Positions 1 to 41,611 of a stretch of DNA of 41,611 nt are shown one piece after another. A program made the translations under genes and the position numbers. Within the stretch, counting starts at the first letter, position 1; every line of letters starts with the position of its first letter. The stretch covers positions 1-41,611 of the IMG/VR virus record IMGVR_UViG_3300042972_000017, one strand, 5' to 3'. Origin of the DNA: a virus. Lineage: Duplodnaviria > Caudoviricetes. The notes beneath the pieces are model-generated. The model searched no databases and was not told the DNA's origin. It worked only from the letters and a program-made list of their open reading frames with translations.

Positions 1-1161
1 ATGACTTTTTCTAATTCTGACATCAATGAGATTAAAGGGTTCACTCTTCCAACCCTTCATCAAGGGAAAGAATGTTTTGTAAGTTTCCAGGCTTTCGACC
101 CGGTTTCCAAGAAAATGAAGAGAAAGAAAATAATGCTTGGAAAGATCAAGGGTAAAACTGCACAAAAGAAGTACTCCCAGGGGATTATCAATAGAATTTA
201 CAAGAAACTACTTGAAGGGTGGAATCCATGGATTGAGCAAACAGCACCTCAGGAATATACTTCCTTCCTGGAAGTTTCTGAAAAGTATTCCAATTACCTC
301 TACAAGCTTTTAAGGGACAACAGCATACGAGAAGAAACCGTAATCAGCTATCTCAGTTATCTCCGGATGCTTAAGGAATGGTCTGAAGGGAAAATCAATT
401 ATATTTTTCAACTCAATCACAGGTTTGTATGTGAGTTTCTTGATTACGTTTTCATTGGTAGAAATAATTCCATACAAACCAGAAACAATTATCTTGCTTG
501 GTTAAAAACCTTTTGCAAATATCTTCTGTCACGTTGTTACATCTCTTCTGATCCCACCTCCGGACTATCAACGGTCCAAAGGTGTGCAAAAAAGAAAAAC
601 CGCTCTATTCTTTCAGACTCTGCCCTATTGCAACTTCATGACTATCTGATGAAGAAAAACAAACACTATCTACTTGCTTGTTACCTTCTTCATTATATGT
701 TCATTCGTCCACATGAAATGACCTATATAAAAATTAGCGATATCCACCTATCAGGACCAACGCTTTACTTACATGGAGACAACACTAAGAATCACAATGA
801 TGCAGTATTGACCATTCCTACGAAAGTTATCCATCTCATGCTCGATCTCAACATTTTCAGCTATAACGGCAATCTCTATTTATTTTCAGACTGTTTCGCT
901 CCTGGAGAAAACCGAAAATCGGAAAAAGCATTCCGTGACTTTTGGTTACAAAGAGTACGCAGAGATCTAAGATTTCCCCCTGAATACAAGTTCTATTCCC
1001 TGAAAGATACTGGCATAACCAATATGTTAAAGTCTAATATGGATATCCTGTCCGTCCGTGACCAAGCACGTCACTCTTCGATACTTATCACAGACCGCTA
1101 TACACCTAAAGATATTATGAATGTAAATAAGGCTATACTCAACTATGACGGAGTTCTCTAG
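1..1161 (+). CDS. int: Tyrosine recombinase / phage integrase
   Basis: SAM-like core-binding region followed by catalytic motifs FIRPHEM (R), NTKN (K), FYSLKDTG (HxxR position), RHSS (H) and ITDRY (Y). Confidence 0.93.
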   Translation: MTFSNSDINEIKGFTLPTLHQGKECFVSFQAFDPVSKKMKRKKIMLGKIKGKTAQKKYSQGIINRIYKKLLEGWNPWIEQTAPQEYTSFLEVSEKYSNYLYKLLRDNSIREETVISYLSYLRMLKEWSEGKINYIFQLNHRFVCEFLDYVFIGRNNSIQTRNNYLAWLKTFCKYLLSRCYISSDPTSGLSTVQRCAKKKNRSILSDSALLQLHDYLMKKNKHYLLACYLLHYMFIRPHEMTYIKISDIHLSGPTLYLHGDNTKNHNDAVLTIPTKVIHLMLDLNIFSYNGNLYLFSDCFAPGENRKSEKAFRDFWLQRVRRDLRFPPEYKFYSLKDTGITNMLKSNMDILSVRDQARHSSILITDRYTPKDIMNVNKAILNYDGVL

Positions 1162-1170
1162 CCCACAAAG

Positions 1171-1216
1171 CCCACATTCACACAAGTTCTGAGAACCAGC
1201 TCTTTGTGAATGTGGG
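1171..1216. terminator. Inverted repeat between convergent genes, probable bidirectional terminator
   Basis: Perfect 12-bp IR CCCACATTCACA (1171-1182) / TGTGAATGTGGG (1205-1216). Confidence 0.6.
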
Positions 1217-1244
1217 ATTTACACACAAATCACACACAAAGCCA

Positions 1245-3182
1245 TCAAAGAACCTCATAGAAATATCCAGTTTTCTCCCTTTCTATGCTTCCATTTGATA
1301 TCTCCATCTCTATTTTCTCACAAATATATTTTTTATTCCTGAAGTCATATATTTTAGACGGAGTCGGAACATCATCCGTAATAAATTTTATGGTTATCTG
1401 ATTATGTTTGTCTATCTTATAATCCCGTTGATAAGAGCCGATACCTTCCTGATAAGGCAAATTCGCAAGGGTCAAAGATCCTTTATCTCTAAATGCCCAA
1501 TTAAACATACGATGGTCCGTATAAGTAATCGGCCAACAATTCTTCAAGTCGTAATTTCCGAACTTCTCACCTGGTTTGGTTATCATGTCAGAATTATTAA
1601 TATTGTATACCAGGTAATCTGATTGAAACATCACAGGAATCTTTGAATCATCTTCGGTTCCATCTGTTTCCTGATCCAAACCGTTTTCCATGGCATCTTG
1701 AACGGACATATAGTAATTGCCATTCTCATCCTCCGACATATTCTCAAATTCAGCTTCCTTATCATTGGATACGGAAGGGATCATAACTTTTGTTTCCTTG
1801 CCCATCAGATCAAGAGCGGTCATCCACCCAGGTTCCTTTTGATTATGTTTATAAAAGTTTGAAAACGCTGCTGGACATATGTTCAGATCCATATAATCCT
1901 CTGAGCTATTGTCACGGACAATAGGTGAAAAGAAACCACATTGGATTTTCTGCTCACTTTGATCTTCACTGTCGGGATCGCCGTTTTTAGACATCATTGC
2001 CCATATATAATAGTTGTTCCCAACTTGAAAAATTGTCTTTCTCCGATCTTCATCAGACATACCAGCTGCTGCAGTCGTCATCTGGTCTTCGGAATCATAA
2101 ACCTTAGTCGTGAATTTTTTGAATACATCAGGTGTAATAACCTCACGCCAATCTCTATTCACAGACCCATCAAAAGAATATTCCACATTTGACGTCGCTA
2201 AATTCTCCAAGCCATCACTATCATATTCTACAGAGAAATCATCTACCGCTTCATATCCAATACTCTTATTAGTAAGCAATTCATTTGCCGATATGATTTT
2301 AACGGTCTTCTCTATTTCATCGAAAATAAAACTCGCATTAAACAGTTTGCGTATTTCTTCTATGAATTTATAAACTGTCCAATGAGGCAGTGAATTCTCA
2401 ATCTTTATTGTTTTTGTCGCTGATGCTATCAACAATCTATTCCAAGGATCTTTATCATAATCATTTTTGACAAGCCTATACCCTTCATACTCCAGGACTT
2501 TCTTGACAACATATAACAAATTCGGTTGTACAGCGATGTTGTACATAAACGGCCAAGTGCCTTTGTGGTTTACACCATTCACGACACATTTGTCGAATGG
2601 CGCTACATTAATACAATTAGCTATTATCTCATTTGTCTCATCGAAAACAGGATTAAACGCACATACACCTTTTTGTCCGATGAAACAGTCTTTAGAAAAA
2701 GAAATGAATAGCATGTCTTTGAAACCATTACCACCCATATTAATTCCTTCACTGATTATATTCTTAAGCGTTCCGTCAGAATAAAACCCATCTTGTAGTC
2801 CAGAATCGATAACAACATCAGGAAAGGATATTTGATCTATATAATGTTTTTCAAATCTGGAATTGAACTTAATACGAGACTTCCCACCAACAATCTGCAC
2901 TTTGACCTGGTCATTAGTGATACTTGTTACCGTACCTTTACCACTGATAATAAGGCGATTGTCAATATATAGTCGACAATCCTCAAAATCAGCAATAATT
3001 TTTTTGACTTCAAAACGGTCAACGTTACCGAAAAGAACTTTGTTTTCGATGATTGACATAGGAAAACTTATATCATAAGTATAAGACCCAGAGTCACTGA
3101 TATACTGATTCTCGTATGTGACTTTGATTTTTTCTGAAGTAGAAGGATAACCCACCTTCCCATCTAATATACATCTGATCAT
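1245..3182 (-). CDS. Phage tail protein (tail tip/hub-like)
   Basis: 645-aa ORF overlapping the tape measure stop by 4 bp; N-terminal GSYTYDISFP-type motif; function inferred from position. Confidence 0.6.
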   Translation of the reverse strand: MIRCILDGKVGYPSTSEKIKVTYENQYISDSGSYTYDISFPMSIIENKVLFGNVDRFEVKKIIADFEDCRLYIDNRLIISGKGTVTSITNDQVKVQIVGGKSRIKFNSRFEKHYIDQISFPDVVIDSGLQDGFYSDGTLKNIISEGINMGGNGFKDMLFISFSKDCFIGQKGVCAFNPVFDETNEIIANCINVAPFDKCVVNGVNHKGTWPFMYNIAVQPNLLYVVKKVLEYEGYRLVKNDYDKDPWNRLLIASATKTIKIENSLPHWTVYKFIEEIRKLFNASFIFDEIEKTVKIISANELLTNKSIGYEAVDDFSVEYDSDGLENLATSNVEYSFDGSVNRDWREVITPDVFKKFTTKVYDSEDQMTTAAAGMSDEDRRKTIFQVGNNYYIWAMMSKNGDPDSEDQSEQKIQCGFFSPIVRDNSSEDYMDLNICPAAFSNFYKHNQKEPGWMTALDLMGKETKVMIPSVSNDKEAEFENMSEDENGNYYMSVQDAMENGLDQETDGTEDDSKIPVMFQSDYLVYNINNSDMITKPGEKFGNYDLKNCWPITYTDHRMFNWAFRDKGSLTLANLPYQEGIGSYQRDYKIDKHNQITIKFITDDVPTPSKIYDFRNKKYICEKIEMEISNGSIEREKTGYFYEVL

Positions 3183-6100
3183 TTGTTATTCTGTAATTTG
3201 TGGAAACGATCAAGTTGATGAGCTATTCCGTTTTGTCCGTCAATCGACACAATAGCAGGAATACCCCTATCAATCGTTCTATTCAGTTTATCAACTACCT
3301 GACTGACACCATTGATGGTCGAGGCCATATCTTTATTATCATTATTAACCTGTACAACCGGAGCTATGACAGCAGCACCGCCCTGCCCTAACTGGTTACT
3401 GACGTCCGTAGCAGTTAGCGATCCTACCGTATTGTTCTTCTGAGCAATATCAATAAGCCGGAGAACCGGCAGAATAGAAGCATTTGCCAAGGCATTATGA
3501 TTTGCGACGAACTCGCCCTCATGAACGATACCTGCCTTTTTCCGAAAATCCATTCCAGGCGTAAATCCTCCTTGATAATATCCGGCCTCTTCAGCTTGAT
3601 GTTGCTTCTTGATTGCAGCCAGGTTAATCATCCCTGCAGCCATTGCAATTCCAGCAGCAACTGGTGCGAGGATTTGTGCAGCCGGCCAAGGGGCGCCTTC
3701 CCATACAGAAGTATATGCACGCATTGCACCTAATAACATCGTTGCTGTAGCTTGGGCCAGTTCCATCTTCATCTGCTTTTTATTGTATTTTGACTTAATC
3801 CGGGCGATTTCCTTTTCTTTCTTTTCTTCGAGTTTTTGCGTCCTTGCCGTATTATTGCCTGCAGCCTTTTCAAGTTTCTCGTACTTCTTGTTCGTCACAT
3901 TTTGCTCATACTCCGATTGTGCAGAATAGTAACCGGACATTGCATTCATGATCTGACTGACCGTTTCAAAAGCCATCTGTATTTTAGGTGTTATACCTTT
4001 GATAAAGTCATCTGTAGCCATTGACTTTGCCTGCTGATATGCTTCGTAATTCTTTGCATCTTCTCCATACATTGCTTTTAATTGTTCAACTGTATCTTTA
4101 TAGCGAGTGATGTCTCCTAACAGATATGATCCCAAAGTAGGCTTTTTCTCTCCTTCCTGTGCATCGGCATTGTTAGATGCAGTCCGATATGCAGTATTAG
4201 CTTCATCAGAGACCACTGAATTATGCGAATTTTTTTTATTCTGTTCAGATTGCAGTTCTGCATAATAAAGTTGGATTTGCCTTTTCATTTCTCCATACTC
4301 TTTTTCTTTGACAAATCCTTTCTTGTGCAGAGTATCGAGCCCTCTAAGTGCGATGACCTCTTGTTCCTTGACGTCCTTTCTTCCGAACTCCTCCCGATAT
4401 TGTGCCAGGCGCTGAAGGAATTTATCTTCATTATCCAACTGATGTTGCCGAGAGTTATCCTCTAATTCAGCCTGTGTATTCAGCCATTCTTCAGTACCTT
4501 TTCCGTATACATCCATTTTCTTTTTCAAGGAATCCTGCATACTTTGGAATAAGGCTTCATTAACTGCATCTTCGTCCATATAGGAGGCACTATCCTTATT
4601 GTAAAATTGGGCCTTAATAGCAGCGTCACGTTGCTGTTGCTCTATCTCAATGTTCTTAATGTTCATCTTGACGGATTCTTCGCTATGCTCCTCATCGGCA
4701 TGCTGTTCAGCACGCAGGATATCATCATACTCCCTGGAGCCTGCCTTCCATAACTTCTTCCTTTTTTCAAGACCAGCTTTAAGGATGGCTTCTTTCCTGT
4801 CGATAAAATCCTGATAATTGATTTCGCCCTTAGAATAGAGTAAGGCGAGGTTCTGCAGCTGCAGGTTGGTTTCCGATAGCTCTTTTCGATCCGCTTCTTT
4901 CCGTCTTTTGTCTGCGGCTGCCTGGGCTTTACGTTCTGCAACTTCCCTTGCTTTCTGCCTTTTTTCTTGTGCTTTTTGCTCTTTTTCACTAATGGTACTA
5001 TTACCGGATCCGGTCTGATCACCTCCAGTATTGACTACTCTTTGCCGAACTGTAGCCACAACATCTTTTTGCAGTCCCAAGCCCCATGTTTTCAATACTG
5101 CATTTTGTTGCGATCGAATTTCTTTTACTTTATTGTTTGCAGCTGCTAACTGTTGGTTGGTCTTATTGAGTAGGTCAACAGTCGTGTTACTAGTCATTCC
5201 AAAGGATGTTGTATAGGTCACACCTTTTCCTGCTTTTCGTGCATTTTCAAAGGCTTTTTTAGCTTGGTCTGCAGCAATTTTTGCAGATGCCATTTGTTTG
5301 CCGAGATCACGCAAAGTATCTTTAGCACCCTCCAACTCGTATTTTCGCACCAGAGATTTGAGGTAATTATCCAAAGCACTCTTGTTTTCTTTGTACTTGT
5401 TAGTCGTAACATCGAGTTGTGCGTTATATCCTGGGATGATTCTATTTAATTCTCTAATTGCTGTCTGCCTTTCATCCAGAGATAGTTTTTCGTCCTTAGC
5501 AGCTGCAACGAGAGTATTAATTTTCTCGGTTTCATCGACTGCATCTTCCCTGGCTTTAGCCCGGATCTTACTTAATGTCTTTTGTGCTGCGGTCTCATTA
5601 TCGGTCTGTCTAACCAAATCTATAATCACACCGACCAAAGCAGCTGCAGCGAGGGTTGCAGTAGCGTATGGATTATTGATTATTAAGGTCCATAACTTCT
5701 TGCATGATGCCACCAACACGTCAGTCCAAAATGCTTGTAATTTTTTACATATAACATCAAATTTTTCGACAACTGTAAGTGCCGTTATCGCTATAATGAG
5801 TGAGGTTAACGTTATCTTATACTTACTGACAAAATCGATTATTACGGAGAGCAACTTAATCATTTCGCTACCTGTAGAAATGGTATATCGAGCCACAGGC
5901 ATAAGTTTCTGACCGAGTTTTATGCTTAGGTCTAAGAATTCTTTTTTTGCCTTATCGAGTTGGGCTGCAACTGTATTGTTTTGTATGTTGAATTCATTCA
6001 GGACTGATGTTCCCTTGTTATATTCCGTGGCTGCCAATTTTTGTGCAGCTCTAACTTGGTCCAGATGAGATGCTACAGATGACAGAACACCTACAGCACG

Positions 6101-7798
6101 AGTACCGTCAAGATTCATCGACTCGAACATAGGAGCCATTTCTGCGAAACCTCCCTTATTTTTCATTGCGGAGAGAAATTGCAGGAGGGCACCGTTGGCA
6201 TCCGTCTTAAGCAAGTTAGTGAATTTCTTCACATTCTGACCGGCTATTTTAGCGAACTTTGCAGGATCCTGATACATTTTCGTAATGAGTTGCGAGAATA
6301 CCGTTGCTGCAGTCGATTCATCTTGCATGTTTTGATCGAGCGCTGATGCAAGTCCCATGATCTGTGTCTGTGCCATATTGGCTTGTCGGCCAACGCCTGA
6401 TATGTCGGCCGTAAAATCTACAATATACCCAGCATTGGCAGAAGAATTTTGGGCAAGTTCATTGACAGCAGAACCTGTTGCATACATGGCACCTCGCAGA
6501 CCTTTTCTCTTGTCCTCACCAAACATCTGTGTCAGTTTACCAATCTTTTCTACAGCGCCATCGCCGAGATCATCCCCGAGGGCAACATTAATCTTATCTG
6601 CACCATCGACAAACTCCTCTATCATTTTGTTGCCGACAATACCCAGACGTCCTGCAGCCCCTGCAAGATTGTTGAGTTGCTCTCGTGATGTACGAGTATT
6701 CATGTTTTTAAAATCCTCGTTCATCTCTCTTACCTGTGCATCAGTTTGACCGGTATATTTCCGCACGTTCGCCATCACATCTTCCATGTGTGCAAAATCG
6801 TTAACACACTTCCGTATGGCAAGAGATAGTGTCGTTATTGCTGCTATAATGGCCATAACCACACTTTGTGCTCTATTGAATCCGTCTGCAAAACGTCCTA
6901 TCCAAGAGCTTTGAGCAGAGGTTTCCTGCCTTATGTGTTGCAGTTGCGTGTTCAGTTTTTTAGCCTGGGCGCTCATCTGGCGAAATTCCTCCGTCCCTCT
7001 ATCCATGCCACGTAATTGCTCGTTTATTATCTTGAGGGAGTACTCTATATCCCTTATAGATGACTTATCCAAATTTTTCAATGTAGCATTAATCAACCGG
7101 TTCTCCTGCTCAATGGTCATAGCATCCCTTTTCGTAAGAGCTAACTCTTCATTATACTTCTGAATAGTACTATTATTCTGTTCCTGAGCAAGATTGATTT
7201 CCCTGATCCGGTTCTGTACCACTTTTAATTTTTCTCCAGAATCACTATATCCCTTGGAACCAGGAATAGCCTCCTGCATCTGTTTTTTAAGAGTTTCCGC
7301 TGCCAGGGCCAACTCTTTCAATGAAGACGTGGAAATATTCTCGAGAACATATTTCATATTAGCCATCTCGTCATTGAGTTGCTTTTGCTCCTGAAAATCC
7401 TGTTTGGTCTGTGTACGTATTCCAGCTATCTGTGTTTTCACGGACTTGAGTTTATCAGACAAATCCTCAAAATACTTTGTATTCTGTGGAGTCTTCTTCA
7501 TTTCTGCATTCAATGTCCGCTCGGCATACATGAGTTGATTTAAAGACACCTTATCTAGATTCTGAAGGATATCCGTAACACCTTGGGACGTCTTTGCCAG
7601 TTTATCCATCGATTTTTCATTCCTCTGAATCTGCTGATTCAGACCATTGATATCCTTAAAATCTCCATGGTTTTGAATAAGTTGATCCCTCTTTTTAATA
7701 AGGTCTTCTGTCTTTTTCTTTAAGTCTTCCAACTTATTCTTTGCATTCTCAGAATTAAGTTTGATCTCTGTTGTAAATTCCTGATAAGAATTAGCCAT
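3179..7798 (-). CDS. Phage tail tape measure protein
   Basis: 1539 aa, Ala/Lys/Gln-rich coiled coil, TP901-type core (MANVRKYTG...DKINVALGDDLG), hydrophobic stretches, C-terminal GIVHEGEFV motif. Confidence 0.92.
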   Translation of the reverse strand: MANSYQEFTTEIKLNSENAKNKLEDLKKKTEDLIKKRDQLIQNHGDFKDINGLNQQIQRNEKSMDKLAKTSQGVTDILQNLDKVSLNQLMYAERTLNAEMKKTPQNTKYFEDLSDKLKSVKTQIAGIRTQTKQDFQEQKQLNDEMANMKYVLENISTSSLKELALAAETLKKQMQEAIPGSKGYSDSGEKLKVVQNRIREINLAQEQNNSTIQKYNEELALTKRDAMTIEQENRLINATLKNLDKSSIRDIEYSLKIINEQLRGMDRGTEEFRQMSAQAKKLNTQLQHIRQETSAQSSWIGRFADGFNRAQSVVMAIIAAITTLSLAIRKCVNDFAHMEDVMANVRKYTGQTDAQVREMNEDFKNMNTRTSREQLNNLAGAAGRLGIVGNKMIEEFVDGADKINVALGDDLGDGAVEKIGKLTQMFGEDKRKGLRGAMYATGSAVNELAQNSSANAGYIVDFTADISGVGRQANMAQTQIMGLASALDQNMQDESTAATVFSQLITKMYQDPAKFAKIAGQNVKKFTNLLKTDANGALLQFLSAMKNKGGFAEMAPMFESMNLDGTRAVGVLSSVASHLDQVRAAQKLAATEYNKGTSVLNEFNIQNNTVAAQLDKAKKEFLDLSIKLGQKLMPVARYTISTGSEMIKLLSVIIDFVSKYKITLTSLIIAITALTVVEKFDVICKKLQAFWTDVLVASCKKLWTLIINNPYATATLAAAALVGVIIDLVRQTDNETAAQKTLSKIRAKAREDAVDETEKINTLVAAAKDEKLSLDERQTAIRELNRIIPGYNAQLDVTTNKYKENKSALDNYLKSLVRKYELEGAKDTLRDLGKQMASAKIAADQAKKAFENARKAGKGVTYTTSFGMTSNTTVDLLNKTNQQLAAANNKVKEIRSQQNAVLKTWGLGLQKDVVATVRQRVVNTGGDQTGSGNSTISEKEQKAQEKRQKAREVAERKAQAAADKRRKEADRKELSETNLQLQNLALLYSKGEINYQDFIDRKEAILKAGLEKRKKLWKAGSREYDDILRAEQHADEEHSEESVKMNIKNIEIEQQQRDAAIKAQFYNKDSASYMDEDAVNEALFQSMQDSLKKKMDVYGKGTEEWLNTQAELEDNSRQHQLDNEDKFLQRLAQYREEFGRKDVKEQEVIALRGLDTLHKKGFVKEKEYGEMKRQIQLYYAELQSEQNKKNSHNSVVSDEANTAYRTASNNADAQEGEKKPTLGSYLLGDITRYKDTVEQLKAMYGEDAKNYEAYQQAKSMATDDFIKGITPKIQMAFETVSQIMNAMSGYYSAQSEYEQNVTNKKYEKLEKAAGNNTARTQKLEEKKEKEIARIKSKYNKKQMKMELAQATATMLLGAMRAYTSVWEGAPWPAAQILAPVAAGIAMAAGMINLAAIKKQHQAEEAGYYQGGFTPGMDFRKKAGIVHEGEFVANHNALANASILPVLRLIDIAQKNNTVGSLTATDVSNQLGQGGAAVIAPVVQVNNDNKDMASTINGVSQVVDKLNRTIDRGIPAIVSIDGQNGIAHQLDRFHKLQNNK

Positions 7799-7819
7799 AA
7801 CATTTGATTTTAGTTTCTA

Positions 7820-7853
7820 CAAAAATAGCTTGATGATTCAATTTGAAAAATAC
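7820..7853 (-). promoter_or_regulatory. Promoter GTATTTTT-N18-TATTTTTG for the tape measure operon
   Basis: TAnnTTTG box at 7820-7827; upstream GTATTTTT box at 7846-7853. Confidence 0.65.
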
Positions 7854-7884
7854 AAAAAAGCCACACTCTGAAAAAAGTGTGGCT
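7854..7884 (-). terminator. Intrinsic terminator after the lysis cassette
   Basis: AGCCACACT/AGTGTGGCT 9-bp stem followed by a T run on the minus strand. Confidence 0.7.
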
Positions 7885-8458
7885 AATTTACCATTATGAA
7901 TGACTCATATTTTATTTTTGCATGTGGATTATAATTCAGTATCTTCACTTCATACCCCTTTGTCCCCCAATGCCAAAAGAGGAAATGATGCTTATATTGC
8001 CTCACGACATACGTCTTTAAAGAGTCTCTAACAGAATAGTACAATGCCGAATCCTTTAAAGACAAAAGGAAAGTCACCCACCTATCTTTATAGTTATAGG
8101 TACCCAAGCTAGGACTGGAGGACAAACGAACGGTATCGTGGATTTCCACAGTCTTAATCTCCTGAGACCCTACCTGCCCAGATTTGACGTCCAGTTCTTT
8201 AAGTTCTTCCTGGTCTGCAAAGGATTGCTTATATGATGATTTAGAAACTACATTGACTTTAGATGATGCAACTGGTATTGTGTCATGTATAACCGTATAT
8301 TGCATAGGTTGATGGATTTGTGCATGGGCGAGTTCAACTTTCAACTTCTCAATTTCGTTATTCCGAGATACATAACCACTAAAGATAATGGTTAAAAGTA
8401 TAATCAACAGCAAAATTCCGGCTGCCCGAAACAAATACTTTTTTATTTCATTCTTCAT
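7883..8458 (-). CDS. Membrane-anchored lysis accessory protein (spanin-like)
   Basis: Probable start MKNEIKK at 8458 overlaps the endolysin stop; N-terminal TM helix, coiled coil, C-terminal HFLFWHWG; follows holin and endolysin. Confidence 0.55.
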   Translation of the reverse strand: MKNEIKKYLFRAAGILLLIILLTIIFSGYVSRNNEIEKLKVELAHAQIHQPMQYTVIHDTIPVASSKVNVVSKSSYKQSFADQEELKELDVKSGQVGSQEIKTVEIHDTVRLSSSPSLGTYNYKDRWVTFLLSLKDSALYYSVRDSLKTYVVRQYKHHFLFWHWGTKGYEVKILNYNPHAKIKYESFIMVN

Positions 8459-8856
8459 ATCAACTCCCATCCTTTCCTTACATCGAGCATATTTGCTCTT
8501 GTACCATTTTCCATACGAGACATTGCAGCAACCACGGCACACATCATTGCCTTGCTTGTAATTTCCAGTGTGGCATTCTTAGGGATTCCACTCCAGACAG
8601 ACACATGCGTAATATATGCAGTTGTATCATTCTCATTGCTCGGAGCCCAGCGCTGGATCATCTTGCTGATAGTATTAAGGCCATATCGGTTATAATAAGT
8701 TCGAAGTATCACAAACATTGCCCGGTATCCGTAAGACATATTGACAAATTGCTTGAAATTTCTGTCTTTTGACGGGCGGATTTCTCCCTGATACTTGATT
8801 CCTGAAATTCTGATATTCCCCGGATTATTGTTCCTTAGTCCCCTGCTTTTTAACAT
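8455..8856 (-). CDS. Endolysin, lysozyme-like (RNNNPGNIR family)
   Basis: RGLRNNNPGNIR and RWAPSNENDTTAY motifs; follows the holin-like gene. Confidence 0.75.
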   Translation of the reverse strand: MLKSRGLRNNNPGNIRISGIKYQGEIRPSKDRNFKQFVNMSYGYRAMFVILRTYYNRYGLNTISKMIQRWAPSNENDTTAYITHVSVWSGIPKNATLEITSKAMMCAVVAAMSRMENGTRANMLDVRKGWELI

Positions 8857-9097
8857 CTTTACCTCCTTTTATCTTGTCCGCTACAAAATCTTGAATATCT
8901 CCCATTTTAGAATGTATATAGATCGATACGCCGAATATGCTGCCTGCATATACAAGAGTCTGGGCGACATACCAAAGTACACTATCATCAACTTTATAAT
9001 GATTAAGGAAAAAACAAAGAAAGGTAAGCAGTATGCCACTACTTAGCATTACCACTGCTGAACCGTACTGAATCCATTCTTTTGTGTTTGCTTTCAT
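8825..9097 (-). CDS. Holin
   Basis: 90 aa, two TM segments, charged C-terminus, immediately upstream of the endolysin. Confidence 0.7.
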   Translation of the reverse strand: MKANTKEWIQYGSAVVMLSSGILLTFLCFFLNHYKVDDSVLWYVAQTLVYAGSIFGVSIYIHSKMGDIQDFVADKIKGGKDVKKQGTKEQ

Positions 9098-9118
9098 ATT
9101 TAAATGATTTTATTACTG

Positions 9119-9152
9119 CAAAGGTAGACCATATGACTTTATATAAAAATAC
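9119..9152 (-). promoter_or_regulatory. Promoter GTATTTTT-N18-TACCTTTG for the lysis cassette
   Basis: -7 box at 9119-9126; upstream box at 9145-9152. Confidence 0.65.
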
Positions 9153-9180
9153 GCCAACAACCTTCCGGTTATTGGCGTAT
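9145..9180 (-). terminator. Intrinsic terminator after the tail-tip/DGR operon
   Basis: ATACGCCAA-c-AACC ttcc GGTT-a-TTGGCGTAT stem-loop followed by TTTT on the minus strand. Confidence 0.7.
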
Positions 9181-9204
9181 AAAAGTGATAAAGAATACTT
9201 CAAA

Positions 9205-9573
9205 TTAAAGCCATTTGTCTACCTGTATTTTCGCAGCCTCACAAAAGGATGTGTAAGATTCCCATTCAGTTGCATAAGCTTCAGGATCTGTTTGGTGATG
9301 ACGTTGTATAGCGAACTCTTGTGATTCACTGTATTTTGATCTGATTATTGCATTAATTAGATCATCACGACTATTTAAGTTTTCACAAGGCATAATCGTA
9401 CCGCCGTCAACTTCTAAACCTTCATATTGATAACCAGTATATGGCTCAATCTTACTAGAATCGTTTGTTACTGGCTGATACTTATCAAGAATTGTTTCAT
9501 TGAGATACCCGATAATGTGTTTTGAATCGTACTTTTTAAAAGTGCGGGGATTCCGATATACTACTTTATACAT
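9205..9573 (-). CDS. Hypothetical phage protein downstream of the DGR RT
   Basis: 122-aa ORF starting 10 bp after the RT stop, AT-rich leader, followed by a terminator. Confidence 0.7.
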   Translation of the reverse strand: MYKVVYRNPRTFKKYDSKHIIGYLNETILDKYQPVTNDSSKIEPYTGYQYEGLEVDGGTIMPCENLNSRDDLINAIIRSKYSESQEFAIQRHHQTDPEAYATEWESYTSFCEAAKIQVDKWL

Positions 9574-9583
9574 ATTATTTTAT

Positions 9584-11224
9584 TTAAGTAAATTTGAAAA
9601 ATGTTTGTCCGTTCTTACCCTCGAACTGTTTTATAATAGTAGGACATGGTAAGTCCTTTTTTGAAAAATCATTCTCTGCCTGATCAATAAGTATCTTAGA
9701 ACCAGTATAAGAATAATATTCTGCATCTGGAAGCATCGGTTTTCCTTCTTTATCCCGTTTTTTCTCAAATGTATATATTTCTCCAACTGCCCCATCCTCT
9801 CCTATTACTTCTTCTGTTTTCAGAATTTTTTTAAAGCGAATCACTAATACTTTCCCCGAAACGATCTTTGACACACTGTGTAGATTTCCCGCAGAATCTG
9901 GGACATTAACAATAACTTTTTTCTTCTCTATTTTTGACTCACCTACCTTATAATCTTTAAGGTATATTTTTTTGTTCCACCCTGTCTGTTCTTCATGGAG
10001 ATACTGGCAGATCGATGAGAACTTCACTTTTTGATCGCAATCCATATCCTCGAAAGGAACTTTTATACGATGCCTTTTGATGATCTTTCCCAAAGATTTT
10101 TCCATTCCTATTTTTTTGATTAAGTTTATAGTGTTCGCATGTTTCGCATAGCCGAATCGTGATGCCTGCCGTATACGGACTTGTTCTTCTGTTAATCCGC
10201 ATTTTTTCAAATGTGCCACATGTCGGCATAGCTTTTTCTTATTTTCTTTCCCCAACAAAAGTCTGTCATGATAGAATACATAACCACAAAGCCTAACTCC
10301 CATCCATGTTGGTCGGATGTTGTAATCTTTATTGATTATAGCATGATAATCCCTTGATAAAATCATTAAAGAGATTTCTCTAATAATACTGAGGACAGAT
10401 TTATCTTCATGAAAGAAAATCATATTGTCAACAAATCGATAATAATGTTTTATTCCTTCATTAACAAAATATCGGAATCTGTTAGATAAATAGACTGCCC
10501 CTTTTGATAAAAGCAGAAAGTCTTCAGGTGATTTTGCAGTTGCAATTTTAATGTCAATATACCGTCTTGTCCAATATAACAATTTTTCAGGGTCTTTGTT
10601 GATGCCAAAGAACCTTAGTGCCAACCTATCAAAGTCAGCCAGATAAATTAGTCCAAACAATTGCGTTATCTTTATCCCTAAAGGAACCCCTTGGAGATAA
10701 GAATCAACAACTTTATACATAAATCTTAGGAGTTTTCCATCCTTTATCTTTTTTGCTAATTTTACTTTAAGTATATGGTGATCCATACTAGGGAAGTAGT
10801 GATGAACATCCATCGACAGGTTATACATCATTTCCTTTTGCGATGATCGGTATAGATCATTTCGCATAAATCTCATCAATGCATGTGTGCCCAGATGAGG
10901 TCTTATAGCAGGACTCTCCCATGCAATATAATCATATAGTTCTTTTTCATAAGGCAGAATTTCTGCTGCTTCAATCACATGATCATGTATAGGTGCCTTT
11001 CCTAATATCCTCTTTTTCTTTTCAAATATGACTTTCCTCACATATTGAGAAGGAATCCATTTTTCATTAATGATTTGTTCCTTGACGAGTAACAGTTGAT
11101 GGTCAAGATGTTTTTCAAATCTTTGTATATTATGTCTCTTTTTCTTACCTGACGAATAATTTTCGTAAGCTTTCCGTACATTTTCAAGAGTTTCATTTTC
11201 ACGTTTATCACAAATTCTGTTCAT
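9584..11224 (-). CDS. DGR reverse transcriptase (non-canonical FVDN motif, C-terminal extension)
   Basis: RT motifs KKRIL..APIHDHVI, SMDVHHYFPSMDH, GVPLGIKITQ, HYYRFVDN, GVRLCGYVF. Likely start MNRICDK at 11224; the ORF track extends it to a GTG at 11566. Adjacent to the TR/VR pair. Confidence 0.92.
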   Translation of the reverse strand: MNRICDKRENETLENVRKAYENYSSGKKKRHNIQRFEKHLDHQLLLVKEQIINEKWIPSQYVRKVIFEKKKRILGKAPIHDHVIEAAEILPYEKELYDYIAWESPAIRPHLGTHALMRFMRNDLYRSSQKEMMYNLSMDVHHYFPSMDHHILKVKLAKKIKDGKLLRFMYKVVDSYLQGVPLGIKITQLFGLIYLADFDRLALRFFGINKDPEKLLYWTRRYIDIKIATAKSPEDFLLLSKGAVYLSNRFRYFVNEGIKHYYRFVDNMIFFHEDKSVLSIIREISLMILSRDYHAIINKDYNIRPTWMGVRLCGYVFYHDRLLLGKENKKKLCRHVAHLKKCGLTEEQVRIRQASRFGYAKHANTINLIKKIGMEKSLGKIIKRHRIKVPFEDMDCDQKVKFSSICQYLHEEQTGWNKKIYLKDYKVGESKIEKKKVIVNVPDSAGNLHSVSKIVSGKVLVIRFKKILKTEEVIGEDGAVGEIYTFEKKRDKEGKPMLPDAEYYSYTGSKILIDQAENDFSKKDLPCPTIIKQFEGKNGQTFFKFT

Positions 11225-11280
11225 GGTATAATAGATTATACATGCTTCAGGTCTGCTATTTTGACCCGGCAGGTATGCTG

Positions 11281-11365
11281 TTCGCAGTAATATGCTACCA
11301 AGCTCGCTGTCATCTTCCGATATTTTCCCCCATTTGGGGAGGCTCATCCCTATCTCGTGCAAATA
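11281..11365 (-). ncRNA. DGR spacer region between TR and RT (putative structured priming RNA)
   Basis: Directly 3' of TR; contains a TCCCC/GGGGA hairpin (11326-11340) and TTGGTAG...CGAA (11281-11301). Role inferred from the BPP-1 Sp region. Confidence 0.45.
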
Positions 11366-11487
11366 GTTGAGGAAAGCCCCGTAGTTGTCATTGGCGTTCG
11401 AGGGCGCATTGTTACCCGTAAGGGCACAAGGGCCAGCTTCGGAACCATTGTTCGCATTGCTGAGAGCAGCAAGGGCGCGAAGACCAG
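11366..11487 (-). repeat. DGR template repeat (TR)
   Basis: 122-bp copy of 11671-11792; all 10 mismatches are A in this copy (sense strand); rich in AAC/AAT codons. Confidence 0.97.
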
Positions 11488-11585
11488 GAGCAAGGGATTC
11501 TACCCGTCTTGTTAAGGCACTGCAAATATACACAATTTTAGTTAATTCGCGTAAATTCAACTTCATTTTCTACAAAAAAGAACGA

Positions 11586-11618
11586 CCACCCTTGCGGGTG
11601 GAGGCGCTTTTCGCGCCT
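11586..11618 (-). promoter_or_regulatory. Tandem GC-rich hairpins downstream of VR (DGR target-recognition hairpin)
   Basis: AGGCGC-GAAAA-GCGCCT and CCACCC-GCAA-GGGTGG on the minus strand, 8 bp after the target stop codon. Confidence 0.7.
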
Positions 11619-11625
11619 TGTTCGC

Positions 11626-13029
11626 TTAGGCCACCCAGAATGGTGTCGTGTCCCAGTCCTCTGCTGCTTCGCAGAGGAAAGCCCCGAAGTTGCCATTGGC
11701 GTCCGAGGGCGCATCGTCACCCGTAAGGGCACAAGGGCCAGCTCCGGAACCATTGCTCGCATAGCTGAGAGCAGCAAGGGCGCGAAGACCAGACGTTGCA
11801 CCATCTCCATAAAACGCATCACTATAATTAGTTGCAGTACTACCTCCGAAAGATAACGGATATAAGCAAAGGTGCTCTAAATTCATGTCAGAGGGATAAT
11901 TCCAACCATTATTGGATGCCGGTATTGTTCCTATCTTCTCCATACCGGTCAATGTATCTAATGGTATTGCGTCAGAATTCCAAACCTTTTTAATGTAAAC
12001 ATCCTTAGTGGTATTACTATTGTTATTAAGAACTACTCCATGCTGGATATGCCACAAATAATGATAGAAGTTTTTCAGACCGTAGAAAACTGGAATATTC
12101 TTTACAGCAACAGTGTTATCACCGTTTTTCACATCCCATTCAAACACGCCGAGAGCATCCCCCTTATCGGCCAGTGCATCAATATCACATATCGGCCAAT
12201 AGCCAAAAGTTGAAGACATATTATCAACTCCCATTCCCAGGCCTCCCTGATGGAGTCCATCTGTAGTTAATGCTGCATTGTTTCCAGCTTGACCATTTCG
12301 ATTATGAAATACAATGCGCATCAAAGCTCCAACAATAAATGTCATCATGAACATTGAAGCTCCCCATCTATCTCCATTCTTCTCCGCATAAGTTTGATAC
12401 AAGTTACTATTAATATTGACGACAGGTTTTCCCAATTGCGTGTTCCAAGCTGAATCCAAATTACTATTATTTACCCCTCCACGATATTGAGTACTTCGAT
12501 TGCAATAACTGACTAATATGTTATTAGTACGATCAAGTGCTGCTGCTCCAGCAGCAGACATAGATGCAACAGGGATTTTATAATTCCATGCGCCACCGAT
12601 AGGACCAGTACTGATAGCCTCATAAAAATATGTGCTATCTTTCCATTTTGCGTAATAAAACGGCACACCCCATCCCCATTGATAATGTCCCATAGTCCCA
12701 TCCAAAACTGCAGCTGTTCCATTTTCAAGTTTAAAATGGTTTGTTGATGACAATCTTTGACGACTATGATCATTCTTAACTAGATAGCCTCCCAATTGCA
12801 ACACCTCAGATAAACTTCTAAGGAATTCAATATCCCCATAAGGTTCACCTTCAGGAGATGCGGATCCTAATTCCCATCTTGCCCCAGCAACAATATTTGT
12901 CTTTATGATAGAATTTATCTTGATTCTTCCTACTGTATTAGCTGATGGACTATATGCCAAAACACGCATATCATTACTTATATTTTCAAAGTCCTCAATT
13001 TTATCTATTTTTGTCGTATCTTTTGTCAT
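11626..13029 (-). CDS. DGR target protein, probable receptor-binding tail protein with C-terminal C-type-lectin-like variable domain
   Basis: C-terminus contains the VR (GLRALAALSYASNGSGAG...NFGAFLC); YGLKNFYHYLWH resembles the CLec GxxDxxGNxWEW region; last gene of the tail-tip cluster. Confidence 0.88.
   Translation of the reverse strand: MTKDTTKIDKIEDFENISNDMRVLAYSPSANTVGRIKINSIIKTNIVAGARWELGSASPEGEPYGDIEFLRSLSEVLQLGGYLVKNDHSRQRLSSTNHFKLENGTAAVLDGTMGHYQWGWGVPFYYAKWKDSTYFYEAISTGPIGGAWNYKIPVASMSAAGAAALDRTNNILVSYCNRSTQYRGGVNNSNLDSAWNTQLGKPVVNINSNLYQTYAEKNGDRWGASMFMMTFIVGALMRIVFHNRNGQAGNNAALTTDGLHQGGLGMGVDNMSSTFGYWPICDIDALADKGDALGVFEWDVKNGDNTVAVKNIPVFYGLKNFYHYLWHIQHGVVLNNNSNTTKDVYIKKVWNSDAIPLDTLTGMEKIGTIPASNNGWNYPSDMNLEHLCLYPLSFGGSTATNYSDAFYGDGATSGLRALAALSYASNGSGAGPCALTGDDAPSDANGNFGAFLCEAAEDWDTTPFWVA
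11671..11792 (-). repeat. DGR variable repeat (VR)
   Basis: Identical to TR except at 10 TR adenines; lies in the 3' end of the 467-aa gene. Confidence 0.97.
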
Positions 13030-13044
13030 AATATTATATTTTTA

Positions 13045-13935
13045 TTAATACATCTTTTTCTTATAGATTACATTATCACTGACCACGGCCCATCTACAAT
13101 AATCAGAATTGACATCAGGCACGCCAATGAGATGTAGAATACCACCTCTGTATGAAAATACAGATACACCTGTCGTGGTCGTTTGATCGTACGTACCATC
13201 AAAGTTACATGCTATTTTCCCATTCTGCGATTTTATATTTGTATTATACCATGATGGATCTACCGATCTGGTATAAGGTCCAAACGAACTGTTATATAAA
13301 TAAATGTGCGCACCGATAAAAGATTTGTCTGATGGCAGTAAAACAGTATATCCACTACCGGAATGACCAGTGGCCTCGATATTCAAATTACTTTTAATCA
13401 AATAACTACCATCACCTTGCAGTATAGCATCACTATCAACAAGAGATATGAATTTTGTAATCAAGCCTCCTGCAAAAACGCCGATTTGAGAAAAGATTTT
13501 ACCTGTCAGAAAATTGATAAAAAGATTCGGGGCAAAGTCACCATTCGTATTACCCGTAGGATCATTGGCATTAAACTTCTTATAATCAGAACTTGCCTTG
13601 CCGTTTACTGTGCCGTTTTGAGAAAACATATAGTCTCCTGAAAAAACAGCACTGCCAATTTTACCAAATTCGGACATGATTATCTTAGCCCAGATGATCT
13701 CATTCGCTGTAAGGAGAGACCAGAATGTCGATGTAGCCGAAGGTTCTTCTCCAGTATTGCTCCCTATTTTATGTGGGTACCACAGCGAATCATTATGCGA
13801 TACAATGGGAAATCTGTCATCCGTCCTGACATATTTTGTAGCTTTGTCCCATTCTCCTGCGAAATATGTAAATGGTCCTGGAGATCCATCGCTAGGTACA
13901 GGTATCAATTCCTTAGTACTTGATAGTTTAATCAT
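13045..13935 (-). CDS. Phage tail fibre/tip-associated protein
   Basis: 296 aa, Gly/Ser/Thr-rich, AEIIMSEFGKIGSAVF-type segment, in the tail cluster. Confidence 0.55.
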   Translation of the reverse strand: MIKLSSTKELIPVPSDGSPGPFTYFAGEWDKATKYVRTDDRFPIVSHNDSLWYPHKIGSNTGEEPSATSTFWSLLTANEIIWAKIIMSEFGKIGSAVFSGDYMFSQNGTVNGKASSDYKKFNANDPTGNTNGDFAPNLFINFLTGKIFSQIGVFAGGLITKFISLVDSDAILQGDGSYLIKSNLNIEATGHSGSGYTVLLPSDKSFIGAHIYLYNSSFGPYTRSVDPSWYNTNIKSQNGKIACNFDGTYDQTTTTGVSVFSYRGGILHLIGVPDVNSDYCRWAVVSDNVIYKKKMY

Positions 13936-14984
13936 GATTTTATTGCTTCAATTCTTACCAATACTCCTCCTACAGCCTTAATATGTTCATAGGTTAGAGA
14001 CTTCTCGTCAAAGTCTGAAATTATGGAACCATCTGTCTTTTTTGTCAACGTATAATCAAATCCCCAACCCGTACTAATTTCTCCTGAACTCCGGTCATAT
14101 ACATGAGGATTAAACGTTACTATTTCCCCCTCTTTTACAGCATCACCAGCAATATTACATCCATCGTCAACATAATACGGATCATGGACGTCCGTGGCTT
14201 CGACGGTGGCATAATAATCCTTTCCCCCATATGTGATTTTTACGCGGAAGAGTTCCACACCTTCCACGGCTGCATTATATACCTTTAAATTGTTATTGCT
14301 TATTTCCGTGAGACTGGTGATATTGCTTATATCCTGCCATACTGAACCATTGAGTTTTTGGAAGGCATAGGACATACTCCCTGAAACGTTCTGGCCAGCC
14401 AGTTGCAAGTTAAACGTATACTTAATCCAATCGTTATCATTGGATAGAACATTATCTCCGGATCCGTCTTCACCTTCAACAGATACGAGCACAGAATAGG
14501 CATCTCCTACGGAACTTTGAACCGGTATGAGTTGTTGACAAGTAAATGACTTGCCTTCGTATGTGCTGTTGTAATAAATATACTTATCTGTATGGTCATC
14601 TTCTGTAGCGAGGTTTCCGATAATGATTAAACACGGATATGTATTTCCGTTGACTACAACAGTCCCGACTTTGAATAAGTTGGAAAATTTCGCTTTAATC
14701 ACGCCATTATCAAGGATAGCTCCCTCATTACTGATATTGTTATAGTACCATTGTTGTCCCGATATTTCAGGAACGACAATAGTCCCTTTTTGAGAAGAAT
14801 AAGGCTGAGGATATAAGGTTGGATGGTGGACTGAAAAATCCGTGTTGACAACTTTCTTAGTCGTAGGATTCCAATATTGCATCAAGCCATAACCTGTATC
14901 AATCTGCACCCCCATTGCAGGGGTAATAGTGTCTCCATCCTGATAGGCATAGAGACGATGAATAGCGGAATAGTTATTACTCAT
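13932..14984 (-). CDS. Phage tail protein, beta-rich/Ig-like
   Basis: 350-aa ORF with 4-bp overlaps to both neighbours, in the tail operon. Confidence 0.55.
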   Translation of the reverse strand: MSNNYSAIHRLYAYQDGDTITPAMGVQIDTGYGLMQYWNPTTKKVVNTDFSVHHPTLYPQPYSSQKGTIVVPEISGQQWYYNNISNEGAILDNGVIKAKFSNLFKVGTVVVNGNTYPCLIIIGNLATEDDHTDKYIYYNSTYEGKSFTCQQLIPVQSSVGDAYSVLVSVEGEDGSGDNVLSNDNDWIKYTFNLQLAGQNVSGSMSYAFQKLNGSVWQDISNITSLTEISNNNLKVYNAAVEGVELFRVKITYGGKDYYATVEATDVHDPYYVDDGCNIAGDAVKEGEIVTFNPHVYDRSSGEISTGWGFDYTLTKKTDGSIISDFDEKSLTYEHIKAVGGVLVRIEAIKS

Positions 14985-15178
14985 GATTGAATGCTATTAA
15001 TAATTGTTTTTGCTTCCCTAGCTGTGACCTCTTTTGCGCCATCTGTGATTGCATTATCAACACCGACTACAGCCAGATCCCCTTGCGTGACGATATAGCC
15101 TTTTTCGTCATTTCCTTTACGGAACTCTTTAATATTCAATGCATCTGCCAACTTAGCAGGTATGAGATAGTATTTCAT
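14981..15178 (-). CDS. Small hypothetical phage protein
   Basis: 65 aa, tightly packed in the operon. Confidence 0.65.
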   Translation of the reverse strand: MKYYLIPAKLADALNIKEFRKGNDEKGYIVTQGDLAVVGVDNAITDGAKEVTAREAKTIINSIQS

Positions 15179-15190
15179 AATTTATAATTT

Positions 15191-16330
15191 TTAGTCAGCT
15201 TCTCTTGTGGAAGTCGGAAATTGTGCAACAATAATTTTGTCGTCTGAATCTGACAGGACAGTTCCATCGGGAAGTTCTATAGGCATAAATGCTGATAGTT
15301 CTCTGGTAAGACATCCGCACTGGTGATCATCTGCAGTAGAATCACGAGGAAATCTAGCCCTTGATCCGTAAGCTATGGATTCAAAGTTTGATTTTTTATT
15401 TTTCCTATAGAACAATTCATTATCGAAATATTTTTCCGGGTTTGATATAATTCCTTGTCTATTGGTCACGGTAAAATCAATAACAATATCCTTTGTATCT
15501 TTATCAAGATATTTACCAAGGGAGAAATAGACATCCGGCAAATAATTTCCATACCATCTGCGAAGAAGGATAGACTTTGACTTGATCAGTACACTGTTAT
15601 CTTTCGGACAAGCCATCACCTTGACAATTACATGCTGAATATATTCCTGCTGTACTATCAGCGTTTTACTGTTCTTTCCGGAAACATACCATAACTCATT
15701 TCCATCAATGTTCACCCAGGTACTTGTATCTTCATCATACTTTTGCCAAAGATAGGTACAAAGGGTTGGGGCTAGTTCTTCATCTCCATTTTTAAGTGTA
15801 GCCGTGATCGGTATGCTCCCCTGATATTTGAACGGAGAAAGATTTAGCTTAGATGGCCTGTCCACTTCTAAAGAAAGATTGTATTCAGTTTCGCTCTGTG
15901 TTGTCAAATCTTTGGACCACGTAAAATGAGATGTTCTTGATCTTGTTTTATCAAGAAAATCTGCAGAAAACTCAACTCTCAGTATCTCGTTAACTGCGAC
16001 ATTCCTATTTAGAGAAAGGGACTTTGTAGAATTATCTATTGTATAGTCTGGCCCTGCTGAGAGTTTTATCCCTGATCCATTCATGTAAGAAGTCACTGTC
16101 CATGTAACATTGACCAAGTATGATGTGTAATCTCCCGTAGGGAAAACTCCGTCTGGATCTGTTATCACCAGCTTAGGTTTCAACAAGTAAGGGGTCAATG
16201 ACCGGTCTGGAATATATTCACCGGAAATTGTATTCAATTTCTGTATATAACTTCCCCCAAGTTCAAGCATCTGAAACATGAACGAAAGAGGAGAATGGAC
16301 GGTATACCCGCCGTTAATCTGCATTTTCAT
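15191..16330 (-). CDS. Phage tail protein, Ig-like
   Basis: 379 aa, TYLWQK...WVNI Ig-like strand pattern, operon context. Confidence 0.55.
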   Translation of the reverse strand: MKMQINGGYTVHSPLSFMFQMLELGGSYIQKLNTISGEYIPDRSLTPYLLKPKLVITDPDGVFPTGDYTSYLVNVTWTVTSYMNGSGIKLSAGPDYTIDNSTKSLSLNRNVAVNEILRVEFSADFLDKTRSRTSHFTWSKDLTTQSETEYNLSLEVDRPSKLNLSPFKYQGSIPITATLKNGDEELAPTLCTYLWQKYDEDTSTWVNIDGNELWYVSGKNSKTLIVQQEYIQHVIVKVMACPKDNSVLIKSKSILLRRWYGNYLPDVYFSLGKYLDKDTKDIVIDFTVTNRQGIISNPEKYFDNELFYRKNKKSNFESIAYGSRARFPRDSTADDHQCGCLTRELSAFMPIELPDGTVLSDSDDKIIVAQFPTSTREAD

Positions 16331-16336
16331 AAATTA

Positions 16337-17761
16337 CTAATCATTAATTGTATAACTATTTTCCACAGGAGTACCATCTGGCAAGTTGATAGTACATCGA
16401 AACCCCACTGAAGATCCAGGTCCCCAGCCGGAAGGAATATCCTTAGTAGAATCTATGGGCAGAGTCATTCCTACAGAACCGGCAGGATGCTGTATATTCC
16501 AAACTGTATCTCCGTCCTTATCATCAGAGACTCTGGACCAGGTGATGTTGTCGATACCAATCTCATCTTCCCTAATCTCCATTTCCGCATTGTAAAGAGT
16601 GGCCTCCAGGTCTGCCGTCCAGTCTGTTCCAGCCCGGAAAGCGTCACCCTTTGAAGATAGAATTTGCAGAGACATATTTCCTCCGCCTATCAAACAGGTC
16701 CAGTCAGGATTATTGAATCTAGGTTCTGAATTAATACAACTATCTACGGAACATGCCCAGAGACACCCTCCATACCATAAACGATCCTCAAAATATCCTT
16801 TTTCTATTACATCATATCCTTTAATGTACTTTTGTTTTTTATCCCAATATTTCCACTCTCGTGGTGTATATACAGGATTCCCAAGATAGTCAAGCCGAAT
16901 TAAATCCTGAACCATAATACCTCGAAAGTACAAATAAGGTTGATCTCTCGTTATGATCTTATTATCCAGTAATTTTTGAACAGCAGCTATATTGGGTGGC
17001 AGTCCTATAAATCCGGCATAGTTAGAACCGTGCTCAGAATCTTCAATCTTCGGTTTATTGATCCCCTGGAGGAACAACCATCGCCCGTCATTTGACGATA
17101 CATACCACACGCTCTGGCGACTGGTGTCAACAGTATTTCCCCATCTAATAACTCTCGCACGCGCTACAGGTGCATAGTTCTTTCCTCCAGGACAATCTGC
17201 ATCATCGTATGCAGAGCATACTGCAGTATTGGAAGTAAGATCAATACTGTCTATCCTAAGGAAAAACGAATAATAGCTTCTTGAAGAATCAAGTTTGTTG
17301 ATTTTCCCTAAAAGGATATCATTAACATGGAATGTGATTTTTTCGTCTTCATACTCTTGCCGGAATTTAAGAGTATACTGATTGATGTCCGTATGTGTTA
17401 CGGACTCAATAATCCCTTTATCCGTAAAATACGTATCGCCCTCTAATATGTTCTGATGATTGAATACAAGTTCGTCAAAAACGGCAGCACCATTCACTTT
17501 AACAGAATCACAGACGATAGAACCGTCAGGGTTTAACTTGATACTGTCCGATTCCCCGATTACACATCCTTTCAGCAGGCGCAACAGATATTGATCCGTA
17601 TCCTCCTGGTCTTTTCTAAGATAAGGTGCATCTACCAGATAAGACAGCAACGACAGGAAGGCATTTCCAATACGAGATGCAGTATTCGCATACATCCGGC
17701 TTTCGTCTCGGATTTGTGTAAATACCTGCTTTAATGCTTTTGTCGTCGCTGTCTCTTCCAT
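16337..17761 (-). CDS. Phage tail fibre proximal/tip protein
   Basis: 474 aa, first gene of the operon; RWGNTVDTSRQS and ITWSRVSDD..D..WN motifs typical of Bacteroidales phage tail proteins. Confidence 0.6.
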   Translation of the reverse strand: MEETATTKALKQVFTQIRDESRMYANTASRIGNAFLSLLSYLVDAPYLRKDQEDTDQYLLRLLKGCVIGESDSIKLNPDGSIVCDSVKVNGAAVFDELVFNHQNILEGDTYFTDKGIIESVTHTDINQYTLKFRQEYEDEKITFHVNDILLGKINKLDSSRSYYSFFLRIDSIDLTSNTAVCSAYDDADCPGGKNYAPVARARVIRWGNTVDTSRQSVWYVSSNDGRWLFLQGINKPKIEDSEHGSNYAGFIGLPPNIAAVQKLLDNKIITRDQPYLYFRGIMVQDLIRLDYLGNPVYTPREWKYWDKKQKYIKGYDVIEKGYFEDRLWYGGCLWACSVDSCINSEPRFNNPDWTCLIGGGNMSLQILSSKGDAFRAGTDWTADLEATLYNAEMEIREDEIGIDNITWSRVSDDKDGDTVWNIQHPAGSVGMTLPIDSTKDIPSGWGPGSSVGFRCTINLPDGTPVENSYTIND

Positions 17762-17789
17762 ATCTAATAAAAAACAAAATGATTGAAAG

Positions 17790-17823
17790 CAAAATTAAGA
17801 GATTTCCAACCGCCTAAAAATAC
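17790..17823 (-). promoter_or_regulatory. Promoter GTATTTTT-N18-TAATTTTG for the tail-tip/DGR operon
   Basis: -7 box at 17790-17797; upstream box at 17816-17823. Confidence 0.65.
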
Positions 17824-17829
17824 ATCGGA

Positions 17830-18285
17830 CTACAGGTTTCTCACGATTCCCTTGTTCTCAAAGATATTTTCTAGAGCTGTGGCCATCAAGCCCTGATAAG
17901 CCAGGCCATAGAATGCTGATTCAACTTCTGACAGTTTCATTACAGACGAATAATATTTTGTCGAGAACCAAGGCTTTCGTTGCCTGTGTTTTCTATGATC
18001 TGCCAAGAACTTCAAATCACCGTTATTGCCTTTTTCTTTCGTCGTATATCCTTTGCCTACACCAGCTTCCACAAAGATGCCGTATTGAGCAAAGGTGTGC
18101 TCAATCGTTGTCGGGTGCCCGGAGAACCTTTCGCCTATGAAAGAACGATACAATGTCCCTGTACGATAGATGGACAGTTTCATCATCTTTTCTCTCCAGT
18201 AAGTCATCATCTCACGAGTCCAACTAAGTTCAAACTTATTCAGATCGTCCTGTTTGACAGGAGACTCAAACACTTCCCCATTCAT
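17830..18285 (-). CDS. Phage neck/tail-completion protein
   Basis: RTGTLYRS...YGIFVEAGVG...RKPWF pattern resembling HK97 gp10-like proteins. Confidence 0.55.
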   Translation of the reverse strand: MNGEVFESPVKQDDLNKFELSWTREMMTYWREKMMKLSIYRTGTLYRSFIGERFSGHPTTIEHTFAQYGIFVEAGVGKGYTTKEKGNNGDLKFLADHRKHRQRKPWFSTKYYSSVMKLSEVESAFYGLAYQGLMATALENIFENKGIVRNL

Positions 18286-18769
18286 TGGCGTTATAAACTA
18301 AATTTGTCGGAACATCATTCTCTACCATGAAATACAGTCCCGTCGCTCCATTAAAACTGTACCGACCGAGTTCATGATAATAGATATTGTCTATATTCAT
18401 ATAATACATTCCCTGACCATAGACCATACTGGCTTTGTCTGTTACCATTCTCGAAAGAAACTGTTTAAAAACCGTTCTGCAAAGATCCATCTTCTCTTTA
18501 CGAGCTTCAGGATCATTGTATTTATAACCTGCCAAGACCCAGACTGTATAGACCGACTTTGTGAAGAAACCGGATCCATTCGCATGGACATGGTTATCTG
18601 TCGTATCATCAATTACGATGAAATTTTCCACTTTTCGATAGTCGGCCATAATTCCCTCGATATTATCCGGACCGGAAGCGAATACGGTCTTAAAATGATT
18701 TCCCTTGCAGAGTTTGTTTGCATCTGCCAGGTTCTTAAGATATTCTAGAGGATCAAAAGCCATAGTCAC
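18266..18769 (-). CDS. Phage structural protein (tail terminator-like)
   Basis: 167-aa ORF overlapping both neighbours in the portal/neck operon. Confidence 0.5.
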   Translation of the reverse strand: MTMAFDPLEYLKNLADANKLCKGNHFKTVFASGPDNIEGIMADYRKVENFIVIDDTTDNHVHANGSGFFTKSVYTVWVLAGYKYNDPEARKEKMDLCRTVFKQFLSRMVTDKASMVYGQGMYYMNIDNIYYHELGRYSFNGATGLYFMVENDVPTNLVYNANEWGSV

Positions 18770-19596
18770 ACATTTTTACCAAATTTCCGATTAAATTCCT
18801 CAGCCTCTCGTGCCTTTTCATTTAATTCTGTCAAAGCTCTCCAGCAGTCGATAGCCCCAATCTCTTTTTCCTTGGTGATATCACCGTCTGTCAACGCCCG
18901 TATCTGAGCATTAGCCAGTTTTATAAAACGGACCTGTTCTATCTTACCGTCAGGCACTGGTTTGAAGAAGTCAGAAAACTGCCTTGAGAACATATTCTTC
19001 GCTGATGTATACCAATAAAAGATTGCCGTCTGCTCTGTCCCGTTCAAATTGAATTGCTCCGGAGGTTGGTTATCACTGTCACGGTAGAGAATCCTTCCGA
19101 GACGATTCAAGTACTTTTTGTCTCTTGTTCCCAGGAAGTCCTGATAATTCTTTTCACACATCAGATAATCCGAGAAACAGACACCTCGCAAGAAAACGTC
19201 GACCGCATAATAGCCACGGATATTGTCCAACCTCACATCCAGGCCATCACACGAGCCGACGAAATCAAAATGATGTATCAGGCTCTGGATCTGCCATGTA
19301 GCCAGATTGAAGAAATGCCTCCGTCCCGTATCACCTTTTCTTATATAGCAGCGTGCGCCTCCGGAGATCACCTTATCTACCTCTATCCCTGTAAAGCGCA
19401 TAAACATATAGGTTTTGATCACTGTCAGATCATTAAATGATGACAGCAGGAAGAAAACATACCTCAACTGTTCCTGGTTCAATTCATGCCAGGATTCCGG
19501 TACCTGAAACTCCAGTTTATTTTCAGCCCTGGAAAAAGAAAACTGATGAGTCTTTATTGTTTTCATAAGGTTCATAATGATTCGTCTTGTATGCAT
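18766..19596 (-). CDS. Hypothetical phage protein (possible tail assembly chaperone); start uncertain
   Basis: Long ORF in the operon; C-terminal ALTDGDITKE...W.AL..L helix pattern. Confidence 0.5.
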   Translation of the reverse strand: MHTRRIIMNLMKTIKTHQFSFSRAENKLEFQVPESWHELNQEQLRYVFFLLSSFNDLTVIKTYMFMRFTGIEVDKVISGGARCYIRKGDTGRRHFFNLATWQIQSLIHHFDFVGSCDGLDVRLDNIRGYYAVDVFLRGVCFSDYLMCEKNYQDFLGTRDKKYLNRLGRILYRDSDNQPPEQFNLNGTEQTAIFYWYTSAKNMFSRQFSDFFKPVPDGKIEQVRFIKLANAQIRALTDGDITKEKEIGAIDCWRALTELNEKAREAEEFNRKFGKNV

Positions 19597-20353
19597 TACT
19601 ATTCATATACTCACTGAAATCTTCAGGATGATCTTCCAAGAAATTCATCAAGTCCAGATAAGGTGCATTGCCATTCCTCTGTCCTGATATCTCCAGGCCG
19701 ATTATCCGTCTCATTTTCAGAACAGCCTGCTTCCGGGCATCATTCAGGCTATTTTTACGGATATCATTGAGCAACGAATCCATCTGCTTGTTACTGATCT
19801 TTGACCTCAGAAACGAATCTGCGTTCAAGATATAGGGATGTGCAGAAGACCAGTCTCCAGACGTTCCTTTCATACCTGTATACATCAGAAAATACGCATA
19901 CCGATAGAATACCGTGTCTATCTGAAGTTGGGCACATTCCTCATCTCCCCAACCATCGACTTGAGTCAGTTCCGTCAGCAGGAGGTCCTTCATCCGGAGA
20001 ATATTGACCTTCAGTTCTTCCTCCAGGGCATCCACGCGAGCCTGACTTGCAGGAGCAGTATCTTGAGTGTTGACTACACCGAATCCGGTGGCAGTCAAGA
20101 CAAGGTCAAGGCTTCTCATGTTGTTTTGAAATGCGAATTTGCACGCCAAGTCCTTTGCGAATTTTGAAAGAGGTTCTTTGCCGGACAGGCACACTTCCTT
20201 ACCTTTTTCTCCAAGGATGACGTCTATCATCCATTGCGCATACTGTTCTATAGAAGATGTCAGTATCTCAAACACGTCACTGTTTTTCGTAGTGGCTGCC
20301 GGTACTGCAGACTCAAAGTCTTCCTGGCTAATTTTCAGTTCCGTTATTTCCAT
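19523..20353 (-). CDS. Head-tail adaptor-like protein (DUF6712-like)
   Basis: Follows the portal; LDLVLTATGFGVV...APAS motif. Confidence 0.55.
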   Translation of the reverse strand: MEITELKISQEDFESAVPAATTKNSDVFEILTSSIEQYAQWMIDVILGEKGKEVCLSGKEPLSKFAKDLACKFAFQNNMRSLDLVLTATGFGVVNTQDTAPASQARVDALEEELKVNILRMKDLLLTELTQVDGWGDEECAQLQIDTVFYRYAYFLMYTGMKGTSGDWSSAHPYILNADSFLRSKISNKQMDSLLNDIRKNSLNDARKQAVLKMRRIIGLEISGQRNGNAPYLDLMNFLEDHPEDFSEYMNSNAYKTNHYEPYENNKDSSVFFFQG

Positions 20354-21791
20354 TTGGATCCGGTTTTACAGTTTTAGTTTCCTTGTTTTCGTCCAAAGTA
20401 GTCAGAATAATCATCGGTACATCTACATCCACTTTCTTATTCCAACCATTAAAATAGATAAGCACCCGGAATGGTTCCAAGAGAACATCATGGAAAGCCG
20501 TTTCCGTGGCTTGTTTCAAGAGAAAAAGTTCACGTTTGTCAGAACCTGAATTATTCATGGATGATTTTCCCGGTGTCGCCCCGACCAGATTAGGATGTAC
20601 ATTATCTCCATAACACAGAGAGTTGGATGCTTCCTGGACATCATCACTCCAGTCGCCACCTTCTTTTTTGCCTTGCTCTATATCATAGATTCTGACCATC
20701 CTCACATCCTTACCGCTCGCAGGATCCACATAGTAACCCGTCACCCACGTCTTGCCAATATTCACATTGCCACTGATAAACGCCTCGATATTGTGCTTCT
20801 CAAGTTTTATCCTGGCTTGTCTTTTCTCCGGATCAGTGATGCCCTCCTGATCACAGAGATTATCCCAATAATCTTTGTGTACTTCAACTTGAAACCTCGG
20901 AGGGGCAGAGTTACGGATCTTTGCCCTTTTGCCTTTACCGATCAACTCATAGATATCATACCAGGAATCTCTGAAGATTGCCGAATAGAATGGAATCGGA
21001 TAATACTGAAAACCTGGCGTTGGAAAACGAGTCAGGATGGCAAACTTGCGATTACGTGTCGCCCTCCCGAAAGGATCACTGGCAGCAGGCTTGCGTACTC
21101 GTCCTGTCTTGGGATCAGGCACCAGTCCCAGGCGCACCTGCAGATCACCGTACGGATCAGTCTCATCCAGCAGAGGTATGACCTCGATATCATCATCATT
21201 GACAAAGTTCCGCCAATTAGCATAGAACACATGTCCGATATGTCCCAGTTTATCCGCCTTTTCAAAACGTACATAACAACTTTCCTTATGTCTCATCTGC
21301 ACGATCCGCAGCCCTTCATTGTCAAGGATAATGCAGGTTACTGTGAAGTAGAAGTACTTCATATCCATGGCTTGCTCTACAAAAAAGCGGTTAAGTTGGT
21401 TTCTGAAAGCAAATGTCTGTATCTCCTCATCATCCGTTTTTTGAAGGGTTTTCCGGTCAAAGAACCTGATACCTTGCCCGTAGCAAGTAAGAACATTGAA
21501 GAGTTTGTTCTGTGCCATGACCATATTCTCACCGACTTTCCCGATGATATGGAAGGGCAGTTGGTCATCCATTCCAAAAGGTACATACGTATAAGACCGA
21601 TTGCCCTGATGGATATTCTTATAAGTCTGAGTCCCGTCATCTCCATCAAAGATCTCAGATGAATTCTCAGAATACTCAGCATTCGCCGACTCCTGCTTGG
21701 AATTGACGAACCCTACCCCTCCAATGGCATAGATCTCTTTGTCACCTTTCCTGCCTACATATTTCATTTTCGCATTTTCCGACTTGTTCAT
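20328..21791 (-). CDS. Phage portal protein
   Basis: ~487 aa from MNKSEN; YVPFG.DDQLP, PTPG..YYP.P.Y, VHPNLVGATPG and SGSDKRE motifs. Confidence 0.8.
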   Translation of the reverse strand: MNKSENAKMKYVGRKGDKEIYAIGGVGFVNSKQESANAEYSENSSEIFDGDDGTQTYKNIHQGNRSYTYVPFGMDDQLPFHIIGKVGENMVMAQNKLFNVLTCYGQGIRFFDRKTLQKTDDEEIQTFAFRNQLNRFFVEQAMDMKYFYFTVTCIILDNEGLRIVQMRHKESCYVRFEKADKLGHIGHVFYANWRNFVNDDDIEVIPLLDETDPYGDLQVRLGLVPDPKTGRVRKPAASDPFGRATRNRKFAILTRFPTPGFQYYPIPFYSAIFRDSWYDIYELIGKGKRAKIRNSAPPRFQVEVHKDYWDNLCDQEGITDPEKRQARIKLEKHNIEAFISGNVNIGKTWVTGYYVDPASGKDVRMVRIYDIEQGKKEGGDWSDDVQEASNSLCYGDNVHPNLVGATPGKSSMNNSGSDKRELFLLKQATETAFHDVLLEPFRVLIYFNGWNKKVDVDVPMIILTTLDENKETKTVKPDPNGNNGTEN

Positions 21792-21792
21792 A

Positions 21793-22053
21793 TCACAGAT
21801 AAATTTCGTGTCCCATAAATTCAAAGATACAGATATCCCTCACCATCCGGATCTGGCCATTGTCAGGATTCAGCAGACGATGAGTTCCACCCCTCCAATG
21901 ACTGCCTTTTACCAGCCATCCATTATAGTCAATGATATTCCCGGTGTTGATCTCCCAACATCTCAGATTGACGGTCTGGCTCCTGATCCTTGCGATATCC
22001 AAACTTTTCCGCATCACATTGATGTGTATAGGCCGTAAATATTTTTTCTCCAT
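21793..22053 (-). CDS. Small conserved phage protein upstream of the portal
   Basis: 86 aa, ends 1 bp before the portal start. Confidence 0.7.
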   Translation of the reverse strand: MEKKYLRPIHINVMRKSLDIARIRSQTVNLRCWEINTGNIIDYNGWLVKGSHWRGGTHRLLNPDNGQIRMVRDICIFEFMGHEIYL

Positions 22054-22064
22054 TATCTCAAGAA

Positions 22065-23126
22065 TTAATCAAAAGTGTTATCAAACGTATTATCGAATAC
22101 CCTACCTGACCGGTTGATATCCACTACATTATGATTCGACTGACTGTACTGATAATCAAAAGTAAACTTAGACATAGCACTGTCATCATTGCTTATCTCG
22201 CTTTTCGAATCACTCAGAGTTATCTCCTTGCCCACTTGTGGTACTCCGTTATATATATTGACTAATCGGACATAGTCAGACCTGAACAATTCATCAGCCC
22301 AATTCTGCATGGCAACATTGAGATATCCGGTATCTGCGCTGAACTTACGCTTTTCCTCAATTTTGATATTCTTCAAATTACCATTGACAACTGCCGTTGT
22401 CCGAGTGTAAGAAGGAGAGACTTGATGCCGGCCCGTACAATACAGCAATTCCTCCACTCCAAAAGAATTCACAAACAAGAGTATCGGTGCTGCATCCGGT
22501 TGTTCAGGATCCATATCAAATTCCTGTTTTCTGTTGCCTGCAATAGCCGTAAACCTGACAAGCGTCTTTCCCGCAGAAAGAAATCTTGAAGGAGAAACAT
22601 CTATAGTCGTATATTTGTCATTTCCCTGAACTGCAGGAGGAACGAATGTCGCAGTAGTCCCGTCACTATAATCCGCCAGCACAGAAGCATCATCCTTTGA
22701 CAGATAATGAAGGAATTCCAGGCGCCCAGGAGCTGATATTTTAGGACCAAGAAGTACAGACAGAAAATGATTGTCACAGAAATCAGAGACATTCACCTGG
22801 ACATTCCCTGTTTGGAAATCCGCCCTACAATAAATGACAGAAGCAGTAACCTCCGATGAAAAAATGATATTATCAGCATCATCCATCTCGCTGATCTTGA
22901 TATCCAAAGTGATGATCAGGCCCTGCCGGGCATAAGGTGTCAGCAGATCCGTCAGGTCTGACAATGTAATTTTGCTGTCAACGGGAAAAAGAATTTCATT
23001 GTATATTTCTTCAGATCCATCAACAGACATCTGCACACCCGCCTTTACACCGGATATAGAGAACTCTACGTCAGGTATATTTGATGAAAAATATTTTCCG
23101 GAAAGGTTTTTTATTATTGTAATCAT
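22065..23126 (-). CDS. Phage structural protein
   Basis: Start MITIIKN lies downstream of the promoter; LFVNSFGVEE motif; C-terminal FDNTFDNTFD repeat. Confidence 0.6.
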   Translation of the reverse strand: MITIIKNLSGKYFSSNIPDVEFSISGVKAGVQMSVDGSEEIYNEILFPVDSKITLSDLTDLLTPYARQGLIITLDIKISEMDDADNIIFSSEVTASVIYCRADFQTGNVQVNVSDFCDNHFLSVLLGPKISAPGRLEFLHYLSKDDASVLADYSDGTTATFVPPAVQGNDKYTTIDVSPSRFLSAGKTLVRFTAIAGNRKQEFDMDPEQPDAAPILLFVNSFGVEELLYCTGRHQVSPSYTRTTAVVNGNLKNIKIEEKRKFSADTGYLNVAMQNWADELFRSDYVRLVNIYNGVPQVGKEITLSDSKSEISNDDSAMSKFTFDYQYSQSNHNVVDINRSGRVFDNTFDNTFD

Positions 23127-23147
23127 TTGCCTTGATCTTAACAAGAG

Positions 23148-23182
23148 CAAAGATAAGATGAGATATATAGCAATAAAAATAC
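23148..23182 (-). promoter_or_regulatory. Promoter GTATTTTT-N19-TATCTTTG for the portal/neck operon
   Basis: -7 box at 23148-23155; upstream box at 23175-23182. Confidence 0.65.
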
Positions 23183-23232
23183 AGTAGCCTGCCAAAGCAA
23201 ACTACCGTAAATTTAAGGAAGGAAAGTCAAGG

Positions 23233-23490
23233 TCATTTCATCCTATAAATCATCCAAAACGGAGATCCGTCTTCCCTCGTCTTCAGTACATATCCATTCT
23301 TCAGCATATAGTCAACGATGACACTATCCTTGATCTCAAGGATCGGCTGAAGGTCATCCTGAATCTCAGTTGTAGTCTTATCCTCTTCGAAATATACCAT
23401 GCCATTCACGTTAGAATTGTTGGCACGAGTAGAGAAATAAGAATCCAGGACTTGCTCCTCACTTTTGGTTGCTTCGTATTTCTGTCCCAT
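23233..23490 (-). CDS. Small hypothetical protein (possible winged helix)
   Basis: 85 aa, last gene of a tightly packed four-gene operon. Confidence 0.65.
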   Translation of the reverse strand: MGQKYEATKSEEQVLDSYFSTRANNSNVNGMVYFEEDKTTTEIQDDLQPILEIKDSVIVDYMLKNGYVLKTREDGSPFWMIYRMK

Positions 23491-23491
23491 A

Positions 23492-23710
23492 TCACATTGC
23501 TTCTAAAATTGTCCTTAATCTTCGACTCATCCTGTGGAAAGCTCTTACAAAGTCCAACGTTTCGGCGTCATTCCACGGCTCATCGTCCAGGATCTTATCA
23601 ATAGTGTCATCTATCAGTTGCACATCCATTGACAAATCTTCCTTATTGCATATTTCAGAAATTGCACGAAGGGCATTTGCATTCAATTCTATCTTCATTT
23701 TACCCTCCAT
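23492..23710 (-). CDS. Small hypothetical protein
   Basis: 72 aa, 1-2 bp spacing to neighbours. Confidence 0.6.
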   Translation of the reverse strand: MEGKMKIELNANALRAISEICNKEDLSMDVQLIDDTIDKILDDEPWNDAETLDFVRAFHRMSRRLRTILEAM

Positions 23711-23712
23711 CT

Positions 23713-24048
23713 TTAAAAGATATTATTAATTGATGAGTTCTCAATCCTCCTAACATCAACAAGATCGATAGTGAGTAAAATGTTTTCCGGATGATAGGCT
23801 TGATAAATCGAAATCCGGTATTCCGCTCCATCCTCAGTGATCCCAGTATTATCAAAGTGTACCTCCAAGGGCTTATTTTCGAAATCAAGATTGGCACATC
23901 TGACTCTGAGATCCTCTAGCAGTTTAAGCAGAGACTCTTTGTCCAACACTACCAAGGCATATTCTTTTGCATACGCTTGTATTTCACGTAATTTCTCATT
24001 GGGACAATGATACATCTGATTATCTTTTACGAAATACCAACTTTTCAT
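23713..24048 (-). CDS. Hypothetical protein
   Basis: Start MKSWYF overlaps the upstream stop (ATGA). Confidence 0.6.
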   Translation of the reverse strand: MKSWYFVKDNQMYHCPNEKLREIQAYAKEYALVVLDKESLLKLLEDLRVRCANLDFENKPLEVHFDNTGITEDGAEYRISIYQAYHPENILLTIDLVDVRRIENSSINNIF

Positions 24049-24347
24049 TTTCCACCTCCTTTCTGATTTAGCCGATAGACGATCCATGCTGAAATCACAC
24101 CGGAAATACATGCTGCCAATGGCGCATACATCACCGTAACGGCAGCAATAACTAGCAAAAGTGGTAGAATGATTCCGATACGGATAGCCATAAGCCACGA
24201 TACCGGATAGCCAGCAATACGGCTATAGATTTCTGATTTTGAGTTAAGCCAAGTCTTAACAGATTTTTTCGCATAAGAGATTTTCTCTGAAAGCAGAGAG
24301 GGAGCATGCGAATACTCCGAAAACTGGATGGATTTTTGATTTTCCAT
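24045..24347 (-). CDS. Small membrane protein, first gene after the structured leader
   Basis: Start MENQKS; two hydrophobic segments at the C-terminus. Confidence 0.6.
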   Translation of the reverse strand: MENQKSIQFSEYSHAPSLLSEKISYAKKSVKTWLNSKSEIYSRIAGYPVSWLMAIRIGIILPLLLVIAAVTVMYAPLAACISGVISAWIVYRLNQKGGGK

Positions 24348-24402
24348 ATTGCACTGTTTGTTTGCATGCCAGAAAACAGTCCGGCGCTGAGGGCAAAAGA
24401 AA

Positions 24403-24476
24403 GCGGTTGCACATCCCGCTGCAAACAAACAGTGACTTCACCCGAAGGCTAATCAAGTTTACGAGATGGCAACCGC
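24403..24476 (-). ncRNA. Putative C4/CI-like antisense RNA
   Basis: GCGGTTGC/GCAACCGC closing stem, internal CUUCGG hairpin, and a 16-nt segment complementary to boxes upstream and downstream in the same transcript. Confidence 0.55.
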
Positions 24477-24576
24477 CAATATCTTGAGTAAAAGGGCATA
24501 AAAAAAGCCCATCTAATCTAATGGACAATGTCTGATGTCCTCCAGAGTGAATACATTCACTGTTTGTTTGCAAGAG

Positions 24577-24607
24577 CAAAGATAAGAATAAGTTTTAAAA
24601 CTGCAAA
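24577..24607 (-). promoter_or_regulatory. Canonical Bacteroidetes sigma-A promoter
   Basis: TTTG (24604-24607)-N19-TATCTTTG (24577-24584). Confidence 0.7.
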
Positions 24608-24634
24608 GAAAAAGGCGAGAATTTTTCTCGCCTT
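24606..24634 (-). terminator. Intrinsic terminator
   Basis: AAGGCGAGAA/TTCTCGCCTT stem with a T tract, after the 185-aa gene. Confidence 0.75.
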
Positions 24635-24641
24635 CAAAGAA

Positions 24642-25199
24642 TTACCAATTTTCTTCAGTAGTACTTCCGTGCATGTCTTTTTTAAAACCATTTAGAAAAG
24701 TATATAGATCATGCAGTAACCACTTTTGGGATCTAACTCCTCTTGTTATATCATATTCACCTCGGTCTTCAATAGTAAAGTAAGTGCGATTAACAAACCT
24801 AACCAATTCCGGCTCGACGATTAATACAATATTATTAATCGTCATTCTATATCTGCCATCCTTGAATTGTAACTCAACGGTTCCATTTAGGGATTCTTCT
24901 AGTTGACCTTTAAAGACGATTTGGGAGGGAGCGACCTGTGATTTAATAACCTTTTCTGGGTTCTTGTATGTCCTTCCAATCCAAGCGAGGGCTTTATTGT
25001 ATAAAGATTGAGCTGATTGCCCTTTGATAGTGTCAACCCTAATTATATTATACAAACCATCAATAACCTTAACATGGCAGTCTGTCATAACAGAATCAGG
25101 ATTAGGATCATGTGTCTCCCAATATCTTGGCTCATCATCTTTAGCCTGAATTGTTGCACACATCAAAAACATTCCCAGGACAAATAAAATTTTCTTCAT
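24642..25199 (-). CDS. Secreted DUF4468-like protein (moron)
   Basis: Signal peptide MKKILFVLGMFLMCATIQA; SAQSLYNKALAW...FKDGRYR motif; own -7 box TACCTTTG at 25234-25241 and own terminator. Confidence 0.65.
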   Translation of the reverse strand: MKKILFVLGMFLMCATIQAKDDEPRYWETHDPNPDSVMTDCHVKVIDGLYNIIRVDTIKGQSAQSLYNKALAWIGRTYKNPEKVIKSQVAPSQIVFKGQLEESLNGTVELQFKDGRYRMTINNIVLIVEPELVRFVNRTYFTIEDRGEYDITRGVRSQKWLLHDLYTFLNGFKKDMHGSTTEENW

Positions 25200-25275
25200 A
25201 AGAATTTTATATTAAATTAGACTATTGTTAGTGCAAAGGTAGAAAATAATTATATAATATTTGCCAATTTTACAT

Positions 25276-25308
25276 AAAAAAGCCTCCGATACATGTGTAT
25301 CAGAGGCT
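25276..25308 (-). terminator. Intrinsic terminator ending the Dam-ParB-nuclease operon
   Basis: AGCCTC.GATAC atgt GTATC.GAGGCT stem followed by T6 on the minus strand. Confidence 0.75.
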
Positions 25309-25367
25309 GTTTTATTATAAATGTTTATAATATGGAACACTTGATTTCTATCTTTATTTAAATGAAC

Positions 25368-26303
25368 TTATAACTTGTATTTTTGCTTAATATATAGATT
25401 CCAACTTCTTATATCAGAAAATAAATTTTCTGGCAGTTTTTGGGGTAGAAATTCCATTATTCTACGTCTATCAAACATTATTCCTGCACTGCGAGTTCGT
25501 TCTTCCCATTTTTCTTTGGCTTCAGAAATAGAGTCCGCTAAAAAAAATAATCTTGCTGGGGGATGAATTGGAGTATAATCTGAATAATTTCCAAAGAAAT
25601 TAGAAGGTTGCAATTCAGAGAGTTTGTCTTCCCAAGATGTTCCCGTTTTACATTGACCAAAACCAATAAACATAGAATCTCGACAATCTGAAAAAGGGGT
25701 CCAAACTAATATATCTAACTTGCCATCTTTTTGCTGTCCGGTACTACCCTGTGGTTCGTGCATGTGTGCATTAAAATTCAAGCAATCAAACATCTTCTCC
25801 ACTTTGCTCTTAAAGTTCATACCTTCAGACGTACCAAAGACCATCGTTTTAGATCTATTTCCGAAATACGACTGAGCTACTAATTCTGACAATTTTTCAA
25901 ATAGCAAAGTTGCATATTTCTTAGGAGAACCAAAACCATTATCCTTGTTCATATTAGCTCTCGTTGCAAAAAGAAGATATAAATAGCAATCTTTAACCTC
26001 TGAACTACATTCAGAATCAATTTCTAGCAGAGTATCATCTTTTATTTCAAAAGGATAATGACCGCCACAATCATTTAGTCGTCGTTTAAGTTCTGCGAAA
26101 ACTTCTGTCAACTTATTATATAAGTTATCATCATTATCATTGACACCATCATAACTAAATTCATCAGATTCGATTGCCATTATTTTTCTTGCTGATTCTA
26201 AAGAAAAGCTTTCTCCTGACGAAAAAAAACATTTCAACTCTATGAAATCTGCAATCTCAGAAAGATTATCATTAATGGTCGGTATATTTCCTAACTGATA
26301 CAT
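25368..26303 (-). CDS. PD-(D/E)xK restriction-endonuclease-fold protein (Mrr-like QxK variant)
   Basis: LFEKLS...KDGKLDILVW...FGQCKTG motif series. Confidence 0.65.
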   Translation of the reverse strand: MYQLGNIPTINDNLSEIADFIELKCFFSSGESFSLESARKIMAIESDEFSYDGVNDNDDNLYNKLTEVFAELKRRLNDCGGHYPFEIKDDTLLEIDSECSSEVKDCYLYLLFATRANMNKDNGFGSPKKYATLLFEKLSELVAQSYFGNRSKTMVFGTSEGMNFKSKVEKMFDCLNFNAHMHEPQGSTGQQKDGKLDILVWTPFSDCRDSMFIGFGQCKTGTSWEDKLSELQPSNFFGNYSDYTPIHPPARLFFLADSISEAKEKWEERTRSAGIMFDRRRIMEFLPQKLPENLFSDIRSWNLYIKQKYKL

Positions 26304-26315
26304 TTCCTAAAAAGT

Positions 26316-27425
26316 TTATTCAGCCATCCTCTTCGACTTTTGAGGATTCGACTCAGAGTGTTTCTTATCAAAAGTATCATATAAATTATCCGCCGAATTA
26401 GCGATAGTACCAGCTATTCTTAAGGTTTCTTCATCTCCATTATAATATGAGGAATTAGCTAATGCCTTTTGTATAGCCATCTTTGCCCTTATTAATGAAG
26501 TCATTAGAATTTCAGAGCCGCCACGCGCGATTTCATAAGCTTCGTTAAGGGTCGAACCATCCTGCAAGGCTACTGTAGCTTCTTTACTTGCAAGAACAGC
26601 ATCTAGGTAACGTAAATCCGGATTCTGAGTTTTAATAACTGGTTGTATATTTTCAGAGTGGACTCCATATAGCCACGTCATTACATTTTGGAGATTCTCT
26701 TTCTTTTCGCTTGGAATCAAAATACTTCCATCATCATGTAATTCCAATCCTAAATATTTCTTAAAGCTCTCATATCCAATAGCCGTATATAGATGGGAAA
26801 AAAATATTCTTCCAGAATAGGTATTATTAGACTGAAAAGAAGTATACCGCTCTGCCTCTTTAATAACCATCAAACCTTGATATAACTTCTTAACCGTATT
26901 ATTAGCATCACCTATCTGCTCTGCAATTTCATCAAGTGATTTTCCATATCTATCGTGAACAGAAGCAATATATTGAGCTTTTGCATACGAACCCCATTTC
27001 GCAGCACCATTCACATGCTTAAATCCGATATACCTCCACGCCTCCTCACGATTTCTCAAAACGATAACAGGAATACCTTGATTTAAGACATTTACTTTTT
27101 CTTGAGTAATTTTAGGAACAAATTTTTCCATCCTAGATTTCTCAACCATATCAGGATGTAAAATAGATTTTACGGCTGCTAAGCGCCGATTTCCTTCAAC
27201 AACAATAAATTTTCCATTTTCCTGCACTGCAAATATAGGTTCATGTTCAAAAAATCCATGAGCTAATATTGACATTACTATTTCATCAACCGCCATAAAT
27301 GCCCATAAGATATTTAATATCTCATTTTCGGGTGTTGCAGAAGTTATATGGAATTCAACAAGACGTGGATTTTCTATATCAAAATATAAATTATCTACAC
27401 GGTAACTTCCTAAATTATTTTCCAT
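26316..27425 (-). CDS. ParB/Srx-like N-terminal domain protein
   Basis: LYFDIENPRL, SILAHGF..HEPI and VVEGNRRLAAVK motifs; HTH-like SLDEIAEQIG. Confidence 0.8.
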   Translation of the reverse strand: MENNLGSYRVDNLYFDIENPRLVEFHITSATPENEILNILWAFMAVDEIVMSILAHGFFEHEPIFAVQENGKFIVVEGNRRLAAVKSILHPDMVEKSRMEKFVPKITQEKVNVLNQGIPVIVLRNREEAWRYIGFKHVNGAAKWGSYAKAQYIASVHDRYGKSLDEIAEQIGDANNTVKKLYQGLMVIKEAERYTSFQSNNTYSGRIFFSHLYTAIGYESFKKYLGLELHDDGSILIPSEKKENLQNVMTWLYGVHSENIQPVIKTQNPDLRYLDAVLASKEATVALQDGSTLNEAYEIARGGSEILMTSLIRAKMAIQKALANSSYYNGDEETLRIAGTIANSADNLYDTFDKKHSESNPQKSKRMAE

Positions 27426-27455
27426 TATTTCTTTCTATTATGAAATATAATTAAA

Positions 27456-28388
27456 TTAACAAAGACCTTTAGAAACTACAGATTCTTTGTTTTTATAATT
27501 TATTTTTTCTATAGGAATACGACTATTTTCTCTTGATATACTCATAGACGATGGCATAATTAGATTTCTTGAATGAGTAAGTAATTCCTTTCCTATTTTT
27601 ATTCTTTGAGCAGTATAGTTCAGAGCAAATGTATATAAATCAAAACACGAATACATATTACGGATTTCAGGGACGTTGTCATACGATAAGATCCACCTAA
27701 ACTTCGTAGTCGCCTTTAAATATTCAGCCAGAATCTGGTGATTGGACCGTTTATAGTAGTCAAGATAAAGAGATTTTCCCTTTTCATAATATGGAGGATC
27801 CAAGTAAACAAAATGGTTCTTTCCTTTTAGGTCTTTTAGAAATTTAATTGCATCCTTATTCGTTACAACAATATGGGATTTTTTTCTCCCTATATCTTCC
27901 ACACGCTTTGCCAAATTCCGTTTATTAAAACGGCAATCGATCTTATAAGTAGCTTTATCCTGCTGCTCTAGCGAAGAACCGCCGATAGGTCCTGCGTTCA
28001 GAATACCGGAACGATTTGTACGAGAAAGAAAGAATGTTGCAAATGCAAGTTCAAAACTTGGTGTTTTACAACATTTAACAATAGAATGCATTTTTTTCCA
28101 TTCTTCGAGAGTTACATCACAATCTTGTATAGCATCAATAAATCGCTGATTTTCCTCTTTAACATACTTCCAAAAAGAATAAATAGATACACTTGCATCA
28201 TTTATTAGTATCCGACTAACGTAGCCACCAAGCAAAAGATTAATTGCAGCACCAGCACCACCGGCATAGGGTTCCGCATAAGTAATGTCGCTCATATCAT
28301 TGGTCTTAAAAAGATCAATGAAAAAAGGTGTCATCAACGACTTACCCCCAGGATATCTAAGTGGTGTTCTACTTACCATACATGTCAT
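27456..28388 (-). CDS. DNA adenine methyltransferase (D12 class, Dam-like)
   Basis: PLRYPGGKS, EPYAGGAG (SAM binding) and YLDPPY (catalytic) motifs; -7 box TACCTTTG at 28404-28411. Confidence 0.93.
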   Translation of the reverse strand: MTCMVSRTPLRYPGGKSLMTPFFIDLFKTNDMSDITYAEPYAGGAGAAINLLLGGYVSRILINDASVSIYSFWKYVKEENQRFIDAIQDCDVTLEEWKKMHSIVKCCKTPSFELAFATFFLSRTNRSGILNAGPIGGSSLEQQDKATYKIDCRFNKRNLAKRVEDIGRKKSHIVVTNKDAIKFLKDLKGKNHFVYLDPPYYEKGKSLYLDYYKRSNHQILAEYLKATTKFRWILSYDNVPEIRNMYSCFDLYTFALNYTAQRIKIGKELLTHSRNLIMPSSMSISRENSRIPIEKINYKNKESVVSKGLC

Positions 28389-28462
28389 TAAGAATCTACC
28401 TTACAAAGGTACTAAAATTATCACTATCACATATCACAAGTTCCGAATATTTAAAAAAATAT

Positions 28463-29526
28463 TATGATTATCCTCAACTGAGTGATTTACTTCAATCATA
28501 GGTTCTGTGCTGAAACATCGGTCTATAGGACACAACTGCAACAACTAGCCTGTCAAAAAGTCTGTCACCAAATGATCTGCGGTTGAATTTCCAGCAGAAT
28601 TCATCCAGATAACTCTGAAGGAACTCGTCTTTGATGCCATGGTACATATCAAGCAAAAGTGACTTTGCGTTCGATATGGCAGTGTGAACCCATGGCAGCA
28701 TTTTCGATGCTTGCTCAGGAAGAGCCTTTATGGGATATACCTCTTTAAAACACCCTTTGAGTCTCGTATGAGATTTGGAGTCATCCGTGATTATTCTGGA
28801 ATCCGCTGCAACTGCGACTTTTGAGACTTCGGTAATGGTAGAGGCTTTCACATCAGGAACGACCTTCATTTTTATATGACCTGACTTGCGATCTTTCTTT
28901 CCTTTCTTCTGTTTATTCTCAGGAACTGCTTTGCTTTCTATCATTACCAGAACTTTTGACTTACGCTGACTTCCTGCACCTGCCTTCCGCTTTTCCTGTT
29001 TCTTTGCCTCATCTGAATTCTCCGTGGAAAAGAAGGCTTCGTCAAGCTCGATGCTCTCGGACAGTTGATATGCGGTATCGCGCTGCCCCATTACCGACCG
29101 TAGTTTATGCATCATCTCCCAAATTGGCTGATAACGCTTATGACCCAGCTGGCGCTGCATTTCAAGAGCAGAGAACGTTTTCCGTGTAGATGTCAGCAGG
29201 TGTATGGCAGTGAACCAATACATTAATGGTAATTTGCTGTTATGCATTACGGTATCAGCCTTTAACGTCGTCTTGTGACCGCACTTCTTGCAAATCCAGC
29301 ATTTATTATACTTATCCCAGATCTGTTGATGACCGCCGCAATGCTTACAGACAACACCAACTTTTTCCCGATAATTCTTGAGATACTCTTCGCAAGAAGC
29401 TTCATCGGGGAAGCGTTTTGAAAATTCTATCAGTTTCATCTTGAAGAGGTTTTGATAATTGATGCAAAGGTAATGAATATCGGGGAATACTCAAAATTAT
29501 TAATCACACAATTGAGGATAATCATA
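28463..29526 (-). mobile_element. IS1595-family insertion sequence, intact
   Basis: 25-bp TIRs TATGATTATCCTCAA(C/T)TG(A/T)GTGATT with 2 mismatches; 8-bp target duplication AAAAATAT at 28455-28462 and 29527-29534. Confidence 0.92.
28492..29439 (-). CDS. IS1595 (ISXO2-like) DDE transposase
   Basis: Zn ribbon CKHC...CKKC, IELDEAFF, IITDD and YLDEFCWKFNRR motifs; promoter TTTG-N19-TACCTTTG at 29465-29495. Confidence 0.95.
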   Translation of the reverse strand: MKLIEFSKRFPDEASCEEYLKNYREKVGVVCKHCGGHQQIWDKYNKCWICKKCGHKTTLKADTVMHNSKLPLMYWFTAIHLLTSTRKTFSALEMQRQLGHKRYQPIWEMMHKLRSVMGQRDTAYQLSESIELDEAFFSTENSDEAKKQEKRKAGAGSQRKSKVLVMIESKAVPENKQKKGKKDRKSGHIKMKVVPDVKASTITEVSKVAVAADSRIITDDSKSHTRLKGCFKEVYPIKALPEQASKMLPWVHTAISNAKSLLLDMYHGIKDEFLQSYLDEFCWKFNRRSFGDRLFDRLVVAVVSYRPMFQHRTYD

Positions 29527-29649
29527 AAAAATATTCATTACTCTTTGAACTAAAGAACTTTTAGAAAACCATTCATACCAATATGCAGACTAAATACACC
29601 AATATTGGAAGAAAATCCTGTAAAAAAGGGCTATTTTGCGCTTTGAACG

Positions 29650-30047
29650 GCCAAAACAAACTGTTTTGGCAGTCATAAACCACGTTTTTAGACTGTTTTT
29701 GCACGCCTATAAATTTTCAACTGCCTGAGATACAAGGCGATAGGCAGTTGAAAATCGAAAAGATGTCCCGACGCTTTAAGCGTACCCCCCACTGCCCTCT
29801 AGAACAATGGCAATTGCCTTTCAAAGAACCAGCGGAATATGTAAAGAGTTTTCGCAATTATCAGGATAGCTATTACAATGGCAATTGCCAAAGCATTTGC
29901 GGTAATGCAACTCTACACAAATGTCAAGCTTGTCGGCATCCGTGTTGTGTTGCTCATAACAAACATCAACCTATTTCGCCCGGAGAAAGGTATATGATAC
30001 TGTTCTCCGGACGGTTTAGAAATATAAAAATCAGATAGCAATTGCTA
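29650..30047. repeat. Non-coding cluster of inverted and direct repeats downstream of terL (candidate packaging site)
   Basis: 14-bp IR at 29713-29726/29742-29755; ACAATGGCAATTGCC at 29804 and 29875; TAGCAATTGCTA at 30036. Confidence 0.5.
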
Positions 30048-30058
30048 CCTGAGAACTG

Positions 30059-31705
30059 TCAATGCCCACCAAAGGAACTAGTCACTGCACCTGACATTCG
30101 CATCTGAAGTTTCGGGAATTTCTCAACGCCGATACAAAGTGTATCGAATGCATCACTACCATCAGTCCGGTTCTCTAACCGGTCTTCTTCAGTCTCTATT
30201 AATTTCTCGCCCCTCTTATCCTTCTTCCCCATATAGACACCTGCAGTCTCTATGGAGATAAGAAGATCACGATTGTTATCACGGTTAATCAGTATCTGGT
30301 GATTAGCCCTGCCCATGAACATACGGTTGATCAATGCCTGCTTCTCAATATGGTTCATCTGCTTGCCAACACATACATCATTCACATACCAGCCATTCTT
30401 CTTCAAGGCTTTCACGATCGTGGCATGGAAGTCATCATTATGCAATGCATAATTGTTGGCAATGAACGTCGTGTCATAGTAGAAGATCACTTGCTTGAAT
30501 GTATAGTAGTGATAGTACTTACAGAAATCATCCATCAGCTCCGGTATCTTTCGTTCATACTTCACATAGAACGACTTGATGACCCTCAGCCTATCATCAT
30601 CACCTACCTGGCCGACCACACACCAGTTAATGTTGGCATTGGCATCAAATGCAATAATTAGCGGACGCGAATTATCCACATCAGAATCCATCCTACAATC
30701 TTCTTCCTGGAGTTTGCCGAAATCATATTGCAAAGAATCCAGATGGGACAAATTAGGAGCAGTATACAAATTGACAGGACGTAATCCTGAATAGAATCCA
30801 TCCATTGAGATTGCCAGCCTTAAGCCCAAAATAGAAGTAGCAAATGTAAGTGCAGGGAGTTTTCTCTTCATATCATAGAAATACCGTTCACCGAGAATGG
30901 CAAGATTTTCAAATGATGAATACTCTTTATACAAGCACAAGTGGCTACGGCATTGATCTGCCAATGTCCTCAACTTATTTATCCTAGACTGGTAATATTC
31001 CTTTCTATCCGGATGCTCAGCCTGTTTCTTCTTCAACTTCCAGACATCATAGACAAGTCCCTGGACGATATCCAGCAAGTCCTTGTCCATAAGTTTTTCA
31101 TATTTCAGAGGCCATGATCCTGTCTTTGTGACTGGCATATCAGTAGTAATGGTCATTCCATGATGCAAATAGCATTTGCCGAAATACATTTCATTGCCAC
31201 GGTTAGCCTGGAAAGTCTCATCCTTCAAACGTTCGAAATTAATGAATTTTGCTTCATCTATCAACAAACCGTCGAGAGACATAGAGTTGGAAGTACCAGC
31301 CCGGTCTTGTGATATCAAGGATATGCAGGAACCGTTGTAAAAAGAAATGACGTTCTCATAATTTTCAGGAACCCAAATAGGCTCTTTCCAATGCAACGCT
31401 CTTGCAGGCCTATGCCCAATACAGTAATGGATATCCCTCTTATACCCCCAACTGTTGATGTTCTGAAAGATGGACGGTAAAATATTCGTCAATCCACGTT
31501 TGACTGACGGTACAACGAAGCCAAGCATGCACCTCGGCATAGCCTGGACAAACTGAAGCATGCGACTCGCCTGAATAACACCCTTTCCGATACCGCGTCC
31601 ACAGACAGCCACCAAATCACGTGGTGAAATGGAAAGCATGTAGTATTGGGCGTCATTCAGGTATATCTTTTGTATTTTCTGTTGGTTTTGAATCTTCTGT
31701 TCCAT
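30059..31705 (-). CDS. terL: Terminase large subunit
   Basis: Walker A GRGIGKG, Walker B LLIDEAK, RNase H-like IAFDAN...DGSDAFD. Confidence 0.88.
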   Translation of the reverse strand: MEQKIQNQQKIQKIYLNDAQYYMLSISPRDLVAVCGRGIGKGVIQASRMLQFVQAMPRCMLGFVVPSVKRGLTNILPSIFQNINSWGYKRDIHYCIGHRPARALHWKEPIWVPENYENVISFYNGSCISLISQDRAGTSNSMSLDGLLIDEAKFINFERLKDETFQANRGNEMYFGKCYLHHGMTITTDMPVTKTGSWPLKYEKLMDKDLLDIVQGLVYDVWKLKKKQAEHPDRKEYYQSRINKLRTLADQCRSHLCLYKEYSSFENLAILGERYFYDMKRKLPALTFATSILGLRLAISMDGFYSGLRPVNLYTAPNLSHLDSLQYDFGKLQEEDCRMDSDVDNSRPLIIAFDANANINWCVVGQVGDDDRLRVIKSFYVKYERKIPELMDDFCKYYHYYTFKQVIFYYDTTFIANNYALHNDDFHATIVKALKKNGWYVNDVCVGKQMNHIEKQALINRMFMGRANHQILINRDNNRDLLISIETAGVYMGKKDKRGEKLIETEEDRLENRTDGSDAFDTLCIGVEKFPKLQMRMSGAVTSSFGGH

Positions 31706-32276
31706 CGTCCTTTATCTCCACAAAATCGGCATCCTCAATATCAGCTCCGAATTTCTTCTTGAATTTCCGGATTTTACTGCGCAAATCTTTCTGTGGCTTA
31801 ATTCCCAACACTGTAGGATCATCAGTTGGTTCTATGATATGCGGTACGATCTCACTGTAATCTATAGGTTGCTCATCAATCTGATCAAGACGGTTATATT
31901 TGGCATAATCAGCATTGGCTTTCTCCGCTGTCCGATAATCCTTTGATCTCATTGCACTCTTATAGACCTCTTCCGTTCTCTGGATAAAGACATGGCGCCT
32001 CCAGTCTTTGGATTCTTTTGTCAGATTTCCGATGAGGATCTTCACAAGTTTGACATCATCATAAGCCTGCCTATCCTTGATACCCTGATTGCCTGCCTTA
32101 TCATACTGAACCAGTTCTCTCGTTGTCCTTTGCGGAAAATTAAGCCAATAAGTATATAAACCACGAATTCTGAGAAGACGGCGGACCATCTCCTCAGGCA
32201 GATGTCTCTTCTGCATCTCATCGGAAGATGAGAAGAGATTTTTCTGATAATCATCTATATTAGCCGGTACGCTCAT
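31653..32276 (-). CDS. Putative terminase small subunit
   Basis: 207 aa, helical, immediately upstream of terL. Confidence 0.5.
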   Translation of the reverse strand: MSVPANIDDYQKNLFSSSDEMQKRHLPEEMVRRLLRIRGLYTYWLNFPQRTTRELVQYDKAGNQGIKDRQAYDDVKLVKILIGNLTKESKDWRRHVFIQRTEEVYKSAMRSKDYRTAEKANADYAKYNRLDQIDEQPIDYSEIVPHIIEPTDDPTVLGIKPQKDLRSKIRKFKKKFGADIEDADFVEIKDDGTEDSKPTENTKDIPE

Positions 32277-32548
32277 AGGCTTATCATCATTTCCTGAAGA
32301 TCCTTAAAACATTGCTCCATGGCTGTAGGAGCACATGCCCTGGCTAACTGCAGGTTTTTCTCCCGCAATTCCCTGGCTGTAGATGCCATCCCCCGCAAGT
32401 AAGCCTTTCTCGCAGGATGATTATGCATGCCAATATCCAGAAGAAACTCGTCTTCATTAATATCCAAATGGACGGATATCTCCGATGGAGGAGTTAGTTC
32501 CGCTGCCAGTTTCTCTATCTCTTTCAGTTGTTTCTCCGAATAATCCAT
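32273..32548 (-). CDS. Small HTH-like packaging-region protein
   Basis: IEKLAAELTPPSEISVHLDI HTH-like pattern resembling TerS N-termini. Confidence 0.5.
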   Translation of the reverse strand: MDYSEKQLKEIEKLAAELTPPSEISVHLDINEDEFLLDIGMHNHPARKAYLRGMASTARELREKNLQLARACAPTAMEQCFKDLQEMMISL

Positions 32549-33017
32549 TTAGCGACACACTATTTTTAATTATTTCTTTCAATTCTATATGCAGATCATG
32601 AAAGACGTCCTGGTCTGTTGTCACCATAGAACCTTCATTTCGGCCACCATACGTATTGTTTTGACTGGTAATGACACTCACGACCTTGCCGGATTCGGTT
32701 TTTACCAATAAGATTTTAGAATGGTTCAATCCCAGATAGACATGATCAAAACAATATGCCATCAGATGATTGAGTTTCACCGTTTTCTTACTCGCCTTCA
32801 AATCTGCCAGTAACATGGAATGATTAATCAGTCCTTTATTTTTCAGATGAAGAAAACCTGCAAGGAATTCTTCCGAAGTGGAAAAAGTAGTGACATAGAC
32901 GTCAGCACGCCCGACCTGCTTGAGAATCCATCCCAATAAGCCGAGCGTATGGATGCCTGTCCCCAAATACACTTGCAAAGGTGTACTAACGAGAGGTTTC
33001 AGTTGACTTATCTTCAT
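32457..33017 (-). CDS. Phospholipase D-family nuclease-like protein
   Basis: NHSKILLV...VITSQNNT.GGRNE matches the HxK...SxNxT...NxE pattern. Confidence 0.65.
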   Translation of the reverse strand: MKISQLKPLVSTPLQVYLGTGIHTLGLLGWILKQVGRADVYVTTFSTSEEFLAGFLHLKNKGLINHSMLLADLKASKKTVKLNHLMAYCFDHVYLGLNHSKILLVKTESGKVVSVITSQNNTYGGRNEGSMVTTDQDVFHDLHIELKEIIKNSVSLNGLFGETTERDRETGSGTNSSIGDIRPFGY

Positions 33018-33936
33018 CCATATTAAATTTAAGTCCTAAAGCAGAAAGAGCACCTTTCAGTTCATCAGTAAAAGGCGCATTGGCTTTGAGGATGATATCA
33101 ACACGTTGCTGCATCTTCCCCAACATATCCTGATAGGCATTTCGGTCATCTACCGTTGCACCTTCTTTTTGTGATGCTGCCTGAAGATCCTTCAATTTCT
33201 GACGGTTGCTTTCCTTGCTCAGATAACTTCTTGCATTTACGACCAACTTTGTGACATCCTGCGTATCCTCAGAGACTTCTTCAGATGATTCCTGATCTTC
33301 CTCGCCGATAACATAACCATCATAGGCTTTCATCTGATCAAAATATTTTTTATCCATCGAGGATAAGAGCTGCAACTTATCATAACGGTCACAACTTGGC
33401 AGATTTTCCATTGACTTCAATTCCTCATAAGTGGATTTGATTTCCTTATACAGTTCACCATTATCATCCCATAGCTTTTTAATTCTTTCCGGTAATTGGT
33501 CATGATCGGTGCGACGACCTTTCTGGGGGACAATACCAGATTCTTTTCCATCTTCATCCGGATTCAGGATGACAGAAATCGGAACATGAGTTTTACCATC
33601 TTCATCTTTCAGAAGCGTATCACCATCTTGTTCTGGTTTACCTTCAGAAATCAATTTATTTGTCTTCGGCACAATTTCCCTATCCCAACGATGGACTTGC
33701 TCCCTTGTCATACCGTCCAGGCGGTATTTCAGGTGTTTTTTCAATTCTGCCTCTATGTGGCTGATGATGTATCTAGGACGTACGCCTGCCAAGCTAATCC
33801 ATCTGCGGTACATTGCATTCGACGGGTTAATCTGCTGAAGAAGCAAAGCACCTTGCAATGCCATATTATCTTCTTTTGGTTCAGTATTCAACCAAGTCTG
33901 TATTTTCTTAGTAAAATTCGGATCTGCTTTTTTCAT
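32986..33936 (-). CDS. Hypothetical phage protein
   Basis: 316-aa helical ORF in the head/packaging operon. Confidence 0.7.
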   Translation of the reverse strand: MKKADPNFTKKIQTWLNTEPKEDNMALQGALLLQQINPSNAMYRRWISLAGVRPRYIISHIEAELKKHLKYRLDGMTREQVHRWDREIVPKTNKLISEGKPEQDGDTLLKDEDGKTHVPISVILNPDEDGKESGIVPQKGRRTDHDQLPERIKKLWDDNGELYKEIKSTYEELKSMENLPSCDRYDKLQLLSSMDKKYFDQMKAYDGYVIGEEDQESSEEVSEDTQDVTKLVVNARSYLSKESNRQKLKDLQAASQKEGATVDDRNAYQDMLGKMQQRVDIILKANAPFTDELKGALSALGLKFNMDEDKSTETSR

Positions 33937-33957
33937 TGCTCTTAATTGTGATTAAAT

Positions 33958-34006
33958 GAAAACGGGAACGGCAACAATCTTTTAACCCTTTGTTGACCGT
34001 CCCCGT
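33958..34006 (-). terminator. Stem-loop after the capsid and tail tube genes
   Basis: ACGGGGACGGTCAACA...TGTTGCCGTTCCCGT followed by TTT on the minus strand. Confidence 0.55.
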
Positions 34007-34027
34007 ATTGAAGATTATAATTCCAAG

Positions 34028-34651
34028 TTAGGTTCCCTGACCATTTGCAGGAGGAGAAGCTACAATAAGCTCATCCGTCTCACCAGAGACATCACCATCG
34101 GCAGTATGGATTTTCCCATTATAAAATGGTGTTGCTGACTTATCCTCTATAGTAACGCTTATTGTAGTGTTACTGCTATCGGAAGAGCCTTTGCCCCATG
34201 CCTGAGAAGGCTTAATCGTTGTCTGGAAGTCCTGATTTCCAAAGACTCTCACATGCCCGTCACGTTGCGGAACAAGAATGACCACATCATCATTATTCAA
34301 TTCATTGATAAGACCTGTCACCTTCGGTCCTGTTCCAGGAAGAACCAAAGTAATCTGGTTACTGAAATGGAGCGATCCATATACGCCTGCCTGCTCGGAT
34401 TTCGGTTCTGACTCATTCGGGATCAAGTCAGCCCTATGCCATACAGAATCGGCAGCCAAGACAAAATCATCTTTATAAACAGGATTTTCTTCCAGCGTTT
34501 CGGCACCATTCATGGGCAATACAGGCCATTTGATTATTTCAGACCTGCGCAACCAATAGAAATGTTCACGCACACCAGGCAGAGAAATCTGTCCGGGGCA
34601 ATGCGGAACATCATCATACAAATTATTAATTTCAGTACATTGTTTAGTCAT
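34028..34651 (-). CDS. Probable major tail tube protein
   Basis: 207 aa, C..NLY..CPG..LPGV start, beta-rich, follows the capsid gene. Confidence 0.55.
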   Translation of the reverse strand: MTKQCTEINNLYDDVPHCPGQISLPGVREHFYWLRRSEIIKWPVLPMNGAETLEENPVYKDDFVLAADSVWHRADLIPNESEPKSEQAGVYGSLHFSNQITLVLPGTGPKVTGLINELNNDDVVILVPQRDGHVRVFGNQDFQTTIKPSQAWGKGSSDSSNTTISVTIEDKSATPFYNGKIHTADGDVSGETDELIVASPPANGQGT

Positions 34652-34665
34652 AGCTCTTTATTTTT

Positions 34666-35679
34666 TTATTTTCCATCATCTGGAGCAGCAGGTGCATCAC
34701 CATTATCAGGAGAGGCAGGAGCCTTACCTGCGACCATCATATATTCCTTGGATATTGTATTAAACTGTACACCGAAGAAAGAAGTCATCACGAACGTGAG
34801 TTTGAATGGACTGTATTTCTCAACAGAAACCTGTTCCTCTTCACCTTCGCCGTTTACACCTACAAGCATATTTTGCTTGACCGTAAGATGCATATATGAA
34901 GAGTTAGCCTTATTTGACAAAGGAACAATCTGACATTTATCTTCACTACCCTCCACGAAAGTCTGATTAAATTCCCTGTTATAAGCGATATTACCTGTCA
35001 CAGCCTTGTAGTCATCACAATAAGCATTGAAGATACTCGGAGCAACGAACAAGATACATTTCTGATCCTGCAGCATTTCATCGGCTGATCTCCAGAAACT
35101 CTTAAGAATGTCTACTGCATTCGTTGCATTGATCGTAGATAGGTCAAGATCCATAAAATTGCCGTTTTCAACTGAGATATTTCCTGTCTGAATCTCCTTC
35201 GTTGTTATTGTATCATAACCATCAAAGAGATCAACAGTGCGTTTACCCTTATCATTTCTAACGGCTTTCCAAAGACTTTTGTACAAGGAATTACCGACCT
35301 TAGCAGCCATAAAGGCTACCATAGCCTTTGACATTTCCGTGTTTTTCAGTCCTTCACCTTTAGTTACGGCATCACCATGAATTGTTGAATACAAAGAATT
35401 CGGAGAAAATCTTTTTACGACATCTCCAAAGTACGTATAAAGGGTACGGGCCTCCATCTTAACATCTTCGTCATCAATGCGGTCTTCATCGTATGGTCCC
35501 AATTCGACATCACCTTTCAATTCAGCATCCTGCACTTCCGCATAGCGGATTCCAGTCCGGAGAGTTGCATAATTCAGGAACTTATCTTTCAGCACCCTGA
35601 CAGGTATTTGGATAAGTTCTTTTCTATACCGGAGCGCGCTCTTTTGGAGCGATTCCGTAGTTACGTTAATTACTGCCAT
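34666..35679 (-). CDS. Major capsid protein
   Basis: 337 aa directly after the Clp protease; DLFDGYDTI motif and FGVQF C-terminal strand. Confidence 0.75.
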   Translation of the reverse strand: MAVINVTTESLQKSALRYRKELIQIPVRVLKDKFLNYATLRTGIRYAEVQDAELKGDVELGPYDEDRIDDEDVKMEARTLYTYFGDVVKRFSPNSLYSTIHGDAVTKGEGLKNTEMSKAMVAFMAAKVGNSLYKSLWKAVRNDKGKRTVDLFDGYDTITTKEIQTGNISVENGNFMDLDLSTINATNAVDILKSFWRSADEMLQDQKCILFVAPSIFNAYCDDYKAVTGNIAYNREFNQTFVEGSEDKCQIVPLSNKANSSYMHLTVKQNMLVGVNGEGEEEQVSVEKYSPFKLTFVMTSFFGVQFNTISKEYMMVAGKAPASPDNGDAPAAPDDGK

Positions 35680-35681
35680 TT

Positions 35682-36776
35682 TTATAAATCTTTAACTTGG
35701 TTGTACATTTTCTCGGATTCGGCAATAACCTTGACTTCATCATCCTCACTGGTATTCGTATCTGCAGGATGATCAACATTTTCAGTTGCCGGAGCCTTCT
35801 TCAAATTGTCTACGACCCCATTGGCGGTTTTGAGATCGTCCTGTGCTTTCTTCAACTCTGCCTTGAGATCTTTAAGCTCGGAAAGCGCCTTATCCTTTGC
35901 ATCGGAAGCATCTTTCACCTGTTTTTTAAGATCACCTAAATCGTCATCAATTTTCTTCATTTGATCTTGAGTCAATGATACCGCATCATCCTTTAACTCA
36001 AAACCATCCTTGACAGACAGTAAGTCCATCACATTCGTAAAAATTTTGATCATATTCTGTTTGTTTTCTGCGGATTTGTTTTTGAAAATGGACTTAACGA
36101 CATCCACCGACTTCTGGACAATCGATTTAGTTGGCTCTCCTTTCTGCTGAGGGAAAGGAGGAAGTCCAAACTCTTTAAATATATTATTACTGTAATTATG
36201 GCTCAGGTTTTCAGCTTTCTTCTTCATTTCTTCATCCTGTCGAATAGAGTCTATGAGACCAAAATCGAGGGCATCCTGAGGAGAAAGCCAAGAAGCTTCG
36301 GACATTTTATCCATACATTTCTGGAGGGATTTACCGGATTTCTTAGCATAAAGAGATGCAATAACTTTATCTATCGTATTCAAGTCATTTCGCATCTTCT
36401 GGAATTTTGCGATAATCTCATCCAACTGCTCTTTATTGACAGAGGTAAGTTCAAAGATATCGTTACTTGCATTATGAATCAGCATCAGAGACCCATCTAC
36501 CATGTCTATTGATGCTGCGCCCATAGTCAGAAAAGTTGCAGCACTTGCTGTCATACCTATAACATGCATGTGCACACGGCCGTGTTCCTTTATGAGATCA
36601 TATATTTCAAGTCCTGCACCAACATAACCACCGAGTGATGATACCGCTATATCCACATCTTCATCCTTATGCTGACTGAGAAAAGTCTTGACATCATCTA
36701 CCGTTGTCCCTTTTGTCCCTGTCCACCAGTCAAAAGCAACGCCAATCTCTCCACTTATAATGTATTGATAATCCAT
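35682..36776 (-). CDS. ClpP-type prohead protease with C-terminal scaffold coiled coil
   Basis: SSLGGYV, GMTASAAT, LMLIHNAS and SWLSPQDALDFGLID motifs. Confidence 0.9.
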   Translation of the reverse strand: MDYQYIISGEIGVAFDWWTGTKGTTVDDVKTFLSQHKDEDVDIAVSSLGGYVGAGLEIYDLIKEHGRVHMHVIGMTASAATFLTMGAASIDMVDGSLMLIHNASNDIFELTSVNKEQLDEIIAKFQKMRNDLNTIDKVIASLYAKKSGKSLQKCMDKMSEASWLSPQDALDFGLIDSIRQDEEMKKKAENLSHNYSNNIFKEFGLPPFPQQKGEPTKSIVQKSVDVVKSIFKNKSAENKQNMIKIFTNVMDLLSVKDGFELKDDAVSLTQDQMKKIDDDLGDLKKQVKDASDAKDKALSELKDLKAELKKAQDDLKTANGVVDNLKKAPATENVDHPADTNTSEDDEVKVIAESEKMYNQVKDL

Positions 36777-36792
36777 ATTACTTACTTTTCAG

Positions 36793-36827
36793 CAAAGATA
36801 ATGACTGGCAACTGCCTTAAAAAATAC
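36793..36827 (-). promoter_or_regulatory. Promoter GTATTTTT-N19-TATCTTTG for the head/packaging operon
   Basis: -7 box at 36793-36800; upstream box at 36820-36827. Confidence 0.65.
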
Positions 36828-36831
36828 CCTG

Positions 36832-37236
36832 TTAAATGATTTTCGGTGTCATAAACCAATTGTTCCACTCTACAACGACCTCCGAGAGCTGGTTATCCGT
36901 ACCCTTATCTGGATGTACCTGCTGCTGTGTAATGACAGGATAAGGACGCTGACCGGTTCCTATAAGGTACTTGTCTCCTTCTACCGTCAGACAGAGGAAC
37001 GACAGACGACTAGCTCCTTTCATCCAATCGTCCCAGATATAGAAAGTAAGTTTGGTGTTGAAAGTTCTGGTTCCATTGTCCAACTTATCACTTATAGTCA
37101 TGGAAGCTGGCCTTTTAATACCCTCAATTTCTTTCCATGGAATATTTTCAGGCAATCTACCTTCTACTTCAGATGCCCTTATAAAACCTACTATTTTTGA
37201 ACAGGGTACCACATATATCTTATTAATGATATTCAT
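36832..37236 (-). CDS. Hypothetical phage protein
   Basis: 134-aa ORF, YLIGT..RPYP motif. Confidence 0.7.
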   Translation of the reverse strand: MNIINKIYVVPCSKIVGFIRASEVEGRLPENIPWKEIEGIKRPASMTISDKLDNGTRTFNTKLTFYIWDDWMKGASRLSFLCLTVEGDKYLIGTGQRPYPVITQQQVHPDKGTDNQLSEVVVEWNNWFMTPKII

Positions 37237-37260
37237 AAGTTCTAAAACTAAATTAGACAG

Positions 37261-37330
37261 AATCGTTTCGCATTTGTTCGGATTTGTTCGGCATTGTACT
37301 TGAATGTTCGGTTTTGTTCACAGTTGTTTG
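37261..37330. repeat. 10-bp-period TGTTCG array
   Basis: Seven consecutive decamers ending in GTTTCG, TGTTCG, TGTTCG, TGTACT, TGTTCG, TGTTCA, TGTTTG. Confidence 0.75.
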
Positions 37331-37383
37331 CGTCCGAATTTTTCAGGGGGTCTTATCATAGTATTTTTCAGTTTTATTAACTT

Positions 37384-37866
37384 CTAAACCTTATCGTGTA
37401 TCCGCTTTCTTTTCATCAGGTTAATGCCTTTCTTTGAATACTGGTCACGCACTCGGTAATATCTCTGCCGGACTGTATCGGCATAAGAAATATCGATTCC
37501 ATGTTCTTCACAGTAGGCATATATGGCTGTCATTAAATTGCAGCCGATATCTGACATATCCCCTAATTCATTCCAAAGGTTTCTCTTGAAGAGATATTCA
37601 CAGCATTCTTCAATTGCTATTTTTCCTCTTGGGGACATATAATTATAAAATTGTGCCGGTTTAGAAACTGAATCGGGTATACATATAGCCGTCAAATCTT
37701 CTCTTGCCACATCCGGCAACCTACCCTCAGGAAGCCTTTGTATAAAATTATGAATAGTCGAATTCTCTATCGACTGATTCGGAAATACAACAGGGTCTCC
37801 CAAAGAATGAGTTATAAATTGTTTGACAAAAGGTTTTAACTTAATGTAAATAAGAAACTGGCTCAT
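37384..37866 (-). CDS. Putative transcription regulator (late activator candidate)
   Basis: Start MSQFLIY downstream of TATATTTG (37893-37900); basic HTH-like C-terminus AIYAYCEEHGI...TVRQRYYRVR; sits between the replication and late genes. Confidence 0.5.
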   Translation of the reverse strand: MSQFLIYIKLKPFVKQFITHSLGDPVVFPNQSIENSTIHNFIQRLPEGRLPDVAREDLTAICIPDSVSKPAQFYNYMSPRGKIAIEECCEYLFKRNLWNELGDMSDIGCNLMTAIYAYCEEHGIDISYADTVRQRYYRVRDQYSKKGINLMKRKRIHDKV

Positions 37867-37989
37867 AAGGTCTTCCGTTAATGTTAATAGTGCAAATATA
37901 ATGATTTTTCTGCGGTTTTCCATATATTAATGGGGATTTCTAATAATCATTGGAAAATTAGGTTTCAAAATCAGATAGCCATTTTCGAC

Positions 37990-38248
37990 ACCCACAGCAC
38001 CCACAAGCACACACAAAATTACATATTATTGATAATCAGATATTTATATATTTTATGCTTCTTCAATTTTGTGTGTAATCCTTATATTTGTGTGTAAATC
38101 AAAATATAAGATTCTTCTACGTGGAAGATTGTGGGTGAAATGTGTGTAAATAACATCTCTGTAAGTCATTGATAATGAACGTGTGTGTATTTGTGTGTAA
38201 CGTGTGTAATTCATCTTGAATTTACCAAATATCCCTTGTACACACACA
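37990..38248. repeat. Iteron-like GTGTGTA/CACACA array with AT-rich core, putative replication origin
   Basis: GTGTGTA at 38071, 38090, 38142, 38183, 38193 and 38202, with inverted copies at 37990-38020; ATTGATAAT twice; directly downstream of the primase-helicase. Confidence 0.6.
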
Positions 38249-38249
38249 T

Positions 38250-38284
38250 GAAAAAAGGCCGGACGTTTCGCAACGGCCGACCTT
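38250..38284 (-). terminator. Intrinsic terminator after the primase gene
   Basis: GGTCGGCCGTT gcga AACGTCCGGCC followed by T6 on the minus strand. Confidence 0.65.
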
Positions 38285-38317
38285 GAGGTCTCATTCATCA
38301 TTTTTAAGCCTATATCT

Positions 38318-41300
38318 TTAAAACGGCAAATCCTTTTCCCGCATTTGTTCTTCATCTGAGTCTTGACTAGATACCCTTGTTTCAAGGTTCAACTCAAATT
38401 TATTCTGTAAGAGCCGATAGTCGAAACAAAACGGATTATCAAACTGTTCCAGATCCACATACTTGTCCTGGCCATTGGTACCTATCATCTTTTTCTGCTG
38501 CGTCTGGCCGTTGATTATTACTTTGAATCTCTCAGAGCCTTTCTTTCTTCCAAGGAATCCAGGAGAAGTCTGAAGATAAAATCTTATACTTCTCTCAGAC
38601 ATTACCTTTTCATCGGTCATCTTAGCTGCCTTTTTGTATTGTAATATTATCTTCTTCGGTCTAATCATCAGAATCGGCTGAGCTGTAGGAAATTGTCTGT
38701 CCTGGATAATGTTGGTAGATATTTCACTAATATATTTCAACTTGAAATCTGATTCCGGATAGATCATTCCCGTTTCATTCATATACTGGAACATATCCCA
38801 GAAATTTCCCATCTCATTGCTCGCTGCACATTCTTCATTCTGCCTCTTTATGCCATCAATGACGATCTGTTTCATCTCCATATAATTCCATGGCAGATTT
38901 ATAACATTCACCAGGCATTTATAAGAAGCAAGCAGTACTGACCAATCTCTCCATATACGGTCTTCAACCTCATTGCTTTGCAAACTCTTATTAATATCCT
39001 CACTTACGAAATTATATTCTTTATAGAATGTATTCTCGAAGATTTTCCGATGGCTTAGTATCTCATTGGTCAAATGGCTAACACCCATTTTCCTAATTGC
39101 CGTCAGTTCATTGAATTTTTCTTTTGCCTGACGATCATAGACTGTTCTGTCAAATGTAAGGAATATCGTTCTCGAAAACAGTGCGATATCCACAGTTGGC
39201 ATTTCCTGTCCGGACAGAATCACAGCTGAATCAACACTCGTAATTTCTCTCTTTTTATCCAGATCCATATTCATACGACTTCTTCCAGTGCCATCATACA
39301 ATCCTTTCAGGAACTCTATCTTCACCGGATCTATACTATTCTTATATTCGTCAATATGAACCAGAGCATCCGAACATTGTGCTATTGCATCCGCAAGAGC
39401 TGCTATAGTCGCATTCTGTACATTCAGTGGTGTATTGTTTTTGATAAAGAAAGACATTAAGGTGTGTCCGAGTTCGGACTTACCGGATCCTTTAGGTCCG
39501 AAAAGGTTAAGGATTGGAAAATTCTTTGTATAACTTACCACGATATCCCTGAAGAGCGTAGCGAATAGAAACATGATTCCGCATTTACCATTATCACCAA
39601 AGACATCTGCAATCATACTGCAGTAATTCTTTAATGTTATCGAGGAATGATTATCGTCATGGATGAACATTCTTTCAAACTTGAACATATCTTTCCGATC
39701 TGTATATATCTTACTCATCGCAGGAAGATAGTAATTGTCAGTTCCTGCTATTTCTCCTTTTTCATTATATTTGTCGATTCTTACTATTCCGTAATCATCC
39801 ACTTTTAGGAATTTCCCATCAACCACTATCCCATTGCCCCAAACGTAGAAACCTGAAGCATTCCATCCTAATTGCTTAATCTCAACAGCAGTTTCAGTAT
39901 TATCATAAAGATAATCTCCAAAGGAGTTGAGTTGGTCCGGGCCTGCTTTCCATCTAAAATTCCCCATGGAGCCAACACGCTCACGGAAATTCTGAAGAGA
40001 ATACATTTCGGCTTCTTTCATTTCTACAAGAGCCTCTTCACCGTTTATATTTATCAACTTATATATTCGCTTTGAATTATAAGGATCCTTAATATGAAAT
40101 AATGGACGCATAATAAAATTGGACCACTGTACCCCATTAGCACTATAGCAACAGTTCTTTTCTTCATAGAAGCCATAATTCTTTAAAAGGTCTATATCTC
40201 CTTGCTTGCTGATGGCTTCAGCTTTCTTGCGTTCGCGATCCTTTATAGCCTGCTTTTGGGCTGACCTCCAAATCGTCTTACTACCGTATTTATTACCCAA
40301 CTTATCAATAATTGTATTTTGGGTATAGTCATCATCAATAAGGATAGCTATTGAGCATATCTCCTTTATTTTGTCTGCTCTTTCTGTCGTATTATCATTT
40401 GCATCAAATAGTTTTTCTGCATACCAGATTACAAAGTCTTCTTCATCTATGGTACCCAGCATCACTGCAGAAGTAATGTAACTGTCAGCATCTTGTTTCT
40501 CACCATTCTTCTTTTGTGGAATTTCCTTAACAGTTACACGGAACCCGGCTTGCATAGCCAACCGTCCGTTACGCATCGCAATTTGAAAACCCGGACCGAT
40601 TTTCTGACCACGTTTTTGATCTGAATCTGGTATGATGCAAAGTGTAGCATTGCTATTCCGTCTCCCAAAGAGAGATTGCAACATATAGAATTGCTTGTTC
40701 GTCCATGAAGCACCTAAAGCAGCAACCGAGTTTTCTACACCTAGCGACTGTAATTTCATACAGTCCGGAGCACCTTCTACACAATATATTTTATTCTCCG
40801 ATATAGCTTTTGAGCGAGCAATATCGAGACCGAACAAATTGATACCTTTCTCAAATATAAACGAATTCTTATTGTTCAGATACTTCACCGTATCTGAATC
40901 CTCATCCATCGTCCTGGCAGTAAAGGCAATAACACGCCCATATTTATCTGTTATCGGGATCATTATCCGATCACGAAAGAAATCGATATAATTTCCTTTA
41001 CTTGAACGGTGGATAAGTCCAGCTTCCTCCATCAATTTTAGGTCATACCCTTTCTGTTTTGCGAACCTTACAAGAGCATCCCATTCTTTAGGAGCATATC
41101 CGATTCCTCTTATCTCGCCAAAATCCTTGTCCTGATCGTCTATATCCCCTTTCTTAGTAACAATTCTCGAATTCCACCTATGGTTAACATAGTCCAATGC
41201 AGCCTTCGATTCAGGCTCTTTGATTTTGGAGCGATAGAAATGAGCTACTGCATCATAGATAATGAACATAGATTCACGCTTCTTGATTTCGCGAATCTCT

Positions 41301-41611
41301 TCATCAGAATATTCCGTCTGATCCTCTTTTACATCAATATTGTATTTCTTTGCCAGGAACTTGATTGCCTCAGGAAAGGTCAGACCTTCAATCTCTTCTA
41401 TGAATTTCACAGGATTACCGCCCTTGCCACACACGAAACAATGGCAAATATTCTTGGCGGGCGATACGATAAACGAAGGATGATGATCAGAATGAAACGG
41501 ACAAATACCTTTATAGTTTACGCCTGACTTTTTCAAATCTACATAGTCTGATACGACGTCTACTATATTAGCTCTGTCAAAAACTGTTTCTATTGTTTGC
41601 TTACTTATCAT
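38318..41611 (-). CDS. DnaG-type primase fused to a P-loop NTPase/helicase
   Basis: CHC2 Zn finger (CPFH...CFVC), FRDRIMIPI, KYLN, TOPRIM VEGAPD...PDSD, Walker A GPKGSGKS, Walker B VHIDEY. Confidence 0.92.
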   Translation of the reverse strand: MISKQTIETVFDRANIVDVVSDYVDLKKSGVNYKGICPFHSDHHPSFIVSPAKNICHCFVCGKGGNPVKFIEEIEGLTFPEAIKFLAKKYNIDVKEDQTEYSDEEIREIKKRESMFIIYDAVAHFYRSKIKEPESKAALDYVNHRWNSRIVTKKGDIDDQDKDFGEIRGIGYAPKEWDALVRFAKQKGYDLKLMEEAGLIHRSSKGNYIDFFRDRIMIPITDKYGRVIAFTARTMDEDSDTVKYLNNKNSFIFEKGINLFGLDIARSKAISENKIYCVEGAPDCMKLQSLGVENSVAALGASWTNKQFYMLQSLFGRRNSNATLCIIPDSDQKRGQKIGPGFQIAMRNGRLAMQAGFRVTVKEIPQKKNGEKQDADSYITSAVMLGTIDEEDFVIWYAEKLFDANDNTTERADKIKEICSIAILIDDDYTQNTIIDKLGNKYGSKTIWRSAQKQAIKDRERKKAEAISKQGDIDLLKNYGFYEEKNCCYSANGVQWSNFIMRPLFHIKDPYNSKRIYKLININGEEALVEMKEAEMYSLQNFRERVGSMGNFRWKAGPDQLNSFGDYLYDNTETAVEIKQLGWNASGFYVWGNGIVVDGKFLKVDDYGIVRIDKYNEKGEIAGTDNYYLPAMSKIYTDRKDMFKFERMFIHDDNHSSITLKNYCSMIADVFGDNGKCGIMFLFATLFRDIVVSYTKNFPILNLFGPKGSGKSELGHTLMSFFIKNNTPLNVQNATIAALADAIAQCSDALVHIDEYKNSIDPVKIEFLKGLYDGTGRSRMNMDLDKKREITSVDSAVILSGQEMPTVDIALFSRTIFLTFDRTVYDRQAKEKFNELTAIRKMGVSHLTNEILSHRKIFENTFYKEYNFVSEDINKSLQSNEVEDRIWRDWSVLLASYKCLVNVINLPWNYMEMKQIVIDGIKRQNEECAASNEMGNFWDMFQYMNETGMIYPESDFKLKYISEISTNIIQDRQFPTAQPILMIRPKKIILQYKKAAKMTDEKVMSERSIRFYLQTSPGFLGRKKGSERFKVIINGQTQQKKMIGTNGQDKYVDLEQFDNPFCFDYRLLQNKFELNLETRVSSQDSDEEQMREKDLPF

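Follow-up and report, generated by a model that had tools for sequence, protein, structure and literature searches.

Asparagine, and sometimes glycine, stands for the third catalytic aspartate throughout a clade of diversity-generating retroelement reverse transcriptases

The presence of three aspartates is taken as the mark of a functional reverse transcriptase (RT). Departures at the second aspartate of motif C, the third of the set, are on record for several polymerases. Retroviral RTs require all three residues, and in the Ty1 RT changes at the other two abolish activity, whereas D211N, which like the clade described below lacks the second motif C aspartate, still polymerises; it is, however, an engineered mutant with a 223-fold lower kpol, a preference for Mn2+ and no transposition unless suppressors are present (PMC2148107). 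A natural, clade-wide D-to-N change at the same position is found in the YVDN motif of the nematode Belpaoviridae (Cer7-12 and Atlas virus; PMC9094657 and PMC554778), but these are eukaryotic LTR elements and, unlike diversity-generating retroelements (DGRs), keep no built-in record of their product such as the variable repeat (VR). The 2005 paper on the nematode elements states that activity was still to be determined biochemically (PMC554778), and the accessible text of these two sources does not mention a glycine variant. The GDN and ADN polymerases of the Mononegavirales and Birnaviridae likewise have a natural asparagine at the second motif C position, are slower and prefer Mn2+, but they are RNA-dependent RNA polymerases; in the Mononegavirales the asparagine itself is essential (PMC4634563), whereas in the clade studied here glycine replaces it in two lineages.

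Among DGRs, the element of Bordetella phage BPP-1 shares with ours the adenine mutagenesis of a tail protein through a template repeat (TR) and a VR, motifs A and B and a fingertip arginine, but its RT (bRT) has YMDD, is 328 aa long and is accompanied by Avd, whereas the RT described here reads FVDN, has no avd in its cassette and carries an insertion of ~50 aa and a C-terminal beta domain. Both YxDD aspartates were 100% conserved in the 155 elements of DiGReF (PMC3521204). The closest catalogued group is Lineage 3 of Wu et al. 2018, which has architecture A1, CLec3 targets and no avd, with long Bacteroidales RTs in rows 125-127 of Table S1, and which shows the same TG-TR-RT order without avd as our element (PMC5758913). 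The accessible parts of PMC11054128, PMC6199706, PMC8143477, bioRxiv 10.1101/2024.11.15.621889, PMC7826257, PMC7736814 and PMC8144416 contain no DGR RT with a DN motif, DN motif terms gave no hits in PMC8632793, and a literature search whose reach ended at subscription papers and bioRxiv supplements returned no report of DN in DGR RTs.

The stretch of DNA analysed here (the window; 41,611 nucleotides) is the 41.6-kb record of a temperate phage with integrase, tape measure, endolysin and primase genes. It also holds a 26-nt inverted repeat (92%; 28462-28487 and 29502-29527, 1014 nt apart), which brackets a 315-aa open reading frame (28492-29439) and possibly marks an invertible segment or an insertion element. 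On the minus strand, positions 9584-11224 encode a DGR RT of 546 aa (PHROG 1423, E 4.9e-50). The frame stays open upstream, through the TR, to an ATG at 11566 (11225-11566, minus strand; 660 aa); the alignment of most homologues begins from the methionine of the 546-aa form, and homologues are mostly 527-583 aa long, with ~650 aa in a few. A Pfam search with this protein gave no matches at E<=0.1. The closest solved fold to its AlphaFold model (pLDDT 85.6) is bRT in the active state (PDB 8ub7; E 1e-15, TM(target) 0.85), which is also its best sequence match among solved structures.

A protein search, from which the best 120 of 328 matches were taken and the RT's own protein removed, gave 119 homologues with 52-71% identity. 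The preliminary description of this DNA had reported FVDN where YxDD was expected, next to an intact motif A, and both readings held when re-examined. The minus-strand codons TTT GTT GAC AAT at 10424-10435 encode FVDN (residues 264-267); in an alignment to bRT (PDB 8ub7) built on a profile from 92 homologues, RFVDN lies opposite RYMDD, so that D266 corresponds to bRT D215 and N267 to D216. N267 thus occupies the place of the second YxDD aspartate, by which DiGReF recognises a canonical DGR RT. Motif A (SMDVHHYF, 10793-10816, minus strand) supplies the catalytic D139, which lies opposite bRT D138 and is present in all 119 of the homologues listed. Motif B (GIKITQ, 10661-10678, minus strand) has the glutamine in place of proline that marks the SQ type, and this Q188 is again found in 119/119 of the listed homologues; the description of GIKITQ as the DGR signature therefore stands as far as the glutamine goes, but the threonine before it is rare (1/119 of those listed, against A in 78 and S in 40). 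The fingertip K70-x-R72 (11009-11017, minus strand) aligns with the bRT fingertip loop containing R74 and falls in near-invariant columns. Between motifs B and C, residues 200-258 (10451-10627, minus strand) contain an insertion of ~50 aa that is helical in the model; it measures 54-61 residues across the RT clade as against ~9 in most other DGR-type RTs, and is common to DD-bearing sister lineages. In contigs from the sequencing runs that cover the RT, runs which may be the window's own source, the motif C letters were unanimous (4/4 runs, depth 11-276). In four runs a second contig of similar depth matched 36 nt of the RT gene (10079-10114) with five differences, and possibly belongs to a related DGR in the same sample.

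The cassette around this enzyme is that of an ordinary DGR. The TR (11366-11487, minus strand) is 122 nt long with 24 adenines and ends ~140 nt upstream of the RT start, and the VR (11671-11792, minus strand) forms the 3' end of a 467-aa phage tail protein gene (11626-13029, minus strand; PHROG 5302, E 9.9e-40), whose stop codon lies 138 nt from the TR. The two repeats differ at 10 of 122 positions, all of them TR adenines, with seven changes to G, three to T and none to C, which reproduces the count given earlier. The locus thus has the repeats of ~100-130 nt differing only at TR adenines, the VR within a coding gene and the adjacent DGR-class RT by which DGRs are recognised. In cassettes of the clade the VR-TR and TR-RT gaps are 185-442 and 139-318 nt, leaving no room for avd. 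The target protein matched nothing in Pfam, NCBIfam or the PDB sequences, but its C-terminus resembles by eye that of the related B. cellulosilyticus target, classed as CLec3 (PMC5758913), and by this analogy it is likely to be a receptor-binding tip with a C-type-lectin fold. Just past the target stop, two adjoining GC-rich hairpins with GAAAA and GCAA loops (11586-11618, minus strand; DNA fold z -4.2 for 11570-11680) are what we take to be the DGR target-recognition stem-loops, in a putative role. GC-rich stems of 6 bp, capped by a G-N(1-2)-A loop, occur between VR and TR in 66/104 pairs, a raw count with no shuffle control. A further 8-bp hairpin (11657-11678, minus strand) spans the 3' end of the VR within the target gene, at the point of divergence between VR and TR. 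Directly after the RT lies a 122-aa gene of no known family (9205-9573, minus strand), to which a 124-aa gene after the RT in the B. cellulosilyticus locus (L119:7514-7888) is similar by eye; such a gene could have an accessory role or be just one of the phage's conserved genes.

That locus, L119, ties our element to the published catalogue. It agrees with row 126 of Table S1 (B. cellulosilyticus DSM 14838) in the RT of 1548 bp, the target of 1422 bp, the repeat of 126, the offset of 356 and the 12 differences, whereas the two disagree by 164 nt in the distance from TR to RT, probably an assembly difference (PMC5758913). Its RT reads RFADN and falls in the same clade as the window (SH-aLRT 98, in a quick tree in which it is the only catalogued Lineage 3 member). 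By these sequence comparisons, the clade of the window belongs to the Avd-less Lineage 3 (PMC5758913), and one FADN member of it was already catalogued there; the accessible text of that paper mentions neither the motif nor the Prevotella-type FVDN/FVDG branch, the glycine variant or the poly-G tract described below. The system is an ordinary DGR with members already catalogued, and the D-to-N change has precedents.

The preliminary description had proposed that the motif defines a divergent RT clade, and the relatives bear this out. All 119 of the homologues listed have R-F-V-D, followed by N in 110, G in nine and D in none, and the nearest among the matches listed (71% identity) also lacks the aspartate. 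Two locus scans with patterns from the thumb and the C-terminal region, and so from outside motif C, gave 127 loci; motif C was readable in 121, that part being absent from the other six, and read FVDN in 88, FADN in 20, FMDN in nine and FVDG in four, with no DD, although these loci are related to one another and the counts are not independent events. Both asparagine codons are in use (AAC 64, AAT 54), whereas the aspartate codons, one base away, do not occur. The RT core has a median dN/dS of 0.07 over 114 pairs of relatives (between the window and its nearest relatives dS is saturated), and R263, K70, R72, Q188 and both other aspartates are essentially invariant among the listed homologues at 52-71% identity. 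Nearly all of the relatives that carry a name come from Prevotella, Segatella and other Bacteroidales. These data clearly show that the whole RT clade has asparagine, and sometimes glycine, where the third catalytic aspartate would be, and that it is under purifying selection; as set out below, it is also tied to adenine-specific diversification.

The change is, however, less singular than the near-universal YxDD of the preliminary description implied, with precedents in print and others among DGRs. A search among 50% representatives yielded a list of 150 proteins, and in a core tree of 117 rows including the window, from which short or gapped rows were left out, DN occurred in 18 representatives on several branches, requiring nine changes by parsimony; the third aspartate has thus been lost more than once. 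In a quick maximum-likelihood tree of 54 rows, the window lay within a 22-row DN/DG clade (SH-aLRT 99) nested in a 32-row clade of long RTs (SH-aLRT 100), five members of which retain DD. The larger clade includes a second DN group of five rows (SH-aLRT 96), whose three loci have adenine-biased VRs, and in this tree glycine arose twice within FVDN. Seven short RTs of the DGR type, reading YMDN, YNDN or YCDN (P0183, P0215, P0220, P0227, P0232, P0234 and P0264) stand singly among DD relatives.

A DGR writes the output of its RT into the VR, and the repeats of the clade can be read as such a record. Of the 110 loci whose upstream sequence reached 1 kb or more, 103 had a TR/VR pair, which was undetected in the other seven. 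Over full repeat alignments of 103 distinct pairs, the window's included, 1243/2354 TR adenines were changed as against 54/9981 other bases. When loci were grouped by a shared TR core, each of the 20 groups contained more than one VR, and 315/437 adenine positions were variable as against 24/1563 others; since all members of these groups already lack the aspartate, this variation postdates its loss. A further set of FMDN loci (L215-L225) had a TR/VR pair with differences only at adenines in 10 of 11 cases, and three FVDG phages (L003, L004 and L030) share one TR but have three VRs. Together with a fourth, L010, these FVDG phages have adenine-diversified VRs and one RT per phage record. The elements of the clade, those of the FVDG phages included, thus appear from their repeat sequences to be active. 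For the window's own element, current diversification is not evident from contigs, because its VR was the same in the main contigs of 8/8 runs; contigs drop rare variants, and several of these runs may be the window's source. In one run (X7), two low-depth contigs differed at many non-adenine places and were taken as a relative.

On this evidence, we think it likely, with a probability of about three in four, that the RT still copies TR RNA with adenine errors using only Asp139 and Asp266. These two residues would hold the metal(s), as the single cation visible in the bRT structure lies 2.2 and 2.3 Å from D138 and D215 (bioRxiv 10.1101/2023.10.23.563531), the counterparts kept here. The third side chain would be dispensable, as the tolerance of glycine suggests, with water or substrate occupying its place. 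Such an enzyme would run more slowly or favour Mn2+, like Ty1 D211N, which a DGR could afford, as it copies only ~120 nt, and rarely. The fused C-terminal domain probably binds single-stranded nucleic acid and may substitute for the missing Avd.

A different account of an active enzyme would have the site rearranged rather than reduced, the third metal ligand being provided by another acid, by an RNA phosphate, or from within the insertion or the C-terminal domain. Close to the motif, the clade does have changes of its own (Y to F264; in motif 2a, T104 to S/A/C and Y105 mostly to P/C; H272 and N302), and the acids D81, E85, D98, D199, D274 and D300 are invariant in the 119 close homologues listed. 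However, D81, D199 and D274 are also found in DD enzymes, the same insertion and C-terminal domain are present in DD sisters, and DN also arises in short RTs that have neither. Our search for acidic columns convincingly specific to the DN group, made by alignment only, found none apart from D292, which is E in several DD rows. Compensation from the motif D region by D300 was rejected, as most FADN/FMDN members have S or G at this residue and the profile alignment places S there in bRT. A substitute ligand is on balance unlikely.

The 7/3/0 spectrum of the window had also suggested that the asparagine alters fidelity or base preference, a proposal that we now regard as improbable. Pooled adenine changes in the 103 pairs were G 574, T 387 and C 281 (46/31/23%), as compared with G 425, T 297 and C 140 (49/35/16%) in 59 DD control pairs, and the lack of C among the window's 10 changes has p ~0.08. 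The control loci came from a scan with the short DN RT P0227, which gave 80 loci, all DD. The two spectra do differ nominally (chi-square p 0.0014), but it is in the DN clade that C is commoner, the opposite direction to that suggested earlier, and the comparison involves related, non-independent pairs, VRs filtered by selection and a control made up largely of a single Bacteroidales lineage. DGRs in general have been reported to follow the order G > T > C (PMC3521204), and differences at non-adenines remain at ~0.5%. As the pooled spectrum is ordinary and A>C is not depleted, the idea of an altered A>N spectrum fails.

If the RT were instead a dead scaffold that binds TR RNA, the cDNA would have to be supplied in trans by a host or co-resident RT. 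Candidate donors do exist: further strong RT matches were found in 4/5 host genomes searched, and one 54.7-kb viral contig carries both an FVDN DGR (L014) and a YVDD DGR (L193), each with its own TR/VR pair. Nevertheless, the phage records of all five relatives contain a single RT, as does that of the window, and the draft genome of B. cellulosilyticus gave one strong match, the FADN enzyme itself, plus one weak fragment. In the bRT structure, RT and RNA form an intimate complex, from which specificity to its own element may be surmised (bioRxiv 10.1101/2023.10.23.563531), and the catalytic, fingertip and motif B residues of the clade stay essentially invariant at 52-71% identity, which makes a dead enzyme very unlikely. 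In one host genome (G001, that of L087), ~15 near-equal RT matches of 476 aa are likely to be a multiplied group II intron; at the FVDN locus of this genome a TR/VR pair was undetected. Finally, a sequencing error or a fresh inactivating mutation in one phage, with which the uniform VR in contigs of the window's phage would agree, can be dismissed, since the asparagine codon is present in contigs of all four runs covering the RT and the aspartate is missing from the nearest homologue and from the 118 others among the matches listed.

Turning to the proposed Avd substitute, the C-terminal beta domain (residues 416-546; 9587-9979, minus strand; model pLDDT 88.6) is probably of the OB-fold/SSB-like type, an assignment to be taken as a lead. 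Structure comparison returned mostly OB folds at Z of 3-4.8, within the background range, Foldseek gave no matches at E<=0.001, and an Atlas score of 0.91 was obtained to clusters in which 21% of members have Phi29_Phage_SSB; the predicted domain is thus likely to bear a weak resemblance to OB-fold ssDNA-binding proteins. DD sisters carry the same domain. As to whether the domain may be a fused CH1 accessory protein, the control loci in which CH1 was expected have a small gene of a different kind behind the RT and gave no matches to the domain profile. Just before the domain, 68 of the 89 FVDN/FVDG sequences scored (the window among the 89) have a run of at least seven G (C in one), for example L011:7230-7270, L016:7230-7260, L027:7235-7250 and ~65 other loci. 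The tract is 7-16 nt long, lies between the RT thumb/linker and the domain, and varies in length within lineages; the window itself has an in-frame GGGTGG linker at this site (9977-9982, minus strand) and no tract. The domain is out of frame in 47 and in frame in 21 of the 68 tract-bearing sequences, and both states occur in 7/12 multi-member lineages with the tract. The RT core, 132 kb of sequence in all, contains only six such runs, and between out-of-frame copies the domain has a dN/dS of 0.055 (71 pairs), so that purifying selection persists. The tract resembles those of bacterial phase variation, and from its sequence looks like phase variation here, to which homopolymer read errors can contribute. 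No link was found between frame and VR divergence (0.58 in frame, n=16; 0.59 out of frame, n=40), a weak test because VR differences are historical.

Taken jointly, these observations allow a broader scheme that we put forward as tentative and, in its entirety, rather doubtful. The third carboxylate would have been shed many times in DGR RTs, this phage clade would have gone furthest, its FVDG enzymes working with two aspartates and a third position bare of any side chain, and the loss would act as a brake on the hypermutation rate, while a poly-G phase switch would fuse or drop an SSB-like replacement for Avd, the result being a compact single-protein mutator with heritable on/off control.

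Specialists in RTs would not expect a whole clade to have lost a catalytic aspartate, down to glycine, in elements that keep their own record of activity. On Pfam RVT_1, 10 of 10 FVDN-group proteins scored below 20 bits (best 19.4), which was the first-round genome cut-off in a large survey whose later rounds may have recovered such RTs (PMC8144416). A single-protein DGR that is independent of Avd could interest engineers of targeted mutagenesis. The role of the third aspartate becomes directly testable, in a cultured Bacteroides lysogen and with an N-to-D revertant. Natural YxDN RTs were known before in nematode elements, without proof of activity; because a DGR writes its RT output into the VR, the present clade provides evidence from nature for in vivo function of DN enzymes, and even of DG ones. 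A DN motif should not be taken to mean a dead RT.
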